Part shown: positions 1 through 64,000 of the stretch, in pieces | Numbering within the stretch: position 1 is the stretch's first letter | How the letters are laid out: each line of letters begins with the position of its first letter | Origin: an uncultured Thermococci archaeon | GTDB taxonomy: Archaea > Methanobacteriota_B > Thermococci > Methanofastidiosales > B48-G16 | Assembly: GCA_964595645.1 (NCBI GenBank) | Contig: CAZQQT010000011.1 | Coordinates: 2,064-66,063 of the forward strand | DNA: 64,000 nt | Reading direction: 5' to 3' | Position numbers and translations under genes: made by a program | The notes under the pieces: model-generated | The model's database searches: none | Told to the model about the DNA's origin: nothing | Seen by the model: only the letters and a program-made list of their open reading frames with translations

Positions 1-1877
1 CCCATCCTATAGAATATCGGCTGTCTATCGACGATGAGGTTGAGATCCTCATCAAGTCCAGAGGCCTCAATACCATCACACCGGACATCAGCTATCTTCA
101 GAATCTCCTCACCGAGATGGGTCACGAGCACCACATAACACCTGTCATTCTCTTTCAAAATGTTCAAGAACTCACCGATGATCTTCGCAGCCGAACCAGG
201 CTCGGTAATTGCCTCAAGCTCATCGATAAGTACAAGATTCTTATTTTTTTCCATAGAAAGCGTGATTAAGTTCATAAGTGTGGTTTCGAGCGCGCCGGCA
301 CCACCACTTTTCTGTTTCTCCAAGTACTGTATCTCATCAAATACTGTGGTATATACGAGATCCGCTGGAACATAGAGTCCTATCTGTGCTAAAATCTGTA
401 TCTGAAGCGTTGTCTCCAGAAGCGTAGTTTTTCCTCCGGAGTTCGCACCGGTGAGCACAACAACGCGTTCATCACCTGTAAAAGTGTGAGGCGTCTCTCC
501 TACTTTATATGAGACTCCTACAGGATTTTTCAGAAACAAATTTCTCCCATTCTCAAAACTCATTCCCTCGTTCACAAACTGCGGCTCTGTAAGATCATAC
601 TCGTGAATGAACCGAGCAAGCGCAATCTTGAAGTCCATCTCGAAGACACCTTCAACAAGTCGCTCCACCTCATCCCAATACACTCCTATCTCCGCTGCCT
701 TTCTCATTTTCTCGTAGCGTTTCCTGAACTTCTCCCGTTCCATCTCTGTCTTTGCCTCTTCAAGTTTCTCGTAGTCCGCTTCAACGGGAAAGCTTATTTC
801 CGGTGGAAATAGATCGAGAAGACTGATACCCGTCTCCTCGTACACCTCGTCGAGATGCTCTTTGAGAACCTCATTGTAGATCTCATCTATCTTTGAGGGC
901 ATGCTCCGTTTCACCACGTCTATTGGTGATTCTGAATCTTTGAGCTCCTCCATGATCGCCAGAAGATTCCTCCCGCCAAGGGAAAGATCTTCTTTCTCTA
1001 TTTTCTCCTCGATATCACTGTTAATCTTCCTCTCTATCTCCATCACCTTCTCATCGAGATCGATCTCCTCCTCTTTATCCTCATCGAGGGTAGCAATGCT
1101 CTCTACAACCTCATTCAAGACGGTGTGCTCTCCAAGGAGGGAGTATATCTCTCGCGCCGCATCGAGCGTACTTTCATTTATCAAAAATTTGTTCAGTACA
1201 ACCTCAGGGATTACATCCTCGATATCAAAGCTTCGTGCATCCACCGCTGTGTCCACCTCGCCGATAAGCTCCTCATAAAGGAGGGAGTTATCGGAGTACA
1301 GATATACAATCCGAAAGTAGTTTTCTGCATAGTAGTCTATCTCCTCCGGTGAAGAAATGAGCATCGTATCACAGTATGGGATTTCGAAGGTTTCGTACAG
1401 CTCTTCATCATCCGTCACTATTACATACTCTCTATATGTCTGTTTTTCGGGATAGTGAAGTTCTTTTATATCTCTTAAATTCTTCAAAAATGCATCTACG
1501 TCTTTCACCTTCGACAGAAGCTCCTTTGACTCCTCACAAAGATCCAATCTCTTTTCTATAAATGATTTATTATTTGTAGGATAAAACAACAGAAACTTAT
1601 TTTTTGCCTGCCGTGTCACAGGATACTCCTGTAGTTTGGCAATGATTTTCGAGTGTATTTTTTTAGAATCTGCCGAGAGTGTCTCCTGAAACGGAAATCC
1701 TGTTTTTTCCTCGTATACAGACCGCAGGATCTTTAACGCCCGTTTCTCACCGAGCCCATCCACCTCCATGAGTTTCTCCAGCTCGAGGTTATCGATGATC
1801 TTCTCTATCTCATCACCGAACTTCTCCTCGATCCTCTCACCGAGTTTCTCTCCACAGATTTCTTTGAGATCGATCAT
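1..1877 (-). CDS. MutS2-like ATPase (archaeal MutS family). The C-terminus runs off the window start; the ATG is at 1877.
   Basis: I translated the minus strand from 1877 myself; this ORF is not in the provided track because it is incomplete. The translation contains a MutS-type Walker A (LTGANSGGKTTLLETT) and a downstream DE(L/I)x motif (LIDELEAITEP). The reading frame stays open to position 1. Confidence 0.65.
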   Translation of the reverse strand, partial: MIDLKEICGEKLGERIEEKFGDEIEKIIDNLELEKLMEVDGLGEKRALKILRSVYEEKTGFPFQETLSADSKKIHSKIIAKLQEYPVTRQAKNKFLLFYPTNNKSFIEKRLDLCEESKELLSKVKDVDAFLKNLRDIKELHYPEKQTYREYVIVTDDEELYETFEIPYCDTMLISSPEEIDYYAENYFRIVYLYSDNSLLYEELIGEVDTAVDARSFDIEDVIPEVVLNKFLINESTLDAAREIYSLLGEHTVLNEVVESIATLDEDKEEEIDLDEKVMEIERKINSDIEEKIEKEDLSLGGRNLLAIMEELKDSESPIDVVKRSMPSKIDEIYNEVLKEHLDEVYEETGISLLDLFPPEISFPVEADYEKLEEAKTEMEREKFRKRYEKMRKAAEIGVYWDEVERLVEGVFEMDFKIALARFIHEYDLTEPQFVNEGMSFENGRNLFLKNPVGVSYKVGETPHTFTGDERVVVLTGANSGGKTTLLETTLQIQILAQIGLYVPADLVYTTVFDEIQYLEKQKSGGAGALETTLMNLITLSMEKNKNLVLIDELEAITEPGSAAKIIGEFLNILKENDRCYVVLVTHLGEEILKIADVRCDGIEASGLDEDLNLIVDRQPIFYRM

Positions 1878-2006
1878 TGTAACCACAGGATTGTATTATA
1901 AAAAGTATTTTGTTTCTTTCTTAAAAGCTTTGCCTCCACATACAGTGTGTGAATAAATGTTTTATTCTAATCGTATTCTTTTTGGACGGTCTTAACACGT
2001 GCAAAA

Positions 2007-3653
2007 TCATTTGTTCGCCTCGTAGATCTCTTTAATTCTTTCTACTGTATCGGCATCCTCCGGTCCTTTGTCCTCCCGTATTCTCTTCACCCGGGGAAAT
2101 CGCAGAGCAAATCCACTCTCGTACTTCGGTGACCGCTGTATCTCCTCGTACGCTATCTCCACAACGAGTTCGGGTTTCAGCTCAACTTTTTTCCCGTCTT
2201 GAGAGATGATATCATCTTTCAATCGCTCTGTCAGTTCTTCAAACATCTCATCGGTGATCCCGGTACCTACTTTGCCTACAGTAGTAAGGGCATCTCCCTC
2301 ACCTCTGCATGCCAGCAAAAAGGTTGCCAGCCAGTGGGCTCTCCTTCCTTCGCCCCATTCTGCTCCGGTAATCACCAGATCCAGCGTTTCGAGAATAGGC
2401 TTGAGCTTTATCATGTACCCTACCCTGGATCCAGGTTGGTAGGGCGCAGTGAGATTCTTCATCATGACCCCCTCATTCCCCTTATCCAGAGCCTCCTCGT
2501 AAAAGGTAGTTCCCTCCTCCTTTGAGTCTGTCACAAGCTGGTTTGCGAGGGCGAGATGTGTGTTACCCTCCTCCACAATCTCCTCCAGTATCTCTCTCCT
2601 CTCTTGAAACGAAGTATTGAGGAGGGATTCACTCTCATAATACAGTATATCAAAAAGGTTCAACACCACAGGAATGCGTTTGGCCATCTCTTTGATGTGG
2701 TACTTTCTTTTTATCCGTCGGGATATCTCTTGGAAGGGAAGATACTTGTCTCCCTTTTTTCCCACTGTCTCTCCCTCGATGATACAGTCCCCTTCCACAT
2801 TCTCCTCAACAGCCCTTTTTATCAGCGGGAACTGTTCCGTTACTTTATCGAGCCGTCTCGTGAAAATTTCCACTTTCTCCCCTATCTTGTGGACCTGCAT
2901 TCTGAACCCGTCATATTTGTACTCCAGCGCACAGGGTTTTCCGACCTCTAAAAATCCTTCTTCGATTGTTTTCACCTTCTGTGCGAGCATGGCTTTTAGC
3001 GGTCTGAAGGGCTCGATTTCCACCTTTTCCAGACCGTTCTTTTTTGCCGCATCTACTACCACGCTCCAATCGTTCACGAGGGAATGTGCACCCTCTACTT
3101 TTTCCGAAGGAACATTGTACGCTTGAGCTATTGCATCCCGGACAATCCCTTCACCAACGCCTGTACGCATCTTCTCCAAGATAATTCGCGAGAGATACAC
3201 AGCTTCTTCATGGTCGGCGGCACCAAAAAGACTTGCTAAATAGTTCAGCTTCTTTTCCTGTGATCCGGTCCCTTCAAAGGAAACAATCTTATCCAGAGTC
3301 TGGCATATCTTTTCCACGGTAAGCTCTTCAGAAAAAAACGATACCTGTGTTTTCTCTTCCACTGCCTTTCCCACAGCACTTCCTACATCGCCCTCCTCTC
3401 GGATGTGATCGGTGATAACAGACTCTTGTATCCCTGTTACATTCGATACACTTTTTATCAGAAGCTGTGTTCCGATGCCTATCTGTTTGTCCATCCACTT
3501 CGGAAACACCTCACCGAGAACAAGCTGCACCACGATGCTCGTTAACTCATCGGGTGTTTCCGTGAGGAGCTGTGCAACTATATCAGTTTTCTCCAACATT
3601 GCCGGTGTTTCTTCCAGCTTTTTGTACGTCTCTACTACCTTCTTAAACTTCAT
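2007..3653 (-). CDS. lig: ATP-dependent DNA ligase
   Basis: 548 aa. Carries the KYDGFR adenylation motif (EYKYDGFRMQVH) and the overall archaeal Lig architecture. Confidence 0.9.
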   Translation of the reverse strand: MKFKKVVETYKKLEETPAMLEKTDIVAQLLTETPDELTSIVVQLVLGEVFPKWMDKQIGIGTQLLIKSVSNVTGIQESVITDHIREEGDVGSAVGKAVEEKTQVSFFSEELTVEKICQTLDKIVSFEGTGSQEKKLNYLASLFGAADHEEAVYLSRIILEKMRTGVGEGIVRDAIAQAYNVPSEKVEGAHSLVNDWSVVVDAAKKNGLEKVEIEPFRPLKAMLAQKVKTIEEGFLEVGKPCALEYKYDGFRMQVHKIGEKVEIFTRRLDKVTEQFPLIKRAVEENVEGDCIIEGETVGKKGDKYLPFQEISRRIKRKYHIKEMAKRIPVVLNLFDILYYESESLLNTSFQERREILEEIVEEGNTHLALANQLVTDSKEEGTTFYEEALDKGNEGVMMKNLTAPYQPGSRVGYMIKLKPILETLDLVITGAEWGEGRRAHWLATFLLACRGEGDALTTVGKVGTGITDEMFEELTERLKDDIISQDGKKVELKPELVVEIAYEEIQRSPKYESGFALRFPRVKRIREDKGPEDADTVERIKEIYEANK

Positions 3654-3660
3654 GGTACCA

Positions 3661-4830
3661 CTAAAAGAGACTTAAAAGATACGGGAGTGCGATAAACGTA
3701 CCGATGACACTTCCTATGTTCGCAAAGGCGACGACTAAAAGGATCCGTGTCACATTGTTTTTCCAGTAGTCCCTCACCCGCTCCAGGTGTGAGAGATCTT
3801 CAAAGTCCTTTACCATTGGTGTTCTCATCTTCGCTTCGGTTAATCCCGCGAACCATCCTGCCGCTAGTGCAGGATTTAGCGAGGTCACAGGCGCAGCAAC
3901 CAGTGCAGTGAGGATGGAGAGTGGATGTCCCAAGGCTAAAATAACACCAAGAGCTGACAAACTCCCATTGATAAGCGTCCAGAAGAGGAGCATCGTCAGT
4001 GTAAAACTTACTCCTCTCGTATAAAATCCGTAGATCACGAGCCCAACAAAGACCGCAGGAACTGCGTAGGCGATAATTTTCATCTTGCTCCTCTGCTGAG
4101 GAATCTCCTCCAGTGTCTTTCGACGTCCCATAGAGGATTCTTTAGGAAGATTTTCCTCAATAATTTTTTTAAGACCTGTGAGATGGCCAGCTCCTACCAC
4201 CGCCACAATTTTCTTCCCCTCATTGTACCGTTCGAGAATATTCATGGCGATGTACTCATTTCTCTCATCGATGAGTGCCTTTTTAATGCCTGGAACCTCC
4301 TCTGATATCTCTTTTAACGCTTCATTAAGGAGATCTTTGTCCTTCAGATCTTCTATAATGTTCTCATCGACCTCCTCAAAAAAACCGGAGAATATGTAGA
4401 GAATAAATGTTAATTTCTCTTTGAGGGACATGGCATTCCAGCTTCGTTTCATTGTAACTTGGATATCTCTATCCATGAGGAGTATCTCTTTATCGAACTC
4501 TTCGGCCAACTCCACAGCTTTGAGCATCTCTGAACCAGGGGTGATCCCGAACTCGGCGCCGAGCCTGCTCTGATAGTTGGACAAAATAATATTCATGAGG
4601 AGGAGGTACGTTTTTCCTTCTCTGATCACATCGGGCACACTCATATTTTCCCATTTGTTCTTATTTTTCAGTGCGTTGAATCGCTGTTCGCATAGTTCGA
4701 CGCCAACACAATCAGGATCCTCCTCCATGATCATATATTTGACTAAGTTGACACTCTCCTCAGAGATATGGGATGTACCGATGAGAATGATCCTCTCGTT
4801 GAGTTTCTCTACAAACATACTATTCCTCAC
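3661..4830 (-). CDS. TraB/PrgY-family protein with C-terminal TM helices
   Basis: N-terminal ILIGTSHISEESV motif typical of the TraB family, GAGHL motif, and a hydrophobic C-terminus. Confidence 0.7.
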   Translation of the reverse strand: MRNSMFVEKLNERIILIGTSHISEESVNLVKYMIMEEDPDCVGVELCEQRFNALKNKNKWENMSVPDVIREGKTYLLLMNIILSNYQSRLGAEFGITPGSEMLKAVELAEEFDKEILLMDRDIQVTMKRSWNAMSLKEKLTFILYIFSGFFEEVDENIIEDLKDKDLLNEALKEISEEVPGIKKALIDERNEYIAMNILERYNEGKKIVAVVGAGHLTGLKKIIEENLPKESSMGRRKTLEEIPQQRSKMKIIAYAVPAVFVGLVIYGFYTRGVSFTLTMLLFWTLINGSLSALGVILALGHPLSILTALVAAPVTSLNPALAAGWFAGLTEAKMRTPMVKDFEDLSHLERVRDYWKNNVTRILLVVAFANIGSVIGTFIALPYLLSLF

Positions 4831-4869
4831 AATTATCGTATAGAACGTCGAATAAAAAATAAAAAGGAG

Positions 4870-6441
4870 TTATTGTTTTTTCATCACCATGCGTACCGTA
4901 TAGATAACCACAGCTGCAATACCCACAACAAATAGTATAAGGGGGATATACTCAAATATCCCTACCATTTTCTGGTTGTCCTGAAGCTCCGTGATTTTCT
5001 GTGTACAGAGATCGGCTTTTTCCTGGTTGATATCCTTGTAGAACTCTCTGGCCTGTTCATAATCCTGTATGGCACCGTCGTAATTCTCTTCTTGTTCTTT
5101 TTGTTGAGCCTGTGAAAAATACATATCTCCATTGATTCCTTTATATGCCTTTGAAATAAACGTATCGCAGACCTGTACCATTTCTGTATCGCCTAGTTCT
5201 TCGTAAAGTGCTTTCGCCTGGGTAAACTTTTCTTTTGCATCTGTATACTTCTTCTGGTTGAAGAGTGCTCCTCCCTGCTTGTAAAGTGCCTGTGCCTGAT
5301 TCTTTTTTGCTTCGATATCTTCTTCCTCCTCTTCTTCCTCTTCTTCCTCCTCTTCTTCTTTCTCCTTTGGTTTCTCCTTTTCGTACGTGAACACATTTAA
5401 AAATCGCCAGCTCGAGGCGAGAATCTCCTTTTTTCCATCGCCATCAAGATCTTCAGTTTGGATCTTGAACACTTCATCATTGGAGTAGGTGGTGTTGTAC
5501 TGCGCGACCCGTTCTCCGTCCTCTACCACAACGAGGGTGTTCCCTAGCGCCAGCAGTACTTCAGGAATGTTGTTTCCATCGAGATCCTCGATATATGCTG
5601 TAGTAAAATGCTTGGCACTCGGATACTCATACTCCCACTCCTGTGTTCCTTCCTTATCATACGCAGCAATTGTATACTTGTGAAGGACAACTATCTCATC
5701 AACACCGTTGCCATTATGATCCGCCAAGAAAGCGTCGATCGCCTCATTATCAAGAGGATGTTTCCAGTACAGAAGCCCATTTTGTTTATAAAAACGAAGC
5801 TCATCACCGGCAAGGACGATTTCCTGGACACCATCACCGTTGAAATCATGGACAATGAAGGCGTTTGTATCTGTACAACAGTACCAGAGATCATTGAGAT
5901 CTTTATCAAGAACGTAAAACTTGTCGGCGGCCACAATAAACTCGAGATTTCCGTCGCCATCGAGATCCGTGCACGCTACTTTTTTTATTTCTGGTATCTC
6001 TCGAGAGTGCTTGGGATTTCCATTTCTGTAGAATGTATATATTCTCTCCTCAGTAGCAAAAATCAATTCCTTTCGTGCATCACTGTCAAGATCCCGTATC
6101 ATAGCGGCCTTTACCTCTCCTTCTAGCACGCACTGGGCTTTCATATTCCCTAAGTAGTCGATAAGGTAAGCAACATCTTTTCCCCCCACAGCAAAGGAAG
6201 GCGTAAGATAGACCTCTGAAAAATCAAAGGCATTTCCCGGGTACTCAAACTTTTTCAAAGAGTTTCCATCGAAGTCTACAATGTGCAGGAATTTACTCCC
6301 TATCGCTATCTCCTCCTTGCCATCGTCGTTATAATCTAAAACACAAAAGTCGTATACCTTCTCCTTCGTCTGAAAATTCCAATCTGCACTCGCCATTGGC
6401 ACTACTAGAAGTACCACTACCACAGCTAACCACTTCTTCAT
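4870..6441 (-). CDS. Secreted, membrane-anchored protein: FG-GAP-like repeats, a poly-Glu linker, a TPR-like region and a C-terminal TM helix
   Basis: Signal peptide (MKKWLAVVVVLLVVPMASA). Repeated DxDGDG, DFNGDG and DHNGNG calcium-binding propeller-type motifs. A run of 15 Glu. A C-terminal hydrophobic helix (IPLILFVVGIAAVVIY). Confidence 0.55.
   Translation of the reverse strand: MKKWLAVVVVLLVVPMASADWNFQTKEKVYDFCVLDYNDDGKEEIAIGSKFLHIVDFDGNSLKKFEYPGNAFDFSEVYLTPSFAVGGKDVAYLIDYLGNMKAQCVLEGEVKAAMIRDLDSDARKELIFATEERIYTFYRNGNPKHSREIPEIKKVACTDLDGDGNLEFIVAADKFYVLDKDLNDLWYCCTDTNAFIVHDFNGDGVQEIVLAGDELRFYKQNGLLYWKHPLDNEAIDAFLADHNGNGVDEIVVLHKYTIAAYDKEGTQEWEYEYPSAKHFTTAYIEDLDGNNIPEVLLALGNTLVVVEDGERVAQYNTTYSNDEVFKIQTEDLDGDGKKEILASSWRFLNVFTYEKEKPKEKEEEEEEEEEEEEEDIEAKKNQAQALYKQGGALFNQKKYTDAKEKFTQAKALYEELGDTEMVQVCDTFISKAYKGINGDMYFSQAQQKEQEENYDGAIQDYEQAREFYKDINQEKADLCTQKITELQDNQKMVGIFEYIPLILFVVGIAAVVIYTVRMVMKKQ
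5318..5372. repeat. Tri-/dodecanucleotide simple-sequence repeat (ctc/ttc units) encoding the poly-Glu tract
   Basis: The stretch tcttcctcctcttcttcctcttcttcctcctcttcttctttctcc is visible directly in the sequence. Confidence 0.7.
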
Positions 6442-6442
6442 A

Positions 6443-6790
6443 TTATTCTTCCTCCATAAACTTATCCAATCCTTCCTCTATTTTCTCGTTTTTCATGTAA
6501 TACTCCAAGAGATCAACCCACGCCTTTTCATAATCTCTCTCTTCATCTCTCCTGAACTCGTCTGTATATATTTTCTTACTCCTCCTATATAAATCTTTTA
6601 CTTCTTTTTTCGTCAGTTTACCGTTCAGGATGCGATACACGGCAGTACGATGATCATTCTCTTCAAGGGCAGTGATAAATCCCATGAGCGCCTTTATGTA
6701 CCCTCGTGTAAGTTCGGGCTCTTTTTCTTCACATATTTCTCTCATTCTCGAGGTATCTTTATTAATTAAAGCTTTAAAGAATCTATTCAT
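6443..6790 (-). CDS. Hypothetical protein (115 aa, charged)
   Basis: The ORF is tightly packed with its flanking genes on the same strand. No recognisable motif. Confidence 0.4.
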   Translation of the reverse strand: MNRFFKALINKDTSRMREICEEKEPELTRGYIKALMGFITALEENDHRTAVYRILNGKLTKKEVKDLYRRSKKIYTDEFRRDEERDYEKAWVDLLEYYMKNEKIEEGLDKFMEEE

Positions 6791-8137
6791 CTATTTCACC
6801 AGAGTTTCTGCAACTTCCATTGCCTTCTTGCCTACGTCTTCTGTGATTCGTCCACTCTGTATACTTTCTTCCAGTTTTTCCTGATCGATTATCTTTCTCT
6901 CACCCTCAGGATTTTCCACCACATCCACCTCCAGATCAATATATCGAATTCTGCGGGGATAGATCTCGACAGGACTGCAGATATTGTAGTACTTCCCTTT
7001 GAGCTTTCCATCCTTTGAGTAGTACTTATGGACAAAATACCATTTTTCCTCTTCTATCTCTGTTATCACATAATCGTTATGCTCCTTTTTCCTATTAAGT
7101 CCATCGTAGTAGCCTCTTCCATATATCTTTCTTTTCAAAACAAGCTCGGGGGGCTCAAATTTAAGTACCTTCGCATCGCCCAACTTCACAGGATACTCTT
7201 TTATGTGTTCTATCTTAACATAATCGTGTATGGAGGATTTATACACATCGAGAAAGTTTTCTTCGACAACATCCCTGTCCTTTCCATTTTCAATGATCTT
7301 TTCACCGAGATCCACAGCTTTTGAAAAGCCTCGTGAATTCTTATAGAGGTGATGGTTTTGCATCGTGGGCACAACATCTTCTCTCAGTGAATCCAACTTT
7401 CGTTTAGCGTCCCATCCAAAATATATTTTTAATACATCATGCCCCTCTCGTATTACACTTGGTGTAGAGAAAAGCTCATAACTATTCATTATTTTCTCAG
7501 TTTCATTATAAAGTTCTTTTATTTCTTCAACAAGCTCTTCATCTTTTCCTACTGCACTACTCCTGAACAGGATCCCAAAATCTTGCAGATGTTTCTTTCC
7601 AAGATCGTACAGTCGCTCCCGTTCTTCGGGTTCTTTTATCTTTTTACTCAGCTTTACAGCTCTATTAGGTATTAGTACAATATTCTTTCCGGGAAAGGTA
7701 AGTTTCGTCCTTAAAATAGGTATTTTTTTCATATCAAAAACTTGTAGTAGAGCACCATCCTTGATAGATTCGTAACATATTCCTCTCCCATCTTTTATAT
7801 CGACTATTGTCTTTTTTCCTTTCTTTTTTTCTATTTTTCCTTTATAAATCCCATAAAGTTGCACATTTTCCATTCTATAACAAATATCTAAGAAATTTTC
7901 CTTTAAAAGGTTTTTTAATTCTTCAAGATCTTCTCTCTTGCCTATTGCCATCAACCCATTGTTTTTATTCTGCCTGAGATCAATATCGGCAAGCTCCATG
8001 GCTGACTCGACTCTAAACCTCTCTTCCATCGTTTTGGACATCTGCAAAATTTCCCAGTCTCTGTCCAGCAAAAATTTTGTCATTGCTGTAGCGTATACAC
8101 CTCTAATCCTTACGGTAGGAGTAGACATTAATTCCAC
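6791..8137 (-). CDS. Probable FAU-1-like RNase E/G-related RNA-binding protein (DUF402 at the C-terminus)
   Basis: N-terminus TVRIRGVYATAMTK resembles the archaeal FAU-1 start. The C-terminal RRIRYIDLEVDV is DUF402-like. Recognised from memory only. Confidence 0.45.
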   Translation of the reverse strand: MELMSTPTVRIRGVYATAMTKFLLDRDWEILQMSKTMEERFRVESAMELADIDLRQNKNNGLMAIGKREDLEELKNLLKENFLDICYRMENVQLYGIYKGKIEKKKGKKTIVDIKDGRGICYESIKDGALLQVFDMKKIPILRTKLTFPGKNIVLIPNRAVKLSKKIKEPEERERLYDLGKKHLQDFGILFRSSAVGKDEELVEEIKELYNETEKIMNSYELFSTPSVIREGHDVLKIYFGWDAKRKLDSLREDVVPTMQNHHLYKNSRGFSKAVDLGEKIIENGKDRDVVEENFLDVYKSSIHDYVKIEHIKEYPVKLGDAKVLKFEPPELVLKRKIYGRGYYDGLNRKKEHNDYVITEIEEEKWYFVHKYYSKDGKLKGKYYNICSPVEIYPRRIRYIDLEVDVVENPEGERKIIDQEKLEESIQSGRITEDVGKKAMEVAETLVK

Positions 8138-8783
8138 CTCGTTTTTTTCTTTTTAAAAGTCCGTAATCGTAAAGTCTTTCTAAAATACCGGAATTTCTAC
8201 TTAAAAAGCGCGGTTCTATCCATTTCATTCCTTCATCATGGAGAAGTAGAATCTCTTCCAACACAGAGAGCTCCTCGGCATCCAAAAACATCTCTTTCTC
8301 CTTTGCAATTACATCGGCGATACGATCTTCCAACGAGGATATCTGTGTTTTTAACTCATCTATCTCAGAACTCATTTCCTGGATTTTTTTCTTTAAGAAC
8401 TTCGCATCGCTCTCCGTGACCACCGGTTCCATCATGACTTTCATGATCTCTTTCTCTATTTCGTTGTACATCTGATTAAAATAAAATTCTGACTCGTTCA
8501 AAAATTTTCTATTTTTATCGTCTTCTAAAGAGAGTTTAAATTTATATATTTTCTTAATCGTTGAATCTCCATAATCTTTTATCTTCTTGTTATCGAACAC
8601 AACAGAGGTGAGGTTTGAAATCTTCCCTACCTCAAAACTAAACTCATTTAACAAGTTTGTGATCTTTGACATCTCCTTTCTATCTCTAGGATCGAGGCCG
8701 AGGCTGCGCTTTCGTATCTCTAAAAAGCTGTTTTTCACTGAAGCAAGTTCCGTCTCAATCCTCTTCATGGCTTCTTCTTTCAT
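8103..8783 (-). CDS. Hypothetical coiled-coil protein with a possible C-terminal winged-helix
   Basis: Heptad-rich middle region. C-terminal LERLYDYGLLKRKK. Overlaps the next gene start by ~35 nt. Confidence 0.35.
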   Translation of the reverse strand: MKEEAMKRIETELASVKNSFLEIRKRSLGLDPRDRKEMSKITNLLNEFSFEVGKISNLTSVVFDNKKIKDYGDSTIKKIYKFKLSLEDDKNRKFLNESEFYFNQMYNEIEKEIMKVMMEPVVTESDAKFLKKKIQEMSSEIDELKTQISSLEDRIADVIAKEKEMFLDAEELSVLEEILLLHDEGMKWIEPRFLSRNSGILERLYDYGLLKRKKRGGINVYSYRKD

Positions 8784-8834
8784 CTATGATGGAGTAGTAT
8801 CGTACATTTATATTTTTAATGTTCCTTACAGACG

Positions 8835-9521
8835 TCAAAGCCCACTCATCACAACAGTTCCTACCTGCTCATTGTTCACTGCCTTCACAATGTTCTCGGG
8901 ATCGTGACCCGAAATGAATTTCAACAGGATTTTTGATCGTTTGATGATCTGTGCCGCCGTAATATCGAAGAGTTCGTAGGTGCCAGCTTCTCCAGAATTT
9001 TCTATTATCAGATCAATGAAATCATCTATTTTTATTTCCTTGATGGGTTCTGCCTCGGGACTCAGTTTTGGATCATCTGTGTACACATAATCAACATCCG
9101 TGATGTTAATGAGCTGATCGGCTTCCATTTCTTCAGCAATAAAGCTTGCAACTGCATTGGTAGACTGTCCCGGTATCAACCCTCCGCAGACTACAATCTT
9201 TTCCGAGTCTAGTGCCTCCACTACATCGTCAAAACTTTTCGGTGGCATAGGATATGCAATCTCCTTCAATGCAGAAATAAACAACTGTGCATTAATTCTC
9301 GAGATCTGTATCCCCGCGAGATCCTTGAGAGATTCAGAAGCGCCCAGATTGCCCAAAGCTTCTATATACTTCCTCGCGTAGCCCCCACCACCAACGACGA
9401 TATTTATTTCATGATCTTCTTGTATTTGATTGATGATATACGCATACCGCTTTATCATTTTGGTATTTATTCTCCCATCATCTAAAAGGACCGATCCTCC
9501 GAATTTCAACACTACTTTCAT
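8835..9521 (-). CDS. pyrH: Amino-acid-kinase-fold protein, most likely archaeal UMP kinase
   Basis: MKVVLKFGGSVL start, VVGGGGYARKY motif, ~228 aa as for archaeal UMPK. Isopentenyl-phosphate kinase is the alternative. Confidence 0.55.
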   Translation of the reverse strand: MKVVLKFGGSVLLDDGRINTKMIKRYAYIINQIQEDHEINIVVGGGGYARKYIEALGNLGASESLKDLAGIQISRINAQLFISALKEIAYPMPPKSFDDVVEALDSEKIVVCGGLIPGQSTNAVASFIAEEMEADQLINITDVDYVYTDDPKLSPEAEPIKEIKIDDFIDLIIENSGEAGTYELFDITAAQIIKRSKILLKFISGHDPENIVKAVNNEQVGTVVMSGL

Positions 9522-9587
9522 GAAATTGACTGTGAGGAGAACCTTAAATACCTTTCTACTTTTGCCTCACCTTGTTCTCGTCGTAAC

Positions 9588-11240
9588 TTAGTGGATGGAG
9601 ACAACGAAGGTAAGCTCCCTCTTCTCCGACCCGTCATCTGCAGTGATCACAATCTCAGCTTCAGCTCCACTTTGTGCATTTGAAGGCGGGATTACCGTGA
9701 CGAGTATTTCCTTAGAAAAATAGTTGGACGAGTCTATCGTGATCTCATCATTGGAGAGAAAAACCTTCCACCCTTGAGGAGCAGTGATAATCAATGAAAC
9801 ACAGTATTCTTCCGGGCTTCCGTGCCAGTCTTCTCTCTCAACGTAAGCAAAAAATGAGATGATATCTCTCTTATCAATAGATTCCGATATCTCGGTCTTT
9901 TTTTCTGGGAGAGAAGAAACTTCCCGCGTTGAATTATGTGCTTCATTGAACGATCCAATATTAGTGATCCCGATATTACTGGGATACTGTATATGTTGTG
10001 GCATGAGTACCGTTTCTGGCACCAGGCTCGATCGCGGCATCCAGTACGAGGACTCAAACTCGATAAATCCTTTCTCTGGAAGATAGACTGAAATCCACGC
10101 GTGAGCTGCTGCTGATTCATAATCCGAGTCTGCAACGTATCCATGCGACATCTTTGCTGGGATCCCTACAGCCCGCAGTAATGCGATAGAGAGGTTCGCA
10201 AAGTTCACGCAGTTGCCCTTTTTGTACGTGAGCGTTCGTTTCGCATCGATGAAGAGAACTCTCTCACATTTCATGAGATCTTTTGAACAAGTATACTCTA
10301 TGTGATACCGCACCCAGTTTAATATTTTTACTGTCGCGTCCATCGCTGACTCCGATCCTTGAACGAGACCCTCTGCGAGCGCCTCTATTTCGGGATCATC
10401 GGACTGAATATTCGGTTCGGAGTTGAGATATTGGAGGATATCTGTATTCAAAGGATAACTCGACTGTGTAATAAACGGAGAGTATCGAACAGTATTTGAA
10501 CACTTTACCTGCCGTGTCACCGTTATCTCCGATGGTGGATCTGTCCATTCTGCTCTTTCGTACCGTGCATCGTCTTCCTTTCTCGTTGTTATACTATCGG
10601 GATCTTTGCTGTACTCAGTAGTCTGTTCCAGTACCTTCTGTGAGAAGTGATACCTCGATACTGAGGGAACAAGAGGGACGTTTACATACACATTGTTTTC
10701 GTTTCCTGGCTCTAGAGAAATAGTATATGTATAATCTGTGATCTGTACAAAACGACCGTCCAACGTATAGAAAAACGATGTCTCTGGAGAAGGTGTAGTT
10801 GTGGGAGAAGGTGTAGTGGGTACTGGTGTTTCTGATGAGGTCACCGTGATCTTCTTCGAAAAATGTCCAGTTGATACCTCCATCTCTCCTGCTGTATCCA
10901 AAACCTCCTCAAACATGACTGTTTTGTAACTCTTCGCCTCCAGTTCTACTTTCTTATTTCTTATTTTTATCCCAATGCCCACCACAATCTCACAGGACAC
11001 CGCTGAGTCTTCTCTATTTTGTACATCGACGAGAATAGTGAGTGTATCTCCTACCGTTGGATTTTCAGGGCTGACACGGAGATCAACAATTTCATAATGT
11101 GTGGAATCGTCTTCAGTTCCTTTTGGTGATTTTGTTGGCGTTTCAGTTTCAGTCTGTGTAGATATACACCCTGAAAGGACAATAAATGTTATAAAGAATA
11201 GTGCTACACTTTTTTTAAAAATAGTTAGTTTTTCATTCAC
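9588..11240 (-). CDS. Secreted transglutaminase-like cysteine-protease-domain protein with a PT-rich linker
   Basis: Lipoprotein-like signal (LSGCIS), a TPVPTTPSPTTTPSPE linker, and the transglutaminase core GNCVNFANLSIALLRAVGIPAKMSHGY. Confidence 0.7.
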   Translation of the reverse strand: MNEKLTIFKKSVALFFITFIVLSGCISTQTETETPTKSPKGTEDDSTHYEIVDLRVSPENPTVGDTLTILVDVQNREDSAVSCEIVVGIGIKIRNKKVELEAKSYKTVMFEEVLDTAGEMEVSTGHFSKKITVTSSETPVPTTPSPTTTPSPETSFFYTLDGRFVQITDYTYTISLEPGNENNVYVNVPLVPSVSRYHFSQKVLEQTTEYSKDPDSITTRKEDDARYERAEWTDPPSEITVTRQVKCSNTVRYSPFITQSSYPLNTDILQYLNSEPNIQSDDPEIEALAEGLVQGSESAMDATVKILNWVRYHIEYTCSKDLMKCERVLFIDAKRTLTYKKGNCVNFANLSIALLRAVGIPAKMSHGYVADSDYESAAAHAWISVYLPEKGFIEFESSYWMPRSSLVPETVLMPQHIQYPSNIGITNIGSFNEAHNSTREVSSLPEKKTEISESIDKRDIISFFAYVEREDWHGSPEEYCVSLIITAPQGWKVFLSNDEITIDSSNYFSKEILVTVIPPSNAQSGAEAEIVITADDGSEKRELTFVVSIH

Positions 11241-11290
11241 AACAACTGTGTGTACCGTATATTTTTATATTTTTCGAAGATATGGCAACG

Positions 11291-11719
11291 TTATACTTTG
11301 TCACTTTCTCTTTTTGAATAGTAATAAATATCATCGTGGAACGTGTATCCCAGTCTTTGAAAGAGTTTTTTCGATATATCGTTATAATCCTCAATAAGTA
11401 CAGCCCAGATCTTTATTCCTTCCTCTTCAAACCACTTTTCCCCATGTTTCACGAGCTGCGAGGCGACTCCTTTCCTCTGAAATGATGGGAGTACTGCCAG
11501 CCTATTTATCCATCCTTTTCTCCCCTCGTGATTCACAATCACAACACCTATTAACGTCTCCTTCTCAAAAGCACCTAAGAAAAGAACATGATTATCACTC
11601 ATCTGTCGCCGGATATTCTCTCTGCTGTCCCTCCCATACGGTTTGAACGGAAGTCCAGATTCCTTCCATACATTGATTATACTGTCATAGTCCTCAAACT
11701 CCAGCGCTCGTATCTCCAT
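11291..11719 (-). CDS. GNAT-family N-acetyltransferase
   Basis: Motif A: RKGWINRLAVLPSFQRKGVASQLV. Confidence 0.75.
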   Translation of the reverse strand: MEIRALEFEDYDSIINVWKESGLPFKPYGRDSRENIRRQMSDNHVLFLGAFEKETLIGVVIVNHEGRKGWINRLAVLPSFQRKGVASQLVKHGEKWFEEEGIKIWAVLIEDYNDISKKLFQRLGYTFHDDIYYYSKRESDKV

Positions 11720-11749
11720 ACCGCAAATAACAGTTCCTACAATATAAAG

Positions 11750-12835
11750 TTACTCATTCTTTTTCTTATTGAGGACGCCCAGAACTACAAAGACAAAAAG
11801 AAGCGAGAGTACAATGAGGCCGAAAACTGTTTGCGTCCCCGTGATTTTCTCAGCGGTATATCGCAGTATAAGGTACGCAGACGAGAAGCTCACAAGCCCG
11901 AAGAAAAACAGAACCACATGATACCAGTAGTGTATAGACTCTTTGATATACGCTCTTAATACATTGGAGGTGAGTGCCATAAGCACACCAATATACAAAT
12001 ACGGGAAACTGTATTCAAGAATAAATCCCACAGCATACACAATGGCCTTTGTGCTTATATACGGTAATTTATCCCACGGAGTAAACGCAACTCCTCGGTA
12101 TATTCCCACAGCGCCTAATACGCCGCTGGAAATGTAAAGGAAATAGTTAAAGTTTTTAGGCGTGAGGTATTCCTCCAGCCCAAATCCCTTCATGAAGAGA
12201 AAGATTCCTGAAACAATACCCACTCCCACCCATCCAAAGGCGGCACTCCATGGAGTATCATAAATAGTGAAATTTATTTCCTCAAGAAAAGACGATATCG
12301 CGATTATAAGGAGTATCACACCTGGAAGTCCAAAAACCAGTCCGGCTGTTTTTCTATCCTCGAGAAGGTTCTCTAGGTATCGTTGAAGAATAAAGTAGGT
12401 GTCCTCAATACTCTCACTCTGCTGAATCACAAGCCGCTCTTTTGAAAGAATATCCACCCTTGATTCAATAATGGGAATCACATTTTCGTCCTCTCTCCCG
12501 TCGGACACGAAGATAACAGCATCGGCATCAAACTCTCGTAATACTTCGTCCAACTGCTCAGAAATGATGGTATCTGATACTATTCCGGTCTCTTTATCCC
12601 CGGTCAGTGCAGCAATGTCCATTTTTCTAAATTGATCCTTGTACTCCTCGTATATCTTCACTGAGTCAAAAAGCACGTTCATATCAGACTCCGTTGGATC
12701 CTTCAAACCGAGGTTAACAGCGGTATTCATAACGTTTTCCTTACCAATGATGGGGCCTTTCACGCCCGCTTTTGCCCCAATATCGTTGTCTCTGTCCACG
12801 GAGAGAACGAGGACTTTTTTGTTTGACCTCATCAC
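11750..12835 (-). CDS. Membrane protein with an N-terminal ~170-aa soluble domain (DUF373-like)
   Basis: N-terminal VLVLSVDRDNDIG...VIFVSDGRED, followed by 5-6 predicted TM helices. Confidence 0.45.
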   Translation of the reverse strand: MMRSNKKVLVLSVDRDNDIGAKAGVKGPIIGKENVMNTAVNLGLKDPTESDMNVLFDSVKIYEEYKDQFRKMDIAALTGDKETGIVSDTIISEQLDEVLREFDADAVIFVSDGREDENVIPIIESRVDILSKERLVIQQSESIEDTYFILQRYLENLLEDRKTAGLVFGLPGVILLIIAISSFLEEINFTIYDTPWSAAFGWVGVGIVSGIFLFMKGFGLEEYLTPKNFNYFLYISSGVLGAVGIYRGVAFTPWDKLPYISTKAIVYAVGFILEYSFPYLYIGVLMALTSNVLRAYIKESIHYWYHVVLFFFGLVSFSSAYLILRYTAEKITGTQTVFGLIVLSLLFVFVVLGVLNKKKNE

Positions 12836-12897
12836 GCTTTTTATATTTCCTATATTTAAATAGTTTTTTATTTGAAATTACACTGACAGATATGTAT

Positions 12898-14502
12898 TTA
12901 CAGCCTCTTGCCCATATATGGTCCAACTCTCCTGTATCCAAACTTCCGATAGTACTCTCTTACACCTATTCCTGACGTCACAAGGATTTTCTTCATCCCC
13001 TGCTGCTGACCTACTTCTTCTGCATTTTCCAAGAGACGTTTACCGAACTGTTTGTGCTGCCATCCCCTCGATGTTCTTTCTCCAAGTGAGAGCATCTGCC
13101 CATACACATGCAGTTCCCTCACCAGGCAGGTATCTTTTGTAATCTCATTTCTAAAAGGAGCGTAGGGGATCCTGAGCCTCAAAAATCCAATGAGAATATC
13201 CTTCTCAGCATCCTCAAAACTAATGAAGAACTCCCTTCCTCCAGAGGCAGTGTACTCCTCCACGAGAAGCTGCACATCCTCAGGGGTGACACCCTTCTTG
13301 TAGTGTTTTAAGCCTGCCTCTCTACAACGGATACAATTACACTGGATGTTCCGCGCTTCGAGTTCTTGATAAACGAGAGAGCCCAAATCCGAACGGTCGA
13401 CCCCAGCATCGATCTCCTGTGTTGGGATATCCCGCTGGATCCGCATAGTCCGCACCCACTTGGGCATGACTTTTTTCACTTCTACAATCACCTTTCGTGC
13501 TTCTTCCGTTGTATATGGTTTAAAATTCCCTTTTTTCCATTCTCCGTAGATTTCTGTCCCTTTCACCACCAAGCAGGGATAGAATTTTACCATATCAGGT
13601 TTAAATCGTTTATCGGTGAAGATCTGTCTGAATGCTTGAATGTCTCGTTCTATAGTTGATCCAGGGAGACCAGGCATGAGATGGTAGTTTATCTTAAGAC
13701 CCGCGTCTTTGAGTAACTGTGTTGACTCCACCACATCCTCTACCGTATGACCCCGGTCTATCCTCCTATAAATGGAATCGTAGATGTTTTGAACACCTAA
13801 CTCTACACGTGTCACGCCGAAATCGAGCATCCGCGAGATATGTTGTTCTTTACACCAGTCAGGTCGTGTCTCAAAGGTGATGCCCACACAGCGTACCTTG
13901 GAGTGCTCGTTCTTTCTCTGTGCTTCCTCCAGGATTCTCGAGGTACGCTCATTGTAAAAGGAATTCATGGCATCGAGACACCGTTTCACAAAGTACTCTT
14001 GATAATCCAGACACTCAGAAGGAAACGTGCCTCCCATGACGATAAGCTCTACTTTATCGATGGGGTGTCCTATTCTGTCCAACTGTGCCAGTCTGTCCAT
14101 TGTTTGGTCGTAGGGATCGAAATTATGTTGTATCGCACGGAGTGAAGCTGGCTCCTTCCCTGTATAACTCTGACACGCGTTCTCTCCTCGGGGACAGTAT
14201 GCACACCGCCCGTGGGGACACTCCTTCGGTCGCGTCATCACCGCCACAACAGCAACTCCTGAGAGCGTTCTCATTGGCTTTTTTCGCAGAACTCTCACTA
14301 TCTTCGGATCATCGGTGAATTGGAGAATCTCTGAGTTTTTCGGGACTCTGTCGAGATGAAACTTTTTGCACGCCTCTATCTTCAGTTTTTGAACGTCTAC
14401 ATCGTAGTCGCGTTCTTCTATCCTCTCGAGGACATACCGAGCTACTTCTTCACTCATAGACATACTCCGCACCACACTCTGTACACACAAATCGGTCGTC
14501 AT
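12898..14502 (-). CDS. elp3: Elp3-type tRNA uridine(34) acetyltransferase (radical SAM plus GNAT)
   Basis: KPMRTLSGVAVVAVMTRPKECPHGRCAYCP radical-SAM cluster region and a C-terminal GNAT motif (QHKQFGKRLLENAEE). Confidence 0.85.
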   Translation of the reverse strand: MTTDLCVQSVVRSMSMSEEVARYVLERIEERDYDVDVQKLKIEACKKFHLDRVPKNSEILQFTDDPKIVRVLRKKPMRTLSGVAVVAVMTRPKECPHGRCAYCPRGENACQSYTGKEPASLRAIQHNFDPYDQTMDRLAQLDRIGHPIDKVELIVMGGTFPSECLDYQEYFVKRCLDAMNSFYNERTSRILEEAQRKNEHSKVRCVGITFETRPDWCKEQHISRMLDFGVTRVELGVQNIYDSIYRRIDRGHTVEDVVESTQLLKDAGLKINYHLMPGLPGSTIERDIQAFRQIFTDKRFKPDMVKFYPCLVVKGTEIYGEWKKGNFKPYTTEEARKVIVEVKKVMPKWVRTMRIQRDIPTQEIDAGVDRSDLGSLVYQELEARNIQCNCIRCREAGLKHYKKGVTPEDVQLLVEEYTASGGREFFISFEDAEKDILIGFLRLRIPYAPFRNEITKDTCLVRELHVYGQMLSLGERTSRGWQHKQFGKRLLENAEEVGQQQGMKKILVTSGIGVREYYRKFGYRRVGPYMGKRL

Positions 14503-15247
14503 ATGCCTCTAGTACGCCCCCGCACTCAGGACACTGTACCTCCTCTTCCTCCTCCCGTAGATAGGAGAGTGTGATAATATTTGCAACAAGAGGTAACACG
14601 AACATCATCATGAGGGGGAAGTACAGTAGCTCATAGAACACAATGACCACACTGAGAATGAGGAGAAAGAGTGACGACATATACACAACAAATGACCTAA
14701 AAGGGATCTCAGTAACCCTCCGTACGCTCTCAAGAAACGCAGGAATAAAGTTATTCTCGTCCAACACAATGCTTGGGAGCGTGTAGAGAAAAAAGAAGGT
14801 GAATGCAAAAATTGTGATATGTGCATATTTTCCTGGTAAGAGAGAAATTGTGAGATATGCAAGTAGCGCGTAAAAGATTAAAAGTAAAACAAACGGTAAA
14901 AAACTCTTGTATGCCACCCTCGTTGCCTTCTCAAGGGAAGATACCCCCTCTATTTCTTCCTTAATATATCCAATTGTGACTCCTACGCTAAAAAGTAAGA
15001 ATAAAAGATATGTAGAAAGGTAAAGAAGAAGCATTCTTAGTTCGAGAGGGAAAGTGATATCGCGTAACGCAGAAATAAGTGTTTCCCACCGCACCAGCAT
15101 CTTTAGTTCGAACGCCACTCCTGTCTCTACACCAGTGATGTAAATAAACCCGGTCATGAAAAGAGTTGGCACAATAAAAGGAACGAGAATTTGTAGATTC
15201 TCGGCATAATTTATGAGGGACACGAGGAGCGTTTCTTTAAGGTCCAT
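14450..15247 (-). CDS. Polytopic membrane protein with a C-terminal CxxC-x15-CxxC zinc ribbon
   Basis: Several hydrophobic helices, then CPECGGVLEAYDDRFVCTECG. Overlaps the elp3 start by ~50 nt. Confidence 0.5.
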   Translation of the reverse strand: MDLKETLLVSLINYAENLQILVPFIVPTLFMTGFIYITGVETGVAFELKMLVRWETLISALRDITFPLELRMLLLYLSTYLLFLLFSVGVTIGYIKEEIEGVSSLEKATRVAYKSFLPFVLLLIFYALLAYLTISLLPGKYAHITIFAFTFFFLYTLPSIVLDENNFIPAFLESVRRVTEIPFRSFVVYMSSLFLLILSVVIVFYELLYFPLMMMFVLPLVANIITLSYLREEEEEVQCPECGGVLEAYDDRFVCTECGAEYVYE

Positions 15248-15306
15248 GTGCTTCCATATTGGGTTGTGCTTATTAATATTTTGTTGGGTACAGAAGAAAA
15301 GATTCT

Positions 15307-18228
15307 CTACTCTAACGGTTCAATGAAGATCGGTGTATCTGCAACCGTCACTGCATCTACACTCACTTTCTGTGTATGCCCATAGATATCGGTGACGAGA
15401 ACCGTACCTTCTAGCGCTTTCGGGAGATCTTTTCCGCCCCATAGTACATACACTGGTTGTCCATTAACAGTGAATTTGTACTGTCCTTCGGTCACACGTA
15501 TGTTCCATGTGCCGTCTTCTTCATGACCTCGAAATATCTGTTCGTTCAACACCTCAACAGTCTCAAAGTGATCTAACATGTGAATGGTTGTTTTCACTGC
15601 GTAAAAAAGATCTGTCTTTTCATCATTCGAATTGATTAATGCGGAAGCATCGCCGAACGGTGGATTCGCGTCCGGAACGCCTGGTATTGGAGATTTAAAA
15701 TTCACAATGAACAGTTTATCGTATCCTTGTGCAAGAGCATACGTTATATACTTGGTCATGATCTTTGCGTATTCTTCGGAGGATAGACTCGGCGTTTCGT
15801 TGGTATTTTCAAATTGGGTTTCGGTAACCCACCACGGGATATCTGTAAGTTCTCTTTTTGACATCTCTTCCTTAAAAGTACATATTTTAAGAACAGACCC
15901 CCTCCCACTAACCTCGTGGATATTCGCGATATCAAAATACGCTGTTGCTCCCATATCAAATAACGTATCCCAGTACGGATTATCAACGGCTGAAACCATT
16001 CCCGATTGTACTATTTTGCCATCAAGATTAGCTTCTCTTATCGTTTCGTAACTCATTTTTAGGATACTAAAGTAATTTTCCTCCGATCCACTAAAAAAAT
16101 CTTTGACTTCTACTTCATTGCCAATCGCAAAATACTCGACGGGATATTTCAGGCATGTCATGTCATCGATACCGTCCATATCATACCGTTCGGCAAATTT
16201 TCTCAATCGTTCTTTCACCGGATTACAATTCTCTACCAGCTGATTCACAAAAACTTCCTGCACGAACCAGATGCCATTCAGCTGCGCTTTCATAATATAC
16301 ATGTCAAATTGTTTGAGTAGTTTCTCGAACTCATTGTCACTCATTGTTTCGAGAGCATTCATATCCAACATCATGGAAATTGTTCTTTCCCAGACGAGAC
16401 CAGCATCTACCAAGTCCTGGTGATATGCAGGATCGGAGTGGATGATGTCGAAATGGGATGCCTTGTTCCTCTCGATTGTGTGCTGCGATACTGACGTGCT
16501 GCAGTACTCATCGAGAAGTCGATCGTTCTCCTCCTGATTGACTGCATATCTCTCCTTAGTATCTTTTTCCATTATATCATATTCCTCTTTATTGGTGGTA
16601 GCCCGTATAATCACGAGTACCAAAATTAGTGATGCAAGAAAAATAACAAAAAATGGCTTTTTCCGTTTCCCTCTACCGATTTTAAGATACAAGAGGAAAA
16701 GAGCAATTACTATTCCAATTAAGGCGAAGTACGCTTTATTGCCAGATTTATCCGGTTCCCTGCTGGGTGACGGTGTTTTTTGCGTTTCTTTCTCATCCTT
16801 TTCTGGAGGTGCTGTTTCCTCTGGTTCTGGGGACTCCGTTACCACCTCTTTTGGTGGGGCTGTTTCCTCTGACTCTTCTTTCTCTTCGGGTAATCCCGTT
16901 ACTTCCACCCCATCGATGGTATTCGTCCCTACCTCAAACAGATCAATGAACCTCTCGTCTTCCACAAGAACGAGTACCGATTCGCCCTCATACTCCCAGT
17001 CCTCTGGGTGTGCTGTGGTATCATGATCCTCATAATCCTCATAATGAATGGGATCGCCACCGTTGTGAGTAATCGTATTGCTTTTGATAGTAACCGTTCC
17101 CACGCGCGAAGTGAACACATGAAATACAGACACTCTATTGTGGTGAATGGTGTTATCTCGTATTGTAGTATTGGTAGACTCACCATGTTCAAGGTAAAAA
17201 TGCTCGTCCCAGCAGATCGCTCCCTCACCGTTATGGTGAATTTCATTGTTGCACATCACGGTATTGGATGAGGATGCAAGGTAGATTCCAAACCTATCGT
17301 TGTAACTGATCTCATTATCGCGTATCTCAAAATTATGAACCCTCTCCTCGAACATAATGCCATTACTCCCACCAGTAGTATCTCTGCGATGTCTGTTCTC
17401 GCTGATAAGATTGTCGTGTATTTCGCCATTCCGCGCTTTGACAAGCCAGAGACCTTGTTCGCCGTTACGTAGTACTGTATTGTGCGCGATCTCGATGTCC
17501 TCCACGTACTCAAGCTCACCGTGTGTCACACCGATGCCATCGCTGTTCGAGTTGATCACCGTGTTGCCGATGATTCGTACATGGTTGCAGCCGTCGGTGC
17601 GTATTCCCTGCGATCGTCCGTCACCATAATCTTCTCCTTGCTTTAACGCCACTAACAATGCTTTATTGTCAAAGAAGATACTCAGACCGTTGTCTTGCAC
17701 ATGGTTGTCTCTGATCTCAACGTTGTCAGCATTAAATACACTGATAAAATAGGAACGGTGACTCTCCCTTACCGTATTATTGCGAATAGACACGTGGTCC
17801 ATTCTTCTATCATGGCTACAGACACGGAATCCATAATCATTATTACTGATTGTATTATCGTAAATTTCTACGTGTTTTGCGCCGAAAACAAGAATTGCTC
17901 CCGTCTCGAAGGGGTCTCTCATCATTGCTAGGTTCGCGTCGCCCTCGCCTCTCCGTATTCTTTCCTGGATCTTCTCAGAGATCGCCGTACCGCAGTCGTG
18001 GACGTAGTTGTTCCGGATCACGACGTACTCCACATTCCTTATCTGGATTCCTGGACCATCGGGGTTACTGATCTCGTACCCTTCGACGATATAGGGATTA
18101 TCGAGGGAGCTTGGTACATTTTCTATAATAATTGGATCATGGAGCCGATATGAGGAGTTAGAAACAGTCGAAGGGACAGCAGAGAAGACAATGATAAAAC
18201 TTATGAGCACGCAACGAAAGCATTTCAT
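15307..18228 (-). CDS. Surface protein: signal peptide, right-handed parallel beta-helix (PbH1/NosD-like) domain, acidic PE-rich linker, TM hairpin, and a C-terminal clan GH-A glycosidase-like TIM-barrel domain
   Basis: The track ORF runs to 18321. Start is placed at the internal ATG at 18228 because MKCFRCVLISFIIVFSAVPS is a signal peptide, and this removes the overlap with the upstream paralog. PbH1 repeats (IRNNYVHDCG, IRDNHVQDNG, IIGNTVINSN, IAHNTVLRNG, IHDNLISEN...). TM1 is YFALIGIVIALFLLYL, followed by a KIGRGKRKK loop and TM2 FFVIFLASLILVLVII. GH-A motifs FAIGNEVE (acid/base) and WWVTETQF (nucleophile). Confidence 0.6.
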   Translation of the reverse strand: MKCFRCVLISFIIVFSAVPSTVSNSSYRLHDPIIIENVPSSLDNPYIVEGYEISNPDGPGIQIRNVEYVVIRNNYVHDCGTAISEKIQERIRRGEGDANLAMMRDPFETGAILVFGAKHVEIYDNTISNNDYGFRVCSHDRRMDHVSIRNNTVRESHRSYFISVFNADNVEIRDNHVQDNGLSIFFDNKALLVALKQGEDYGDGRSQGIRTDGCNHVRIIGNTVINSNSDGIGVTHGELEYVEDIEIAHNTVLRNGEQGLWLVKARNGEIHDNLISENRHRRDTTGGSNGIMFEERVHNFEIRDNEISYNDRFGIYLASSSNTVMCNNEIHHNGEGAICWDEHFYLEHGESTNTTIRDNTIHHNRVSVFHVFTSRVGTVTIKSNTITHNGGDPIHYEDYEDHDTTAHPEDWEYEGESVLVLVEDERFIDLFEVGTNTIDGVEVTGLPEEKEESEETAPPKEVVTESPEPEETAPPEKDEKETQKTPSPSREPDKSGNKAYFALIGIVIALFLLYLKIGRGKRKKPFFVIFLASLILVLVIIRATTNKEEYDIMEKDTKERYAVNQEENDRLLDEYCSTSVSQHTIERNKASHFDIIHSDPAYHQDLVDAGLVWERTISMMLDMNALETMSDNEFEKLLKQFDMYIMKAQLNGIWFVQEVFVNQLVENCNPVKERLRKFAERYDMDGIDDMTCLKYPVEYFAIGNEVEVKDFFSGSEENYFSILKMSYETIREANLDGKIVQSGMVSAVDNPYWDTLFDMGATAYFDIANIHEVSGRGSVLKICTFKEEMSKRELTDIPWWVTETQFENTNETPSLSSEEYAKIMTKYITYALAQGYDKLFIVNFKSPIPGVPDANPPFGDASALINSNDEKTDLFYAVKTTIHMLDHFETVEVLNEQIFRGHEEDGTWNIRVTEGQYKFTVNGQPVYVLWGGKDLPKALEGTVLVTDIYGHTQKVSVDAVTVADTPIFIEPLE
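16780..16951. repeat. Repeat block R1, copy A (linker region)
   Basis: About 98% identical to 18414..18584. Checked by eye; two mismatches. Confidence 0.8.
17364..17622. repeat. Repeat block R2, copy A (beta-helix core)
   Basis: 259 bp, apparently 100% identical to 19027..19285. Checked line by line. Confidence 0.85.
17939..18144. repeat. Repeat block R3, copy A (N-terminal beta-helix region)
   Basis: About 93% identical to 19602..19807. Confidence 0.7.
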
Positions 18229-18268
18229 AGAAATCTTATCTTCAAGAAGATACATAAAAATCTTGCTA

Positions 18269-19903
18269 TTAGCTCCTTTTTCGCCGAATATAAAAGAGAA
18301 CACCAGCGAGTAGTGTGGCAACTATAACAAGCACGATGAAATACACCGTATTGTCTGATTCGTCTGTTTCTAACGGCGGTTCTGGTTCTTCAGATTCGTA
18401 TGTAGGCGTTTCTTGCGTTTCTTTCTCATCCTTTTCTGGAGGTGCTGTTTCCTCTGGTTCTGGGGACTCCGTTACCACCTCTTTTGGTGGGGCTGTTTCC
18501 TCTGACTCTTCTTTCTCTTCGGGTAATCCCGTTACTTCCACTCCATCGATGGTATTCGTCCCTACCTCAAACAGATCGATGAACTTTTCATTTGCTTCGA
18601 AGAGTATCACAGACTCTCCCTCATACTCCCAGTCTTCTGGGTGGGCGGTCATGTCAAAGTCGTCATAAGACTCATAGTGTATTGGATTGCCACCATTTTT
18701 TGTGATGATATTACCTTCTACAATTATTTTTCCTGCAAAATTTCCTGAAAAATTGCTTAGAAAGTCAAAAACAGCTTTTCTATTATGGTGTATATTGTTG
18801 TCCCGCACTATTATATCTCCAGAGATATCTTCCTCTGCATAGTACTTATCATCCCAGTAAAAGATTCCACCCCATCCAATGGCACCGTCACCATTGTGGT
18901 GAATCTCGTTATCGTATATCTCATTGTTCGATGAAGTTATAAAGTATAAGCCATACATATCGTTGTAGCTGATCTCATTGTTGTATACTTTGAAATCAAA
19001 TACCTCTCCTTCAAATTCGATCCCGCTACTCCCACCAGTAGTATCTCTGCGATGTCTGTTCTCGCTGATAAGATTGTCGTGTATTTCGCCATTCCGCGCT
19101 TTGACAAGCCAGAGACCTTGTTCGCCGTTACGTAGTACTGTATTGTGCGCGATCTCGATGTCCTCCACGTACTCAAGCTCACCGTGTGTCACACCGATGC
19201 CATCGCTGTTCGAGTTGATCACCGTGTTGCCGATGATTCGTACATGGTTGCAGCCGTCGGTGCGTATTCCCTGCGATCGTCCGTCGGGAAAGTCCTCTCC
19301 TCGTTCAAATGCAGCCTGGAGCCCCTCGTTATCGATATACATGCTCAATCCATTGTCTTCCACATGGTTGTCTCTGATCTCAACGTTGTCAGCATTAGAC
19401 ACACTTAAAAAAAATGATCGATGGCTCTTTTTCACCGTGTTATCATGGATAGAAACTTTTTCTGCACGGAATCGATGCCCCCATACCTGTATACCATAAT
19501 CATTATTGATAATCGTGTTGTTGTAAATTTTTACATATTTTGCATCGAAAACAAGAATTCCACCTGTCTTAAAGGGTTCATTCATCGTTGCCAGTCTTGC
19601 ATCGCCCTCGCCTCTCCGTATTCTTTCCTGGATCGCCTCGGAGATCGCCGTACCACAGTCGTGGACGTAGTTGTTCCGGATCACAACGTAATCTACATCT
19701 CGTATCTGGATTCCAGGACCATCGGGGTTACTGATCTCGTACCCTTCGACGATATAGGGATTATCGAGGGAGCTTGATACATTTTTTATAATAATTGGAT
19801 CATGGAGGGTGTACGGGTCCGATATGGTAGGATGCACAAACAATGTAGAGAAACAGCCGCAGAAAAACAATACTAATAGAGAGATACTCTTTATCGTTTT
19901 CAT
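18269..19903 (-). CDS. Paralogous beta-helix surface protein ending in a C-terminal TM anchor and RRKRS tail
   Basis: Signal peptide MKTIKSISLLVLFFCGC. Same PbH1 repeat series and identical PE linker. Terminates after YFIVLVIVATLLAGVLFYIRRKRS. Confidence 0.7.
   Translation of the reverse strand: MKTIKSISLLVLFFCGCFSTLFVHPTISDPYTLHDPIIIKNVSSSLDNPYIVEGYEISNPDGPGIQIRDVDYVVIRNNYVHDCGTAISEAIQERIRRGEGDARLATMNEPFKTGGILVFDAKYVKIYNNTIINNDYGIQVWGHRFRAEKVSIHDNTVKKSHRSFFLSVSNADNVEIRDNHVEDNGLSMYIDNEGLQAAFERGEDFPDGRSQGIRTDGCNHVRIIGNTVINSNSDGIGVTHGELEYVEDIEIAHNTVLRNGEQGLWLVKARNGEIHDNLISENRHRRDTTGGSSGIEFEGEVFDFKVYNNEISYNDMYGLYFITSSNNEIYDNEIHHNGDGAIGWGGIFYWDDKYYAEEDISGDIIVRDNNIHHNRKAVFDFLSNFSGNFAGKIIVEGNIITKNGGNPIHYESYDDFDMTAHPEDWEYEGESVILFEANEKFIDLFEVGTNTIDGVEVTGLPEEKEESEETAPPKEVVTESPEPEETAPPEKDEKETQETPTYESEEPEPPLETDESDNTVYFIVLVIVATLLAGVLFYIRRKRS
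18414..18584. repeat. Repeat block R1, copy B
   Basis: Partner of 16780..16951. Confidence 0.8.
19027..19285. repeat. Repeat block R2, copy B
   Basis: Partner of 17364..17622. Confidence 0.85.
19602..19807. repeat. Repeat block R3, copy B
   Basis: Partner of 17939..18144. Confidence 0.7.
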
Positions 19904-19976
19904 TAATTTTTTCTTTTGCTCCCGTATTATTAAATTTTGCGCTACCTTTAATAATCCTGATTACAACGGATATTCA

Positions 19977-20840
19977 ATGAACATGATTCCTCTCGCTTTT
20001 GATAGCTTTGGCGCACGGTCTATGGCAACGTATATTGAGACTGCAGAGGTAAATATTCTTATCGATCCAGCGGTGGCACTTAGCCCAAAGCGTTATGGTC
20101 TCCCTCCTCATGAAAAGGAAATAGAGAGAAAAGAAAGACTTTGGAAGGAAATAAAACAATATGCAACAACTGCTGACATTTTGGTGATCACACATTACCA
20201 CTACGATCACCACAATCCGTCGGCACCAGAGATATACAAGGACAAGATAGTTTATATCAAAGATCCAAAAAACAACATCAATTACAGCCAGAAAAATAGA
20301 GCGAAACACTTCTTGAACGCGATCAATAATCGTGCAGCGGAAATCACAGTGACAGATGGTGCTCAGTTCTCTCATGGTCCTGTAGAGATTGCATTCTCAG
20401 AGGCAGTATGCCATGGAGTCTCGAGCAAGCTCGGATATGTTGTTGAGACCTTCATAGACGATGGGGGGGAACGGTTCATCCACACGAGCGATGTGGAAGG
20501 TCCAGCGCTGGATGATCAGACGACATTTATTCGTGAACATGCTCCACAAACGTTGATACTCGATGGCCCGATGACATACCTCCTTGGATACGCATATCCG
20601 TCAAAATACCTGAGAAAAAGTGTTGAGAATCTTATAGAAATAATCCAAAAGACAAATATCGAAACAATTATTCCTGATCATCATCTCGCCCGGGATCTCG
20701 AGTACAAATCCCAGATACATGAAGTGTACGAAAAGGCAGAAGACGCAGATGTGGATATTCTCACTGCTGCAGAGTACACTGGGAAAGAGGCAGATCTGCT
20801 TGAGGCACAGAGAAAAGAACTACATGCTACATCTTCCTGA
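19977..20840 (+). CDS. Metallo-beta-lactamase-fold protein (archaeal UPF0282-like)
   Basis: Start moved to the internal ATG at 19977 (MNMIPLAFDSFG) to avoid overlap with the opposite-strand gene. ITHYHYDHH metal-binding motif. Confidence 0.55.
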   Translation: MNMIPLAFDSFGARSMATYIETAEVNILIDPAVALSPKRYGLPPHEKEIERKERLWKEIKQYATTADILVITHYHYDHHNPSAPEIYKDKIVYIKDPKNNINYSQKNRAKHFLNAINNRAAEITVTDGAQFSHGPVEIAFSEAVCHGVSSKLGYVVETFIDDGGERFIHTSDVEGPALDDQTTFIREHAPQTLILDGPMTYLLGYAYPSKYLRKSVENLIEIIQKTNIETIIPDHHLARDLEYKSQIHEVYEKAEDADVDILTAAEYTGKEADLLEAQRKELHATSS

Positions 20841-21213
20841 CTAATTTCATCATCTGCTTCCGTACCTCCAGAAACTCTTCTTCGTCGCCCTCTTTTGCAT
20901 CTTTCGATAATTTTAAAAGTTTTATGAGAATATCTGAGAGCTCCACCGGTACGAGATTCGCGTAGATTGCTATGAGGATCGTGGCCACCGCTCTATCTAC
21001 ATTGCCTTTCGCAAGCCGTATATTGTCTGAAACAGCTTGTTTTGTGATTCCTCGCTTCTTCCCGAGCTCTTCGTACGTAATCGCACGATTGTTCCACACA
21101 TAGGCGACGTAGTCTTTCAACTGCCGCTCTGTTAGGTTGCTCTTTCCCAACAGTTTCTGCGCAAAGGTGTCGGTCTCGATCCACTTATCGATATACTCAA
21201 GGTCATACTCCAT
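20827..21213 (-). CDS. Tfx-like DNA-binding protein (sigma-70 region-4-type HTH)
   Basis: LTERQLKDYVAYVW...ITYEELGKKRGITKQAVSDNIRLAKGNV. Confidence 0.45.
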   Translation of the reverse strand: MEYDLEYIDKWIETDTFAQKLLGKSNLTERQLKDYVAYVWNNRAITYEELGKKRGITKQAVSDNIRLAKGNVDRAVATILIAIYANLVPVELSDILIKLLKLSKDAKEGDEEEFLEVRKQMMKLVRKM

Positions 21214-21320
21214 GTCTGATAGTGCATCTTAATTTTTATATAACTTTGTATAACAATTTACAGTACCGATATTGTAGAAAAAGAGAATAACTTTATATTC
21301 CGTAGAACGAAAGAACACAT
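21214..21320. promoter_or_regulatory. Divergent AT-rich promoter region with TATA-like boxes for both flanking genes
   Basis: ttaatttttatataac at ~21229-21244 serves the minus-strand gene. ctttatat at ~21288-21296 sits ~25 nt upstream of the plus-strand ATG. Confidence 0.3.
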
Positions 21321-22208
21321 ATGGCCTGGGTAACAGACGAGATCGTGGATGGGAGAAGAGGAAGGGTGTTAAATATCATTCTCCCTACAGAGGGGTGTTC
21401 ATACGATAACTGTTACATGTGCTCATATACTCACAATGTGGAGCCAGAGGAAGACCTGTTGGGGTATATAAAAAAAGAGTTAGATGGTAAAGACGTAAAC
21501 AAAGTAAAAATATTCACATCGGGGAGTTTTCTGGACAAAAAAGAGTTGAAAGTAAATGATCAAAAGGAAATTTTCTCATATCTCTCTCGCACGGATGTAA
21601 AAGAAGTATCAATAGAAACACGTCCCGAGTTTGTAGACAGGAAGAGACTGGAAGAGTTGAAAGACATCCTTAACAAAACATTAGAGATTGCCATAGGCCT
21701 GGAATCGGCAAATAACCATGTGTTAAAGTACTGCATCAACAAAGGGTTTAGTTACAGTGATTTTCTCACTGCAACTGATATACTCTCAACAATAGGAATA
21801 AAAATAAAGGTTTACGTATTTCTTAAGCCACTGTTTCTCACGGAGTATGAAGCGATCCTCGATACCGTGAATACATGCGAGACGATAGAAGAGATAGCTG
21901 ATTCTGTTTCTATCAATCCAATGACAATTCATAAGAACACCCTCGCAGAGTACCTCTGGCGTAGGCAGGAATATAGACCTCCGTGGATCTGGAGTCTAGT
22001 GGAGGTGCTCAACGCGATTGCCGATCTGAAATTTCACACCATCTGTCATCCTGTGGCATTAGGGAAAAGGAGAGGTGTGCACAACTGTGGCGAGTGTGAT
22101 CACAATCTCAAAAATCATATCGCCTCATACTCATTGAAAAATCAAGAAATCGAGTACTACCATGAGTGTAAGGAGAAGTGGGAACAACTTCTAAAAAGAG
22201 AGTGGTAA
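21321..22208 (+). CDS. Archaeal radical-SAM-like protein with an atypical CX4CX2C cluster
   Basis: ILPTEGCSYDNCYMCSY near the N-terminus, with a TIM-barrel-like remainder. Family assignment is uncertain; a TIGR01210/RaSEA-type protein is one possibility. Confidence 0.45.
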   Translation: MAWVTDEIVDGRRGRVLNIILPTEGCSYDNCYMCSYTHNVEPEEDLLGYIKKELDGKDVNKVKIFTSGSFLDKKELKVNDQKEIFSYLSRTDVKEVSIETRPEFVDRKRLEELKDILNKTLEIAIGLESANNHVLKYCINKGFSYSDFLTATDILSTIGIKIKVYVFLKPLFLTEYEAILDTVNTCETIEEIADSVSINPMTIHKNTLAEYLWRRQEYRPPWIWSLVEVLNAIADLKFHTICHPVALGKRRGVHNCGECDHNLKNHIASYSLKNQEIEYYHECKEKWEQLLKREW

Positions 22209-22209
22209 G

Positions 22210-22665
22210 ATGATAGATGAGACAGATAGGAGAATACTACATGAGCTCAACGAAAACGCGCGGTTGAGTTTTAGAGAGATTGCAAAAAAGCTGGATATCT
22301 CCGTTGCGACGGTTTCCCACAGAATAAAAAAGATGGAGGATGAAGGGGTAATTCGAGGATATATCCCTGTAGTAAATCAAAAGAAAGCAGGATATGATTT
22401 CACTGCTGTAATAGAGATAGCCATTGAAAAAGGAAGGTTAAAAAACGTGGAAGAAAAACTGGCAGCCTCACCTAACACCATTGGTGTGTACGATATCACC
22501 GGCACATACGATGCCCTCGTCATCGCTCGATTCAAGAACAGAGATCATCTCAACACATTCATAAAAAAGATTCAGCGGTTCGAGTTCGTACAAAAGACCT
22601 ACACGTCCATTGTACTCAACGTTGTCAAAGAGGATATACGTATTCCCTTCAATCAGACACGGTAG
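22210..22665 (+). CDS. Lrp/AsnC-family transcriptional regulator
   Basis: RRILHELNENARLSFREIAKKLDISVATVSHRIKKMEDEGVIRGY, followed by a RAM domain. Confidence 0.8.
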   Translation: MIDETDRRILHELNENARLSFREIAKKLDISVATVSHRIKKMEDEGVIRGYIPVVNQKKAGYDFTAVIEIAIEKGRLKNVEEKLAASPNTIGVYDITGTYDALVIARFKNRDHLNTFIKKIQRFEFVQKTYTSIVLNVVKEDIRIPFNQTR

Positions 22666-25048
22666 CAATGTCAACGACCGAATCGTCATCCACGCGAATT
22701 ACCCTCACGCCCTGCGTAGCTCTTCCGAAAAGGGAGACATCACCGGCTTCTATCCGTATCATTATTCCCTTCTCTGTAATCACGAGGATTTCATCCTTCT
22801 CTTTTACACATGAGGAGCTCACCACGTCTCCGTGACGTAATCGAATATTGATAACACCCTTTCCTCCCCGCCTCTGCAGAGGATACTCCTCTACTTGCGT
22901 TCTTTTCCCGTGCCCCTCTTCTGTAATCGTAAAAAGCGTCTTATCTCCTTCAGCTACATCAAGACTGACTACTTCATCACTTTCTCCGAGCGTGATACCT
23001 TTAACACCCATAGTGTTCCTTCCTGTAGGTCTTACATCCCCCTCTGAGAATTTGATACTTTTGCCCTTCTTCGTTGAGAGGATTACTTCCCGGTTGCCAT
23101 CTGTACGGACGACATTTACCAATTCGTCCTTTTCTCTCAGATCAATGGCAATGATACCAGTTATTCGTGGATTGGAATAATCTTCAAGTTTTGTCTTTTT
23201 TACAGTACCATCTTTTGTTGCCATAAAAAGGTAGCCCTCTTCAAATTCGGGAACCGGGATCGCGGCACTAATCTGCTCATCTTTTTCCATCTGGAGAAGA
23301 TTAATGATGGCTCTTCCTCTCGCAGTTCTTCCTGCCGTGGGGATACGATACCCTTTCAACCAGTACACCTTGCCTTTGTTTGTAAAGAAGAGGATATAAT
23401 CATGAGTTGAACAGGTAAACACAGCTTTAGTGAAATCCTCTTCTTTTGTCTCCATTCCAATTACTCCCTTTCCACCTCTCCGCTGGAGTTTATACTCGTC
23501 CACATTTATTTTTTTGATATATCCCAGGTTCGACAGTGTAACTACCACATTCTCTTCAGGTATCAGATCTTCTTCCTCTATTTCTTCTGTGGTGTATGTG
23601 ATTTTTGTTCGTCTTTCATCGCCATATTTCTCCTTTAGTTCACGGAGTTCATCTTTGATTATCTGAAGCACGCGTTCTCGAGAGGCAAGAATCCCCTTCA
23701 ATTCTGCGATAATCCCTTTTAGCTCTTTTAATTCTTCCTTTATCTTTTCCCTCTCCAGACCTGTAAGTCTTCGAAGCTGCATCTTTAGGATGGCATCACT
23801 CTGCGCTTCGGTGAACCCAAATCGTTCTATAAGCCTACTATTGGCTGTCTCGACATCCTCACTTTCCCGTATGATCGTGATGATCTCATCGATATGATCC
23901 AGCGCCTTCACAAATCCTTCAAGAATATGTGCTCTTTTCTCTGCTTTTTGCAACCTGTATTTTGTCCTTCGAACGATAATATTCTCCCGGTGGCTTATAT
24001 ACTCATTAATTACTTCTTTGAGGTTCAGTACATGCGGGACACCGTCCACCAGCGCCAACATCCTCACGCCGAATGTCTTCTGAAGTTTTGTATGTGTATA
24101 CAGCTGGTTTAAGATCAAGTTAGGGTTCGCATTTTTCTTCAGTTTGATAAATATCCTGATACCTTCTTTATCAGATTCATCTCTAATGTCTGAAATACCC
24201 TCTATTTCCTTTTTTTTCACTAAATTGGCTATTTTTTTTATGATTCGAGCTTTATTCACTTGATAAGGAAGTTCCTCAACGATAATATTGTTTTTTTCTC
24301 CCTTTTCTTTTTGTTCTATGGATGTCTTCGCTCGTATAGTGATCTTTCCTTTTCCCGTTTCATATGCGTTTACTATTCCCTCCCTCCCATAGATAATTCC
24401 TCCAGTTGGAAAGTCCGGTCCTTTCATTACTTCTATGAGTTCCTCTAGTTCAGCTTCAGGATTATTTATCACTGTTATTATCGCATCTACAACTTCTTGT
24501 AGATTGTGAGGAGGAATATTGGTGGTCATACCCACTGCAATTCCTGAAGAACCATTTAACAGGAGATTCGGGAGTTTGGCAGGGAGTACCTCTGGTTCCT
24601 CCAACGTATTGTCGAAATTCGGTTTGAACTCTACAGTGTCCTCCTCTATATCTGTGAGAACCTCTTCTGCAATTTCTGCCAGCCGCACCTCGGTATATCG
24701 CATTGCCGCTGCTTCATCGCCATCGACACTTCCAAAATTACCGTGACCATCGATCAGTGGGTACCGGAGAGAAAAAGACTGAACCATTCTCACAATAGAA
24801 TCATACACCGCCGCATCTCCATGGGGATGGTATTTACCGAGCACTTCACCCACAACCCTTGCCGATTTTTTATGGGGTTTGTTGTGGAACATCCGCATGG
24901 TGTACATCGCGTAGAGGATCCTCCTGTGCACCGGTTTTAACCCATCTCTCACATTGGGAAGTGCCCTATCGACAATTACACTCATGGCATAATCCAAAAA
25001 GGACGATTTTACTTCTTCCTCTATTTCTCTTTCAATTACCTGCTCCAT
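22649..25048 (-). CDS. gyrA: DNA gyrase subunit A
   Basis: AMSVIVDRALPNVRDGLKPVHRRILYAM and an active-site Tyr region; 799 aa. No gyrB in the window. Confidence 0.9.
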   Translation of the reverse strand: MEQVIEREIEEEVKSSFLDYAMSVIVDRALPNVRDGLKPVHRRILYAMYTMRMFHNKPHKKSARVVGEVLGKYHPHGDAAVYDSIVRMVQSFSLRYPLIDGHGNFGSVDGDEAAAMRYTEVRLAEIAEEVLTDIEEDTVEFKPNFDNTLEEPEVLPAKLPNLLLNGSSGIAVGMTTNIPPHNLQEVVDAIITVINNPEAELEELIEVMKGPDFPTGGIIYGREGIVNAYETGKGKITIRAKTSIEQKEKGEKNNIIVEELPYQVNKARIIKKIANLVKKKEIEGISDIRDESDKEGIRIFIKLKKNANPNLILNQLYTHTKLQKTFGVRMLALVDGVPHVLNLKEVINEYISHRENIIVRRTKYRLQKAEKRAHILEGFVKALDHIDEIITIIRESEDVETANSRLIERFGFTEAQSDAILKMQLRRLTGLEREKIKEELKELKGIIAELKGILASRERVLQIIKDELRELKEKYGDERRTKITYTTEEIEEEDLIPEENVVVTLSNLGYIKKINVDEYKLQRRGGKGVIGMETKEEDFTKAVFTCSTHDYILFFTNKGKVYWLKGYRIPTAGRTARGRAIINLLQMEKDEQISAAIPVPEFEEGYLFMATKDGTVKKTKLEDYSNPRITGIIAIDLREKDELVNVVRTDGNREVILSTKKGKSIKFSEGDVRPTGRNTMGVKGITLGESDEVVSLDVAEGDKTLFTITEEGHGKRTQVEEYPLQRRGGKGVINIRLRHGDVVSSSCVKEKDEILVITEKGIMIRIEAGDVSLFGRATQGVRVIRVDDDSVVDIATVSD

Positions 25049-25849
25049 TTAGACACCCATAACAATTCGCGAGAGATTTCGTGTTCCCGGTGCCATACCA
25101 AGAACGAAAATCACGAGTTTCAGGAAATTTGTGGTACTCTCATCCTCGATATCCTTGGCAATATACACGGCAAGGGCAACTATGGCAATCTTAATGGGGA
25201 ACATTATCCAAGGACCGGCGATATCGATGAGAAAGGAGGGGAGAACATGCTGTTCCCAGTAGTTGTAGAACTGTATTCCTGTGAACGTCGTGGATGCATC
25301 GAAGACATGCGCTGCAATGAGATACACATTTCCATCTAAAAAAGTACCGTACTTTCGTGTGAAAAGGTATATAGGGACTGTGATGCCACCTGTTATGCCA
25401 AATGTAATGAAAAAAGGTCTAATCGTTTCTATATTGATAATAACGAGAGCTGTAGTGATAGCTGCAAAAATACAGCCGGAGATAAACAGGGTCCTATTAA
25501 AATCGTATCTGTCTCTCCAGAGCAATGCAATACCCATACAGGCCAGTGTGAGCAATGCAATGGTGAGATATATTCCCGGAGTTATCAGCAGTGGGGTACG
25601 GGGAAATATCTCTCCGTCTACCAGTGCCCGGGCCGTTCCACCGAGCACTATGAAGGGAGAAAGCGCAAAAATGAATTTTTTATTGATCGTCACATCTAAC
25701 TTTTCCAAAAGTTTAAGAAGGAGAACAGCTGCGATGAGTAAAATAACAGCATAAGTAAGGGTATTTACGATATTGTATCCAGTTCCATGTCGTATTGGGT
25801 CTATGTAATACTTCCTAATGAAATCAGCTATGTCAAGGTACCGATGCAT
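25049..25849 (-). CDS. Polytopic membrane protein (DUF63-like)
   Basis: About 7 hydrophobic helices. Family name recalled from memory. Confidence 0.4.
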   Translation of the reverse strand: MHRYLDIADFIRKYYIDPIRHGTGYNIVNTLTYAVILLIAAVLLLKLLEKLDVTINKKFIFALSPFIVLGGTARALVDGEIFPRTPLLITPGIYLTIALLTLACMGIALLWRDRYDFNRTLFISGCIFAAITTALVIINIETIRPFFITFGITGGITVPIYLFTRKYGTFLDGNVYLIAAHVFDASTTFTGIQFYNYWEQHVLPSFLIDIAGPWIMFPIKIAIVALAVYIAKDIEDESTTNFLKLVIFVLGMAPGTRNLSRIVMGV

Positions 25850-25886
25850 ACTAAGGTTTATAAGAGTCGTGTATATAAAGTTTATT

Positions 25887-26918
25887 ATGCATATTCATGA
25901 GATGGAAATACCCAGAAAGGTAATTCTGGGAAGCCGTATCCTAGAAAAAGTGAAGGATGTCTGCGAGGATCTTCACCTGTCAGATCAACTGGTAATCAAT
26001 GACTCACTGACGAAGGACATTGGTGGGGAAACAGTTTCAGACTCATTGGACTGCGAAAATCTCATTGTAGAGGGAGCGGTGTACGAGGAGGTACAAAAAG
26101 TAACAGCCTACGTACGAGAAAACGAGTACAGAAGCATTATCACTGTTGGAGGTGGGAGTGTCATCGATATCGGAAAATTGGCATCATATAAAGAGGATAT
26201 TCCCTTTGTCTCCGTCCCCACGACGGCCTCCCATGATGGTATGGCATCCTCACGAGCCTCCATTGTAAAAGACGGAAAAAAGACATCCTTTACTGCCCAT
26301 ACCCCTACTGCAGTTATCGCCGATACGAGCATCGTCGTCCAAGCACCATACAAGTTTTTAGCCGCCGGTTGCGGAGATCTTGTCGCAAATTATACTGCAG
26401 TAAAAGATTGGGAACTGGCACACAGGCTAAGGAATGAGTACTACAGTGAGTACGCATCCTCATTATCGCTCATGTCTGCGAAACTCATGATAGAAAATGC
26501 AGAAACAATAAAAGAAGGACTGGAAGAGAGCGTGAGGAAGGTAGTGAAAGGATCCATCTCCAGTGGTGTAGCAATGAGTATTGCAGGGACTTCCCGACCC
26601 GCATCGGGTTCGGAACACCTCTTCTCCCATGCGCTGGACAAAATCGCAGAAAATCCGGCACTTCACGGCGAACAGTGCGGTGTGGGGAGTATTATGATGA
26701 TGTACCTCCACGGTGGTGACTGGCGGGAGATCCGGGATGCACTAAAAAAAGTAAAGGCACCAACAACCGCCGAAGAGCTCAATCTCGATTCGGAAGAAGT
26801 GATTGAAGCATTGATGATATCTCCAACCATTCGGAAAAGATACACTATCTTGGGGGAGAAAAAGCTCACGAGAGATGTTGCTATCAACATAGCGCGAAAA
26901 ACAGGAGTGATAGCGTGA
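25887..26918 (+). CDS. egsA: Glycerol-1-phosphate dehydrogenase [NAD(P)+]
   Basis: GGGSVIDIGK and VPTTASHDGMASSRASI motifs. Start chosen at the internal ATG at 25887, with a TATA-like gtatataaag just upstream. Confidence 0.8.
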   Translation: MHIHEMEIPRKVILGSRILEKVKDVCEDLHLSDQLVINDSLTKDIGGETVSDSLDCENLIVEGAVYEEVQKVTAYVRENEYRSIITVGGGSVIDIGKLASYKEDIPFVSVPTTASHDGMASSRASIVKDGKKTSFTAHTPTAVIADTSIVVQAPYKFLAAGCGDLVANYTAVKDWELAHRLRNEYYSEYASSLSLMSAKLMIENAETIKEGLEESVRKVVKGSISSGVAMSIAGTSRPASGSEHLFSHALDKIAENPALHGEQCGVGSIMMMYLHGGDWREIRDALKKVKAPTTAEELNLDSEEVIEALMISPTIRKRYTILGEKKLTRDVAINIARKTGVIA

Positions 26919-27310
26919 TATACACGCTTATCGGGCGAGAAATGGCTGAAGAAGGAGTTGAATTTATCGCGCAGGACAGTGAGGCTTGTAAAGACTGTAA
27001 ACGGTATCCCACATGCGTTAAGAATCTGGAGATAGGACGGCGCTACGTCATAAAAAAAGTAAGGAACAAATCCTTTAAATGTGTAATCAGCGGGGAGGTT
27101 GTACTGGTGGAGGTGATGCCATCAGAAATTCCGTTGCTCGTGGAAAAAAAGAACGCTATAGAAGGGATGAAATTCACATTCCAGCCCCTTTTGGATGGAA
27201 AGGACGAACTTGTCAATCCCTACGGTCTAAAAAAAGGTGACAGAGTAGAGATAACAAAGGTGCTGGAAAATCATAACGATAAAAAAAAGGTGATGGTGAA
27301 GCTCGTATGA
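26915..27310 (+). CDS. UPF0179-family protein
   Basis: MIYTLIGREMAEEGVEFIA...CKDCKRYPTC pattern. Confidence 0.5.
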   Translation: MIYTLIGREMAEEGVEFIAQDSEACKDCKRYPTCVKNLEIGRRYVIKKVRNKSFKCVISGEVVLVEVMPSEIPLLVEKKNAIEGMKFTFQPLLDGKDELVNPYGLKKGDRVEITKVLENHNDKKKVMVKLV

Positions 27311-28191
27311 AGCTCTTTGGATGTACATTTCCCACACCTGTACTCCCTGCCTCGGGGGTATTAGGTATCTCACGGGATCTTTTTCTACGGCTCGAATCGC
27401 TGGGAGTGGGAGGAATTGTGACGAAATCTATTGGACTCGAACCGAGAGATGGATATGAAAATCCCACCGTAGTAGAACTGGACTGCGGCGTTATCAACGC
27501 TATGGGACTCCCAAACCCGGGCGTTCATGCTTTTATAGAGGAGATAAAAGATATCAAATTAAAAATACCTCTTATTGTTTCCATCTTCGGAAAAAACCGG
27601 GAAGAATTTGTGAAACTTGCACAAAAACTGGAGTCTCACTGTGATGCATTGGAGCTAAACCTTTCCTGTCCACACGCGAAGGAGTACGGCATGAGCATCG
27701 GGCAGGACAGCGAAGCCGTACATGCCATCACAGAAAGTGTGAAAAACGCGGTAGATATCCCAGTGATCGTAAAACTCACCCCCAATGTGGACGATATCGT
27801 TCCTATCGCCAAAGCCGCAGAAAGAGGGGGTGCCGATGGCATCACCGCGATCAACACGGTGAAGGCGCTGGCAGTGAATGTGGAGATGAAACGTCCCATT
27901 TTGCAGAATATCTATGGTGGACTCTCAGGGAAATGCATCAAACCTATCGCCCTCCGCTGTGTCTATGATATCTACACAAAAATCGATATTCCTGTAATTG
28001 GTGTGGGTGGAATCTCCTCCACAGAGGATGCAGTCGAGTTCTTTATGTGCGGCGCGTCACTGGTGCAGATAGGCACTGCAGCACAGGAGATCACCGTATT
28101 TTCACGTGTATCGCAAGGAATAGAGGGGTATCTAAAAACACATAGTTGCTCCCTCCCGGATATTATCGGAAGCGCGACAAAAAATATTTAA
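27307..28191 (+). CDS. pyrD: Dihydroorotate dehydrogenase catalytic subunit
   Basis: GVINAMGLPNPGV, NLSCPH, GGISS motifs. Confidence 0.8.
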   Translation: MKLFGCTFPTPVLPASGVLGISRDLFLRLESLGVGGIVTKSIGLEPRDGYENPTVVELDCGVINAMGLPNPGVHAFIEEIKDIKLKIPLIVSIFGKNREEFVKLAQKLESHCDALELNLSCPHAKEYGMSIGQDSEAVHAITESVKNAVDIPVIVKLTPNVDDIVPIAKAAERGGADGITAINTVKALAVNVEMKRPILQNIYGGLSGKCIKPIALRCVYDIYTKIDIPVIGVGGISSTEDAVEFFMCGASLVQIGTAAQEITVFSRVSQGIEGYLKTHSCSLPDIIGSATKNI

Positions 28192-28215
28192 ACATTCGAT
28201 GGAGGGAAGGAATAG

Positions 28216-28290
28216 GGGCCCATGGTCTAGTTCGGTTATGACGTCGCCTTCACGAGGCGAAGTTCCCGGGTTCAAATCCCAGTGGGCCCA
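28216..28290 (+). tRNA. tRNA-Val (anticodon CAC)
   Basis: Folded manually. Acceptor GGGCCCA/TGGGCCC, anticodon stem TCGCC/GGCGA, loop TTCACGA, T-arm CCGGG-TTCAAAT-CCCGG, discriminator A. Confidence 0.85.
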
Positions 28291-28291
28291 T

Positions 28292-28308
28292 TGTTCTCAT
28301 CTTTTTAA
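28292..28308 (+). terminator. Oligo-T stretch immediately after the tRNA (archaeal-type terminator)
   Basis: tgttctcatcttttt. Confidence 0.3.
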
Positions 28309-28529
28309 TCATTATAGATCCTTCGAAAACTTCTAAATCATTTCATGAAACGGCAAAAGAAAAGCGCTTTTTTATTATAAAGACGGATAGAGGAGTTCGG
28401 TCACGAATATCTAAGTAGAAAAAATAATAACGTGCAAAGGAATGGTAGAAACACCAAGACAGAGAATATCAAGAAAAAAGAACAACTACACAGGCAAGAA
28501 TAATAAAATAAAAAGAAGATATTCGGACT

Positions 28530-29021
28530 TCAGTTTGTTCCTGAGACTTTCCTTTCTTGTTGGGCGTTTTCTGTGAACCTGAGGGGCATGGGGGTGGGAA
28601 CATTAATTTCCCTCGCACAGTTCATTGCAACGAGGAACGCCCGTGACATTAAATTTGCAACGATCTCTCTTTCTACACTTTGGGCAATCCTCTGCGAATC
28701 CTTCCACGTAGAAAGGATCTCCTGTCGCACTTTCTCGGGAGCATGGTAAACCACCGTCCCCTTCAGTCGTATCTCGCCCACAGAAGGATTGTAGTTTATC
28801 GTGAACTCAAAATCAAGCTCAACAACAGTTGCTTTCCCAGTGGCACTGTCCATTTTTCTCTCCTTTACGTTTGTGATTCGTTGAGAAGGAGCTATCTGGA
28901 CTGACCCCTCGGGAGTCACATCTTCATTTTTTGTAGCTTCTACTCGTTTTATTCTTACACCGAGTACTGGCATTTTATCACCTTGTACAGTTAGAGAGAT
29001 AGAGTTTTTAAATGTATTCAC
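28530..29021 (-). CDS. Hypothetical protein
   Basis: ORF with 4-nt overlap coupling to the upstream regulator gene. No recognisable motif. Confidence 0.4.
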   Translation of the reverse strand: MNTFKNSISLTVQGDKMPVLGVRIKRVEATKNEDVTPEGSVQIAPSQRITNVKERKMDSATGKATVVELDFEFTINYNPSVGEIRLKGTVVYHAPEKVRQEILSTWKDSQRIAQSVEREIVANLMSRAFLVAMNCAREINVPTPMPLRFTENAQQERKVSGTN

Positions 29022-29578
29022 GTGAGGTATCCGAGACTGAGTACATCTGCTCGGGTCACAATACCCACAAACTCACCCCTCGATTTCACGAGAACGGCGT
29101 TATTCTCTCTCAGAAGTGGTAGTAATGCGTCCAATACTTCATTTTTCGGTACCACAGGGAAGGGTTCTTCCATCAACATCTTTACCTTCCTTCTCGCAAA
29201 TTGTTTTATTCTATCTATATCCAATCTTTTCAATACGCTTTTTTCTGTGAGACTTCCTTCTGCGATGTTATTTCTAATGACAGGGAGTTGTGAAATATTA
29301 TTTTTTTTCATGAGATCGATGGCATGTGTCAGTGTATCTTCTGGAGCCACAGAGATAATAGGTGAATTCATCACGTCCTCCGCTTTTTTGACATCTTTTT
29401 TAAAATGATCCAACGCTCTCAAAATTTTATTAAATGTGGATATTTTGGGGTCTATTTTATTTCCTTCTATCTTCGCAATATATGCCTGAGAAACTCCTGC
29501 CTCCTCAGCTAACTCATTCTGAGTAATACCAAGTTTCTTTCGTAATGTTTTGATCTCGCTTATATCTATCATCTGCAT
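29018..29578 (-). CDS. XRE-type HTH plus CBS-domain regulator
   Basis: LRKKLGITQNELAEEAGVSQAYIAKIEGN HTH, followed by two CBS-like segments. Confidence 0.7.
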   Translation of the reverse strand: MQMIDISEIKTLRKKLGITQNELAEEAGVSQAYIAKIEGNKIDPKISTFNKILRALDHFKKDVKKAEDVMNSPIISVAPEDTLTHAIDLMKKNNISQLPVIRNNIAEGSLTEKSVLKRLDIDRIKQFARRKVKMLMEEPFPVVPKNEVLDALLPLLRENNAVLVKSRGEFVGIVTRADVLSLGYLT

Positions 29579-29605
29579 CTACTCTGTACGTGGAATATAT
29601 AAATA

Positions 29606-30763
29606 TTACATCTGCTCACAGGAAATTTTTCTTACTGTCTCCCCATCATAGACTGTTTCCCCTCGTAAAATAACTTTCTTTACAGCTCCTCTCACCTTCC
29701 TCTCATTGAAGGGAGAGAACTTTGATCTAGAATAAAAATCTTTTGAATCAATAGTCCATTCCTTCTCTTCGATAAAGGTGAAATCAGCGTCCTTTCCTAC
29801 AGCAAATCCCTTTTTATTGCTTACTATTTTTGCTGGATTTTCCGAAAGGACAGATACCAATGTTTCAAAGGAAATTCTTTTATTGTAGGCAGCATCGAGA
29901 AGAAGTGGTAATATTGTTTCGATGCCGGGAACGCCATATGCGCCTTTTTTCTTTTCTTCGATGGTGTGAGGCGCGTGATCGGAAGCAACCACGTCAATTG
30001 TACTCCCAAGTTCCTTCCATAGTGCTTCTCTATCCTCTCTTTTTCCAAGTGGTGGTTTCATTACCGCGCTCCCCTCAGAAAGCAACAGATGATGGGGGGT
30101 GACCTCTACTGTAATATATTTATTTTTATGTTTTTTGAGAAATTTCAATTCCTCCTTCGTTGCTACGTGGCATACATGTAGCTTTGTTCTGTATTTCGTC
30201 GCGAACTTTACACATTTCTTTATACCATCGATACCCGCATGTATGGCAATCGGTTTCCTATATGAGAAGAGTCTGTCGAGATCACCGGTAAATAGGAGTT
30301 TCCCTGTACTCTCCGTTAAAAAGATCTTGATAAATGTATACTCGTTAAAAAAAGAAAGATCTTCCGTCACAGAGAAATTTATTCCATAGTCACAGTACGA
30401 ACTCTCCTTAAAAAGTTCTTTTCTTCGTTCGAAGAGCTTTTCATTGTTTACTGGGGGGACAGTGTTCGGCATATCCACAACTCCTGTAACTCCTCCAGCT
30501 ACGGCTCCCTTCGTCGCTGTCCCTACCGTTTCTTTGTATTTCTGCTCAAAATCTCTGCAGTGGACGTGCATATCAATAACGCTCGGGAGTGCCATGCTTC
30601 CCTCACAATCGATACCCTTCGCAGAGATTTTGCCAATTTGCGCAATCTTCCCGTTTTCTATTAATATATCACAGTTTGTGATACCCGTAAATGTTACCAC
30701 ACTCAAATTTTTAAGGAGCATTGAATATAGTTGGCGCATCAACATTTTTATTCTTTCTGTCAC
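29606..30763 (-). CDS. pyrC: Cyclic amidohydrolase, probably dihydroorotase
   Basis: DMHVHCRD and DHAPH metal-ligand motifs. pyrD lies nearby. Confidence 0.6.
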   Translation of the reverse strand: MTERIKMLMRQLYSMLLKNLSVVTFTGITNCDILIENGKIAQIGKISAKGIDCEGSMALPSVIDMHVHCRDFEQKYKETVGTATKGAVAGGVTGVVDMPNTVPPVNNEKLFERRKELFKESSYCDYGINFSVTEDLSFFNEYTFIKIFLTESTGKLLFTGDLDRLFSYRKPIAIHAGIDGIKKCVKFATKYRTKLHVCHVATKEELKFLKKHKNKYITVEVTPHHLLLSEGSAVMKPPLGKREDREALWKELGSTIDVVASDHAPHTIEEKKKGAYGVPGIETILPLLLDAAYNKRISFETLVSVLSENPAKIVSNKKGFAVGKDADFTFIEEKEWTIDSKDFYSRSKFSPFNERKVRGAVKKVILRGETVYDGETVRKISCEQM

Positions 30764-31999
30764 AAAAACCGAAACTTTTATATGCTGACTTCAAATGGGC
30801 GTGTAATGATCGCCACAACATGGATTGGATTCTTTATCGCCGTGACAGTATTGATGCTCATGGCACGAGTAAGCATCTGGGCTGGTCTTTTCATGGCCGC
30901 ACTCATTCTCGGCGGATTTAGTCTTAGTTCCACTCAAATCATTCAGGAAATTCTAAATACAGTAAAAGAACCCTCTATTCTTCTTTTAGCACTGGCAGTA
31001 GGTATTATTCCAATAATAGGGGGCGCAATGGAAATTTCGGGACTGATTGAGGATCTGGTAAGTAATTTACGGCTAAAGAAGAGAAATTTTGTGGCATTTT
31101 CCCCGGCACTATTCGGATCTCTGCCTATGCCAGGAGGTGCACTGCTCTCTGCACCCTTAATAGAAAAAGGTGGAAAAGGTATTTCCTCCCATAAAAAGGC
31201 AGCGGTAAATGTCTGGTTCAGACACGTACTGCTACTGGTTTACCCTCTGGGTGCACTTCTCGCCACTACAAAAATAGCCGGCGTTGATCTCTTTGTGGCG
31301 ATCCTCTACCTCCTACCAGCCTTTGGGGTGGCACTGCTCCTGGGATACTTATTCCTGCTGAAGGACATCCAAGGAGACAACAGCTATGTATCTGATTTTG
31401 ATGCAAAAAAGCTGGCAATTCCGCTGAGTGTCATACTCGCAGCACCTATACTTGACCTCCTATTGATTAACATATTTGAGGATGTCATGAAAGAGCTTCC
31501 ATTAGTTATTGCCGTATGTGTGAGTCTGTTCCTCGCATTTTATTTTGGTGGGTTAGGCGTGAAAGACATTAAGACAGTAGCAAAAAAAATGGAGCCATGG
31601 AATTTCTTCTTAATTATTATCGCGATGTTTACCTTCTTAAATGTGTTCAAAGCCTCAGATGCTCCATCGCTCATTGCTGAGCTCTCGGTCTCAAAAACAG
31701 TGTTAATCGTCGTGATCGGTGCACTGCTGGGGTTTGTCACGGGCAGAGTGCAGGTTCCCGTATCGATCATTGTCCCTATTTACCTCACAAAGTATGGTGA
31801 AACCGCTATGACTCCTGTTGCTTTCGCATTTATCTATTTCAGTATATTTATGGGATATATGGTCTCACCGGTACATCCCTGCGTCTCTGTCTCTCTTGAA
31901 TACTTTGATTCGACGCTGAAAAACTTTTTTAAGACGTTGGTCCCCCCTGCAGTGGCCGGGTTGATTATCGCGTCATTGGGGGCAAGCATGCTGTTATGA
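30731..31999 (+). CDS. Polytopic membrane protein (transporter-like, ~12 TM)
   Basis: Hydrophobicity pattern. The real start is probably an internal Met (MIATTW). Confidence 0.45.
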   Translation: MAHQHFYSFCHKNRNFYMLTSNGRVMIATTWIGFFIAVTVLMLMARVSIWAGLFMAALILGGFSLSSTQIIQEILNTVKEPSILLLALAVGIIPIIGGAMEISGLIEDLVSNLRLKKRNFVAFSPALFGSLPMPGGALLSAPLIEKGGKGISSHKKAAVNVWFRHVLLLVYPLGALLATTKIAGVDLFVAILYLLPAFGVALLLGYLFLLKDIQGDNSYVSDFDAKKLAIPLSVILAAPILDLLLINIFEDVMKELPLVIAVCVSLFLAFYFGGLGVKDIKTVAKKMEPWNFFLIIIAMFTFLNVFKASDAPSLIAELSVSKTVLIVVIGALLGFVTGRVQVPVSIIVPIYLTKYGETAMTPVAFAFIYFSIFMGYMVSPVHPCVSVSLEYFDSTLKNFFKTLVPPAVAGLIIASLGASMLL

Positions 32000-32017
32000 G
32001 TATCACTTAAAAGAAGC

Positions 32018-32389
32018 GTGTGCATAGTAATGCAAGGTGTAATTATGGAAGAAAAAGACAGGTTAGTAGTGGTATGGACAAGTGGAGATAGAGACGTGGC
32101 CCAAAAGATGGTGTTCATGTACACCCTAAACTCGAAAAAATACAAATGGTGGAAAGATGTTACTCTCGTTGTCTGGGGTCCGTCCTCAAAACTACTGAGT
32201 GAGGACAAAGAACTCCAGGAGGAAATTGCGAAGATGAAAGAGGCCGGTGTAGTGCTCGAGGCATGTAAGGCCTGTGCCGATCGGTACGGTGTATCCAAGG
32301 ACCTTGAAAAGATGGGCATCGATGTGAAGTACATGGGTGAGCCGTTGACAGCCTACATGCAAAAAGGAAGACATGTACTTACAATCTAA
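32018..32389 (+). CDS. DsrE/DsrF/TusD-like protein
   Basis: LVVVWTSGD...LVVWGPS pattern with two conserved Cys positions (CKAC). Confidence 0.45.
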   Translation: MCIVMQGVIMEEKDRLVVVWTSGDRDVAQKMVFMYTLNSKKYKWWKDVTLVVWGPSSKLLSEDKELQEEIAKMKEAGVVLEACKACADRYGVSKDLEKMGIDVKYMGEPLTAYMQKGRHVLTI

Positions 32390-32435
32390 CATGACCAAAA
32401 CATTCTTTTAAATCCTCTTTCCATTATCTATACAT

Positions 32436-33422
32436 ATGAACATTCTCATGGTAGGATTGTACCCACCCCACATTGGAGGTGTGGCAACTCATATATACCA
32501 CCTCAAAAAAGAACTTGAGGAAGATCATAATATTTACGTACTTACCTATGGAAAAGCTCAGGAGGAAGACGTATTTTCTACCTATGCGCCTGATACGTTC
32601 AGAGGTTTCTTTTTTTTGGCGAGTGGCGGCATTAAAATATCTCACGTCTTGAAAAAGTGTGATATCGACATTATTCATGGACATTATATTCTCCCTCCCG
32701 GTCTCCTCGGCGTCTGGGGAAAGAAAATCGGTCGAAAGAAGCTCGTTGTCTCTGCTCATGGGACTGATGTGAATGTCCTAATGAAAAAACGGTATACGCG
32801 ATTTTTATCTGAGTACGTTCTCAAAAAAAGCGATTATTTGATCGCAAACAGTACTCACGTCGCCGAAACACTCTCACAGTACAATAGAACAAAAATCGTG
32901 TACAATGGAGTGGATTTAGATCGATTCTATCCCAAAAACTACGAAAGAGAAGGAGTCACGTATGTTGGTGCGTTAATCAAGGGAAAAAGTGTAGAAACTC
33001 TCTTAAAGACGTGGGATAATCCATGGATCGTGGGAGACGGCCCCGAACGGCTGCGATTGGAACAGTACCGTGGTACATTCTTCGGGTACAGAAAGGACGT
33101 AGAGGAGATCCTCAACCGAAGCAAAGTGCTTGTGCTCCCTTCCAAGAAGGAGGGATTTGGGATGGTGTTGCTTGAGGCCATGGCGTGTGGCACCCCTGTG
33201 ATCGCCCGGGATATTCCTGGCGTCAATGAGATAGTGGAAGATGGACATAATGGTCTTTTATTTAAAAAAGATGAAGAATTAACAGATTTGATAGAAAGAA
33301 TCATAGAGAATAAAGATTTAAGAGATAAACTTGTAAAAAACGGACTAAAAACAGTAAAAAACTTCACCTGGACGAAAACTGCGGAAAGAGTGTTAGAAGT
33401 CTACAGAGAGATACTCGAGTAA
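32436..33422 (+). CDS. GT4-family glycosyltransferase
   Basis: [37 protein letters not shown]. Confidence 0.8.
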
Positions 33423-33460
33423 TTCAAAAAGAATTTAAAGCTACACATCAAGGATGTTTC

Positions 33461-34408
33461 ATGAAGATCGAAGAACCGTGGACCGAGAAGTACAGACCGA
33501 CAACACTTGATGAGATACTGGGATGGGATTACATTGTCGAGAGACTCAAGTCATACGTGGAGAGTAGATCCATGCCTCACCTCCTCTTCGCCGGCCCGGC
33601 GGGTGTGGGAAAAACAACATCCGCGCTATGTCTGGCCCAAGATCTTTTCGGTGAACACTGGCGAGAGAACTTCCAGGAAACAAATGCGTCCGATGAGCGA
33701 GGAATACAGGTTGTGAGAGAGAAAATAAAGAATTTCGCCAGAACAAAATCAATGGGGGGAGATTTTAAAATAATATTCTTGGATGAAGCTGATGCACTAA
33801 CACCGGATGCGCAGAATGCGTTGAGACGAACGATGGAGCTTTTTGCACGTTCATGTCGATTTATCCTCTCATGTAATTACTCTTCAAAGATAATATCACC
33901 GATACAGTCGAGATGTGCTGTATTCAGGTTCGGACCCATCAAGGATGATGCCATTCTCAAGATGATCGAGAAGATCGCAGGGGAAGAGAACCTCTCCCTC
34001 ACTGAAAGCGGGAAGGAAGCCATTGTCTACGTCGCAGAAGGAGATATGCGAAAGGCAATAAATACACTGCAAGCTGCTGCATTCCTAAAGAAGGATATCG
34101 ACGAAAAACTGATATACCAGGTCGCTGCCAAGGCAAAACCGGATGAGGTAAAAGAGATGCTCTCCCTGGCATTGAAGGGAAACTTCCTCAAGGCACGGGA
34201 CAAACTTGATACCCTTCTTCTCACCTACGGACTCTCTGGGGAAGATGTGCTGAGACAGGTGCATAAAGAAATTTTTAACCTTGATATAGACGAAGAAAAA
34301 AAGATAAAACTCGTTGATATGACGGGTGAACATGACTTTAGACTTGTGGAAGGAGCCAATGAGAGAATCCAAATAGAAGCACTTCTCGCAAATTTCGCCG
34401 TGGTATAA
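33461..34408 (+). CDS. rfcS: Replication factor C small subunit
   Basis: [33 protein letters not shown] motifs. Confidence 0.9.
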
Positions 34409-35557
34409 ATGCTCGTTGAAAAGTACAGACCCACAACTTTTGAGGAAATAGGAGGACAAAGAGCGGCCATCAAAAAGGTACTTTCCTGGATAAACACGTG
34501 GGGGGAAGGAAAGAAGGCCTGTTTAGTCTATGGTGAACCAGGTATTGGAAAAACAGTATCCATGCACGCACTCGCAAAAGAAATGAACGTTGATCTTATA
34601 GAAATGAACGCCAGTGATAAACGCAATGCTGATGCAATCAAACGGATTGTGGGTAACGCCGCGCAAACGTATACGTTGAACGGAAAAAAGAAGATAATTC
34701 TTCTCGATGAGGCCGATAACATCTACGGTAATGCAGATAGAGGAGGAGTACAAGCGCTCTCGAAGATCATTGATGAGACCAAAGTCCCAATTATTCTCAT
34801 CGCCAACAAGTACTGGGAGGTCTCTCAAAGTATACGGAATAAATGCAAGATGATAAAGTTTCCAAAGCTTCGGTACACCAGCATCCGGAAGGTCTTGGAA
34901 AAAATTGCGAAGAAAGAGGATATCCACGTCTCGAAGGAACAGCTCACAACCCTGGCAAAAAACTCTGATGGCAACCTTCGAGCAGCCATTAACGATCTCG
35001 AGACGTACAGAGGTGACATAGACAAGATAGGAACCCTGAGAGATACTGAAAAGAGCATATTCCGTGCACTGGGGAGAGTTTTCAAGAGGCAGAGCTGCGA
35101 TGTGAGGCAGGAGTTTTGGAATATTGACAAGACCCCGGATGAAGTAATTCTGTGGGTCGACGAGAATGTTCCAAAGGTCTATGGGAGAGAGGATTTGGAG
35201 AGAGCGTATCACATGATTGCTAAGGCGGATATCTACCTTGGAAGAGCCAGAAGGAAAAATTACTACAAGCTCTGGGGATACGCCATGGACCTGATGACCT
35301 CCGGTGTTTCTGTGGCACGAAAGGGAAAGTTCCACTACCAACAATTCTCCTCACCAACATACTTCAGAAAGCTGGGCAGAACAAAATCGACGAGAAGAAA
35401 ACTTGAAGCTATTACCACAAAAATAGCGGAAAAATGCCACTGCTCAACGGGAAAAGCAAAAGAGTATCTTCTCATTGCAGAAAAACTTAGTGAGTACTTT
35501 GAACTCGATGAGAGCGAGGTAAAATTTCTGAAGTCCCGTGACGCCTACTCACTTTAA
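34409..35557 (+). CDS. rfcL: Replication factor C large subunit
   Basis: VEKYRPTTFEEIGGQ, LVYGEPGIGKT. Adjacent to rfcS. Confidence 0.85.
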   Translation: MLVEKYRPTTFEEIGGQRAAIKKVLSWINTWGEGKKACLVYGEPGIGKTVSMHALAKEMNVDLIEMNASDKRNADAIKRIVGNAAQTYTLNGKKKIILLDEADNIYGNADRGGVQALSKIIDETKVPIILIANKYWEVSQSIRNKCKMIKFPKLRYTSIRKVLEKIAKKEDIHVSKEQLTTLAKNSDGNLRAAINDLETYRGDIDKIGTLRDTEKSIFRALGRVFKRQSCDVRQEFWNIDKTPDEVILWVDENVPKVYGREDLERAYHMIAKADIYLGRARRKNYYKLWGYAMDLMTSGVSVARKGKFHYQQFSSPTYFRKLGRTKSTRRKLEAITTKIAEKCHCSTGKAKEYLLIAEKLSEYFELDESEVKFLKSRDAYSL

Positions 35558-35623
35558 CATATTGCCCAATCACAGTTTGTGAGTCATGATAATACTTTTA
35601 TATCTTCAATGTGAAGAACAAAC

Positions 35624-36523
35624 ATGAAAAAATCCAAGAAAATCTGGATGGACGGCACATTTGTAGACTGGGACGATGCGAAGGTCCATGTGTTGACCCA
35701 CGCGTTGCACTATGGATCCAGTGTATTCGAAGGAATCCGCTGTTACAACACAAAAGAGGGCCCTGCTATATTCAGATTGGACGATCACGTGAAACGCTTT
35801 TTTGAGTCTTGTAAAATTTACAGGATGGATCTGGACTATGCTCAAGAAGAGATCCGAGAGGCGATTCTTGAGACAATAAAAGAGAACGAACTAAAAAGCT
35901 GCTACATACGCCCGCTCGCGTTCCGAGGATATGAAGAACTGGGAGTGAACCCTCTGAACGCTCCTATGAAGGTAATGATAGCTGTCTGGGAGTGGGGATC
36001 ATATCTTGGAGAGGAGGCCTTGGAGAAGGGAATCCGGGTGATTACTTCCTCCTGGCATAGGATGGCTCCCAACACATATCCCTTCCTCGCCAAGGCAGGA
36101 GGAAACTACCTAAACTCCCAGCTTGCGAAAATGGACGCAGTTCTCGATGGTTATGAAGAGGCGGTGATGCTGGATGTAGATGGCTACGTGGCAGAGGGAA
36201 CAGGGGAGAACCTCTTTCTCGTCAGAGACGGAGAACTCTATACCCCTCCTATACACAACACGATTCTGCGGGGCATCACTAGGGACTCTATTATCACACT
36301 TGCCAGAGAGAAGGGATACACCGTGAAGGAGGAGAGAATTCCACGGGAGATGCTCTACATCGCTGATGAACTGTTCTTTGTAGGTACTGCTGCAGAGGTC
36401 ACGCCGATAAAGGAAATAGATCACTACCCAGTACCGGAGAGAACGATCACCAAGGAGATACAAGATGCCTTCTTTGATGTAATTGAGCGATGTGATCCTG
36501 CGTACATGACGCCGGTCCAGTAA
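35624..36523 (+). CDS. ilvE: Branched-chain amino-acid aminotransferase
   Basis: [35 protein letters not shown]. Confidence 0.85.
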
Positions 36524-36561
36524 CACAAGATTTAAATATACTGTGGAAATGGGTAACGTAA

Positions 36562-36658
36562 GCCGGGGTGGCTCAGCCTGGTGAGAGCGCTCAGCTCATA
36601 AGTCTACTCAGAGCGCTGAGAAACTGAGAGGTCGCGGGTTCAAAGCCCGCCCCCGGCA
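36562..36658 (+). tRNA. tRNA with CAT anticodon (elongator Met or Ile2) carrying a 22-nt intron at the canonical 37/38 position
   Basis: Manual fold. Acceptor GCCGGGG/CCCCGGC with G1:C72, so not an initiator. Anticodon stem CTCAG/CTGAG. Loop CTCATA is interrupted at 36601..36622 by agtctactcagagcgctgagaa, then A-CTGAG resumes. T-arm GCGGG-TTCAAAG-CCCGC. Confidence 0.75.
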
Positions 36659-36782
36659 CCTGAACAATTTGTTCTATGCAGGATCATAGTAAGTATCGCG
36701 ATTTTGAGAGGTAGATACGAAGGGGGAAGAAGCGGGGAATGCGATCATCAACGCAAAAGGAGGAAAAAGTTACGAGCGGGCA

Positions 36783-37251
36783 ATGTTTAGTGTCTCCGCA
36801 CTTTTCCACGATCTGATAGTCTACCAGAAAGACGACCCAAGGTCCGATAGAGAACACGAGGAGAGCGCCGAAAGGGCTAGGGAAATCCTCGAAAGATTGG
36901 AAGGGTTCCCGAAAGAGAAGATAGACGATGTATGTAACGCGATAGAGAACTGTTCTTTCTTGAATGATTCCATGCCCGACTGGCTTGAAGCCACGGGTGT
37001 GATATCGATCATGCGGACTTATGCTTCTGCAGGATGGGGGGGTAGAAAATTATACAATCCCGATGAGCCTATCCCGGAGAAAAGAAAACCCGAATCCGAC
37101 AAGTATGGCCTTGATTTATTTTCACAAGACTTTTGAAGATCAAAGAAAGGGTGCACACCAGCACAGCAAAAAAATGGCCGAGAGAAAGACCTCTTTTATC
37201 AAAGACTTTTTGGACGAGTTTGTAAAGGAGGTTGAGGAGTACTATTCCTGA
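36783..37251 (+). pseudogene. Truncated and frameshifted HD-domain phosphohydrolase fragment
   Basis: Two overlapping ORFs in different frames (36783..37136 and 37021..37251). The first begins at the HD motif (SALFHDL) and lacks the upstream His motif. An in-frame stop lies at 36705 between it and the tRNA. Confidence 0.45.
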
Positions 37252-37526
37252 AGTTCTTCAATTTATTAAATCTGAAAGCTCCGACCACCATGAGGGTCGG
37301 TATTATGATAAGCTCGACGTGAGAAATCGTCACGCCTGGCAGGTAGAGGACCTTGCTCACGGCTATGAGGGTTATACATAGAGCCATGAAAAACTTGAAC
37401 CCCTTGGGCAAAGGTTCTCACCGGGAGTCCCGATAAAGATTTCTTTTGACGATTTTACAGTGGAGACAATGGAAGGTTTCGAGAAGACCGTACAATTATG
37501 AGTGAGAAGTGAAAAAATGTCCATGC

Positions 37527-37826
37527 TCACCTTTTTCGCAGGATCCATGCCATGATCCCCAAACTCATAAATACGAGGGCCGCCGCTGAGATCCAGAGGA
37601 GGTTGCCAATGAAATGGTAGTACTCCCAGACGATCGTCGCAACGAGGTAACACATATATCCAACAAAAAGGGTCAGCACAGCGTATTTGAATGTAGTGTA
37701 CTGCAGGAAGATTCGAGAAGTTGCCAATTTCGCCTTTTCAGATGTGTGAAACTGGCGATAGATATAGTTAGCTGCCAGAAATGCGAACACGAGCAAAATA
37801 AACATTATTGTATCATACAGATCCAT
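37527..37826 (-). CDS. Small three-TM protein, paralog d of a tandem array
   Basis: TM1 followed by the conserved amphipathic segment EKAKLATSRIFL, then two TM helices. Confidence 0.55.
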   Translation of the reverse strand: MDLYDTIMFILLVFAFLAANYIYRQFHTSEKAKLATSRIFLQYTTFKYAVLTLFVGYMCYLVATIVWEYYHFIGNLLWISAAALVFMSLGIMAWILRKR

Positions 37827-37836
37827 TTTTTCACCT

Positions 37837-38154
37837 CTAAATCTCCTCTTCTATTTTTTTACTTTTAATCGTGACTGTGAGTGTGTAGAATCCGTGAATT
37901 ACAAGAAGGGGTGCAATAACAAGTATAATACCTGCTAGGTGCTTGCTATGATACCAAAGGACAATACTGATCAAATACAGTAGTATCGCAGTCATGATCT
38001 CGAAAAAAGAACGTCTCACCTTCCCATGGTTTAAAAACATCTTTGCCGTGTTTATTCGTGCTTTCTCTTCTGTGGTAAAAAGAAGAAAAAATTTAAATAT
38101 CATCACAGCGCCTACTGTGCCCAAAATCACAGCCAAAGGATCATATAGATTCAT
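37837..38154 (-). CDS. Small three-TM protein, paralog c
   Basis: EEKARINTAKMFL motif. Start overlaps the upstream stop (ATGA). Confidence 0.55.
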   Translation of the reverse strand: MNLYDPLAVILGTVGAVMIFKFFLLFTTEEKARINTAKMFLNHGKVRRSFFEIMTAILLYLISIVLWYHSKHLAGIILVIAPLLVIHGFYTLTVTIKSKKIEEEI

Positions 38155-38465
38155 GAAGACACCTCCGTTTCTTGAAGCTGAACTTTTATGAGAATGATGT
38201 AAAAAAACAGGAGACAGACAGTGCCTAGGGTATGCAGTATAGCATGAATAGGTCCATAGTTGGAGAAGGTAGAGTAGAGAAAGGACACTGTATGTATAAA
38301 TATTCCTATCATCAAAATTCGAACAGCGGAGATAGTTGTGTACGTGTTGAGAAATAGTTTTGCAAGGAATGTTTCTGGAGAACGTTTGAATTTTATTAGG
38401 AGAACAAAGATTGAAGTGAGATGTAAGATCGCGAAGAAAAAAGTGGGGACACTATACACATTCAT
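38151..38465 (-). CDS. Small three-TM protein, paralog b
   Basis: PETFLAKLFL motif. 4-nt overlaps with both neighbours. Confidence 0.55.
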   Translation of the reverse strand: MNVYSVPTFFFAILHLTSIFVLLIKFKRSPETFLAKLFLNTYTTISAVRILMIGIFIHTVSFLYSTFSNYGPIHAILHTLGTVCLLFFYIILIKVQLQETEVSS

Positions 38466-38770
38466 TTTCCCAACTCCAGAACTTTATTCAGCTGATAACT
38501 GAGATAAAGGAAGGAAAGCCAGTAGATCCACATAATCCAGCCGATCTTCGAGGGGCTCATGCCAGCAGTCCATAAAAATCCAAATGCAAAGAATACAGCT
38601 GTTCCTGCAAGAAGTGCAAGCAATCCATGATATATTCTCTCTTTTTTCAAGAATATTTTTGCTGTGGCAAGTTTTTTATTTCTCAGTTTCTGGTTTACCT
38701 GTACAGAAAAGTAGATAATTGTTATCCCTATAATAGCTGCCAGTACTGCCCTAATCTCCTCAGTCATCAC
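38462..38770 (-). CDS. Small three-TM protein, paralog a
   Basis: NKKLATAKIFL motif. Stop is 3 nt from the Roadblock gene. Confidence 0.55.
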   Translation of the reverse strand: MMTEEIRAVLAAIIGITIIYFSVQVNQKLRNKKLATAKIFLKKERIYHGLLALLAGTAVFFAFGFLWTAGMSPSKIGWIMWIYWLSFLYLSYQLNKVLELGK

Positions 38771-38772
38771 GA

Positions 38773-39132
38773 TTACCCTAGAATCTTCTCCACTTTTTCT
38801 GCAGCTTTATCCAGTCCTGCAAGAAGAGATCGTACATCAGTTTCTGAGGTCATGCAGACGAGGAATGCCTTCTCTCCTGCTCCCTCCGTAATAATTCGAT
38901 ATTCTCCTGTCTCCACGATAATTCTCTCAGGTAGTTCTGCCCCTATCTCGCTGGTAGCAGTCTCAGCAGCACCGAGTATTGTAGCAGCCATGGCAGCGAA
39001 GGTTTCAGCATTGATGTCCTGTGGAATATCGGCACAGATGGGCAGTCCCGATCGTGTAACAATGGCAGAAGCTTTTATCTCGAAAGTTTCTTCCAGCTCC
39101 TCTAAAATCTCACTCAATAACTCTTTCTTCAT
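38773..39132 (-). CDS. Roadblock/LC7 (MglB-like) domain protein
   Basis: ASAIVTRSGLPICADIP...ETFAAMAATILGAAE, ~119 aa. Confidence 0.75.
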   Translation of the reverse strand: MKKELLSEILEELEETFEIKASAIVTRSGLPICADIPQDINAETFAAMAATILGAAETATSEIGAELPERIIVETGEYRIITEGAGEKAFLVCMTSETDVRSLLAGLDKAAEKVEKILG

Positions 39133-39627
39133 TTAATCACCCAACACACCTTTCCTCACCTTAAAAACGCAGTGATCATTTCCTGTGGCAATACATTCCT
39201 TTTCTTCAACCACAATCTTCTCTCCAAATATTGACTCGATTAATCCAGAAATATACCCAGCTATAAATACACAAACCGGGAACTTCTGATCTTTTTTCAC
39301 GACATCGTTCCATTTTTTCCCAATGAATGAGTCGTATAAACGCACCTCGCCTTCAAAGGTGTCAAAATCTATATTATACTCGAATTCGCCCCATCCCCCT
39401 TTCAAATCCGTCTCCTGCGTTTTTTTTAATAATGTCACACCTTCTGATTTCGTAAGTTTTTTTTCTTTCCTCCCGAACAATCGTCCTGTTCGAGATCCTA
39501 CATTATACAAAAGAGAATGAGCCCCATTTTTCCCCAATAAGTCGTAAATACTACCAAAAATTGTTATTATCGTTCTATGGTCAAAAGCAACAACATCTAC
39601 GCCTTCTATCTCTAGGCTTTCACTCAT
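39133..39627 (-). CDS. V4R (4-vinyl reductase) domain protein
   Basis: C-terminal CVFIAGYISGLIESIFG...CIATGNDHCVF with the conserved Cys pattern of V4R. Confidence 0.65.
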   Translation of the reverse strand: MSESLEIEGVDVVAFDHRTIITIFGSIYDLLGKNGAHSLLYNVGSRTGRLFGRKEKKLTKSEGVTLLKKTQETDLKGGWGEFEYNIDFDTFEGEVRLYDSFIGKKWNDVVKKDQKFPVCVFIAGYISGLIESIFGEKIVVEEKECIATGNDHCVFKVRKGVLGD

Positions 39628-39677
39628 GTTATTTCATCTCTCTATTACTATATAAAACTTATCATTGATATAGAAAT

Positions 39678-40928
39678 TCATAAAAAATCTCGTGGATCTG
39701 TGATTTCTCCTGTGATTGCTGATGCTGCCACCGTTGCTGGCGACGCCAGATACACAAAGGCTTCCTTACAACCCATACGTCCTTTAAAGTTCCTGTTTGC
39801 AGTCGAGACACACACTTCGTCTGGGGCCAAAATGCCCTCATGTGCACCAAGACAGGGACCACAGTTTGGGTTCAAGATCATCGCACCTGCCTCCACAAGA
39901 TCAGCAATTACTCCTTCATTCACTGCATCCAGGTAAACCTCTCGCGATGCGGGTAATACCAAAAGTCGTACACTGTCATGCACTGTATTTCCTTTAAGGA
40001 TCTTCGCAGCTTCCTCCAAGTCCTCGAGTCGTCCATTGGTACATGTCCCAATCAGTGCCTGATCGATCTCCACATTAACATCGGTGACATCTTTCACATT
40101 ATCTACAGTGTGGGGGCATGCTACCCTCGGTGTGATGTCTTCAGCACTGTATTCCAGTTTCTTCGTGTACGCATCATCCAGCGGCTTCACTGATGTAATT
40201 TCCTCAGAAACACGGCTTTTTAGCCACTTTTCTGTTTTTTTATCAGCTGGAACAATCCCTGTCTTGGCTCCCATCTCTGCACTCATATTTGAAAGGACCA
40301 TTCTTCCTGGAATACTGAGGTGATCTATTGTCTCACCGTGGAACTCCACGGACATGTAGTTTGCTCCATCGGCCCGTACATCTCCAATGATATGGAGAAT
40401 AAGATCCTTTGCATAGACACCCTCCTCCAGCTCGCCATCCACAATAATTTTCATCGACTCGGGGACCTTCAGCCACAACTTGCCAGCAGCCATTATTGAT
40501 GCTGCTTCACTTCGTCCAATACCGGCAGAGAAGGCACCAAAGGCACCATAAGTAGTAGTATGAGAATCAGAACCGAGAATAAGCCTACCTGGCAGTACAT
40601 GACCCTTCTCAGGGACTACCTGATGACATATTCCTTCTTTTATATCGTAAAAATGTGTGATACGCTGTTCTTCAACAAACTCACGTATTGCCTTGTGATT
40701 CTTTGCGTAACTTTCATCAGCCGCTGGTACACAGTGATCGATTGGAATTACTATTTTTTTAGGGTTCCAGACTTTTTCTACACCAATAGAGTAGAATTTT
40801 TTAGATATTGCAGCAGTATTTTCATGTGTCAGTAAAATATCGGGTTCAGCCTCAATAATCTCATTTTCTTTCACTTTTTTTCCCGTTTTCTCTCCTAAAA
40901 TAGCCTTCGCTATTGTCATTTTTGACAC
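39678..40928 (-). CDS. leuC: Aconitase-family hydro-lyase large subunit (3-isopropylmalate or homoaconitate dehydratase)
   Basis: Cys-ligand regions (TCTNGRL, NCGPCLG). 416 aa, as for the archaeal LeuC/HacA large subunit. Confidence 0.8.
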   Translation of the reverse strand: MSKMTIAKAILGEKTGKKVKENEIIEAEPDILLTHENTAAISKKFYSIGVEKVWNPKKIVIPIDHCVPAADESYAKNHKAIREFVEEQRITHFYDIKEGICHQVVPEKGHVLPGRLILGSDSHTTTYGAFGAFSAGIGRSEAASIMAAGKLWLKVPESMKIIVDGELEEGVYAKDLILHIIGDVRADGANYMSVEFHGETIDHLSIPGRMVLSNMSAEMGAKTGIVPADKKTEKWLKSRVSEEITSVKPLDDAYTKKLEYSAEDITPRVACPHTVDNVKDVTDVNVEIDQALIGTCTNGRLEDLEEAAKILKGNTVHDSVRLLVLPASREVYLDAVNEGVIADLVEAGAMILNPNCGPCLGAHEGILAPDEVCVSTANRNFKGRMGCKEAFVYLASPATVAASAITGEITDPRDFL

Positions 40929-41033
40929 CTCATTATGCGTATAGTAATTTTTTTTGTAAGATATCTATTTAAAAGTTCCGCGGAGAAGAATAGATTTAAA
41001 TATTTAGGGAAACTATAGGGGTTAGGTGATTGA

Positions 41034-42638
41034 ATGGCAACGGTGGATAAAACGCTGGGAGATATTCTAGACGAAACTGCTGAAAAATTTCCGAACAGAG
41101 AAGTCATCATTTTTGAAGACAGAAGAATCACGTACAAGGAATTAAACGAAAAGGTAGACCAATTTGCCTCTGGGCTTGTAAAACTGGGAATTGAAAAGGG
41201 AGATAGAATAGGCCTGTGGATGTCCAATTACCCTGAATGGGTCATTGCGTACTTTGGGATTGCAAAGGCAGGAGGAATTGTCGTCCCAATGAACACCCGA
41301 TACAAAACCCACGAAGTGAAGTATATACTCAACAACTCACAAGCGAAAGGTATCATCATGTGCGATACTTTCGTGGGGATAGACTTCCTCGAAATGATAA
41401 ACAAAGTAAAGGGTGATCTTCCCAGTTTGGAACATATTATCGTCTTTGGAGAGCCTGAGGAAGACATGCGTGGATTTTATGAGATATGTGAGATGGGAAA
41501 AGACTGGGAAAATGACACTACACTGCAGAAGAGAAGAAAAAGTCTCGATCCGGACGAGTGCGTCTTTATTCTCTATACCTCCGGTACTACCGGGGCCCCA
41601 AAGGGCGCCATGTTATCTCACAATAATATTGGTACCAACGCCCGGGACGTTACCGGCGTATTAAAAACAACAGAAGAGGATAAATTCCTGCTTGCTGTAC
41701 CCTTCTTCCACTGTTTTGGCTGTGTCATGGGAATTCTCGGAAGCATAGTGTATGGGGCTTCAATGGTACCGATGGTCGTTTTTAAAGCGGAGAAAGCCAT
41801 GGAACTCGTTGAACAAGAGGATATCTCAATACTCTACGGTGTCCCTACAATGTTTGTCCTGGAGCTGGAAGCCTACAGAAAGTACAAGTACGATGTTGAC
41901 TCCCTGAGAACGGGAATTATGGCGGGAGCACCGTGTCCCGAAGAGGTAATGGAAGGTGTCATGAACGAGATGGGCTGTAATGTATCCATTGCCTACGGAC
42001 TGACAGAAGCATCCCCCGTAATCACCATGACGAGGTTCGACGACAGTCTAGAGAAACGAGTGAAAACTGTTGGGAAGCCGCTTCCCGATATCGAGGTAAA
42101 AATAGCCGATGATCGACACAATGAAGTGCCAGTAGGCACCAGAGGGGAACTTGCCTGCAGAGGGTACAATGTGATGCTGGGCTACTACAAGATGCCTGAT
42201 AAGACAGAACAGGCCATCGATGATGAAGGATGGCTGTACTCCGGTGATCTCGCAATGGAAGACGAGGACGGATACTATATTATTACCGGCAGGAAAAAAG
42301 ACATGATACTTGTCGGTGGATTCAACGTCTACCCCCGTGAGATAGAAGAGTTCCTCTTCACCCACCCGAAGATCCAGAATGTTTCTGTAATCGGTGTGCC
42401 CGACGATGTCTTTGGCGAAGTTGTGATGGTGTACGCAATACCAAAAGATGGCGTGGACTTGAAACCAGAAGAGATAGTTAGGTTTTGCGAGGACGAAATA
42501 GCGAACTTTAAGGTGCCGAGATACGTGAAGATCGTAGATGAGATGCCCATGACAGCATCCGGGAAGATTCAAAAGTTCAAGCTTCGGGAGGAAGCAGAGA
42601 AACTGGTGAAAGAAGGGGCATTAGCAAAACTAAAGTAA
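41034..42638 (+). CDS. AMP-forming acyl-CoA synthetase
   Basis: LYTSGTTGAPKGAM AMP-binding motif and C-terminal GKIQKFKL. Confidence 0.85.
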   Translation: MATVDKTLGDILDETAEKFPNREVIIFEDRRITYKELNEKVDQFASGLVKLGIEKGDRIGLWMSNYPEWVIAYFGIAKAGGIVVPMNTRYKTHEVKYILNNSQAKGIIMCDTFVGIDFLEMINKVKGDLPSLEHIIVFGEPEEDMRGFYEICEMGKDWENDTTLQKRRKSLDPDECVFILYTSGTTGAPKGAMLSHNNIGTNARDVTGVLKTTEEDKFLLAVPFFHCFGCVMGILGSIVYGASMVPMVVFKAEKAMELVEQEDISILYGVPTMFVLELEAYRKYKYDVDSLRTGIMAGAPCPEEVMEGVMNEMGCNVSIAYGLTEASPVITMTRFDDSLEKRVKTVGKPLPDIEVKIADDRHNEVPVGTRGELACRGYNVMLGYYKMPDKTEQAIDDEGWLYSGDLAMEDEDGYYIITGRKKDMILVGGFNVYPREIEEFLFTHPKIQNVSVIGVPDDVFGEVVMVYAIPKDGVDLKPEEIVRFCEDEIANFKVPRYVKIVDEMPMTASGKIQKFKLREEAEKLVKEGALAKLK

Positions 42639-43196
42639 TTTCTCTAATTTTTTATTTAATCTTTTCAACTTTTTTCTACTTCTTTTTAGAGCATTATTAG
42701 CATATTTAACAAGAATTTTCAGGTGCTTTTCATCTGCAAGGAGCTCTTTTTCACCAAGTGGTACATCTATTCTTTCTGTTGAGAGTATCTCCACAATAGT
42801 CCTTTCATTAATTGATTTTATCCCACTATTCTTAAATCCGGAGGAAAAAGAAAGGTTTAGTAGCCTCCTAGCACTTGTGATATCCCGCGAGGCGATGTGC
42901 AGTATCGGAGACTGGGAAATAAGAAAGGTTACACCAGAGTCTCGAAACTCCAACGCGTCCAGCAGTTCCTCATACTCCACGGGGTTGTGCCACTTCCTGA
43001 GAAATGTCGCATTCTTTTTTCCTCCCAACGCAGGCAGCCAGATCAGCACAATTCTTCCTGCACAGCTTGAAGTAGTGTAATATGCCTCATGGGCATTGAT
43101 GAGTTCTAGTGTTTCTCGTATCGCTGGATCCACCTTTCCTTCAGCAACAGCATTCTCGAGATTCTGCATGGTCTCTTCTTTTTCCCTCTCAAACAT
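42630..43196 (-). CDS. taw3: tRNA wyosine-derivative methyltransferase Taw3 (TYW3 family)
   Basis: YYTTSSCAGRI, matching the S(S/T)CSGR signature. Confidence 0.65.
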   Translation of the reverse strand: MFEREKEETMQNLENAVAEGKVDPAIRETLELINAHEAYYTTSSCAGRIVLIWLPALGGKKNATFLRKWHNPVEYEELLDALEFRDSGVTFLISQSPILHIASRDITSARRLLNLSFSSGFKNSGIKSINERTIVEILSTERIDVPLGEKELLADEKHLKILVKYANNALKRSRKKLKRLNKKLEKLL

Positions 43197-43934
43197 TCAT
43201 ATCTCCATAGGTGCAAGGTAGAATCGAAGCGAGAGTCCCCCATTTACACTTTCCATTCGTAATGGTGTGTCTTTTTTTCCAAAGAATAGATCGATATACT
43301 CAACAGACTTAGAAGTTTTTAAAAAGCTTTCAATATAATTCAGATTAAACTTACTCCTGCATGCCGTCTTCACGGTAAACTTATCCAACGCACTATTATC
43401 CTTGGACACCGTGACAGAACTCTTCACTCCATCTTCTTCAGAATAGAATGTTACCTCCTCAGGTTCTGCCTCAATAATAAAAGAGCTTCCTACGACTGCA
43501 ATATCTTTCATAAGACTACTGAATACATCCCCGCGTATTCGTAGGGAAACAAGAGGATCGACACTTATCTGTGGCAGTGATTCTGCAAAATCCAACAGGG
43601 GGATTCGAAAGTATCGCTCTACAAAATTGCGAATCATGAACTCAAGATACTTGTCCTCGAGGGTGATGGAAATTTCATCATCAGTCTGCATTCTTCTCGC
43701 TATTTTTTTCATTAAATTCATATCAAGATGAAATTCAGAATTTGAATCTGTTTTATAATGAGAAAAGACATTTTTTTTCGCTTTAACTTCTATTTTACAG
43801 ATGACGGATGGATCGGATGCCTCCATCCTAAAATGATCACTTGTCACATAAAAAGAAGCGGTGTCTACGAGATCAGAAACTCCATCAATTAGATCTCTCA
43901 ATGTCACCGAATCAGACCACGCACACCTAAACAT
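43197..43934 (-). CDS. pcn: DNA polymerase sliding clamp PCNA
   Basis: 245 aa, two-domain charge pattern, C-terminal ...RFYLAPMEI. Confidence 0.7.
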   Translation of the reverse strand: MFRCAWSDSVTLRDLIDGVSDLVDTASFYVTSDHFRMEASDPSVICKIEVKAKKNVFSHYKTDSNSEFHLDMNLMKKIARRMQTDDEISITLEDKYLEFMIRNFVERYFRIPLLDFAESLPQISVDPLVSLRIRGDVFSSLMKDIAVVGSSFIIEAEPEEVTFYSEEDGVKSSVTVSKDNSALDKFTVKTACRSKFNLNYIESFLKTSKSVEYIDLFFGKKDTPLRMESVNGGLSLRFYLAPMEI

Positions 43935-44076
43935 GCTATCACTTCAAATAAATCTTACGCATTAAACACTGTACGATGTACGGAGCCTGCATATTAAAAA
44001 CTTTCTGATCACAAAAGGACAGATTGCATATATGAAATATATGCACTAATAAAATTGAAATAAAAAAAAGAGATAA

Positions 44077-44253
44077 TTACTCTATTTTGGCTATGAAGAA
44101 GCAAAATGCACCTACGGCTATCAAAATAACCCCTATCATTCCTTTAAATACTACTTTTAGCTCCTCCCACCATCCTAATCCTTGAGGGATTATAGTATAA
44201 AGTCCCACAATCACCAGCACAATTCCTATTAGTATCCACAGTATTTTATTCAT
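44077..44253 (-). CDS. Unlisted 58-aa two-TM small protein
   Basis: Hand-translated: MNKILWILIGIVLVIVGLYTIIPQGLGWWEELKVVFKGMIGVILIAVGAFCFFIAKIE. Below the 60-aa track cutoff. Confidence 0.35.
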   Translation of the reverse strand: MNKILWILIGIVLVIVGLYTIIPQGLGWWEELKVVFKGMIGVILIAVGAFCFFIAKIE

Positions 44254-44415
44254 GGTATCACCTTTTTTTCTTTCTTTGTCTTTTTATATTTATATTTTTT
44301 GGTTTCCTTTTTCTTCTTCGTATTTCACAGATGACAAATCATGGGGTTTCTTCCTACCAAAAGGTTTAAATTTGCAGGGGTACTATGTTCTTTTCGTTGT
44401 AAAATAACGGTGACC

Positions 44416-44817
44416 ATGATGAAGGAGTATAATATAGTGAGATTGAAAGGAAACAAGATGAAGATACCTGAAGGAGTTTTTGAAGCATTAAACCTAGATA
44501 AATATGAATATGTCCTCATAGAAACAGATTTAGACGAAAAAGAGTCGATAATATCTCCTTTGGCGGCAAAAGGCAGCAATTTAGTGGAGATGAATCTGGT
44601 GTTAAAAAACATTCCAGGAGCCATTGCGAAAGTCGATCTTTTCCTTGGAGAAAATGTTATTAACATCCTGTATGAAGAAGCTGAAATGATAAATGACGAT
44701 ACGGCTGCTGCCGTGAGACTCGTAGACATGTCAAAGAGCAAATCAAGTATAGAGGAGATTAAAAAGCATCTTCAAAATTTAGATGTTGTAAAGGATTTTG
44801 AAGTAATAGAAGTCTAA
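44416..44817 (+). CDS. ACT-domain protein with an N-terminal swapped-hairpin (AbrB-like) segment
   Basis: Start moved to MMKEYNIVRLKGNKMKIPEG. ACT-like GAIAKVDLFLGENVINILYEE. Confidence 0.4.
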   Translation: MMKEYNIVRLKGNKMKIPEGVFEALNLDKYEYVLIETDLDEKESIISPLAAKGSNLVEMNLVLKNIPGAIAKVDLFLGENVINILYEEAEMINDDTAAAVRLVDMSKSKSSIEEIKKHLQNLDVVKDFEVIEV

Positions 44818-45134
44818 GATTCAAAAAGTATCTTTATCCTATCTCTAAGGAATTTTTCTCCTTCTGCTAGGAGTTTTTCTCCTTCTTCTGTTATATAATA
44901 ATACTTTCTCCTCGGATTTGTATCCTCATCACCCCACTTTGTAGTGACATATCCTCCCCGTTTGAGTCTGTACAGCACAACGTATGACGTAATAGTGGCT
45001 GGTTCCCAATCAAATCGATCCATAATCTCCTTTTTAAGCTGATATGCGTACATTGGTTTTTCTTTGAGGATGGTCAGGACATACAGCCACATGACCTCCT
45101 TTGTCATTTTTCTCTTCAACCTGTCAAGGGGCAT
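44814..45134 (-). CDS. PadR-family transcriptional regulator
   Basis: WLYVLTILKEKPMYAYQLKKEI...YVVLYRLKRGGYV. Start set at the internal MPLDRL. Confidence 0.75.
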   Translation of the reverse strand: MPLDRLKRKMTKEVMWLYVLTILKEKPMYAYQLKKEIMDRFDWEPATITSYVVLYRLKRGGYVTTKWGDEDTNPRRKYYYITEEGEKLLAEGEKFLRDRIKILFES

Positions 45135-45242
45135 TGTACCACCATAGTACCATAAATTTATAGAGTTTAAATGTTTTATGGGCATAAAATATTTAAAGTC
45201 TATGGTAAGATAGTCATACCAGAACATCAAAAGGTGATTCTT

Positions 45243-46319
45243 ATGGGTGAGATACGACTTGCAATAGCAGGAATAGGAAACTGTGCGTCCTCTCTAATAC
45301 AGGGACTCCAGTATTATAAAGGTATCAACGAGAACGATGAAATTGTTCCTGGGTTGATGCATAATATCTTTGGAGATTATAAAATAAAAGATATCATCCC
45401 TGTAGCAGCATTTGATGTGGATGCACGAAAGGTAAACAGGCCTCTGGAAGAAGCGATATTCACAGGTGAGAACTGTACACTCACCTTCTCAGAGCCGCCG
45501 GAAACGGATGTTGTTGTTCAAAAGGGGGAAGTATTGGATGGTATTGGGAAATACCTCAGTAAAAAAATACCTGTGGATAAAAATCAAGAGCCTGTGAATG
45601 TGGCAGCAGTGCTGGAAGAGACCAATGCAGATATGCTTATAAATTACATGCCTGTAGGGAGTGAAAAGGCTTCCAGATACTATGCTGAACAGTGTATAAA
45701 ATCGGGGACTGCCTTTGTGAACGCAATGCCTGCATTCATTGTTTCGGGAGATACATGGCCCGAAAAGTTCGAAGATGCTGGATTGCCCTGTGCAGGAGAC
45801 GATATAAAGAGTCAGGTAGGCGCCACCATTCTTCACAGAGTACTCGCCCAGCTACTACTGGACAGAGGAGTAAAAATTGATGAAAGCTACCAACTTAATA
45901 TTGGAGGAAACACCGATTTCTACAACATGCTGGAAGAGGAAAGGCTTAAATCAAAAAGAATTAGTAAAACGAATGCAGTACAAAGTCTTATCCCCTACAA
46001 AATCCCATTACGGATAGGACCTTCCGACTACGTAGAGTTTCTCGGTGATAACAAGGTCTGCCATATATACATGAGGGGGAAGAAGTTTGGGGATGTCCCA
46101 CTCACTATCGATCTGAAACTTAGTGTGGAAGACTCGCCCAACTCAGCTGGTGTGATGATAGACGCCATCAGAGCAACAAAGATCGCGCTGGATAGAGGCG
46201 TGAGCGGCCAACTCACCTCAATTTCTGCATATAGCTTCAAGCATCCGCCAGAACAGTACCCGGACTCGATAGCAAAGGAAATGGTCGAGGAGTTCATCCA
46301 CGGAGAACGGGAGAGATAG
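45243..46319 (+). CDS. ino1: myo-Inositol-1-phosphate synthase
   Basis: IRLAIAGIGNCASSLIQG Rossmann motif characteristic of the MIPS family. Start set at MGEIRL. Confidence 0.65.
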   Translation: MGEIRLAIAGIGNCASSLIQGLQYYKGINENDEIVPGLMHNIFGDYKIKDIIPVAAFDVDARKVNRPLEEAIFTGENCTLTFSEPPETDVVVQKGEVLDGIGKYLSKKIPVDKNQEPVNVAAVLEETNADMLINYMPVGSEKASRYYAEQCIKSGTAFVNAMPAFIVSGDTWPEKFEDAGLPCAGDDIKSQVGATILHRVLAQLLLDRGVKIDESYQLNIGGNTDFYNMLEEERLKSKRISKTNAVQSLIPYKIPLRIGPSDYVEFLGDNKVCHIYMRGKKFGDVPLTIDLKLSVEDSPNSAGVMIDAIRATKIALDRGVSGQLTSISAYSFKHPPEQYPDSIAKEMVEEFIHGERER

Positions 46320-46357
46320 TAGAAATTTTCTTATATAATCTAACTGAGGAGAATGTC

Positions 46358-46804
46358 ATGTCAGATAAAATAAAAATGGGGATTATTATCTGTGATCGTT
46401 GGAATACATGCGCCGGCGGTAAGTGTCTGCGGTCTCTTCACAATAGAGAGGGAGCGTTCAGTATCTACAAAGAGAAAGAAGTAGAACTGGTGGGATACAC
46501 CACGTGTGGTGGATGTCCCGGCGGGAATGTCGAGTATGCACCTAAAGAAATGAAAAAGAACGGTGCAGAGGTAGTACACTTAGCCACGGGACTTGTAGTG
46601 GGATATCCTCCCTGTCCATACATCGACCACTTCTGTAAATTTATCCAGGAAAAATATGGAATGGACGTCGTGATCGGTACCCACCCGATTCCGCAAAATT
46701 ACTACCTCACCCACACAAACCTGGGTACATGGGATTCGCCCGTGTGGAAAAAAAGGATTGCCCCCGCACTCACAGATAAAGAAACTCGAGTGAAGTATGA
46801 CTAA
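46358..46804 (+). CDS. CGGC-domain protein
   Basis: GYTTCGGCPGG plus additional conserved Cys residues. Confidence 0.6.
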   Translation: MSDKIKMGIIICDRWNTCAGGKCLRSLHNREGAFSIYKEKEVELVGYTTCGGCPGGNVEYAPKEMKKNGAEVVHLATGLVVGYPPCPYIDHFCKFIQEKYGMDVVIGTHPIPQNYYLTHTNLGTWDSPVWKKRIAPALTDKETRVKYD

Positions 46805-46844
46805 GGAGAAAAAGCTATATATGAACTAAGTTTTTATTTTCATT

Positions 46845-47870
46845 ATGAATCTCGAAGAGATACCAAGAGTAAAGATAGGAAGAATACCTACACCGCTGGA
46901 AAAACTGCCAAACCTATCAAAAGAGCTTGATCTTCCCAGATTGTATATCAAACGAGATGATATGACGGGTATTGGGTACGGTGGTAATAAAATAAGAAAA
47001 CTGGAATTTCTTCTCGCAGATGCCATAGAAAGAGGTGCAGACACAATTATCACCACAGGAGGGGTGCAGTCCAATTTCACACGGGAAACCGCAGCCTGTA
47101 CAGCGAAGCTCGGGTTGCATACAGTGCTTGTACTTATCGGCGAGGAACCAGAGGAGTACCGAGGGAACCTTCTCCTTGAAAAACTTATGGGAGCTGAGAT
47201 ACATTTTGTTTGTGCAGAAGGTCTCGATGAGGGTGCAAAAAAAGCGGAAGAACGCATGGCTGCATTAAAAGAGAAATACGAGGCAGAAGATCGCAGATGC
47301 TACATTATGCCCATGGGTGGTGCGACGCCCATCGGTTGTCTTGGATTCACCAACGCATTCGTAGAAATGGAGGAACAGGTGAAAAATCGCGACATTGATG
47401 CAGACTACATCATTCACGCCACAGGCTCAGGTGGAACACAAGCAGGACTTCTCGCTGGAAAGGCAATGACAAACTCATCTATAGAAATCATAGGCATCAG
47501 AGTAGGAGGAATGTTTGAGCCCTTTGAAAGAATGGTAGCGGAGATGGCACAGGAGACAGCCGATCTTCTAGATGTTGAGCGTCCCATCGCTGAAGATGAC
47601 GTGATTGCATATAAAGAGTTCATGGGAGAGGGATACGATATCCCCACAGAAGAAGCAAACGCTGCAATAAAACTAATGGCACAGAAAGAAGCAATCTTCC
47701 TCGACCCTGTCTATACGGGGAAGGCGATGGCCGGACTACTGGAGTTGGTGGAACGCGGTGAGATTAACCGGGACGATACCATCATTTTCTGGCATACCGG
47801 AGGAGATCCCGCACTTTTCGTGGGCGAGGAACTGCTTGGGAAAACATTCATGAAGGAGCTGAAAACATGA
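46845..47870 (+). CDS. PLP-dependent ACC deaminase / D-cysteine desulfhydrase-family protein
   Basis: RIPTPLEKLPNLS...LYIKRDDMTGIGYGGNKIRKLEFLLADA. Confidence 0.8.
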   Translation: MNLEEIPRVKIGRIPTPLEKLPNLSKELDLPRLYIKRDDMTGIGYGGNKIRKLEFLLADAIERGADTIITTGGVQSNFTRETAACTAKLGLHTVLVLIGEEPEEYRGNLLLEKLMGAEIHFVCAEGLDEGAKKAEERMAALKEKYEAEDRRCYIMPMGGATPIGCLGFTNAFVEMEEQVKNRDIDADYIIHATGSGGTQAGLLAGKAMTNSSIEIIGIRVGGMFEPFERMVAEMAQETADLLDVERPIAEDDVIAYKEFMGEGYDIPTEEANAAIKLMAQKEAIFLDPVYTGKAMAGLLELVERGEINRDDTIIFWHTGGDPALFVGEELLGKTFMKELKT

Positions 47871-47910
47871 GATCGAAAAGTTTAAACATTGCTATGTCTC
47901 ATATAATACT

Positions 47911-48195
47911 ATGGAAAGTTCTGAAGAATTGAAGGAGAAGATACGGCCGATCCTCAAAAAATGGGGGGTTGAAAAAGCAGCTATATTTGGCTCTTATGTG
48001 AGAGGAAAGGCGCAAAAGGGTAGTGATGTAGATATTTTAGTAGAAATTGATGAAGAATTAAGTTTAATAGACCTCATAGAGCTTAAAATTCAAATTGAAG
48101 ATAGTATTGGAAAGAAGGTAGATCTCGTAGAATACTCTACCATAAAACCCGCACTAAAAGAAAGAATACTAGAGGAACAGGAAACAATAATATGA
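47911..48195 (+). CDS. Minimal nucleotidyltransferase (MNT antitoxin)
   Basis: [23 protein letters not shown]. Confidence 0.8.
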
Positions 48196-48545
48196 AAAAA
48201 AATTGCAGGGTCTATTTAGAAGATATTTTAGAATCTACTGAAAGGATAGAAGAGTATATTGATAAGATAGATGAATCTGAATTTTATAGGAATCATCAGG
48301 CACAAGATGCTGTTGCACGACGACGGGAAATAATTGGAGAAGCGGTAAAGAGGATGCCCAACGAAGTAAGAAATGAGTATTCTACTGTCCCATGGCGAAA
48401 GATAGCAGGATTACGAGATGTACTGATTCACGGATGCTCTACTGTAAACTTTAAAAGAGTGTGGAAGGTACTTGTGACAGACATGCCTGAATTAAAAACG
48501 CAGATTGCAAAAATCATTGAAGACCTGGAGGCATCGAAAACATGA
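48192..48545 (+). CDS. HepT/DUF86 HEPN-domain toxin
   Basis: [12 protein letters not shown] (R-x4-HxY-type motif), ~117 aa. 4-nt overlap with the MNT gene. Confidence 0.7.
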
Positions 48546-49144
48546 GCCTATCAATGCGACCGGATGCCATTCTCTTCGATATGGATGGCGTACTAATTGA
48601 CTCCTTTGAATCATGGCGACACGCGCTCAACGCAGCATTACAAGCTTTTGATCAAGAAGAAATCAGCGAAGGCAAGTTTAAAAGCACATATTGGGGTCAC
48701 GATCTACGCACAGTCCTCGAAAATATGGGACTTGATGTGAGAATCGCCACATTCTGTAATACTATCTATACCGAGCATGTAGATGAAATTCACCTATTCT
48801 CCAAGACGAAAGATACGCTACGCAGACTGGACTCGTACAAAAAAGCGATTATCACCAATACACCGAAGCATTGTACGCGGCATATACTGAAAAAGTTTGG
48901 AATTGGAAAATATTTTGACACGATTGTCACGAGCGCTGAAGTAGAACAGGGGAAACCCCATCCCGATATGATCTTTAGAGCATGTGAGTTATTGCACGTC
49001 GATCCTTCCGACACAGTGTTAGTAGGAGATACGGAAAGCGACGTGAAGGCGGGGAGAGCTGCAGGATGTATGGTAGTAGGAATTAATACCGAGGCTGACT
49101 ATACAATCTCTTCTATAGTAGGAATACTGGAACTGGTGGAGTGA
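48542..49144 (+). CDS. HAD-IA-family hydrolase
   Basis: [12 protein letters not shown] motif I, ITNT motif II, VGDTESD motif IV. Start overlaps the HepT stop. Confidence 0.8.
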
Positions 49145-49215
49145 TTCATCTAAATTGTAATATTTGTACTCTCTTTTTAAATTTTATAAATTATTTTCAG
49201 TTCTTGCATCGGAGT

Positions 49216-49266
49216 TTTTATATGAATATATAAAATTTTTAGCCTACCGAAAAGCTTTTAAATACT
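49216..49266 (+). promoter_or_regulatory. Archaeal BRE/TATA-like promoter plus a GGGGGTGA ribosome-binding site upstream of the Cys-rich secreted protein gene
   Basis: tttttatatgaatatataaa and cgaaaagcttttaaata. The SD-like aagggggtga lies 8 nt before the ATG at 49319. Confidence 0.35.
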
Positions 49267-49318
49267 AACATATTACAACATAAACAGGATATTTGTCTGA
49301 AAAAGGGGGTGAAAAAAC

Positions 49319-49783
49319 ATGGATAGAAAGAAAAAAGTGGTAGGGATTGCGGTGGTACTGTTGATGGCAGTGAGTTCTATGGTGTATGCGGGAAACAAAG
49401 AGGAAAAGGGATGTCCATGCGTGAAAGAAGTGAACAATGGGTGTATTCCAGCTGAGCCTCAGATGAGTAGAGAACCAATCGAGCCTAGGGACTGTGGAAC
49501 TCGGACATATTATGAATACAGGGATTGTAAATGGAGACACGAGCCTTATGACACATGGGTGTGGCAACTATGTAGCACCCCACTTCCGCCAGCGATGCAT
49601 TGCCATTTTCTCATTGACGGAGACCGTCTATATTGTAAGAAGTACAAGGTTTGGTATGACTCGTGCTTTGGAGAAGTTATAAGGGAAGAATACAAAGGGG
49701 AAGTTATAAAAGATTCGCGCAATGTACATGTGGTAAAGAGCTATACAGACCACCCATGTTGTAAAAAAGCAGTAGAAGGCTAA
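49319..49783 (+). CDS. Small secreted Cys-rich protein (14 Cys)
   Basis: Signal peptide VVGIAVVLLMAVSSMVYAG. Multiple CxC and CC pairs. Directly precedes the ABC transporter genes. Confidence 0.5.
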   Translation: MDRKKKVVGIAVVLLMAVSSMVYAGNKEEKGCPCVKEVNNGCIPAEPQMSREPIEPRDCGTRTYYEYRDCKWRHEPYDTWVWQLCSTPLPPAMHCHFLIDGDRLYCKKYKVWYDSCFGEVIREEYKGEVIKDSRNVHVVKSYTDHPCCKKAVEG

Positions 49784-49824
49784 TGGATGCCGCTACTTTT
49801 TCCTTTTTTATTTCCTGTGGTACT

Positions 49825-50481
49825 ATGATACACCTCGAGAACGTAACAAAAATATACAATCAAGGAAAAGAAAGTGAAGTAAAAGCATTATCCGAGATCA
49901 CCTTGGAGATAGAAGAAGGACTGTTCCTCGCGGTATCGGGTCCCTCCGGCTCGGGCAAAACAACGCTCTTAAATATTATAGGGTCGTTGGACAGACCCAC
50001 GGAAGGAAAGGTGACCGTAGACGGGACGGATCTCTCCTCCCTCCAGGACAGAGCACTCTCCGAGTTCAGGAGGCATACCGTGGGGTTCATCTTCCAGCTG
50101 TACAACCTCATTCCCTCACTCACAGCCCTGGAGAACGTGACGCTCCCATTAAAACCGTATACAGAGAACGTCGAGGGAAGGGCGAGGATGGTACTGGAGG
50201 AATTGGGACTCGAAGGACGATCTAACCATCTTCCCGCCGAGCTCTCCGGAGGGGAGAGACAGCGGGTGGCCATCGCGAGAGCATTGATCACCAAGCCGAA
50301 GATACTCCTCGCAGACGAACCCACGGGGAACATCGACACGGAGACGGGGAACAAAATAGTGGATCTCCTGAAGAACTTGAACGAGGAGAGAGGAATGACC
50401 GTGGTACTCGCCTCCCACGATAGGAGAGTCGTACAAAAAGCAGAAAGAATCGTAGAGCTGAGAGATGGTGCGATCCGATGA
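49825..50481 (+). CDS. ABC transporter ATP-binding protein (MacB/LolD type)
   Basis: GPSGSGKTTLLN Walker A, LSGGERQRVAIARAL signature, ILLADEPTGNID Walker B. Confidence 0.85.
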   Translation: MIHLENVTKIYNQGKESEVKALSEITLEIEEGLFLAVSGPSGSGKTTLLNIIGSLDRPTEGKVTVDGTDLSSLQDRALSEFRRHTVGFIFQLYNLIPSLTALENVTLPLKPYTENVEGRARMVLEELGLEGRSNHLPAELSGGERQRVAIARALITKPKILLADEPTGNIDTETGNKIVDLLKNLNEERGMTVVLASHDRRVVQKAERIVELRDGAIR

Positions 50482-52979
50482 TCCTGCGCTCTTTACTCAG
50501 AAGAAAAAAGAGAGCTGCCCTCACGCTCATCGGCGTGGTACTTGCCTCTTCAGCCTTCTCCATCTTCGTGACCCTGTCGGAGAACATCTCCCTCCAGACC
50601 CAGGGGGAACTGGAGAGGAACTGGCGGTACTCCTACGATATTCTCGTGAGGCCGAAGAACTCGCTCACTCCCACAGAGAAGGAGCACGGCCTTGTTCGGC
50701 CCAACTTCCTAAGCAGTATCTACGGCGGGATCACGGTGGACCAGTGGAGAACGGTACGGGAGATCGACGGTGTGGAGGTGGCTGCTCCCATTGCAGTGAT
50801 GGGATACACCGATATTACAGTGCCTATAGGAATAGAGCTTCGGGAAGGACTATATAAAATAGAAAGATCTTGTGCCATAACAGATGGATATAAAAGGTAC
50901 GATTATCCAGAGGGACTTCTTAGACGGACAAACGAACAAGAAATTGATGGAAAAGTAGTAGGATGGGTGTATATAGCCGATGATAAGTTCATTAAAAAGT
51001 TTAAGGATCGTGAAGGAAGACACCCCGACAAAAAGTTCTATACCGTTTATAGAAAAGGCCCCCATGTAACGGGGGAGCTTTTTTCCGGATACGCAGTAGA
51101 ATATGTTATAGATTTTCTATCAGCGGCAATTGATCCAGAGGAGGAAAGTAAACTTCACAGCATCGAGGAGTCAATCGTAAAAGGGAATTTTCTAGAGAGG
51201 GCTAAGAGAGAAAAAAGGATGGGTACCAGTGGCATCCCCTTTATTGTCAATATAACTCCCTACACCGACCAAAATCTTGCTTGGAAGGCTTACAGAGTTG
51301 ATCTCCCCTCAGATGCGAGTGCACTAGCTCTAACGAAAGAAAAAGCTGAGTCCTTGCCCAGAAAATTTTTTATGAAGAAAACACTGACGAAGAAAGATGT
51401 GGCTACACGGTTTATTAATAAGCCCCTGAGAGAGATTTTCTACGTTCCGAATTGTTTTACCCATCTTCAACCTGTTGAGTATGAGTATCTATCCGATCCT
51501 ACCTTTTCCCAGAAATACGATATTCTACTGAGGGCCTTACCCCTTATATCTCTGGAAGAGAACGAAATTACCAATAGCGAACTTGGCCATGATAGACCCT
51601 TACCATTTAAACCCTTATTTGAGGGGGACTGGTTGGTGCCTACAAATACTTACCTTCCAAAGAATGTAGGCCTATTCGATATAACGAAGATCCCCGCACC
51701 AAAGGTAAAAGGAATCCCCACCCCTCTCTACACTCCCCCCACGGTGACACTGAAGTACGACGAAAACAAGAACCCCATCGATCCCGTGAAGCTTAACCCC
51801 ACCGATCCGCAGGGCTACATCACCGAGCCCCCCTTCATGCTCACCACCATCGAAGGGGCGAGAAAGATCGTGGGCGACGACTGTATCAGTGCCATTCGAG
51901 TGAGGGTCTCGGGTATCGAGGAGATCAACGAGGAATCATTTAAGAAAATTAAAAAGATCGCCAGAGAGATCGCACAAAGCACGGATCTCCACGTGGACAT
52001 CATGGTGGGATCCTCGCCGAAAGAAGTGCTGGTCCACCTGCCAGGTCTCGGCTACGCCGAGGAGCAGTGGGTGGAGAAGGGGGTCACCGTGGAGATCTTC
52101 AAGTACACAAAAACATCCACCCTCCTCATCTTCTCCGTCTGCCTCGTGGTATCGTCGCTCTTCATTCTTAGTACAATGCTGATCTCGACGCAGTACAGGA
52201 GGAAGGAGATAGGTCTCCTGAAAAGTATCGGCTGGTACAACGCGACCGTCTTCAGCACGATACTCGGAGAGTCCCTCCTTCTCGGGGTGGTGGGCGGGGG
52301 CATCGGCATCGGTCTCACCGTCGTGTTACGCGTGCTCGATCTCCTCATCCCACTATCGAGGGTACTCCTCATCCTCCCCATCGCCGTGCTGCTCTCGGTA
52401 CTGGGAGGGCTGTACCCCGCGTACAACGCGGCACGGATGGATTCGGTAAAAACGCTGCGAGAAAAGGACGATACAAAAAAGAGGAAAGTCCCGGTGCTCA
52501 TCTGCATCGCGGTGTCCACCGCCCTCCTCTCCGTGCTACTCTTAACGACCATGAACCTCGAGAACGTCCTGGAAGGGACGATCCTCGGAGAGAGGATCTC
52601 GGTGACCGTAGGGAAATACCACTACCTCTCCGTGGGTGTCTGTCTCGTGCTCTCCTCGCTTGCGGTAGGAGATGTGATCTCGAGAACCGTGTATGAACGA
52701 AAAAGGGAGATAGGTCTCCTGAAGAGCATCGGCTGGTACACCGGGGACATCGCAACACAGTTTCTCGCCGAGGCAGTGGTACTCGGTGGTGCCGGAGGTG
52801 TGATAGGTGTCCTCGCCGGCTGTACCGTGTACAGCGTGGTGTCTCAAGCATCCCTCCGAAGTCTCCTCATCACCGTTGCCATCGGTATCTCTGTCTCGCT
52901 CGTGGTCAGTGTTCTCTCCTCCCTCTACCCTGTGAGGAGGATCGCTGGAATACTACCCGCTGAGGCAATGAGGAGGTGA
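50478..52979 (+). CDS. ABC transporter permease with duplicated FtsX domains and a large extracytoplasmic domain
   Basis: N-terminal TM, a ~450-aa loop, then two FtsX-like 4-TM modules (LLKSIGWY motif appears twice). The 3' half is conspicuously GC-rich. Confidence 0.75.
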   Translation: MILRSLLRRKKRAALTLIGVVLASSAFSIFVTLSENISLQTQGELERNWRYSYDILVRPKNSLTPTEKEHGLVRPNFLSSIYGGITVDQWRTVREIDGVEVAAPIAVMGYTDITVPIGIELREGLYKIERSCAITDGYKRYDYPEGLLRRTNEQEIDGKVVGWVYIADDKFIKKFKDREGRHPDKKFYTVYRKGPHVTGELFSGYAVEYVIDFLSAAIDPEEESKLHSIEESIVKGNFLERAKREKRMGTSGIPFIVNITPYTDQNLAWKAYRVDLPSDASALALTKEKAESLPRKFFMKKTLTKKDVATRFINKPLREIFYVPNCFTHLQPVEYEYLSDPTFSQKYDILLRALPLISLEENEITNSELGHDRPLPFKPLFEGDWLVPTNTYLPKNVGLFDITKIPAPKVKGIPTPLYTPPTVTLKYDENKNPIDPVKLNPTDPQGYITEPPFMLTTIEGARKIVGDDCISAIRVRVSGIEEINEESFKKIKKIAREIAQSTDLHVDIMVGSSPKEVLVHLPGLGYAEEQWVEKGVTVEIFKYTKTSTLLIFSVCLVVSSLFILSTMLISTQYRRKEIGLLKSIGWYNATVFSTILGESLLLGVVGGGIGIGLTVVLRVLDLLIPLSRVLLILPIAVLLSVLGGLYPAYNAARMDSVKTLREKDDTKKRKVPVLICIAVSTALLSVLLLTTMNLENVLEGTILGERISVTVGKYHYLSVGVCLVLSSLAVGDVISRTVYERKREIGLLKSIGWYTGDIATQFLAEAVVLGGAGGVIGVLAGCTVYSVVSQASLRSLLITVAIGISVSLVVSVLSSLYPVRRIAGILPAEAMRR

Positions 52980-53001
52980 AAAGTTGGGGGATTGAAGGAA
53001 T

Positions 53002-53943
53002 TCACTCTTCTATCTCCACAATCTTCTTTATCAACGCCGGATCGTCAGGAAGCAATCCTGTTTTGGGCAATCGCCCCACAAAGTTACGCCATCTCGGCTC
53101 TTTTTTGAATACATCGGCAAAGATTGGCTTTGCCTCGTCAAATTTTCCTGCAGATACAAGAGAAACTGCCTGCCAGAAGGGAAGCTCCACAATTTCAGGC
53201 GCCAGTGAAGCAGCTGTTCCGTACTCCTCATTCGCCTCTGCAATGTTTCCTTCAGCAGCAAGATCGTCTCCTCGACTTGCATGTTCGTATGCTCGATTCA
53301 GTTGAAGCAGCCGCCGAAGCTCAGTAAGCGGCTCTTTGTGATCTTCCACACGGAGATCGAATCGCCGATCTGCCCACGATTTTCCTGTAGCGTCTCCACG
53401 AACGACAAGAAGTGCTGCAGACTGTTTTCCACGGGCATCTCCTCCTTCTCCCTGTGCGGCCTCAAGTGCGGTCATGATACGTTCGGCAAGATCGCCGTCA
53501 CAAGTTTCAAATACCGCCTTCATCGCAGGCCAGACGGTATCCTTCGCCATCATGTTCGCCTGGACGGAGAAGTTCTCTCCCTCTGCATGACCTGCTTCAG
53601 CAACACATCGGGATCCCGTGTGTACTGCTGTACTTCCCTCTGCATCTATCATTGCTACCTGTCGGGTTTCTTTTTGGGAATCAGCTGCCAAAAGTGCATC
53701 CAACGTTTCCTGTGCAGATTTTCCAGTACGCATAAGTGTGAGCCCCAACGGACCGTAGGAAGGCTCTACGAAGGACTGTGTAGCCACCGCACCAATTTCT
53801 ACCTCTGCCCACGGTACCGCAGACCCCACTGAAAACCAGTGCGACTGCACGCCTACACCGTACTCTCCTGTCTTCGGATCGTACGCCACAATAGAGTACG
53901 TGGCAACTGGACGATGGAACCTATTCTTTCCATTCTCTCTCAT
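53002..53943 (-). CDS. DUF1028-family (Ntn-hydrolase-like) protein
   Basis: N-terminal ATYSIVAYD after the start, matching the DUF1028 TFSIVA pattern. GC-rich. Confidence 0.6.
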   Translation of the reverse strand: MRENGKNRFHRPVATYSIVAYDPKTGEYGVGVQSHWFSVGSAVPWAEVEIGAVATQSFVEPSYGPLGLTLMRTGKSAQETLDALLAADSQKETRQVAMIDAEGSTAVHTGSRCVAEAGHAEGENFSVQANMMAKDTVWPAMKAVFETCDGDLAERIMTALEAAQGEGGDARGKQSAALLVVRGDATGKSWADRRFDLRVEDHKEPLTELRRLLQLNRAYEHASRGDDLAAEGNIAEANEEYGTAASLAPEIVELPFWQAVSLVSAGKFDEAKPIFADVFKKEPRWRNFVGRLPKTGLLPDDPALIKKIVEIEE

Positions 53944-53994
53944 ATATACACCCTCACTTCTTTTTATGGTCTTTGTACATAAATGTTTCTGTCG

Positions 53995-54675
53995 TTACCG
54001 TACTTCCGTGTCTACATACGGCTGTAGAATCTCCGCAAACTGCTGCAATACGTGAGGTGGATATGGAGCTATTTCCTCAAATTTTGGGTCCAGTGTGTTT
54101 TTCGGCACAAACTGCTGTAAATAGTACTTTCTTGCATTGTTGATGAGCTTCCCAATATTCTCAGCGATTGTTGCGTTGTAAAACGGAGGAACAACAGTTG
54201 TTCTAAACTCATATGCGATATCGGAACTCTTCAAAATGTCTATCGATTCTTCTATTACTGCAGTGTCCACCTCTACTCCTGCAGCTTCAGAGTATGCCTC
54301 CAGATCCGATTTTATATCCATGGAGACATAGTCCAAGAGTTCCTGGTCCAGCAGATTCCGAAGCATTGAGGGATTGCTCCCATTGGTGTCCAGCTTCACT
54401 AACAGCGAGATCTCCCTTATTCTCGTAATGAGATCGGGGAGATCGTTGTAGATAGTGGGCTCACCTCCTGTAATCACCACCCCGTCGATATACTTTTTTC
54501 TCGCCGCAAGTTGGTGAAGTATTTCTTCTTCATCCAGCGGAGGAAGCGTGTCCAGTACAAGATCTCTGTTATGGCAGTACGGACAGCGGAAATTACATCT
54601 AGATAAAAAAAGAACAGAAGAGATATTTTTTGGATAGTCTATTAGTGACGTTTTCTGAAAACCAGCGATCTTCAT
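53995..54675 (-). CDS. nrdG: Anaerobic ribonucleotide reductase activating protein (radical SAM)
   Basis: SRCNFRCPYCHN cluster motif, ~226 aa. Overlaps the nrdD stop. Confidence 0.85.
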   Translation of the reverse strand: MKIAGFQKTSLIDYPKNISSVLFLSRCNFRCPYCHNRDLVLDTLPPLDEEEILHQLAARKKYIDGVVITGGEPTIYNDLPDLITRIREISLLVKLDTNGSNPSMLRNLLDQELLDYVSMDIKSDLEAYSEAAGVEVDTAVIEESIDILKSSDIAYEFRTTVVPPFYNATIAENIGKLINNARKYYLQQFVPKNTLDPKFEEIAPYPPHVLQQFAEILQPYVDTEVR

Positions 54676-56783
54676 ATACGAGCCTTCACCTTATAACGAG
54701 CATTTTCTTTGCCGAGAGCCTTCCGCTCATGGAACTCCTGCCGTTCTCTGAACTCCTCCTTCTTCCCCTTGTTCCAGTTCTTCACAGGTCTGAGGTAACC
54801 AACTACGCGCGAATATACCTCTGTTTCGCTATTACATTCGGGACATATAGGTGTTTCACCTGAAAGATACCCATGATCCTGGCATACACTGAATGTAGGC
54901 GAGATCGTGAAGTATGGGATTCCAAAGTTGTACGCAATTCTCTGTACAAGTTTTTTGCAGCTCTCTTTCGACGATACGCGCTCACCTAAGAATCCATGGA
55001 ATACAGTACCGCCGGTGTACTTTCTCTGGAGGTCCTCCTGCAGCTCCAGCGCTTCAAATATGTCATTGGTGTGCTCCACAGGAAGCTGTGTGGAGTTTGT
55101 ATAGTAGGGCTCTCTTTTGCCAGCTGTGATAATATCAGGGAACATCTCTTTGTCTATTTTTGCGAGTCGGTAGCAGGTCCCTTCGGCGGGAGTGGCCTCT
55201 AAGTTGTAGAGGTTTCCTGTTTCCTCCTGGTACTCCTTCAGTTTTTCTCGCATGAAATCGAGGACGTTCAATGCGAACGCTCTGCCTTCTTCTGACACAA
55301 TATCGACACCTAAAAAGTTCAGCAGTGCCTCATTCATCCCGACCAAGCCGATTGTAGAGAAATGGTGATCGAGATCTCCTAGATAGCGTTTGGTATAAGG
55401 CAGTAATCTCTGGTTAATGTTTGCGGTCACCGCTTCTCTTTTTATCTCCAGGGACTTCTTGGCCAGATCCATCAGGCTGCCCAGTTTCCTGAAGAACTCA
55501 TCTTCATCCTCTGCAAGATATCCAATTCTTGGTAAATTGAGCGTGACGACACCCACACTGCCAGTGGACTCACCGGCACCGAACAATCCTCCTGTTTTAT
55601 TTTTCAGGTCACGCAAATCCATCTGGAGTCTGCAGCACATCGATCGTACATCTCCCGGTTTGAGATCACTATTAAGAAAGTTCTGGAAGTAGGGAAGTCC
55701 GTACTTTGCAGTCATCTCAAAGAGATGATCAGCATTTTCAGAGTCCCAATCGAAATCATGAGAAATATTATAGGTGGGAATGGGGAAGGTGAACACCCTA
55801 TCTTTATAATCCCCCTCGTACATGACCTCCATAAATGCCTTATTGATAAGATCCATCTCTTCCTGGAAATCATCGTAGGGTTCTTCCAGGAACGTATTGC
55901 CATGGATGGCTTGCTCACCCTTGAGATCCTCAGGGACTGTCCAATCAAGGGTGAGGTTGGTAAACGGTGTCTGGCCGCCCCATCGGGACGCCACATTGAG
56001 ACTGAATATGAACTGCTGAATCCGCTGTTTCACCTTTCTGTAGGTGAGATCGTCCTTTCTCACATAGGGAGCGAGATACGTATCGAATGAAGAGAATGCC
56101 ATTGCTCCTGCCCATTCGTTCTGTAGTGTTCCTAGGAAGTTTATCATCTGTCCTAGTGCAGTGTCCATATGTTTCGCCGGTGCACTCTCTATTTTCCCTG
56201 GAACGCCGTTGAAACCTTCCATCAGCAGTTGCCGGATGCTCCAACCGGCACAGTACCCTGTGATGCCCATAGAGAGATCGTGAATATGAAACGCGCCATC
56301 CTTGTGCGCCATGGCAATCTCGGGAGGATAGACATTGTGAAGTGTGTAGTTCGCTATCACGCTGCCTCCCACATGCATCAGCAGCCCCGAAAAGGAGTAG
56401 GCGATATTACTGTTCTCATTCACGCGCCAGTCGGACTGCTTCAAATACCCTCCCATAGTCTCCTCGATATCCATTAGGAGTTTTTTTGTTTCTCTAATTT
56501 TCTTATGTTGTTCTCTATACAGAATATACGCTTTTGCTGTTCTGTAATGACCATTTTCTGTTAATACTTTTTCTACCGCATCCTGTACTTCCTCTACATG
56601 CGGTATTTTATCAGGAAATTTCTCCTCTAGAAGACGAACTACCTTTCCTGACAGTTTTTTGGAGAGTTCTCTATCATCTCCTCCAACTGCCTGTGCCGCA
56701 CTAAAAATAGCATCGGTAATCCTCTCCCGATCAAAATCCACTATTCGTCCATCTCGTTTTTCAACTTTTTCTATTTTTGACAT
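54672..56783 (-). CDS. nrdD: Anaerobic ribonucleoside-triphosphate reductase (class III)
   Basis: N-terminal ATP-cone, C-terminal Zn ribbon CPECNSETE and glycyl-radical motif RVVGYLRP. Confidence 0.9.
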   Translation of the reverse strand: MSKIEKVEKRDGRIVDFDRERITDAIFSAAQAVGGDDRELSKKLSGKVVRLLEEKFPDKIPHVEEVQDAVEKVLTENGHYRTAKAYILYREQHKKIRETKKLLMDIEETMGGYLKQSDWRVNENSNIAYSFSGLLMHVGGSVIANYTLHNVYPPEIAMAHKDGAFHIHDLSMGITGYCAGWSIRQLLMEGFNGVPGKIESAPAKHMDTALGQMINFLGTLQNEWAGAMAFSSFDTYLAPYVRKDDLTYRKVKQRIQQFIFSLNVASRWGGQTPFTNLTLDWTVPEDLKGEQAIHGNTFLEEPYDDFQEEMDLINKAFMEVMYEGDYKDRVFTFPIPTYNISHDFDWDSENADHLFEMTAKYGLPYFQNFLNSDLKPGDVRSMCCRLQMDLRDLKNKTGGLFGAGESTGSVGVVTLNLPRIGYLAEDEDEFFRKLGSLMDLAKKSLEIKREAVTANINQRLLPYTKRYLGDLDHHFSTIGLVGMNEALLNFLGVDIVSEEGRAFALNVLDFMREKLKEYQEETGNLYNLEATPAEGTCYRLAKIDKEMFPDIITAGKREPYYTNSTQLPVEHTNDIFEALELQEDLQRKYTGGTVFHGFLGERVSSKESCKKLVQRIAYNFGIPYFTISPTFSVCQDHGYLSGETPICPECNSETEVYSRVVGYLRPVKNWNKGKKEEFRERQEFHERKALGKENARYKVKARI

Positions 56784-56784
56784 A

Positions 56785-57234
56785 TTACTCCACCTTTAAT
56801 TTCTTTAATTCTTCCTCAAATGAGCGTAAATCCTGAAATTCCTTACACACAGACGCAAACCGTACATAGGCCACATCATCCAATTCTTTTAATTTCTTCA
56901 TTACGATATTCCCAATGGTCTTACTTTCTATTTTGCTTTTTCCAAGCTCTTGAAGCTCGTTCTCTACCTCATCAACAAACTTTTCGATCTCTTCCTCTGA
57001 GACCGGACGTTTCTCGCATGCCTTCTTGATGCCGAGCGCAAGTTTGTCCCGGTGATACTGTTCCTCTCGCCCATCCTTTTTCACTACAGCAAATCTCCTT
57101 TCTATTCTCTCATACGTGGTAAATCGTTTACTACATTTTATGCATTCTCTCCTTCTTCTTACAAAGCTACCATTTTCGCTTTCTCTGGTATCTACCACTT
57201 TTGTTTCGCCGTAGGAGCAGTAAGGACACTTCAT
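56785..57234 (-). CDS. nrdR: Transcriptional repressor NrdR
   Basis: MKCPYCSYGETKVVDTRE...CIKCSKRFTTYERIE zinc ribbon plus ATP-cone. Start set at the internal MKCPYC. Confidence 0.85.
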   Translation of the reverse strand: MKCPYCSYGETKVVDTRESENGSFVRRRRECIKCSKRFTTYERIERRFAVVKKDGREEQYHRDKLALGIKKACEKRPVSEEEIEKFVDEVENELQELGKSKIESKTIGNIVMKKLKELDDVAYVRFASVCKEFQDLRSFEEELKKLKVE

Positions 57235-57270
57235 TCCACCACAACATATAGTATTGCAATACAATTTAAT

Positions 57271-57286
57271 ACACTATATATAGTTT
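57271..57286. promoter_or_regulatory. Candidate NrdR box overlapping the TATA element of the nrdR-nrdD-nrdG operon
   Basis: acactatatatagttt matches the bacterial NrdR-box consensus acaCwAtATaTwGtgt at 14 of 16 positions. It lies ~40-50 nt upstream of the nrdR ATG. Confidence 0.35.
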
Positions 57287-57363
57287 TTTACTCCTTTAAA
57301 AACTTTTCTATATACCTTAAAAACGTACGAATCGAATGCTTCAAAAGAAACATATAATGAGAT

Positions 57364-59811
57364 CTAGATGAGAGTGAGAAGGTACTCTATCAGCGCAATT
57401 GTAAACTCTAAATTATCTCCATATTTTATTCCTGTGGTAAACATCTGGGACGATCCCGAACACACAAGATACCCGTCCCCTACCTCCCTCAACGTAATGA
57501 TCGCAAAATCCTCTATCCTCCCATCAGATGTTGCTGCATAACTACTCTCATTCCCCCGTAAAAGTACAGTAGTCTCTCTATAGTTCAGTACACCACCAGA
57601 AATATTTAACTCAGAGACATCTTCATAAAATGGGAAACTCGGAAACTCTTTTACCCGCACATAGTATGATCTCCCACTGTTGCTTTTATCATCGCGAAAA
57701 CTGGATTTGATGAATGTTGTGCCGTACTTCTTGGAGATTCTATTGAGATCTATGTTTAGATACGTATGGTAGGTACCGCAGAGTATCAGCACGCCACCGT
57801 CCCTCATATACTCTTCAAGTTTCATGACTTCCTTTTCATTGAAATCTTCCCCGGGGTTTGTAACGATCACAATGTCGTACTCATCTAATGCTGGAAACTC
57901 ATTGGTGGTATACGTCCCAATGTTATTCTCCTTCAAACGGTCTTTTAACACTTCATTTAGAGTATAGTATTGATCTTTGTTCTGCAGAAAAAGAACTTTA
58001 GCTTTATATTTTTCTACATCCTCTTTATACGGTTTTAAAGCGTTTAATCTCTCTTTTATTTTTTTCAATTTTCTATTTTTTACTATAAACACGGAATTAA
58101 TATTTTCAAATGTCTTTTTTATAGAGAGGAACTCCTCTGAGTCACAGAGTACTGTGTTTTCTAGTTCTTCAATTTTCTTGGCGATTTCTTCCTCCAATTT
58201 TTTATTGGTGCTAAATATAGAAGAAACGTATACCCTCTTTTGTAACTCCTGCGGATCCTCTGGTTCTTCTGGCTCCGGTATATAGCCTGGAGTGCCCCCT
58301 AAGGGACCGTATCTCCACACTCCATTGATTTTTTCCAGTGAGTGTCCTTCTTTTGCATTTCCACTATACTTTACCTCATCCAATATCACCTCTCCTTGCA
58401 TAATCACGACGTGGTCGCCGGAGTTGGATAGAGAGAGATTCCCGTTGACCCTCAGTTCATTCTCTACCTCCACCTCATCGAAGACATGTGTATACTCATC
58501 CGTGATCACTGCACATTCTCCTGGAGGGATTGGATCTCCTAGTATCTCATCACCTCCACACTGCAGATTTGTGGGATCGTACAGGGTATCACTGGAATTG
58601 TATACTTCCACCCACTCGTAATAATAGTCAGATTTTCGAGGATTGTACATCACTTCTGTGAGAATTATTGGAGGATCGAGCGAGTACAACCTGTTGTACT
58701 CTCCGGGCGTGGGCTTTGTCTCTGCAAAGGACGTATTTGAGAGTATTGGAAACCGTGCTAGTGTCCCGTGATTCCACACTGCGTGGTCCATCATTCCGTT
58801 ATACTCAAGCAAGACTTCACTGAATCTCTCATTGATCACAATATCTGGGTGAAATCCAAACTTGCTGAAAAACGAGGATTCATCGTTGGATATCACTAAA
58901 AATTGATCCACATAAGTAGTAAATGTTCTTATCGTTTCCAGTGAAAGAGAAAAAGATACCTCTCGCGGTATTGGCGTGTACAGCTCTATAAAATTCTCTG
59001 AAATCTCACTAATCACAAAAAAATCGTTGATAGTGCCCAAAGACTCATACGTATCGTGGAGATCGGAAGTATCCCATGAATACCCATAGACAACATTGCC
59101 ATCGGGAATCCGCTGAATGCTCTCCTGGAGATCATGGCCGTAGTACCCTACCATATCAATGAGCTCTCCTGACGCATTGAAGAGATAGAGAACGTCCTCT
59201 TCTTGGAGGGTTATTGTCGACTCAAAAACGCGGACGTTTCGGGAATCTATCGTCCCTGTCAGATAAAATATCCCATCGCCATCAGAGAGAAAGAAATCGT
59301 CAAGATCTATCGACACTGTACGAGGATTGTACACCTCTATCGATTTTTCGTAGTACTCGTTAATCCGTATGGAATTTCCTAGATTCACTGGAGGAGCATC
59401 GTTTTCCATTCCTTTTGTAGGTGTGAGATCAAGATTCCACTCTCCATTTACAAAGACACAGGACTCGTAACTCGGTGGAGCAGGAGCGTACCCTCTGTAA
59501 CCGTAGGAGACACTATCAATGACACTATCATTATCCTTCAGTACAATGGTATCGCCGTTATTGTCAAGAAATCCAGATGGTTCGAGGATATGGTATCCAT
59601 ACGCGGGTATTTCCTCAGTCGTGAACTCAATTATTCCTTCTGATGTTTCTATCGAGTATCCATCCAACTCAACAGATGCAGAAGAAGGATTATATAATTC
59701 AATCCATTCACCTCCCTTTATACAGAACTCATTGATTCGTATCTCCTCTTGCGATGCTCCAATATCTATTAAAGAGCATACAATGAGGATTATTACTATA
59801 TACCTCCTCAT
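57364..59811 (-). CDS. Secreted protein with about four lamin-tail-domain (LTD) repeats, a coiled-coil segment and a C-terminal globular domain
   Basis: Signal peptide RRYIVIILIVCSLIDIGASQ. LTD signatures IRINEFCIKGGEWIELYNPSSASVELDGYSI, IRINEYYEKSIEVYNPRTVSIDLDDFFL, YEWVEVYNSSD. Confidence 0.6.
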   Translation of the reverse strand: MRRYIVIILIVCSLIDIGASQEEIRINEFCIKGGEWIELYNPSSASVELDGYSIETSEGIIEFTTEEIPAYGYHILEPSGFLDNNGDTIVLKDNDSVIDSVSYGYRGYAPAPPSYESCVFVNGEWNLDLTPTKGMENDAPPVNLGNSIRINEYYEKSIEVYNPRTVSIDLDDFFLSDGDGIFYLTGTIDSRNVRVFESTITLQEEDVLYLFNASGELIDMVGYYGHDLQESIQRIPDGNVVYGYSWDTSDLHDTYESLGTINDFFVISEISENFIELYTPIPREVSFSLSLETIRTFTTYVDQFLVISNDESSFFSKFGFHPDIVINERFSEVLLEYNGMMDHAVWNHGTLARFPILSNTSFAETKPTPGEYNRLYSLDPPIILTEVMYNPRKSDYYYEWVEVYNSSDTLYDPTNLQCGGDEILGDPIPPGECAVITDEYTHVFDEVEVENELRVNGNLSLSNSGDHVVIMQGEVILDEVKYSGNAKEGHSLEKINGVWRYGPLGGTPGYIPEPEEPEDPQELQKRVYVSSIFSTNKKLEEEIAKKIEELENTVLCDSEEFLSIKKTFENINSVFIVKNRKLKKIKERLNALKPYKEDVEKYKAKVLFLQNKDQYYTLNEVLKDRLKENNIGTYTTNEFPALDEYDIVIVTNPGEDFNEKEVMKLEEYMRDGGVLILCGTYHTYLNIDLNRISKKYGTTFIKSSFRDDKSNSGRSYYVRVKEFPSFPFYEDVSELNISGGVLNYRETTVLLRGNESSYAATSDGRIEDFAIITLREVGDGYLVCSGSSQMFTTGIKYGDNLEFTIALIEYLLTLI

Positions 59812-59839
59812 TTTCCCCCTCGTCCATGTTGTTATCTTT

Positions 59840-60250
59840 CTACACTGACGCTTTCTCCAAGCTCACGGTGACTAACGCCACAGAGATCTTTAACTCTTCA
59901 GCTATCTGCTCCGGTGTGTACCCTCTACCGTGCAGCCGGATAACATCACTGAGATCGGGAAGTTCGTTATTGCTCTTCAGTCCAAGACTGGTTCGTCGGT
60001 AGTGGATGGCTGGTGGTGTGAGACCCATCTCACGCGCTATCTCCTTATCGGTGTACCCTTGATGATACAGCTCCAAAAATGTCTCTCTGTCGAATTTCTT
60101 TTCTTTTTTATGATAGTTATTTTCGAGTCCAAGCCGTTTTCTTCGATAATTCACAGAACTCTGAGAAACCTCCAATTCCTCAGCAATCTCCCGATCGGTC
60201 AACCCCCGTGAGTGGAGCTCAATGATCTCCTCATCCGTGATCTTGGGCAT
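59840..60250 (-). CDS. Protein built from three tandem sigma-70-r4/LuxR-like HTH repeats
   Basis: Repeats: LTDREIAEELEVSQSSVNYRRKRLGL; YTDKEIAREMGLTPPAIHYRRTSLGL; YTPEQIAEELKISVALVTVSL. Confidence 0.6.
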   Translation of the reverse strand: MPKITDEEIIELHSRGLTDREIAEELEVSQSSVNYRRKRLGLENNYHKKEKKFDRETFLELYHQGYTDKEIAREMGLTPPAIHYRRTSLGLKSNNELPDLSDVIRLHGRGYTPEQIAEELKISVALVTVSLEKASV

Positions 60251-60377
60251 ATCTTCCTTATGAAGAGGGTAATAAAAACTTTACTATTGGGTTGCTATGT
60301 TACCGTGGTCATCATCGCAATTTTGAAATACTTTCACTTCTTTCTTCTCCAATCGCTGATCGACTACATTACCAAGA

Positions 60378-60713
60378 TCAGAAGCAAGTCTTTTCTATAC
60401 CTAATAAACTATTAAATTGTTCCATTCTACGTGGCCATGCAGATAATAATATGGCACAATAAAAATTATATAGAACAAGAAGACTAAATACTGGAAAAAT
60501 ATAGAGAATATCTCCTTCTTCTCTTTTATATTTATATATTATTTGCTTTAAACCTAGCAACAAAACTATCCCCACAAGATAATTCCGTAAAGATTCTAGA
60601 GAAAGCCAGCTATAAAATACATAAATATACAATCCGAAAACTACAATTGCTATCATAGTATACGAAAGATATACTGTTTTCTTATTCCGTTCCCATAGTC
60701 TTACAAAGTTCAT
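60378..60713 (-). CDS. Small three-TM membrane protein
   Basis: Hydrophobicity only. Confidence 0.35.
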   Translation of the reverse strand: MNFVRLWERNKKTVYLSYTMIAIVVFGLYIYVFYSWLSLESLRNYLVGIVLLLGLKQIIYKYKREEGDILYIFPVFSLLVLYNFYCAILLSAWPRRMEQFNSLLGIEKTCF

Positions 60714-60741
60714 AATATTTTTCCTATATTTTCCTTTTTTT

Positions 60742-61266
60742 CTATACTACGCAAGGACATATGTCCTTTATGTGGTCAGTGACATCGTTTATTTGTCTTT
60801 TTAAGTCCCTGTTTTCAGTTTTGTACCATTCTATTGCTGGTGGGATATTTTCAATAGATTTTCTCTGTCCGTAGAGATGCATTTCGTTCCCTACAGCATA
60901 TGTGACTATGCCCACAACAACAATATCTACTTTTATTACTGCTTTTACCCCCTCTTTGATTGCTGTCCAAACAGTCCGCAGTGTCCATAGAGATTTAACA
61001 TCTGTTCTATACCAATCTCTATTATCAAGAGTATCTTTCATATCCTTCCTCAGTGATCGAAGTTCATCCTTCCAGTGCTCTATTAACTCGTTATTTTCAT
61101 TGATTTTATTCTTTCCAGCTTTTAAGGATCTCAGCAATTCCCGTACCTCAGGATCATCAGGTGCTGGTGTCTCTGTTGGCGTCGGCGTCTCCGGTGGACA
61201 CTCTCCATAGTCTTCAGAACGCGAGTCATCTGTTTTATTGTATCCTTTTTCACCACGCAGGAGAGA
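60742..61266 (-). CDS. PT-linker protein with no canonical start codon (paralog of 62668..63255). Possibly frameshifted or recoded.
   Basis: The in-frame upstream extension SLLRGEKGYNKTDDSRSEDYGECPPETPTPTETPAPDDPE runs to a stop at 61267 and contains no ATG/GTG/TTG. A 12-codon ATG mini-ORF (MALLLYVISPAW, ATG at 61288) sits in another frame. Confidence 0.35.
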   Translation of the reverse strand, partial: SLLRGEKGYNKTDDSRSEDYGECPPETPTPTETPAPDDPEVRELLRSLKAGKNKINENNELIEHWKDELRSLRKDMKDTLDNRDWYRTDVKSLWTLRTVWTAIKEGVKAVIKVDIVVVGIVTYAVGNEMHLYGQRKSIENIPPAIEWYKTENRDLKRQINDVTDHIKDICPCVV

Positions 61267-61420
61267 TCACATAGAGGAGCAGAGCCATGATAGAGTTGAC
61301 AAAGTTATTTCATAATTTATGACTTTATTGATTGAAAGAGTATTTTATTTCCTTCTAAAGGTTGAAGCCGTTTTGTAAAGATCGAGTCTCCCATTTCTTG
61401 CAAAATAACTAAAGATAACA

Positions 61421-61840
61421 TTAGCACCCACTATTGTTGCGATCCTCTTTGTATACATTGAGTCTACCCCCACTGTAGAAAAGAAAGGGAAGAAAGAAAG
61501 CACCACCATAACATCCAAACAAAAACATTGACCCGCCCCAATCTATTAATACCAGCCCTAAAAATAAAGGCATCGCAGATGCGAGAATATATCCTCTGAG
61601 ATCTTTGCTGACCTCTTTCCACTCTACATGATATTTTTCCTTTTTGTAGATACCAATTCTTCCTGTGCTATAAAGATATAAAAACGCCAGCAGTGCGCCC
61701 GAAAATCCACCTAATAAGAGATAACCAAAGAAGTACATAGACATCCATGTGAATATAATACCAAAAGATAATAAAAAAAATAAAATAAGGAAAAAGGTCT
61801 TTGTGTCGATATTTAGGGTTGATATATTTTTGGTTGTCAT
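61421..61840 (-). CDS. Membrane protein (about 4 TM)
   Basis: Start set to the ATG at 61840, 1 nt after the upstream stop. Confidence 0.4.
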   Translation of the reverse strand: MTTKNISTLNIDTKTFFLILFFLLSFGIIFTWMSMYFFGYLLLGGFSGALLAFLYLYSTGRIGIYKKEKYHVEWKEVSKDLRGYILASAMPLFLGLVLIDWGGSMFLFGCYGGAFFLPFLFYSGGRLNVYKEDRNNSGC

Positions 61841-61841
61841 G

Positions 61842-62084
61842 TTATCCACCACAGTACTTGCTACAATCTTGTGTCTGATCATCTTCACAATCTTCAACTG
61901 CATCTTTCCACTCTCCAATTTTTTCTCCCAATTCTTGAACCTCTTCCCAGTACTCATTCGCTTTTTCTCTAAGTTGCTTTGCTACCAGCGGATTGCATCC
62001 TTCACTGTACTCACACTCACCGGCCACACCGTAGTACTCTCTGTACATTTGGTAGACATTGCCATACTGTGTCTTAGTGCTCAT
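61842..62084 (-). CDS. Small acidic Cys-containing protein (paralog of 62495..62692)
   Basis: Shares YQxYR(D/E)(W/Y)Y..xGECEY(S/T)(E/G) and terminal Cys residues with its partner. Confidence 0.45.
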   Translation of the reverse strand: MSTKTQYGNVYQMYREYYGVAGECEYSEGCNPLVAKQLREKANEYWEEVQELGEKIGEWKDAVEDCEDDQTQDCSKYCGG

Positions 62085-62484
62085 TGTCGCGATCCTCGTT
62101 ATATTTCCTATTCTTAATCCACATTAGAACTGGTGTCCCTATAAAAGCCATTAGCAGTACGAGACATACGAGTATTACTCCGATCAATTTGATATATCTT
62201 ACGTAAACTTCACTGAGGTATCCCATCTTTGCACAGACTTCGCCTAAGCTGTAAAATAAGAGTCCACATCCTAAAAGGGTATGTTCATAAAACTCCATAT
62301 TGGATATTTCATCCTGTCCCAGAATAACTGCCAGAAACCATCCTCCCGAAAGAATAGGAAAAAGCATCTCTTCTGTGCTCCAATCAACATCGCCGATTTT
62401 CCAACTCCAGAATATGGCAAAACTCATTAAAAATATAGAAAAAAAGAATAAAAAAATTCTTCTTCGTGTTCTTTTAAATCTCAT
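62074..62484 (-). CDS. Membrane protein (about 4 TM)
   Basis: Starts 10 nt after the stop of 62495..62692. Confidence 0.4.
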   Translation of the reverse strand: MRFKRTRRRIFLFFFSIFLMSFAIFWSWKIGDVDWSTEEMLFPILSGGWFLAVILGQDEISNMEFYEHTLLGCGLLFYSLGEVCAKMGYLSEVYVRYIKLIGVILVCLVLLMAFIGTPVLMWIKNRKYNEDRDNEH

Positions 62485-62494
62485 CGTTAATCAC

Positions 62495-62692
62495 CTAGTT
62501 TAGTATACAGCTGCAATGCTCTTCTATCCACACTTGTAACTTATCGATCTCAAAGTTCAATCGAATAATCTGCTCCTCCGTCACCCTCTCTTCCCCGGTG
62601 TACTCGCACTCGCCGTCCTCGCAGTACCAGTCTCTGTAGGTCTGGTAGACCTTGCTGTTCTTATCAATCATTTGCTGCACCCTCGTTCCCAT
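62495..62692 (-). CDS. Small acidic Cys-containing protein (paralog)
   Basis: KVYQTYRDWYCEDGECEYTGEE...HCSC. Confidence 0.45.
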   Translation of the reverse strand: MGTRVQQMIDKNSKVYQTYRDWYCEDGECEYTGEERVTEEQIIRLNFEIDKLQVWIEEHCSCILN

Positions 62693-63255
62693 ACACTTGC
62701 CAGGCCTTGCAGGCGTTCTACATTATTCTCGAGGGCCTCTGCTCGTTCAATGCATTCATCCTCTGACTCACCTTGTTCATATGTTATATATCCAATTAAT
62801 GAAGTAAGACCTAATGCTCCTGCCGCAGTACCAGGACCAGGACAAATGCAAGTTCCTATGAATCCACCAACACCTGCACCTAATGCTATTAACTGACTTC
62901 TAGTCTCTGCAGTATCATACGTGTCAGCTAAACTCCTCAATCTCTTTGCCTCATCTCTCATAGCTGTAGCTCTTTTCCTGCATTCTTCTAACCTTTCACG
63001 ATCACACGGACATCCGTTGCCTATCTCTCCAGTGCTTCCGTTCAGATGTGGGCAGGTATCGCATTTATTTCCGACTCCATCGTTATCTTTGTCCCACTGA
63101 TTCGCGTTGGGGTTGTTGGGACAGTTGTCCTTGTGATCTGGCACACCATCACCATCTGAATCCTGTTCCGGCTCCGGACTCGGTGTCGTTGTTGGTGTCG
63201 GCGTCTGGGAGGGTGTCGAGTCGTCACTTTCTTCGTAGTCCTCGGGACAGGTCAG
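62668..63255 (-). CDS. Cys-rich protein with thrombospondin-type-3-like calcium-binding repeats and a PT linker; no canonical start codon
   Basis: DSDGDGVPDHKDNCP and DKDNDGVGNKCDTCP repeats. The upstream in-frame extension LLTCPEDYEESDDSTPSQTPTPTTTPSPEPE runs to a stop at 63256. The listed ORF begins at a GTG. The ATG mini-ORF MYNSMESEGNDDF (ATG at 63293) is in another frame. Confidence 0.4.
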   Translation of the reverse strand: MTCPEDYEESDDSTPSQTPTPTTTPSPEPEQDSDGDGVPDHKDNCPNNPNANQWDKDNDGVGNKCDTCPHLNGSTGEIGNGCPCDRERLEECRKRATAMRDEAKRLRSLADTYDTAETRSQLIALGAGVGGFIGTCICPGPGTAAGALGLTSLIGYITYEQGESEDECIERAEALENNVERLQGLASVWERGCSK

Positions 63256-63375
63256 AAGTCATCGTTGCCTTCGGATTCCATGGAGTTATACATAGAGGCT
63301 GTTGATTATCTCATCTCTCTTCTATTTCTTTTTTATGATCGTTTTTTCTATAAGTCTTTTGTTTTTTAATCTGCG

Positions 63376-63714
63376 TTAAATATATTTTTTATATGAAATT
63401 AAAATGATGAATATCGCCAACAAACTCAACATGAAGACTAAAACATAAATAATATCAATGTTCAAAATTTCTAGGATTAGAAAACTTATTGGGAGGAAAA
63501 GAACTAAAAAAAAAGATCTTTTTGGTGTTTTGATACGTTTGTATTTAACTGTCAGCACAAAATATAATTCCGCTATAGAAATTGGAACTGCAATTCCTTT
63601 CTGAAACAAAAGTGAATATAAAAAGATAAATATAAGGATTCCACTCAAAATTGTTATATGAATCCTCTTTTTGGATTCCATTATGACCCTCCTACTTTCA
63701 AGGCACATGAACAC
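63376..63714 (-). CDS. Small three-TM membrane protein
   Basis: Hydrophobicity only. Confidence 0.3.
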   Translation of the reverse strand: MFMCLESRRVIMESKKRIHITILSGILIFIFLYSLLFQKGIAVPISIAELYFVLTVKYKRIKTPKRSFFLVLFLPISFLILEILNIDIIYVLVFMLSLLAIFIILISYKKYI

Positions 63715-64000
63715 GTTTCTAGTAGTTCTTTTGTGTATTTTTCAGCAAGATCGCCATGATAATGAAGAAGCTTTATATGTTTATTTATTTGTATTTCTAT
63801 ACCGTTCGCTTTTATTTTGTTATATGCATATAATGTTGCATAAGCATCCAAAGTAAGAAATTTTGTCAATAAAGTGTCCTGTAGAATCTCTTTTGGATCC
63901 ACTTCTGCACCACCAAGTTTCTTTATTGCGGATAGTACAGGTCCAGCTAGTGTCGAGATCCACCACTCAACGTTATCGGGCGAAAAATTCTTATTAAAAT

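Follow-up and report, generated by a model that had tools for sequence, protein, structure and literature searches.

In Ragulator/EGO-TC and in the TRAPP core, Roadblock/longin dimers act as platforms that a dedicated anchor subunit keeps at a membrane, and the anchor of Ragulator/EGO (LAMTOR1/Ego1) is lipidated. TRAPP joins Bet3-family subunits, which have the V4R fold, with subunits of the longin/roadblock fold. In archaea, Roadblock/LC7 proteins and stand-alone V4R proteins are both widespread; a regulatory role has long been predicted for them, but we know of no function or partner for either. The MglB regulators of Myxococcus and Thermus share the Roadblock/LC7 fold with the locus described here; they are defined by partnership with an adjacent MglA GTPase, absent here, and have neither V4R nor membrane mini-proteins. 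Roadblock dimers have been described as platforms that other subunits tether to membranes, with Ragulator/EGO and the conservon of Streptomyces as examples (PMC5696360, PMC6760929, PMC4316618). As summarized in PMC4316618, citing Komatsu 2006, the conservon (CvnA-D) encodes in one operon a membrane-associated regulatory complex that includes a Roadblock/LC7 protein. The membrane component of the conservon is a sensor histidine kinase, and a DUF742 protein and a GTPase complete it; of these components our locus has Roadblock only. PMC4316618, citing Koonin and Aravind 2000, also states that Roadblock/LC7 proteins regulate NTPases. Roadblock arCOG02603 and KaiC ATPases have been noted near archaeal type IV pilus loci (PMC4858521).

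The locus lies within a 64-kb window, by which we mean the whole stretch of DNA analyzed, from an uncultured, anaerobic archaeon, and consists of six tightly packed ORFs on the minus strand (37527-39627). The first encodes a stand-alone V4R protein of 164 aa with a Bet3/TRAPPC3-like small-molecule-binding domain (39133-39627), the second an MglB-like Roadblock/LC7 protein of 119 aa (38773-39132), and the remaining four encode membrane proteins of ~100 aa with three transmembrane segments (3-TM proteins). These are TM_A of subtype A (38462-38770; 102 aa from a GTG start, or 101 aa from an alternative ATG at 38767), TM_B of subtype B (38151-38465; 104 aa), and TM_C (37837-38154; 105 aa) and TM_D (37527-37826; 99 aa), both of subtype CD. 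The Roadblock ATG abuts the V4R stop codon, 2 nt separate Roadblock from TM_A, ATGA overlaps join TM_A to TM_B (38465/38462) and TM_B to TM_C (38154/38151), and the 10-nt gap between TM_C and TM_D contains a GAGGTGA Shine-Dalgarno sequence. On the same strand, a BRE/TATA-like element AAGTTTTATATAG (39648-39660), located 21 nt 5′ of the V4R ATG, is the putative promoter. With the element so placed, the transcript is predicted to have a very short leader or none, and a AAGTTTTAAATATA element is found at an equal distance from the V4R ATG in relatives L001, L004, L005, L007, L021, L026, L027 and L032. A T6 run on the minus strand (37512-37517), 10 nt past the TM_D stop codon, is likely an archaeal oligo-T terminator. 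In L026, L029 and L030, too, neighboring genes are joined by overlapping or abutting start and stop codons, with overlaps of 4 nt at the Roadblock stop codon. These signals indicate that the V4R, Roadblock and TM genes are, by prediction, co-transcribed as one operon. A preliminary description of this DNA had proposed a translationally coupled six-gene operon, and the coordinates, the ATGA overlaps, the conserved BRE/TATA element and the T6 run all agree with it.

The same description had assigned the two soluble proteins to V4R and Roadblock/LC7, and profile searches uphold both assignments. The V4R protein scores 51.6 bits against Pfam V4R (PF02830; cut-off 31), with further profile matches to MJ1460, MopR and PoxR. 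Its AlphaFold2 model (pLDDT 82) was matched by Foldseek to PoxR/MopR/DmpR (E 2e-8, TM 0.76-0.79, ~157 columns), MJ1460 (3e-7) and TRAPPC3 structures (E 4e-6, TM ~0.58). Four putative zinc ligands, C119/E142/C145/C153, are invariant in six orthologues and align with the MopR ligands; their spacing of 23/3/8 equals that of XylR C149/E172/C175/C183. By this motif the protein is predicted to be of the zinc-site subtype known from PoxR, MopR, DmpR and XylR, and the fold similarity to these phenol sensors suggests a pocket that may receive a small hydrophobic or aromatic ligand. The Roadblock protein scores 49.5 bits against Robl_LC7 (PF03259; cut-off 23) over profile positions 3-90 of 91 and matches Roadblock structures in the PDB (9jue_D at 2.3e-10, 7yh1_D at 8.9e-6). 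It is 62-68% identical to its syntenic orthologues and 34-39% identical to Methanobacteriaceae Roadblock proteins adjoining KaiC+GTPase.

Relatives of the locus were sought by a metagenome scan with the Roadblock alignment; they come from metagenome-assembled genomes labeled as Methanobacteriota, Methanomicrobia or Thermococci archaeon. As a separate observation, the proteins of the window are all singletons, PCNA and RFC included. The closest non-syntenic relatives of the Roadblock protein occur in a Methanobacteriaceae operon with the order two pilin-like genes, (M1-M2), Roadblock, a KaiC+Arf/Ras GTPase fusion, KaiC, KaiC and a TPR protein, as exemplified by Methanobacterium sp. Maddingley MBC34 (AMGN01000033.1). 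Common to this operon and the window are the Roadblock protein and the tandem 3-TM paralogs adjoining it. The window differs in having V4R instead of KaiC/GTPase and no pilin-like genes. It has four TM genes, all downstream of Roadblock, and the Methanobacteriaceae operon has two, both upstream; no tRNA gene accompanies the latter operon. We found no published description of the Methanobacteriaceae operon as a unit, but Makarova et al. 2017 (KaiC hubs) may draw it. A 171-aa protein of this operon was considered as V4R-like and rejected (hhalign 0.2%, no Pfam V4R match).

The KaiC+GTPase fusion adjoins 43 of the 80 relatives of the window Roadblock, which raises the possibility of an arrangement like MglB/MglA or the conservon. 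Roadblock would then be the GAP/GEF platform of a GTPase encoded elsewhere, with V4R and the TM proteins tuning only the place and timing of its switching, a role in keeping with the regulation of NTPases by Roadblock/LC7 proteins summarized above. However, neither a homologue of GTPases or of KaiC nor a G1-G3-G4 GTPase motif was detected anywhere in the 64-kb window or in any syntenic locus. The preliminary description had likewise seen no GTPase with the operon, and the adjacent MglA-like GTPase that characterizes an MglB-type regulator is absent from the window and the syntenic loci. Nor was a GTPase present within ~6 kb of any V4R-Roadblock pair examined. V4R is adjacent to Roadblock in none of the 43 GTPase-type loci, compared with 19 of the 28 loci of a third kind. 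We regard such an arrangement as rather unlikely. The earlier statement that V4R and Roadblock usually sit next to a GTPase is not supported for this family: the fusion accompanies Roadblock in the 43 loci that lack V4R, and the 19 V4R-Roadblock loci lack it. Since V4R-Roadblock pairs have no GTPase within ~6 kb, its absence is the normal state of the module, and the mutual exclusivity of V4R and KaiC+GTPase as Roadblock neighbors suggests that V4R replaces an NTPase as partner rather than accompanying one. V4R-Roadblock pairs of other methanogen-type Euryarchaeota, located by LarC-QueC and PycB, resemble the window in having a stand-alone V4R next to Roadblock and no GTPase nearby. Their V4R is ~200 aa and sometimes convergent with Roadblock, and unlike the window they have no 3-TM genes and different flanking genes.

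The four TM genes are real coding sequences, with codon-position differences in the order third > first > second. Each product has three hydrophobic segments, and the AlphaFold2 model of TM_A (pLDDT 84) contains helices at residues 3-27, 31-40, 42-67 and 72-98. The motifs KLATAKIFL, KARINTAKMFL, KAKLATSRIFL and FLAKLFL of the four paralogs belong to a basic helix with the family consensus K..K...[AS][KR][ILM]FL[NK], in which F39 and L40 are the sole invariant residues of the family. The shared layout reported earlier, three TM segments with a conserved basic segment, was thus recovered, but its description as amphipathic was not, the hydrophobic moment of the segment being low (0.05-0.33). Mean charges per protein (K+R/D+E) are +0.08/-1.1 at the N-terminus, +4.3/-1.5 in loop 1, +0.4/-1.0 in loop 2 and +1.8/-1.4 at the C-terminus. 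This pattern indicates an N-out/C-in topology that places the basic helix, with F39 and L40, in the cytoplasm. The extracytoplasmic parts amount to merely ~6 and 9 residues; with no more than 10 residues outside, the 3-TM proteins are not sensors, contrary to the "sensor-like" role first given to them.

Matches of the 3-TM proteins to Pfam and NCBIfam were far below the cut-offs (best E 0.03-0.8), the best Foldseek match in the PDB had an E of 0.94, PADLOC gave no match and PHROGs none below E 0.099. A defence-system or phage origin was rejected on the PADLOC and PHROGs results. No description of the family was found in the literature. The initial impression that these proteins match no described system is therefore sustained: the searches of Pfam, NCBIfam, PADLOC, PHROGs and the PDB returned no characterized transporter, chaperone, holin or defence family.

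These properties also bear on whether the 3-TM proteins could themselves be the regulated effector, that is, a hetero-oligomeric pore, transporter or membrane-remodeling unit gated by V4R-Roadblock when ligand is bound. With three TM helices per protein, paired paralogs could assemble into a bundle of 6 or 12 helices. Nothing else in the operon could serve as output, no NTPase lies nearby, and the evidence of linkage and coupling serves this explanation as well as it serves membrane docking. Nevertheless, comparison with Pfam, NCBIfam and PDB folds brought out no similarity to a transporter or channel, conserved polar residues are few in the TM helices, and conservation peaks in the cytoplasmic helix, not in the membrane. 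Enzymes (KaiC, GTPase) are, moreover, already part of the Methanobacteriaceae operon, which can do without the TM pair. A role as effector is in our judgment unlikely.

The preliminary description had interpreted the four genes as a four-fold tandem amplification. Local alignment detected paralogy above chance for C-D (z=12), A-D (z=5.8) and A-C (z=3.4), and TM_B is tied to the family through profiles only; its matches to subtype M1 reach 1e-5 to 1e-6, where decoys give ~5e-4. Subtype A matches the Methanobacteriaceae subtype M1 profile at 1e-13 to 1e-15, CD matches A at 1e-8 to 1e-10, and M2 matches the rest of the family with an hhalign probability of 94.8% (E 5e-8). The paralogs in the window are only ~20% identical, which rules out a recent amplification. 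Subtype A orthologues directly follow Roadblock in L004, L026, L028, L029 and L030, subtype B orthologues follow subtype A in L004, L026, L029 and L030, and in L008 the gene immediately after Roadblock is of the CD type. From these comparisons TM_A and TM_B are judged to be an old pair with orthologues in relatives, and TM_C and TM_D to be two members of a third subtype. The paralogous gene sets seen are A+B, M1+M2 or A+B+C+D.

A search with the single TM_D sequence matched itself only, showing that this family is beyond the sensitivity of a word-index search. When 1.84 billion proteins were searched with a profile, seven representatives were retrieved outside the window, and for six of them a Roadblock gene is no more than two genes away: P0012, P0013 and P0017, the latter two representing orthologue loci, and P0015, P0016 and P0018 from Methanobacteriaceae. 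The seventh, P0014, is a solo 3-TM gene with no Roadblock nearby. Methanobacterium sp. MBC34 also has 3-TM genes by Roadblock. The linked genes fall into two unrelated operon types, in which the TM genes are downstream of Roadblock in the clade of the window and upstream in Methanobacteriaceae. In the latter type, the 3-TM pair adjoins Roadblock in L009-L016, L025, L044, L063, L065 and L070, and M1/M2 are present in only ~5 of the ~35 loci with enough upstream sequence. With seven representatives among 1.84 billion proteins, linkage by chance is very unlikely. This independent linkage in other lineages strongly supports the view that the TM proteins are functionally tied to Roadblock, as far as genomic context can indicate it.

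The number of TM genes nevertheless varies. In close relatives the stretch from Roadblock to a tRNA gene contains 0, 1, 2 or 4 copies. This tRNA gene in the window (36562-36658, plus strand; Rfam tRNA 54.5 bits) is convergent with the operon and forms the far edge of a variable cassette slot. Near-identical Roadblock genes occur both with and without TM genes, and in L008 and L026 the Roadblock and tRNA flanks are 97-98% identical and the cassettes non-homologous. The 3′ end of the window tRNA is 97% identical to the tRNA directly after the TM genes in L008, and tRNA sequence of this kind is also found after the TM genes of L004, L026 and L030. Other contents of the slot are X149, a 347-aa 7-TM protein and, in the window, an HD-domain pseudogene. 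The idea that X149 (149 aa, after Roadblock in relatives) is a second V4R was not supported (hhalign 15% and 2%, no PDB match). The 7-TM protein, which L001 and L027 have after Roadblock, was considered as a fusion of the 3-TM family, and this was rejected. The TM genes are optional, swappable cassettes and no fixed part of the module.

A tRNA-adjacent slot with cassette replacement could also fit unrelated mobile cargo. The TM genes would then be accessory passengers of a Roadblock-tRNA recombination hot spot, co-transcribed through their position alone and functionally unconnected with V4R or Roadblock, for example strain-variable membrane or immunity-like proteins, and the variable copy number, the L008/L026 replacement, the unrelated occupants of the slot and the solo gene P0014 are all as this explanation would have them. 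It is opposed by the presence of the 3-TM family next to a 35%-identical Methanobacteriaceae Roadblock, upstream of it, in a different operon and with no tRNA. It is further opposed by the 4-nt overlaps at the end of Roadblock in L026, L029 and L030 and by the lack of PADLOC and PHROGs matches, and we consider it very unlikely.

The reading that we tentatively prefer, while rating it somewhat short of probable, is that the 3-TM proteins form hetero-oligomeric membrane docks that hold a Roadblock/V4R platform via the basic helix conserved on their cytoplasmic side. Input would come through V4R, whose zinc-stabilized pocket would receive a small, probably hydrophobic ligand, and Roadblock, presumably as a dimer, would serve as adaptor platform. 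As anchor, the TM proteins would assemble in the cytoplasmic membrane into a hetero-oligomer built on A and B as its core, to which C and D would be added, and their basic helix would bind and dock soluble Roadblock and V4R at the inner membrane face. The downstream target would lie outside the operon; an NTPase with its gene elsewhere, or some process located at the membrane, may fill this place.

A broader proposal, which we hold to be decidedly unlikely, is that non-Asgard euryarchaeal lineages of the methanogen type own a membrane-anchored platform of Roadblock and Bet3-like (V4R) proteins, with 3-TM anchors and either V4R or KaiC/GTPase as alternative plug-ins. Prokaryotes would then have their own counterpart of the Ragulator/TRAPP principle, the tethering of a GTPase-regulatory platform to a membrane, and exchangeable anchor cassettes would set where or with what the platform assembles. 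Ragulator and TRAPP differ from the window in having several roadblock/longin subunits and a cognate Rag/Rab GTPase, and their lipidated anchor contrasts with a 3-TM one; the likeness is architectural only and implies no homology of anchors.

With no Pfam or NCBIfam model, and with some copies uncalled as genes in relatives, the 3-TM family is an example of small membrane proteins missed by annotation. The occurrence of a Roadblock subfamily with V4R or with a KaiC+GTPase fusion, and never with both, suggests that one adaptor can take either of two input modules. Methanobacterium offers a culturable test bed, since it carries the homologous M1/M2-Roadblock-KaiC/GTPase operon. If membrane docking is correct, the complex would sit at the inner membrane face with the conserved basic helix as its binding surface, and a dedicated family of membrane partners would be the first concrete handle on archaeal Roadblock/V4R proteins.

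Six minus-strand open reading frames fill 37527-39627, just as in the preliminary description. They encode V4R (39133-39627, 164 aa), Roadblock (38773-39132, 119 aa) and four proteins with three transmembrane helices (3-TM): TM_A (38462-38770, 102 aa, with a GTG start and an alternative ATG at 38767), TM_B (38151-38465, 104 aa), TM_C (37837-38154, 105 aa) and TM_D (37527-37826, 99 aa). The Roadblock ATG directly abuts the V4R stop codon, the Roadblock-TM_A gap is 2 nt, the ATGA start/stop overlaps claimed previously are present at TM_A/TM_B and TM_B/TM_C, and a 10-nt spacer with a GAGGTGA Shine-Dalgarno sequence separates TM_C from TM_D. A BRE/TATA-like element (AAGTTTTATATAG) is located 21 nt 5' of the V4R ATG and at equal distance from V4R in eight related loci, and the T6 run 3' of TM_D is a likely terminator. 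The six genes form an operon that has a predicted promoter of its own and does not include the aconitase-family gene upstream (39678-40928; Pfam Aconitase, 339 bits).

The V4R and Roadblock/LC7 assignments are both borne out by HMM scores above the Pfam cut-offs (V4R, 51.6 bits, cut-off 31; Robl_LC7, 49.5 bits, cut-off 23), and the Roadblock protein matches solved archaeal Roadblock proteins in PDB. A profile of six V4R orthologues matches MJ1460, MopR and PoxR in PDB. Over its full length, the AlphaFold2 model of V4R (pLDDT 82) matches the sensor domains of PoxR, MopR and DmpR (E 2e-8, TM 0.76-0.79) and more distantly resembles TRAPPC3/Bet3 (E 4e-6). Cys119, Glu142, Cys145 and Cys153 are invariant among the six orthologues, and they are spaced 23/3/8, as are the residues proven to bind zinc in PoxR, MopR, DmpR and XylR, a match that suggests a putative zinc site. 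The V4R orthologues are only 54-57% identical.

Each of TM_A-TM_D contains three hydrophobic segments, and the model of TM_A (pLDDT 84, pTM 0.70) has helices at 3-27, 31-40, 42-67 and 72-98. Searched against Pfam, NCBIfam, PADLOC, PHROGs and PDB folds, these proteins fit no known family. Third codon positions differ most between orthologue pairs, and the 3-TM ORFs are therefore real genes. Pairwise similarity among the window's paralogs exceeds that of shuffles for C-D (z=12), A-D (5.8) and A-C (3.4); that of TM_B to the others does not. Together with its relatives the family splits into subtypes A, B and CD and the Methanobacteriaceae subtypes M1 and M2. In cross-subtype profile tests, with decoy noise near 5e-4, A matched M1 at 1e-13 to 1e-15 and CD at 1e-8 to 1e-10, and B matched M1 at 1e-5 to 1e-6; a comparison of profiles places M2 in the family (94.8%, E 5e-8), aligned in register across 93 columns.

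The mean positive and negative charges of the N-terminus (+0.08/-1.1), loop 1 (+4.3/-1.5), loop 2 (+0.4/-1.0) and C-terminus (+1.8/-1.4) indicate an N-out/C-in topology. Only F39 and L40 are invariant in the family, and they lie with the basic motif in the cytoplasmic helix. The segment earlier called basic and amphipathic is indeed basic, but its hydrophobic moment is low (0.05-0.33), and we therefore name it a basic helix. The outward-facing parts comprise about 6 and 9 residues, so that the proteins have no sensor domain and the term "sensor-like" does not apply. That they act as a regulated membrane effector we consider unlikely.

When a profile of the four window paralogs was scored against all 1.84 billion representatives (E <= 1e-3), 11 matches were obtained, four of them the window's own proteins. 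Among the seven others, P0013 and P0017 are A- and B-type, with orthologues that come after V4R-Roadblock in MAG196; P0012 is CD-type and begins 9 nt past a Roadblock stop codon; and P0015, P0016 and P0018 are M1-type, belonging to a very different operon found too in Methanobacterium sp. Maddingley MBC34. The seventh, P0014, is a solo gene without Roadblock nearby. A Roadblock gene thus lies at most two genes away from six of the seven outside representatives, on either side and in two unrelated contexts. This placement is the chief support for a functional link between the 3-TM family and Roadblock. The CD-type P0014 gene (L017-L020, e.g. GCA_023129975.1 JAGMAZ010000203.1, 1188-1490) sits beside CBS-domain, HSP20, MarR-like and CDC48 genes; an adjoining convergent 87-aa two-TM ORF weakly matches the TM2-TM3 part of the family, a match that is probably compositional. 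Some 3-TM copies are not called as genes in public records (e.g. the B-type gene at L003 7639-7941; also in L026, L029 and L030), and the family is accordingly under-annotated.

The Methanobacteriaceae operon (e.g. L012 174-6032, L025 7459-14003, L063, L070 and others) begins with two proteins bearing class III (type IV pilin-like) signal peptides (KG/QLPIEF), followed by M1, M2 and Roadblock. Directly 3' of Roadblock is a 390-aa fusion of a KaiC domain to an Arf/Ras-type GTPase, followed by two KaiC paralogs, a small protein and a TPR protein. Between Roadblock and the pilin-like genes, loci have either no gene, M1-M2 or an additional KaiC-domain gene. Earlier work has pointed out KaiC ATPases and Roadblock genes close to archaeal type IV pilus loci (PMC4858521).

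Scanning metagenome contigs with a Roadblock alignment yielded 80 loci (L026-L105), annotated by custom HMMs and a GTPase motif that flagged 37 of 43 positive-control loci. The KaiC+GTPase type accounts for 43 of the 80, with V4R in none and M1/M2 in five, and the window's clade for nine. The remaining 28 are of a third kind, 19 of which carry V4R (roughly 200 aa, Pfam 65-70 bits; neighbours LarC-QueC or PycB) within 201 nt of Roadblock. With V4R adjacent in 0/43 GTPase-type loci versus 19/28 of the third kind, V4R and KaiC+GTPase are alternative, mutually exclusive neighbours of this Roadblock subfamily. The GTPase motif is absent from the window and from all 37 loci without a KaiC+GTPase gene. 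The missing GTPase had been considered unusual; the survey indicates that the GTPase-free V4R-Roadblock pair is the ordinary state of the module. It is rather unlikely, in our estimate, that the module works just like MglB or the conservon on a GTPase whose gene lies elsewhere, a reading that overlaps the model proposed below.

Throughout the window's clade the aconitase-V4R-Roadblock order is constant, and the content 3' of Roadblock varies. This position holds nothing (L005, L021), a 149-aa soluble protein, X149 (L032-L034), X149 with A and B (L004), A and B overlapping the Roadblock stop (L026, L029, L030), one CD-type gene (L008), an unrelated 7-TM protein (L001, L027) or, in the window, A, B, C and D. 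Roadblock proteins that share about 90% identity or more are found in loci that have TM genes and in loci that lack them; the TM genes are cassettes that can be absent or exchanged. Between the close relatives L008 (1-524) and L026 (6176-6967) the cassette has been cleanly replaced: the 3' end of Roadblock (98.3% identical) and the flanking tRNA (97%) enclose non-homologous contents, one CD-type gene versus A and B. Judged by the slot contents across the clade, the four window genes comprise two CD-type genes and an A/B pair of old origin, not a recent amplification; a four-fold tandem amplification had been proposed previously.

The flanking tRNA also delimits the slot in the window (36562-36658, plus strand, 97 nt, Rfam 54.5 bits). 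There it was called by Rfam and missed by ARAGORN, and it is thus probably intron-containing. It lies directly 3' of the TM cassette in L004, L008, L026 and L030, and in L026 the TM_B reading frame extends into it. The TM genes could be unrelated cargo of a tRNA-adjacent hot spot, an explanation weakened by the linkage of 3-TM genes to Roadblock in Methanobacteriaceae and, in our view, quite improbable.

X149 (L004 6174-6623; L032 6359-6805; L033/L034 about 6359-6790) is conserved at 148-149 aa and has no Pfam or PDB match; a V4R-like identity, suggested by eye from an SIYD..G.GG N-terminal helix and an LPCFF motif, was not supported by profile comparison. Between the tRNA and TM_D, two overlapping plus-strand ORFs in different frames (36783-37251; 117 and 76 aa) look like an HD-domain pseudogene produced by a frameshift or truncation, the 117-aa ORF giving a sub-threshold HD-domain match (19.1 bits, cut-off 22). 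Relatives hold a convergent, roughly 672-aa PMT_2-like membrane protein at this position. Elsewhere in the window, a local GC peak at 52001-54000 (0.54 versus a window mean of 0.43) looks ordinary; it takes in a DUF1028 gene and the last part of an FtsX-like permease gene, adjoins NrdD (anaerobic ribonucleotide reductase) and its radical-SAM activase, and contains no RNA gene. All window proteins looked up, including PCNA and both RFC subunits, are singletons at 90% identity in a 15-billion-protein collection, indicating that the source is the lone sequenced representative of its own lineage.

The linkage, topology, folds and zinc motif come directly from the data. We tentatively favor, as a reasonable possibility, a model in which the paralogous 3-TM proteins would assemble as a hetero-oligomer that would dock the Roadblock platform, along with the ligand-binding V4R protein, at the membrane's cytoplasmic face. 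The conserved basic helix would form the binding contact, V4R would receive a ligand, and the output would pass to a target encoded elsewhere. Other methanogens carry V4R-Roadblock pairs that, along with the Methanobacteriaceae operon, are the nearest relatives of the module. In function the module is similar to the membrane-associated Roadblock complexes of the Streptomyces conservon (PMC4316618) and Ragulator/EGO (PMC5696360, PMC6760929), and it recalls TRAPP, where a Bet3 fold is paired with longin/roadblock-fold subunits (PMC2253512, PMC10933270). The window's module lacks the GTPase, kinase or lipid anchor that defines these systems and belongs to none of them. The literature searched contains no description of the 3-TM family. 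The original observation is confirmed and its interpretation partly supported. Roadblock/V4R regulatory modules are known, and the new part is a family of membrane partners that is optional and lacks annotation. Although a niche finding, it provides a first testable handle on the roles of archaeal Roadblock and V4R proteins.

Follow-up and report, generated by a model that had tools for sequence, protein, structure and literature searches.

What is encoded by the run of ten consecutive minus-strand open reading frames (ORFs) at the edge of the window (the whole 64,000-nt stretch of DNA analysed here), and do they belong together? All ten were recovered where the preliminary description had placed them, but its view of them as ten independent genes fails because five of the ten, namely the tip of a main gene, two orphan modules and two small Cys ORFs, are pieces of one large chromosomal gene family; all five map onto parts of full-length proteins of that family (E 2e-56 to 8e-6). 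In an uncultured euryarchaeon, positions 60378–64000 probably, though by no means certainly, make up the downstream half of a locus that is polymorphic and toxin-immunity-like. A large secreted archaeal protein contributes its swappable C-terminal tip to this locus, alongside leftovers of older tips and small membrane proteins paired with the tips. As had been anticipated, the cluster runs beyond the window end: across a 1712-nt overlap L036 and the window are identical, and the main gene lies on L036. This gene encodes a protein of ~930 aa just beyond the window end, with its remainder at L036 6654–9464 (tblastn with the 958-aa relative P0050 as query covers 6654–8951). The window-edge ORF, 63681..64000 (-), runs off the window and constitutes the final 105 codons of the gene, ending ...ETCSCALKVGGS*; it is identified as the C-terminal tip by the L036 identity and by its match to the tip of P0059 (30% identity, E 4e-25).

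The main protein has features of a Sec signal peptide at its N-terminus, followed by a conserved body of ~750 aa (beta-sandwich domains and a helical domain), a spacer with Cys-rich, TSP3 and Pro-Thr parts, and a hypervariable C-terminal tip of 90–180 aa. A search of 5.8 billion proteins found some 10 full-length relatives, and uncultured euryarchaeal genomes or metagenomes were the source of every one. The ten family proteins (914–971 aa, one partial of 596 aa included) display a mean column identity of 57%, and their tips are unalignable. Several pairs are mosaic: P0054 and P0059 share 99.4% and 100% identity in the body compared to 20% in the tip, while identity falls from 98% to 29% between P0057 and P0058 and from 98.6% to 33% between P0052 and P0054. 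Tips are thus swapped by recombination between otherwise near-identical genes.

In all 22 tips examined, two charged helices flank a hydrophobic or Gly-rich centre and a Cys end closes the sequence, and all except the second window orphan begin with CxC. The hydrophobic hairpin is often a Gly-zipper, with GxxxGxxxG runs in the type-B tips; hydrophobicity is only weak in several CxC...CxC-type tips (maximum KD15 1.07–1.5), which counts against a membrane-inserting role. AlphaFold2 predicted the first window orphan as a hairpin of two 52-residue helices turning at CPG 101–103, both models being of low confidence (pLDDT 55.5 and 62.6). Foldseek searches with the tip model returned only non-significant generic helical hairpins, the best being MakA at a level that does not signify homology (E 0.18, TM-score 0.39).

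Two orphan tip modules, both 5'-truncated and delimited by three-frame translation, lie in the window. Module 1 (62668..63258 (-)) runs through a Pro-Thr linker, TSP3-type repeats, GNGCPCD, a charged helix, a Gly-zipper hydrophobic hairpin and another charged helix to VWERGCSK*, and shares 48% identity with P0050 residues 758–955 (E 2e-56). Module 2 (60742..61266 (-)) runs from ..EDYGECPP through a Pro-Thr linker, a DPEVRELL helix, a hydrophobic segment and a further helix to DICPCVV*, and aligns with P0056 783–949 (E 2e-8) as well as with the tips of P0057, P0058 and P0059. An in-frame stop at 63259–63261 bounds the frame of module 1, whose first start codon is GTG 63144, and one at 61267–61269 bounds that of module 2, whose first is TTG 61137; ATG, GTG and TTG are absent upstream of the Pro-Thr linker in both frames. 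Since the linkers lie upstream of the first in-frame start, these ORFs are 5'-truncated gene fragments and not the complete proteins they had been taken for. Nor are they detectably paralogous (BLASTP E 13): each represents a different tip type of the same parent protein family. The TSP3-type repeat reported in one of them was recovered (Pfam TSP_3, 24.7 bits, 0.3 under the cut-off), and the same ORF retrieved many TSP3 proteins. No DNA homology was found between the window orphans and the main gene of the locus (12 nt at most match); the orphans are relics rather than ready-to-use cassettes, a point against the reading favoured below. The motif GTATGGGAACGAGGGTGC at 62677..62694 (-) encodes the conserved tip end ..VWERGC and carries the Shine-Dalgarno-like sequence GAGGGTG; after it, the stop codon overlaps the start of the next gene as ATGA. 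In MAG196 it is found at every junction between a type-B tip and the next gene (L003/L008, n=3; L012, n=2). Similar orphan arrays are present in other loci, that of L048 comprising the main gene, two orphans and one remnant, with a membrane-protein gene after each.

The two small Cys proteins, previously regarded as independent genes, are likewise fragments of the large secreted-protein family, and represent collapsed orphan remnants. The first (62495..62692 (-); 58 aa from ATG 62671 or 65 aa from ATG 62692) joins the pre-tip motif directly to the final ~30 residues of a P0057-type tip (..WIEEHCSCILN*), its residues 11–35 matching P0052 754–778, internal to the full-length protein (E 1e-9), and residues 33–64 matching P0057 938–969 (E 3e-6). 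The second (61842..62084 (-), 80 aa) comprises the pre-tip YQxYR..GECEY motif, a short helical piece without the hydrophobic hairpin, and the end ..DCSKYCGG*; residues 8–28 match P0052 756–776 (E 8e-6), and the C-terminal 30 residues share 70% identity with a 54-aa remnant in L003. The YQxYRxxY..GECEY motif is indeed common to both (11/20 identical, E 6e-6). Each had been described as part of a repeated cassette with a 4-TM protein; the tight spacing stands (1 nt and 10 nt), but the two '4-TM' ORFs show no detectable paralogy (E 0.017) and fall into different partner families.

A gene for a small multi-pass membrane protein comes after every tip or tip remnant, and its family co-varies with tip type. 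Five tip types show this independently: type B is paired with the LNRETK 4-TM family (following P0050, P0052 and P0004), the P0057 type with L039_124 and window g6, the P0059 type with L037_76 and L048 TM74, the P0053 type with L040_164 and its L044 counterpart, and the P0119 type with one membrane protein that is the same in both L045 and L048. The tips and remnants of the window retain four intact partner genes, three of which have homologues beside matching tips in other loci. The immunity-like partner of the resident tip (63376..63681 (-), a 101-aa gene call) starts at an ATG at 63681 that overlaps the TAA of the main gene as TAATG, with an open frame back to GTG 63714. Its product has two long hydrophobic blocks (Kyte-Doolittle), each with room for more than one TM helix, and is weakly similar to L037_76, which follows the P0059 tip (E 9.5e-5); tblastn against all loci did not recover this similarity. 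The 136-aa product of g6 (62074..62484 (-)) is assigned to the P0057 tip type by homology to L039_124, which immediately follows P0057 (41.5% identity, E 2e-25). The third, a 139-aa 4-TM protein (61421..61840 (-)), belongs to the 'LNRETKIFFVILFF' family that comes after type-B (..WERGC) tips, matching the genes after P0050, P0052 and P0004 (E 1e-14 to 1e-22), and is internally duplicated, a 2-TM unit with the ending GR(L/I)x(I/V)xK occurring twice (half against half, E 3e-6). The fourth (g2, 60378..60713 (-)) encodes 111 aa with two Kyte-Doolittle hydrophobic segments; it directly follows orphan module 2 and, from this position, is presumed to be its partner, with no homologue in the other fetched loci and no family match.

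Adjoining the locus is a gene for a 136-aa protein (59840..60250 (-)) made, as described, of three tandem HTH repeats (Pfam HTH_23 on three stretches, E 1.5e-14). Its GC content is 0.479, compared to 0.27–0.41 in its neighbours, and no homologue was found beside any related locus. The gene is real, and it is at most a candidate member of the tip/partner system. The LTD gene, thought to lie upstream, is downstream of the cluster by direction of transcription and absent from every related locus; its linkage is coincidental.

On balance we favour a new polymorphic toxin-immunity-like system with membrane-inserting, putatively toxic tips. The tip would form a long hairpin of helices, and its hydrophobic end, often a glycine zipper, would enter a cytoplasmic membrane and damage it in cells that do not carry the matching partner, while the partner membrane protein would bind the hairpin inside the membrane and so shield kin. 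Older tips persist downstream as start-less orphan fragments or collapsed remnants, and the orphan partners kept with them may shield against relatives still bearing those tips.

Polymorphic toxin systems with orphan C-terminal and immunity modules, of the Rhs or CdiA-CT/CdiI type, are reportedly a concept of Zhang, Aravind and colleagues from 2012. The archaeal family resembles these in its large secreted protein with a conserved body and hypervariable C-terminal module, in the cognate small gene immediately 3' (stop and start codons often overlapping), in start-less orphan tip and partner cassettes that keep a piece of the conserved pre-tip region, and in mosaic genes from tip replacement. 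Unlike them, it has an archaeal host, export apparently by Sec alone, none of the RHS/YD, TPS/FHA, LXG, PAAR, PT-HINT or PT-TG domains, no VENN or PxxxxDPxGL demarcation motif (a CxC start and a Cys motif at the very end delimit the tip), no recognised toxin fold, and partners that are all multi-pass membrane proteins. Against the toxin-immunity reading, tips matched no known toxin domain and partners no known immunity family, nor could a delivery route, a release step or a domain for pre-toxin processing be identified. VARTIG modules of Thermococcales, of PTS-like organisation and of function unknown in the original report (Makarova et al. 2021, PMC8416519), also combine an archaeal locus, a large secreted protein encoded upstream, with a C-terminal region that recombination has made hypervariable, and variable small genes next to it that mostly encode transmembrane proteins. 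However, the variable part there is an Ig domain with a DNNxxxGG end, compared to a helical hairpin with hydrophobic centre and Cys-motif ends here, and the two share no sequence relationship; no VARTIG counterparts outside Thermococcales were found by Ig/CARDB-based strategies (PMC8416519).

Like the proteins with type-B tips, two other modular secreted proteins carry a hydrophobic glycine-zipper segment at the C-terminus: Staphylococcus aureus EsxX, a membrane-depolarising toxin neutralised from the cell exterior by the polytopic membrane proteins ExiCD, which also occur as orphan immunity genes (PMC12744356), and the Streptococcus gallolyticus toxin TelE (PMC10434224). These Firmicutes proteins differ in using an N-terminal LXG domain and the type VII secretion system, they have no sequence similarity to the archaeal tips, and the immunity families differ, TipE of TelE being a small DUF5085-family protein. 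Pore-forming colicins have 3–4-TM immunity proteins, and ClyA-family alpha-pore-forming toxins carry a hydrophobic hairpin ending long helices. Both recall the hydrophobic helical hairpin borne here by amphipathic or charged helices, and the colicin immunity proteins, small multi-pass proteins working inside the membrane, recall the proposed role of the partners; the top though non-significant Foldseek match, MakA, is a further point of resemblance. Unlike colicins, the archaeal tip is far smaller than a pore domain and lacks colicin-type receptor-binding and translocation domains.

The preliminary description had proposed a surface accessory island or a degraded element. The locus is surface-related, modular, duplicated and partly degraded, but the remains of an integrated virus or plasmid, or a set of ten small accessory genes independent of one another, are now a very improbable and largely refuted reading. 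This reading would account for the low GC content (0.388 vs 0.435), which is the lowest in the window, is mosaic between genes and also fits the toxin-immunity reading, and for the many small ORFs of no assigned function and an HTH protein with weak phage-family matches. However, there are no relatives among 2.9 million viral contigs, 50,697 phage records and 72,556 plasmids; integrase, capsid and replication genes are absent; no integrase or tRNA boundary was seen (the window's only tRNAs lie ~23–32 kb off); half the ORFs derive from a single chromosomal family; and related loci occupy different chromosomal sites among housekeeping genes. No characterised operon was matched either, as expected from the earlier reading, with Pfam, PHROGs, NCBIfam, PADLOC and PDB giving TSP3 and generic HTH matches only. 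Another reading, which we think rather improbable, involves no antagonism between cells: virus or predator pressure would diversify the membrane-proximal anchor of an otherwise ordinary surface or envelope protein, and the membrane proteins encoded downstream would each help to insert or stabilise a specific anchor. The N-terminus resembles a signal peptide, the beta-sandwich body and spacer repeats are typical of archaeal surface proteins, and the C-terminal hairpin could serve as an anchor; yet virus pressure should diversify exposed distal domains, which are the most conserved here (bodies up to 99–100% identical between genes with wholly different tips), and a plain anchor predicts neither orphan fragments nor immunity-like arrays.

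An unlikely but more serious alternative is non-lethal self/non-self recognition or kin adhesion, in which the variable hairpin anchors the large protein in the producer's membrane and its match with a multi-pass partner, within or between cells, signals identity, as in Proteus IdsD/IdsE or the MHC-like hypothesis for VARTIG. The architecture is equally that behind the toxin-immunity reading, variability in both partners centres on the membrane-embedded segments and their surroundings, no toxin domain was found, TSP3 repeats are also present in MtsC and TraB, two proteins of cell cohesion and exchange (weak matches), and the same alternative was weighed for the similar archaeal layout of VARTIG (PMC8416519). 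However, retained arrays of orphan partners with decayed tips, such as the five tandem 4-TM genes of L012 and the immunity-only remnants of the window, are predicted by protection against toxins and not by an identity label, and no signalling component is linked to the locus.

The main gene appears frameshifted in both assemblies, which counts against the toxin-immunity reading that we favour. It contains two compensating frameshifts, and the locus may therefore now act mainly as an immunity island in its source genome.

All of the minus-strand ORFs listed in the preliminary description were present in our ORF list for window positions 59840–64000. They had been taken for ten separate small genes; however the ORF at the window edge (63681–64000), two ORFs associated with Pro-Thr linkers and two small Cys-motif ORFs are pieces of a family of large genes. 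The cluster does run on past the window end, as had been expected: a 24-kb contig (L036), obtained by exact-sequence look-up of the 158-aa ORF at 62668–63144, overlaps the window by 1712 nt with full identity and adds 9.1 kb beyond it. A gene of ~2.8 kb lies there immediately upstream of the cluster (L036 6654–9464); the edge ORF is its end, and the N-terminus of its product (MKGSGRIQITALLVVVILLVAVLPVYSF..) looks like a Sec signal peptide. The same look-up returned no contig for the membrane-protein ORF at 62074–62484 (g6), and for an 80-aa ORF at 61842–62084 it returned only a 1.3-kb Logan contig, the 92,399-base NCBI source contig not being among the results.

In the genome of the window this main gene is split over frames 3, 1 and 3 by two compensating frameshifts ~850 nt apart (L036 7860–7870 and 8710–8720, which would be window ~65280 and ~64430, beyond its end), and is represented by gene calls of 436, 351 and 147 aa in the NCBI and Logan assemblies alike. 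These two assemblies may both stem from the same reads, and the frameshifts mark a true pseudogene or else an assembly error common to both; the main gene may be inactive in this genome. An intact 958-aa homologue, P0050, is encoded in MAG196, a related genome whose label reads Methanobacteriota or Euryarchaeota archaeon. The C-terminus of P0050 consists of a Pro-Thr linker, PEQDSDGDGVPDNRDNCPNN..GNGCPCD, a divergent stretch of ~100 aa and then ..VWERGCRND, which is the layout of the TSP3 fragment in the window.

With P0050 as the query, ten relatives of 914–971 aa (one partial) were retrieved from among 5.8 billion proteins, while further matches from an exhaustive profile search of 1.84 billion representatives were only fragments, orphan modules and unrelated TSP3 proteins; a metagenome scan identified eight loci. 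In the source records the host is given as a Methanobacteriota, Euryarchaeota or Methanomicrobia archaeon, and the other loci sit among differing housekeeping genes. When the ten proteins are aligned, ~700 columns are strongly conserved and conservation collapses over the last ~200, separating a conserved body from a hypervariable C-terminal tip, with a pre-tip spacer between them. Region-by-region identities are mosaic: P0054 and P0059 have bodies 99.4% and 100% identical with tips at 20%, P0057 and P0058 are at 98% in the body and 29% in the tip, P0056 and P0058 at 97% in the pre-tip and 30% in the tip, and P0052 and P0054 drop from 98.6% to 33% identity at about column 560. Such a pattern indicates that tips are swapped between genes by recombination.

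The remaining pieces in the window can be placed on full-length proteins. The resident tip of the main gene matches that of P0059 (30% identity, E 4e-25); the fragment at 63258–62668 aligns with residues 758–955 of P0050 (48%, E 2e-56), and that at 61266–60742 with residues 783–949 of P0056 (E 2e-8) and with other CxC-ended tips. These two fragments had been described as paralogous proteins with PT-rich linkers. They show no detectable kinship to each other (E 13), and in both frames the Pro-Thr linker lies 5' of the first ATG, GTG or TTG. Three-frame translation places the opening of each frame right after a stop (63259–63261 and 61267–61269), from which the start-less stretches run through ..CPEDYEESDDSTPSQTPTPTTTPSPEPEQDSDGDGVPDH.. 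and ..EDYGECPPETPTPTETPAPDDPEVRELL.. without any start codon. Stop-codon recoding or readthrough as a source of starts was ruled out, because the frames further 5' are full of stops and because TGA, TAA and TAG each terminate genes adjoining the orphan frames. The 158-aa ORF within the first fragment contains a TSP3-type repeat scoring 24.7 bits against Pfam PF02412, just below the cut-off of 25; the family profile matches the TSP3 repeats of the OmpA-family protein 5wtl (E 2.6e-15) and of thrombospondin-1 in the PDB, and we treat the repeat as probably present.

The two small ORFs (62495–62692, g7, 65 aa; and 61842–62084) do share a Cys motif, with 11 of 20 residues identical (E 6e-6), and do lie directly 5' of membrane-protein ORFs, with gaps of 10 nt and 1 nt respectively. 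[quoted passage not shown] On these alignments, the long fragments are 5'-truncated orphan tips, and both small ORFs are collapsed orphans in which a piece of pre-tip is joined to the end of a tip and the middle is missing. Codon usage at 62495–62692 (GC3 of 0.71, vs ~0.50 in core genes and 0.21–0.37 in the adjacent membrane-protein genes) suggests that modules of differing origin were joined here. Start-less orphan C-terminal cassettes were also found at four other loci (L048, L040, L044 and L035). At L035 9921–10824, from the same sample (SRR7048220), a lone orphan tip (P0004, 135 aa, which shares 60% identity with the fragment in the window) and a 4-TM partner lie amid housekeeping genes, with the TSP3 part in another frame and hence frameshifted; orphan pairs are therefore scattered in the lineage, apart from any main gene.

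The small genes 3' of each tip were compared locus by locus. A small multi-pass membrane-protein gene follows the tip or remnant in all assessable cases (> 15) except the first window orphan, for which the gene of the expected partner family (g4, 61840–61421) lies three ORFs downstream. Stop/start overlaps are frequent at these junctions (e.g. TAATG at 63681, ATGA at 62668–62671). After tips of type B (GNGCPCD ... WERGC; P0050, P0052 and P0004) comes a family of 4-TM proteins that includes g4 (E 1e-14 to 1e-22); its N-terminal signature is LNRETKIFFVILFF, and it is built as a duplicated 2-TM unit ending GR(L/I)x(I/V)xK. In the window, g6 (62484–62074) lies directly 3' of the P0057-type remnant, and it shares 41.5% identity (E 2e-25) with L039_124, the gene next to the P0057 tip on its 3' side. 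The 76-aa membrane protein following the P0059 tip recurs as a near-identical copy 3' of a P0059-type remnant in L048; its similarity to the window gene after the resident tip (g9, 63376–63681) is weak (E 9.5e-5) and did not reappear when all loci were searched by tblastn. P0053-type tips pair repeatedly with one membrane protein (L040 main gene, L044 orphan) and P0119-type tips with another (L045 main gene, L048 orphan). Five tip types thus each recur with their own downstream family in independent loci. The two window ORFs previously described as copies of one 4-TM gene have no detectable kinship (E 0.017), and g2 (60713–60378) is assigned as a partner by position only.

In MAG196 (contig 49, L012 2324–4940) five 4-TM partner genes stand in tandem after the main gene, and a tip-end relic (..VWERGC) with the same 18-nt junction sequence precedes each of them, in what looks like an immunity-gene array built via unequal crossing-over. 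The repeated junction was considered as a DNA or RNA element, and is better explained as the conserved ..VWERGC tip end, accompanied by a Shine-Dalgarno-like site and a start that overlaps; in a genome-wide scan, matches outside MAG196 were at chance level. The 18-nt motif also occurs in Nitrosopumilus (L006, L007 and L018 from MAG OZ250186.1, L016 from OZ244651.1), in copies of one unrelated IS-like transposase (..LDAYGNEGAGVGRVAKAL..), a chance match multiplied by copy number.

We examined 22 tips, of 90–178 aa. They have a CxC start (lost in the second window orphan), a charged helix, a hydrophobic centre, a second charged helix and, as their final element, a Cys motif (CxC.. or (R/K)GC..). 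The centre of type-B tips is Gly-rich, e.g. GAGVGGFIG, a GxxxGxxxG run; several contain one to six GxxxGxxxG matches and some none. An AlphaFold2 model of the tip predicts two antiparallel 52-residue helices with a turn at CPG within the hydrophobic stretch (pLDDT 74–85 for the charged parts, 56–68 for the hydrophobic tip), and the P0050 model has the same hairpin on a body of beta-sandwich domains and a helical domain. Foldseek with the tip model returned only generic helical hairpins, none below E 0.1. The full-length model (pLDDT 55.5) had no significant structural neighbour; its TM-scores of ≤ 0.1 are meaningless, and its weak complement-C3/MG-like matches merely mirror a weak Pfam MG2 match. 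Toxin families in Pfam, NCBIfam, PHROGs, PADLOC and PDB gave no match, and the same databases returned only generic HTH and TSP3 for every ORF and the family profile. Trafficking or pre-toxin modules (RHS/YD, TPS, LXG, PAAR, PT-HINT, PT-TG) were absent by Pfam from P0050 and the main-gene fragments (TSP_3 and the MG2 match only), and by NCBIfam from P0050 (TSP3-type matches and one weak CobB match only).

The locus region is the lowest-GC 4.2-kb stretch in the window (0.388 vs a median of 0.433) and is itself a mosaic, with GC of 0.27–0.29 in g2 and g9 and the high GC3 of g7. Apart from this region, the window reads as ordinary archaeal chromosome, with genes for DNA ligase, gyrase A, ELP3 and NrdD/NrdR, and relatives of the family were absent from viral contigs, phage records and plasmids. 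The preliminary description thus holds in part: the ORFs, shared motif and tight spacing stand whereas the kinships and the ten separate small genes do not, and of its interpretation the surface-associated setting is supported and a virus or plasmid origin is not. The 136-aa product of 59840–60250 does consist of three tandem HTH repeats (Pfam HTH_23, three stretches, E 1.5e-14). Neither this gene nor the LTD gene has counterparts at the other family loci, and we do not count them as parts of the system. The triple-HTH gene differs from its neighbours in GC (0.479), and its product weakly matches NCBIfam Cbp1 (35 bits vs a cut-off of 140), the Sulfolobus protein that binds CRISPR repeats with three HTH domains; no CRISPR-like repeat array was found within the window by Tandem Repeats Finder or Rfam. 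Elsewhere in the window, a 97-nt tRNA at 36562–36658, found by Rfam and absent from ARAGORN output, is probably an intron-containing archaeal tRNA, and further large predicted surface proteins, unlinked to the locus, are encoded at 15307–19903 and 4870–6441 (two beta-helix/NosD-like proteins of 1004 and 544 aa, and an FG-GAP repeat protein).

A secreted conserved body, a recombining tip, a co-varying 3' gene and start-less orphans together form an architecture that is well supported by the sequence comparisons, and which is the defining one of polymorphic toxin-immunity loci. Generic systems of this kind have a conserved N-terminal and central region with a hypervariable C-terminal domain (here bodies at 99–100% vs tips at 20%), a small cognate gene immediately 3' that co-varies with that domain (here five tip types, with putative protection), and orphan C-terminal/immunity cassettes without the 5' part of the gene, as found here. 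Contact-dependent inhibition by CdiB/CdiA/CdiI differs in its TPS-domain CdiA, FHA repeats, VENN motif before the CT and CdiB transporter; these domains are absent here, and the host is an archaeon without an outer membrane. VARTIG modules (arCOG07710), limited to Thermococcales, have the same overall layout but a C-terminal Ig domain and a DNNxxxGG end, whereas the tips here are predicted to be all-helical and end in CxC.. or (R/K)GC... VARTIG modules are nonetheless the closest archaeal description (PMC8416519).

Pore-forming colicins have immunity proteins with three or four TM segments. Long helices bearing a hydrophobic or glycine-zipper hairpin, and partners that are without exception multi-pass membrane proteins, suggest a membrane-acting effector, and we infer that it would be neutralised within the membrane by the partner. 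The modelled hairpin with its glycine-zipper centre is compatible with membrane toxins such as EsxX, a C-terminal toxin of the depolarising, glycine-zipper kind that is neutralised from outside by the polytopic proteins ExiCD, which are found as orphan immunity genes too (PMC12744356), and TelE, another C-terminal toxin with a glycine zipper (PMC10434224). Among experimentally studied systems, these two and the colicins come closest. The likeness of type-B tips to EsxX and TelE is a functional resemblance only, as those two toxins combine an N-terminal LXG domain with type VII secretion and LXG is absent here by Pfam. The window orphans were also considered as silent cassettes able to recombine with the resident main gene, but no DNA match between them exceeds 12 nt, as would be expected by chance. 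They look rather like displaced relics whose partner genes were retained, as predicted if the partners give immunity against relatives still bearing those tips. The tip-partner pairs could conceivably serve a non-lethal recognition role instead. We put at about even chances the reading as archaeal kin discrimination or contact-dependent antagonism, in which a Cys-clamped hypervariable helical hairpin on a large surface protein would meet its cognate duplicated 2-TM (4-TM) partner and specificity would be read inside the membrane by a lock-and-key match; on this reading, past replacements of alleles would be recorded in the displaced tips and partner arrays.

The locus is best filed among archaeal polymorphic toxin-immunity-like systems, with toxicity as a candidate activity. 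Known archaeal polymorphic toxins were found via recognisable bacterial-type toxin or trafficking domains; here every architectural hallmark of a polymorphic conflict system is present, and body, tips and partners are all without known domains and would therefore be missed by domain-based surveys. The locus also shows in detail that what is annotated in archaea as a tiny "Cys-motif protein", or as a fragment lacking a start codon, can be left over from the replacement of a tip and need not be a gene. Antagonism and self-recognition among archaeal cells are little documented, and concrete candidate cognate pairs are available here for five tip types or more, every type having a membrane partner of its own. 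If the proposed reading is true, uncultured archaea related to Methanomicrobia would possess a hitherto undescribed family of polymorphic effectors that act on membranes, together with immunity proteins.
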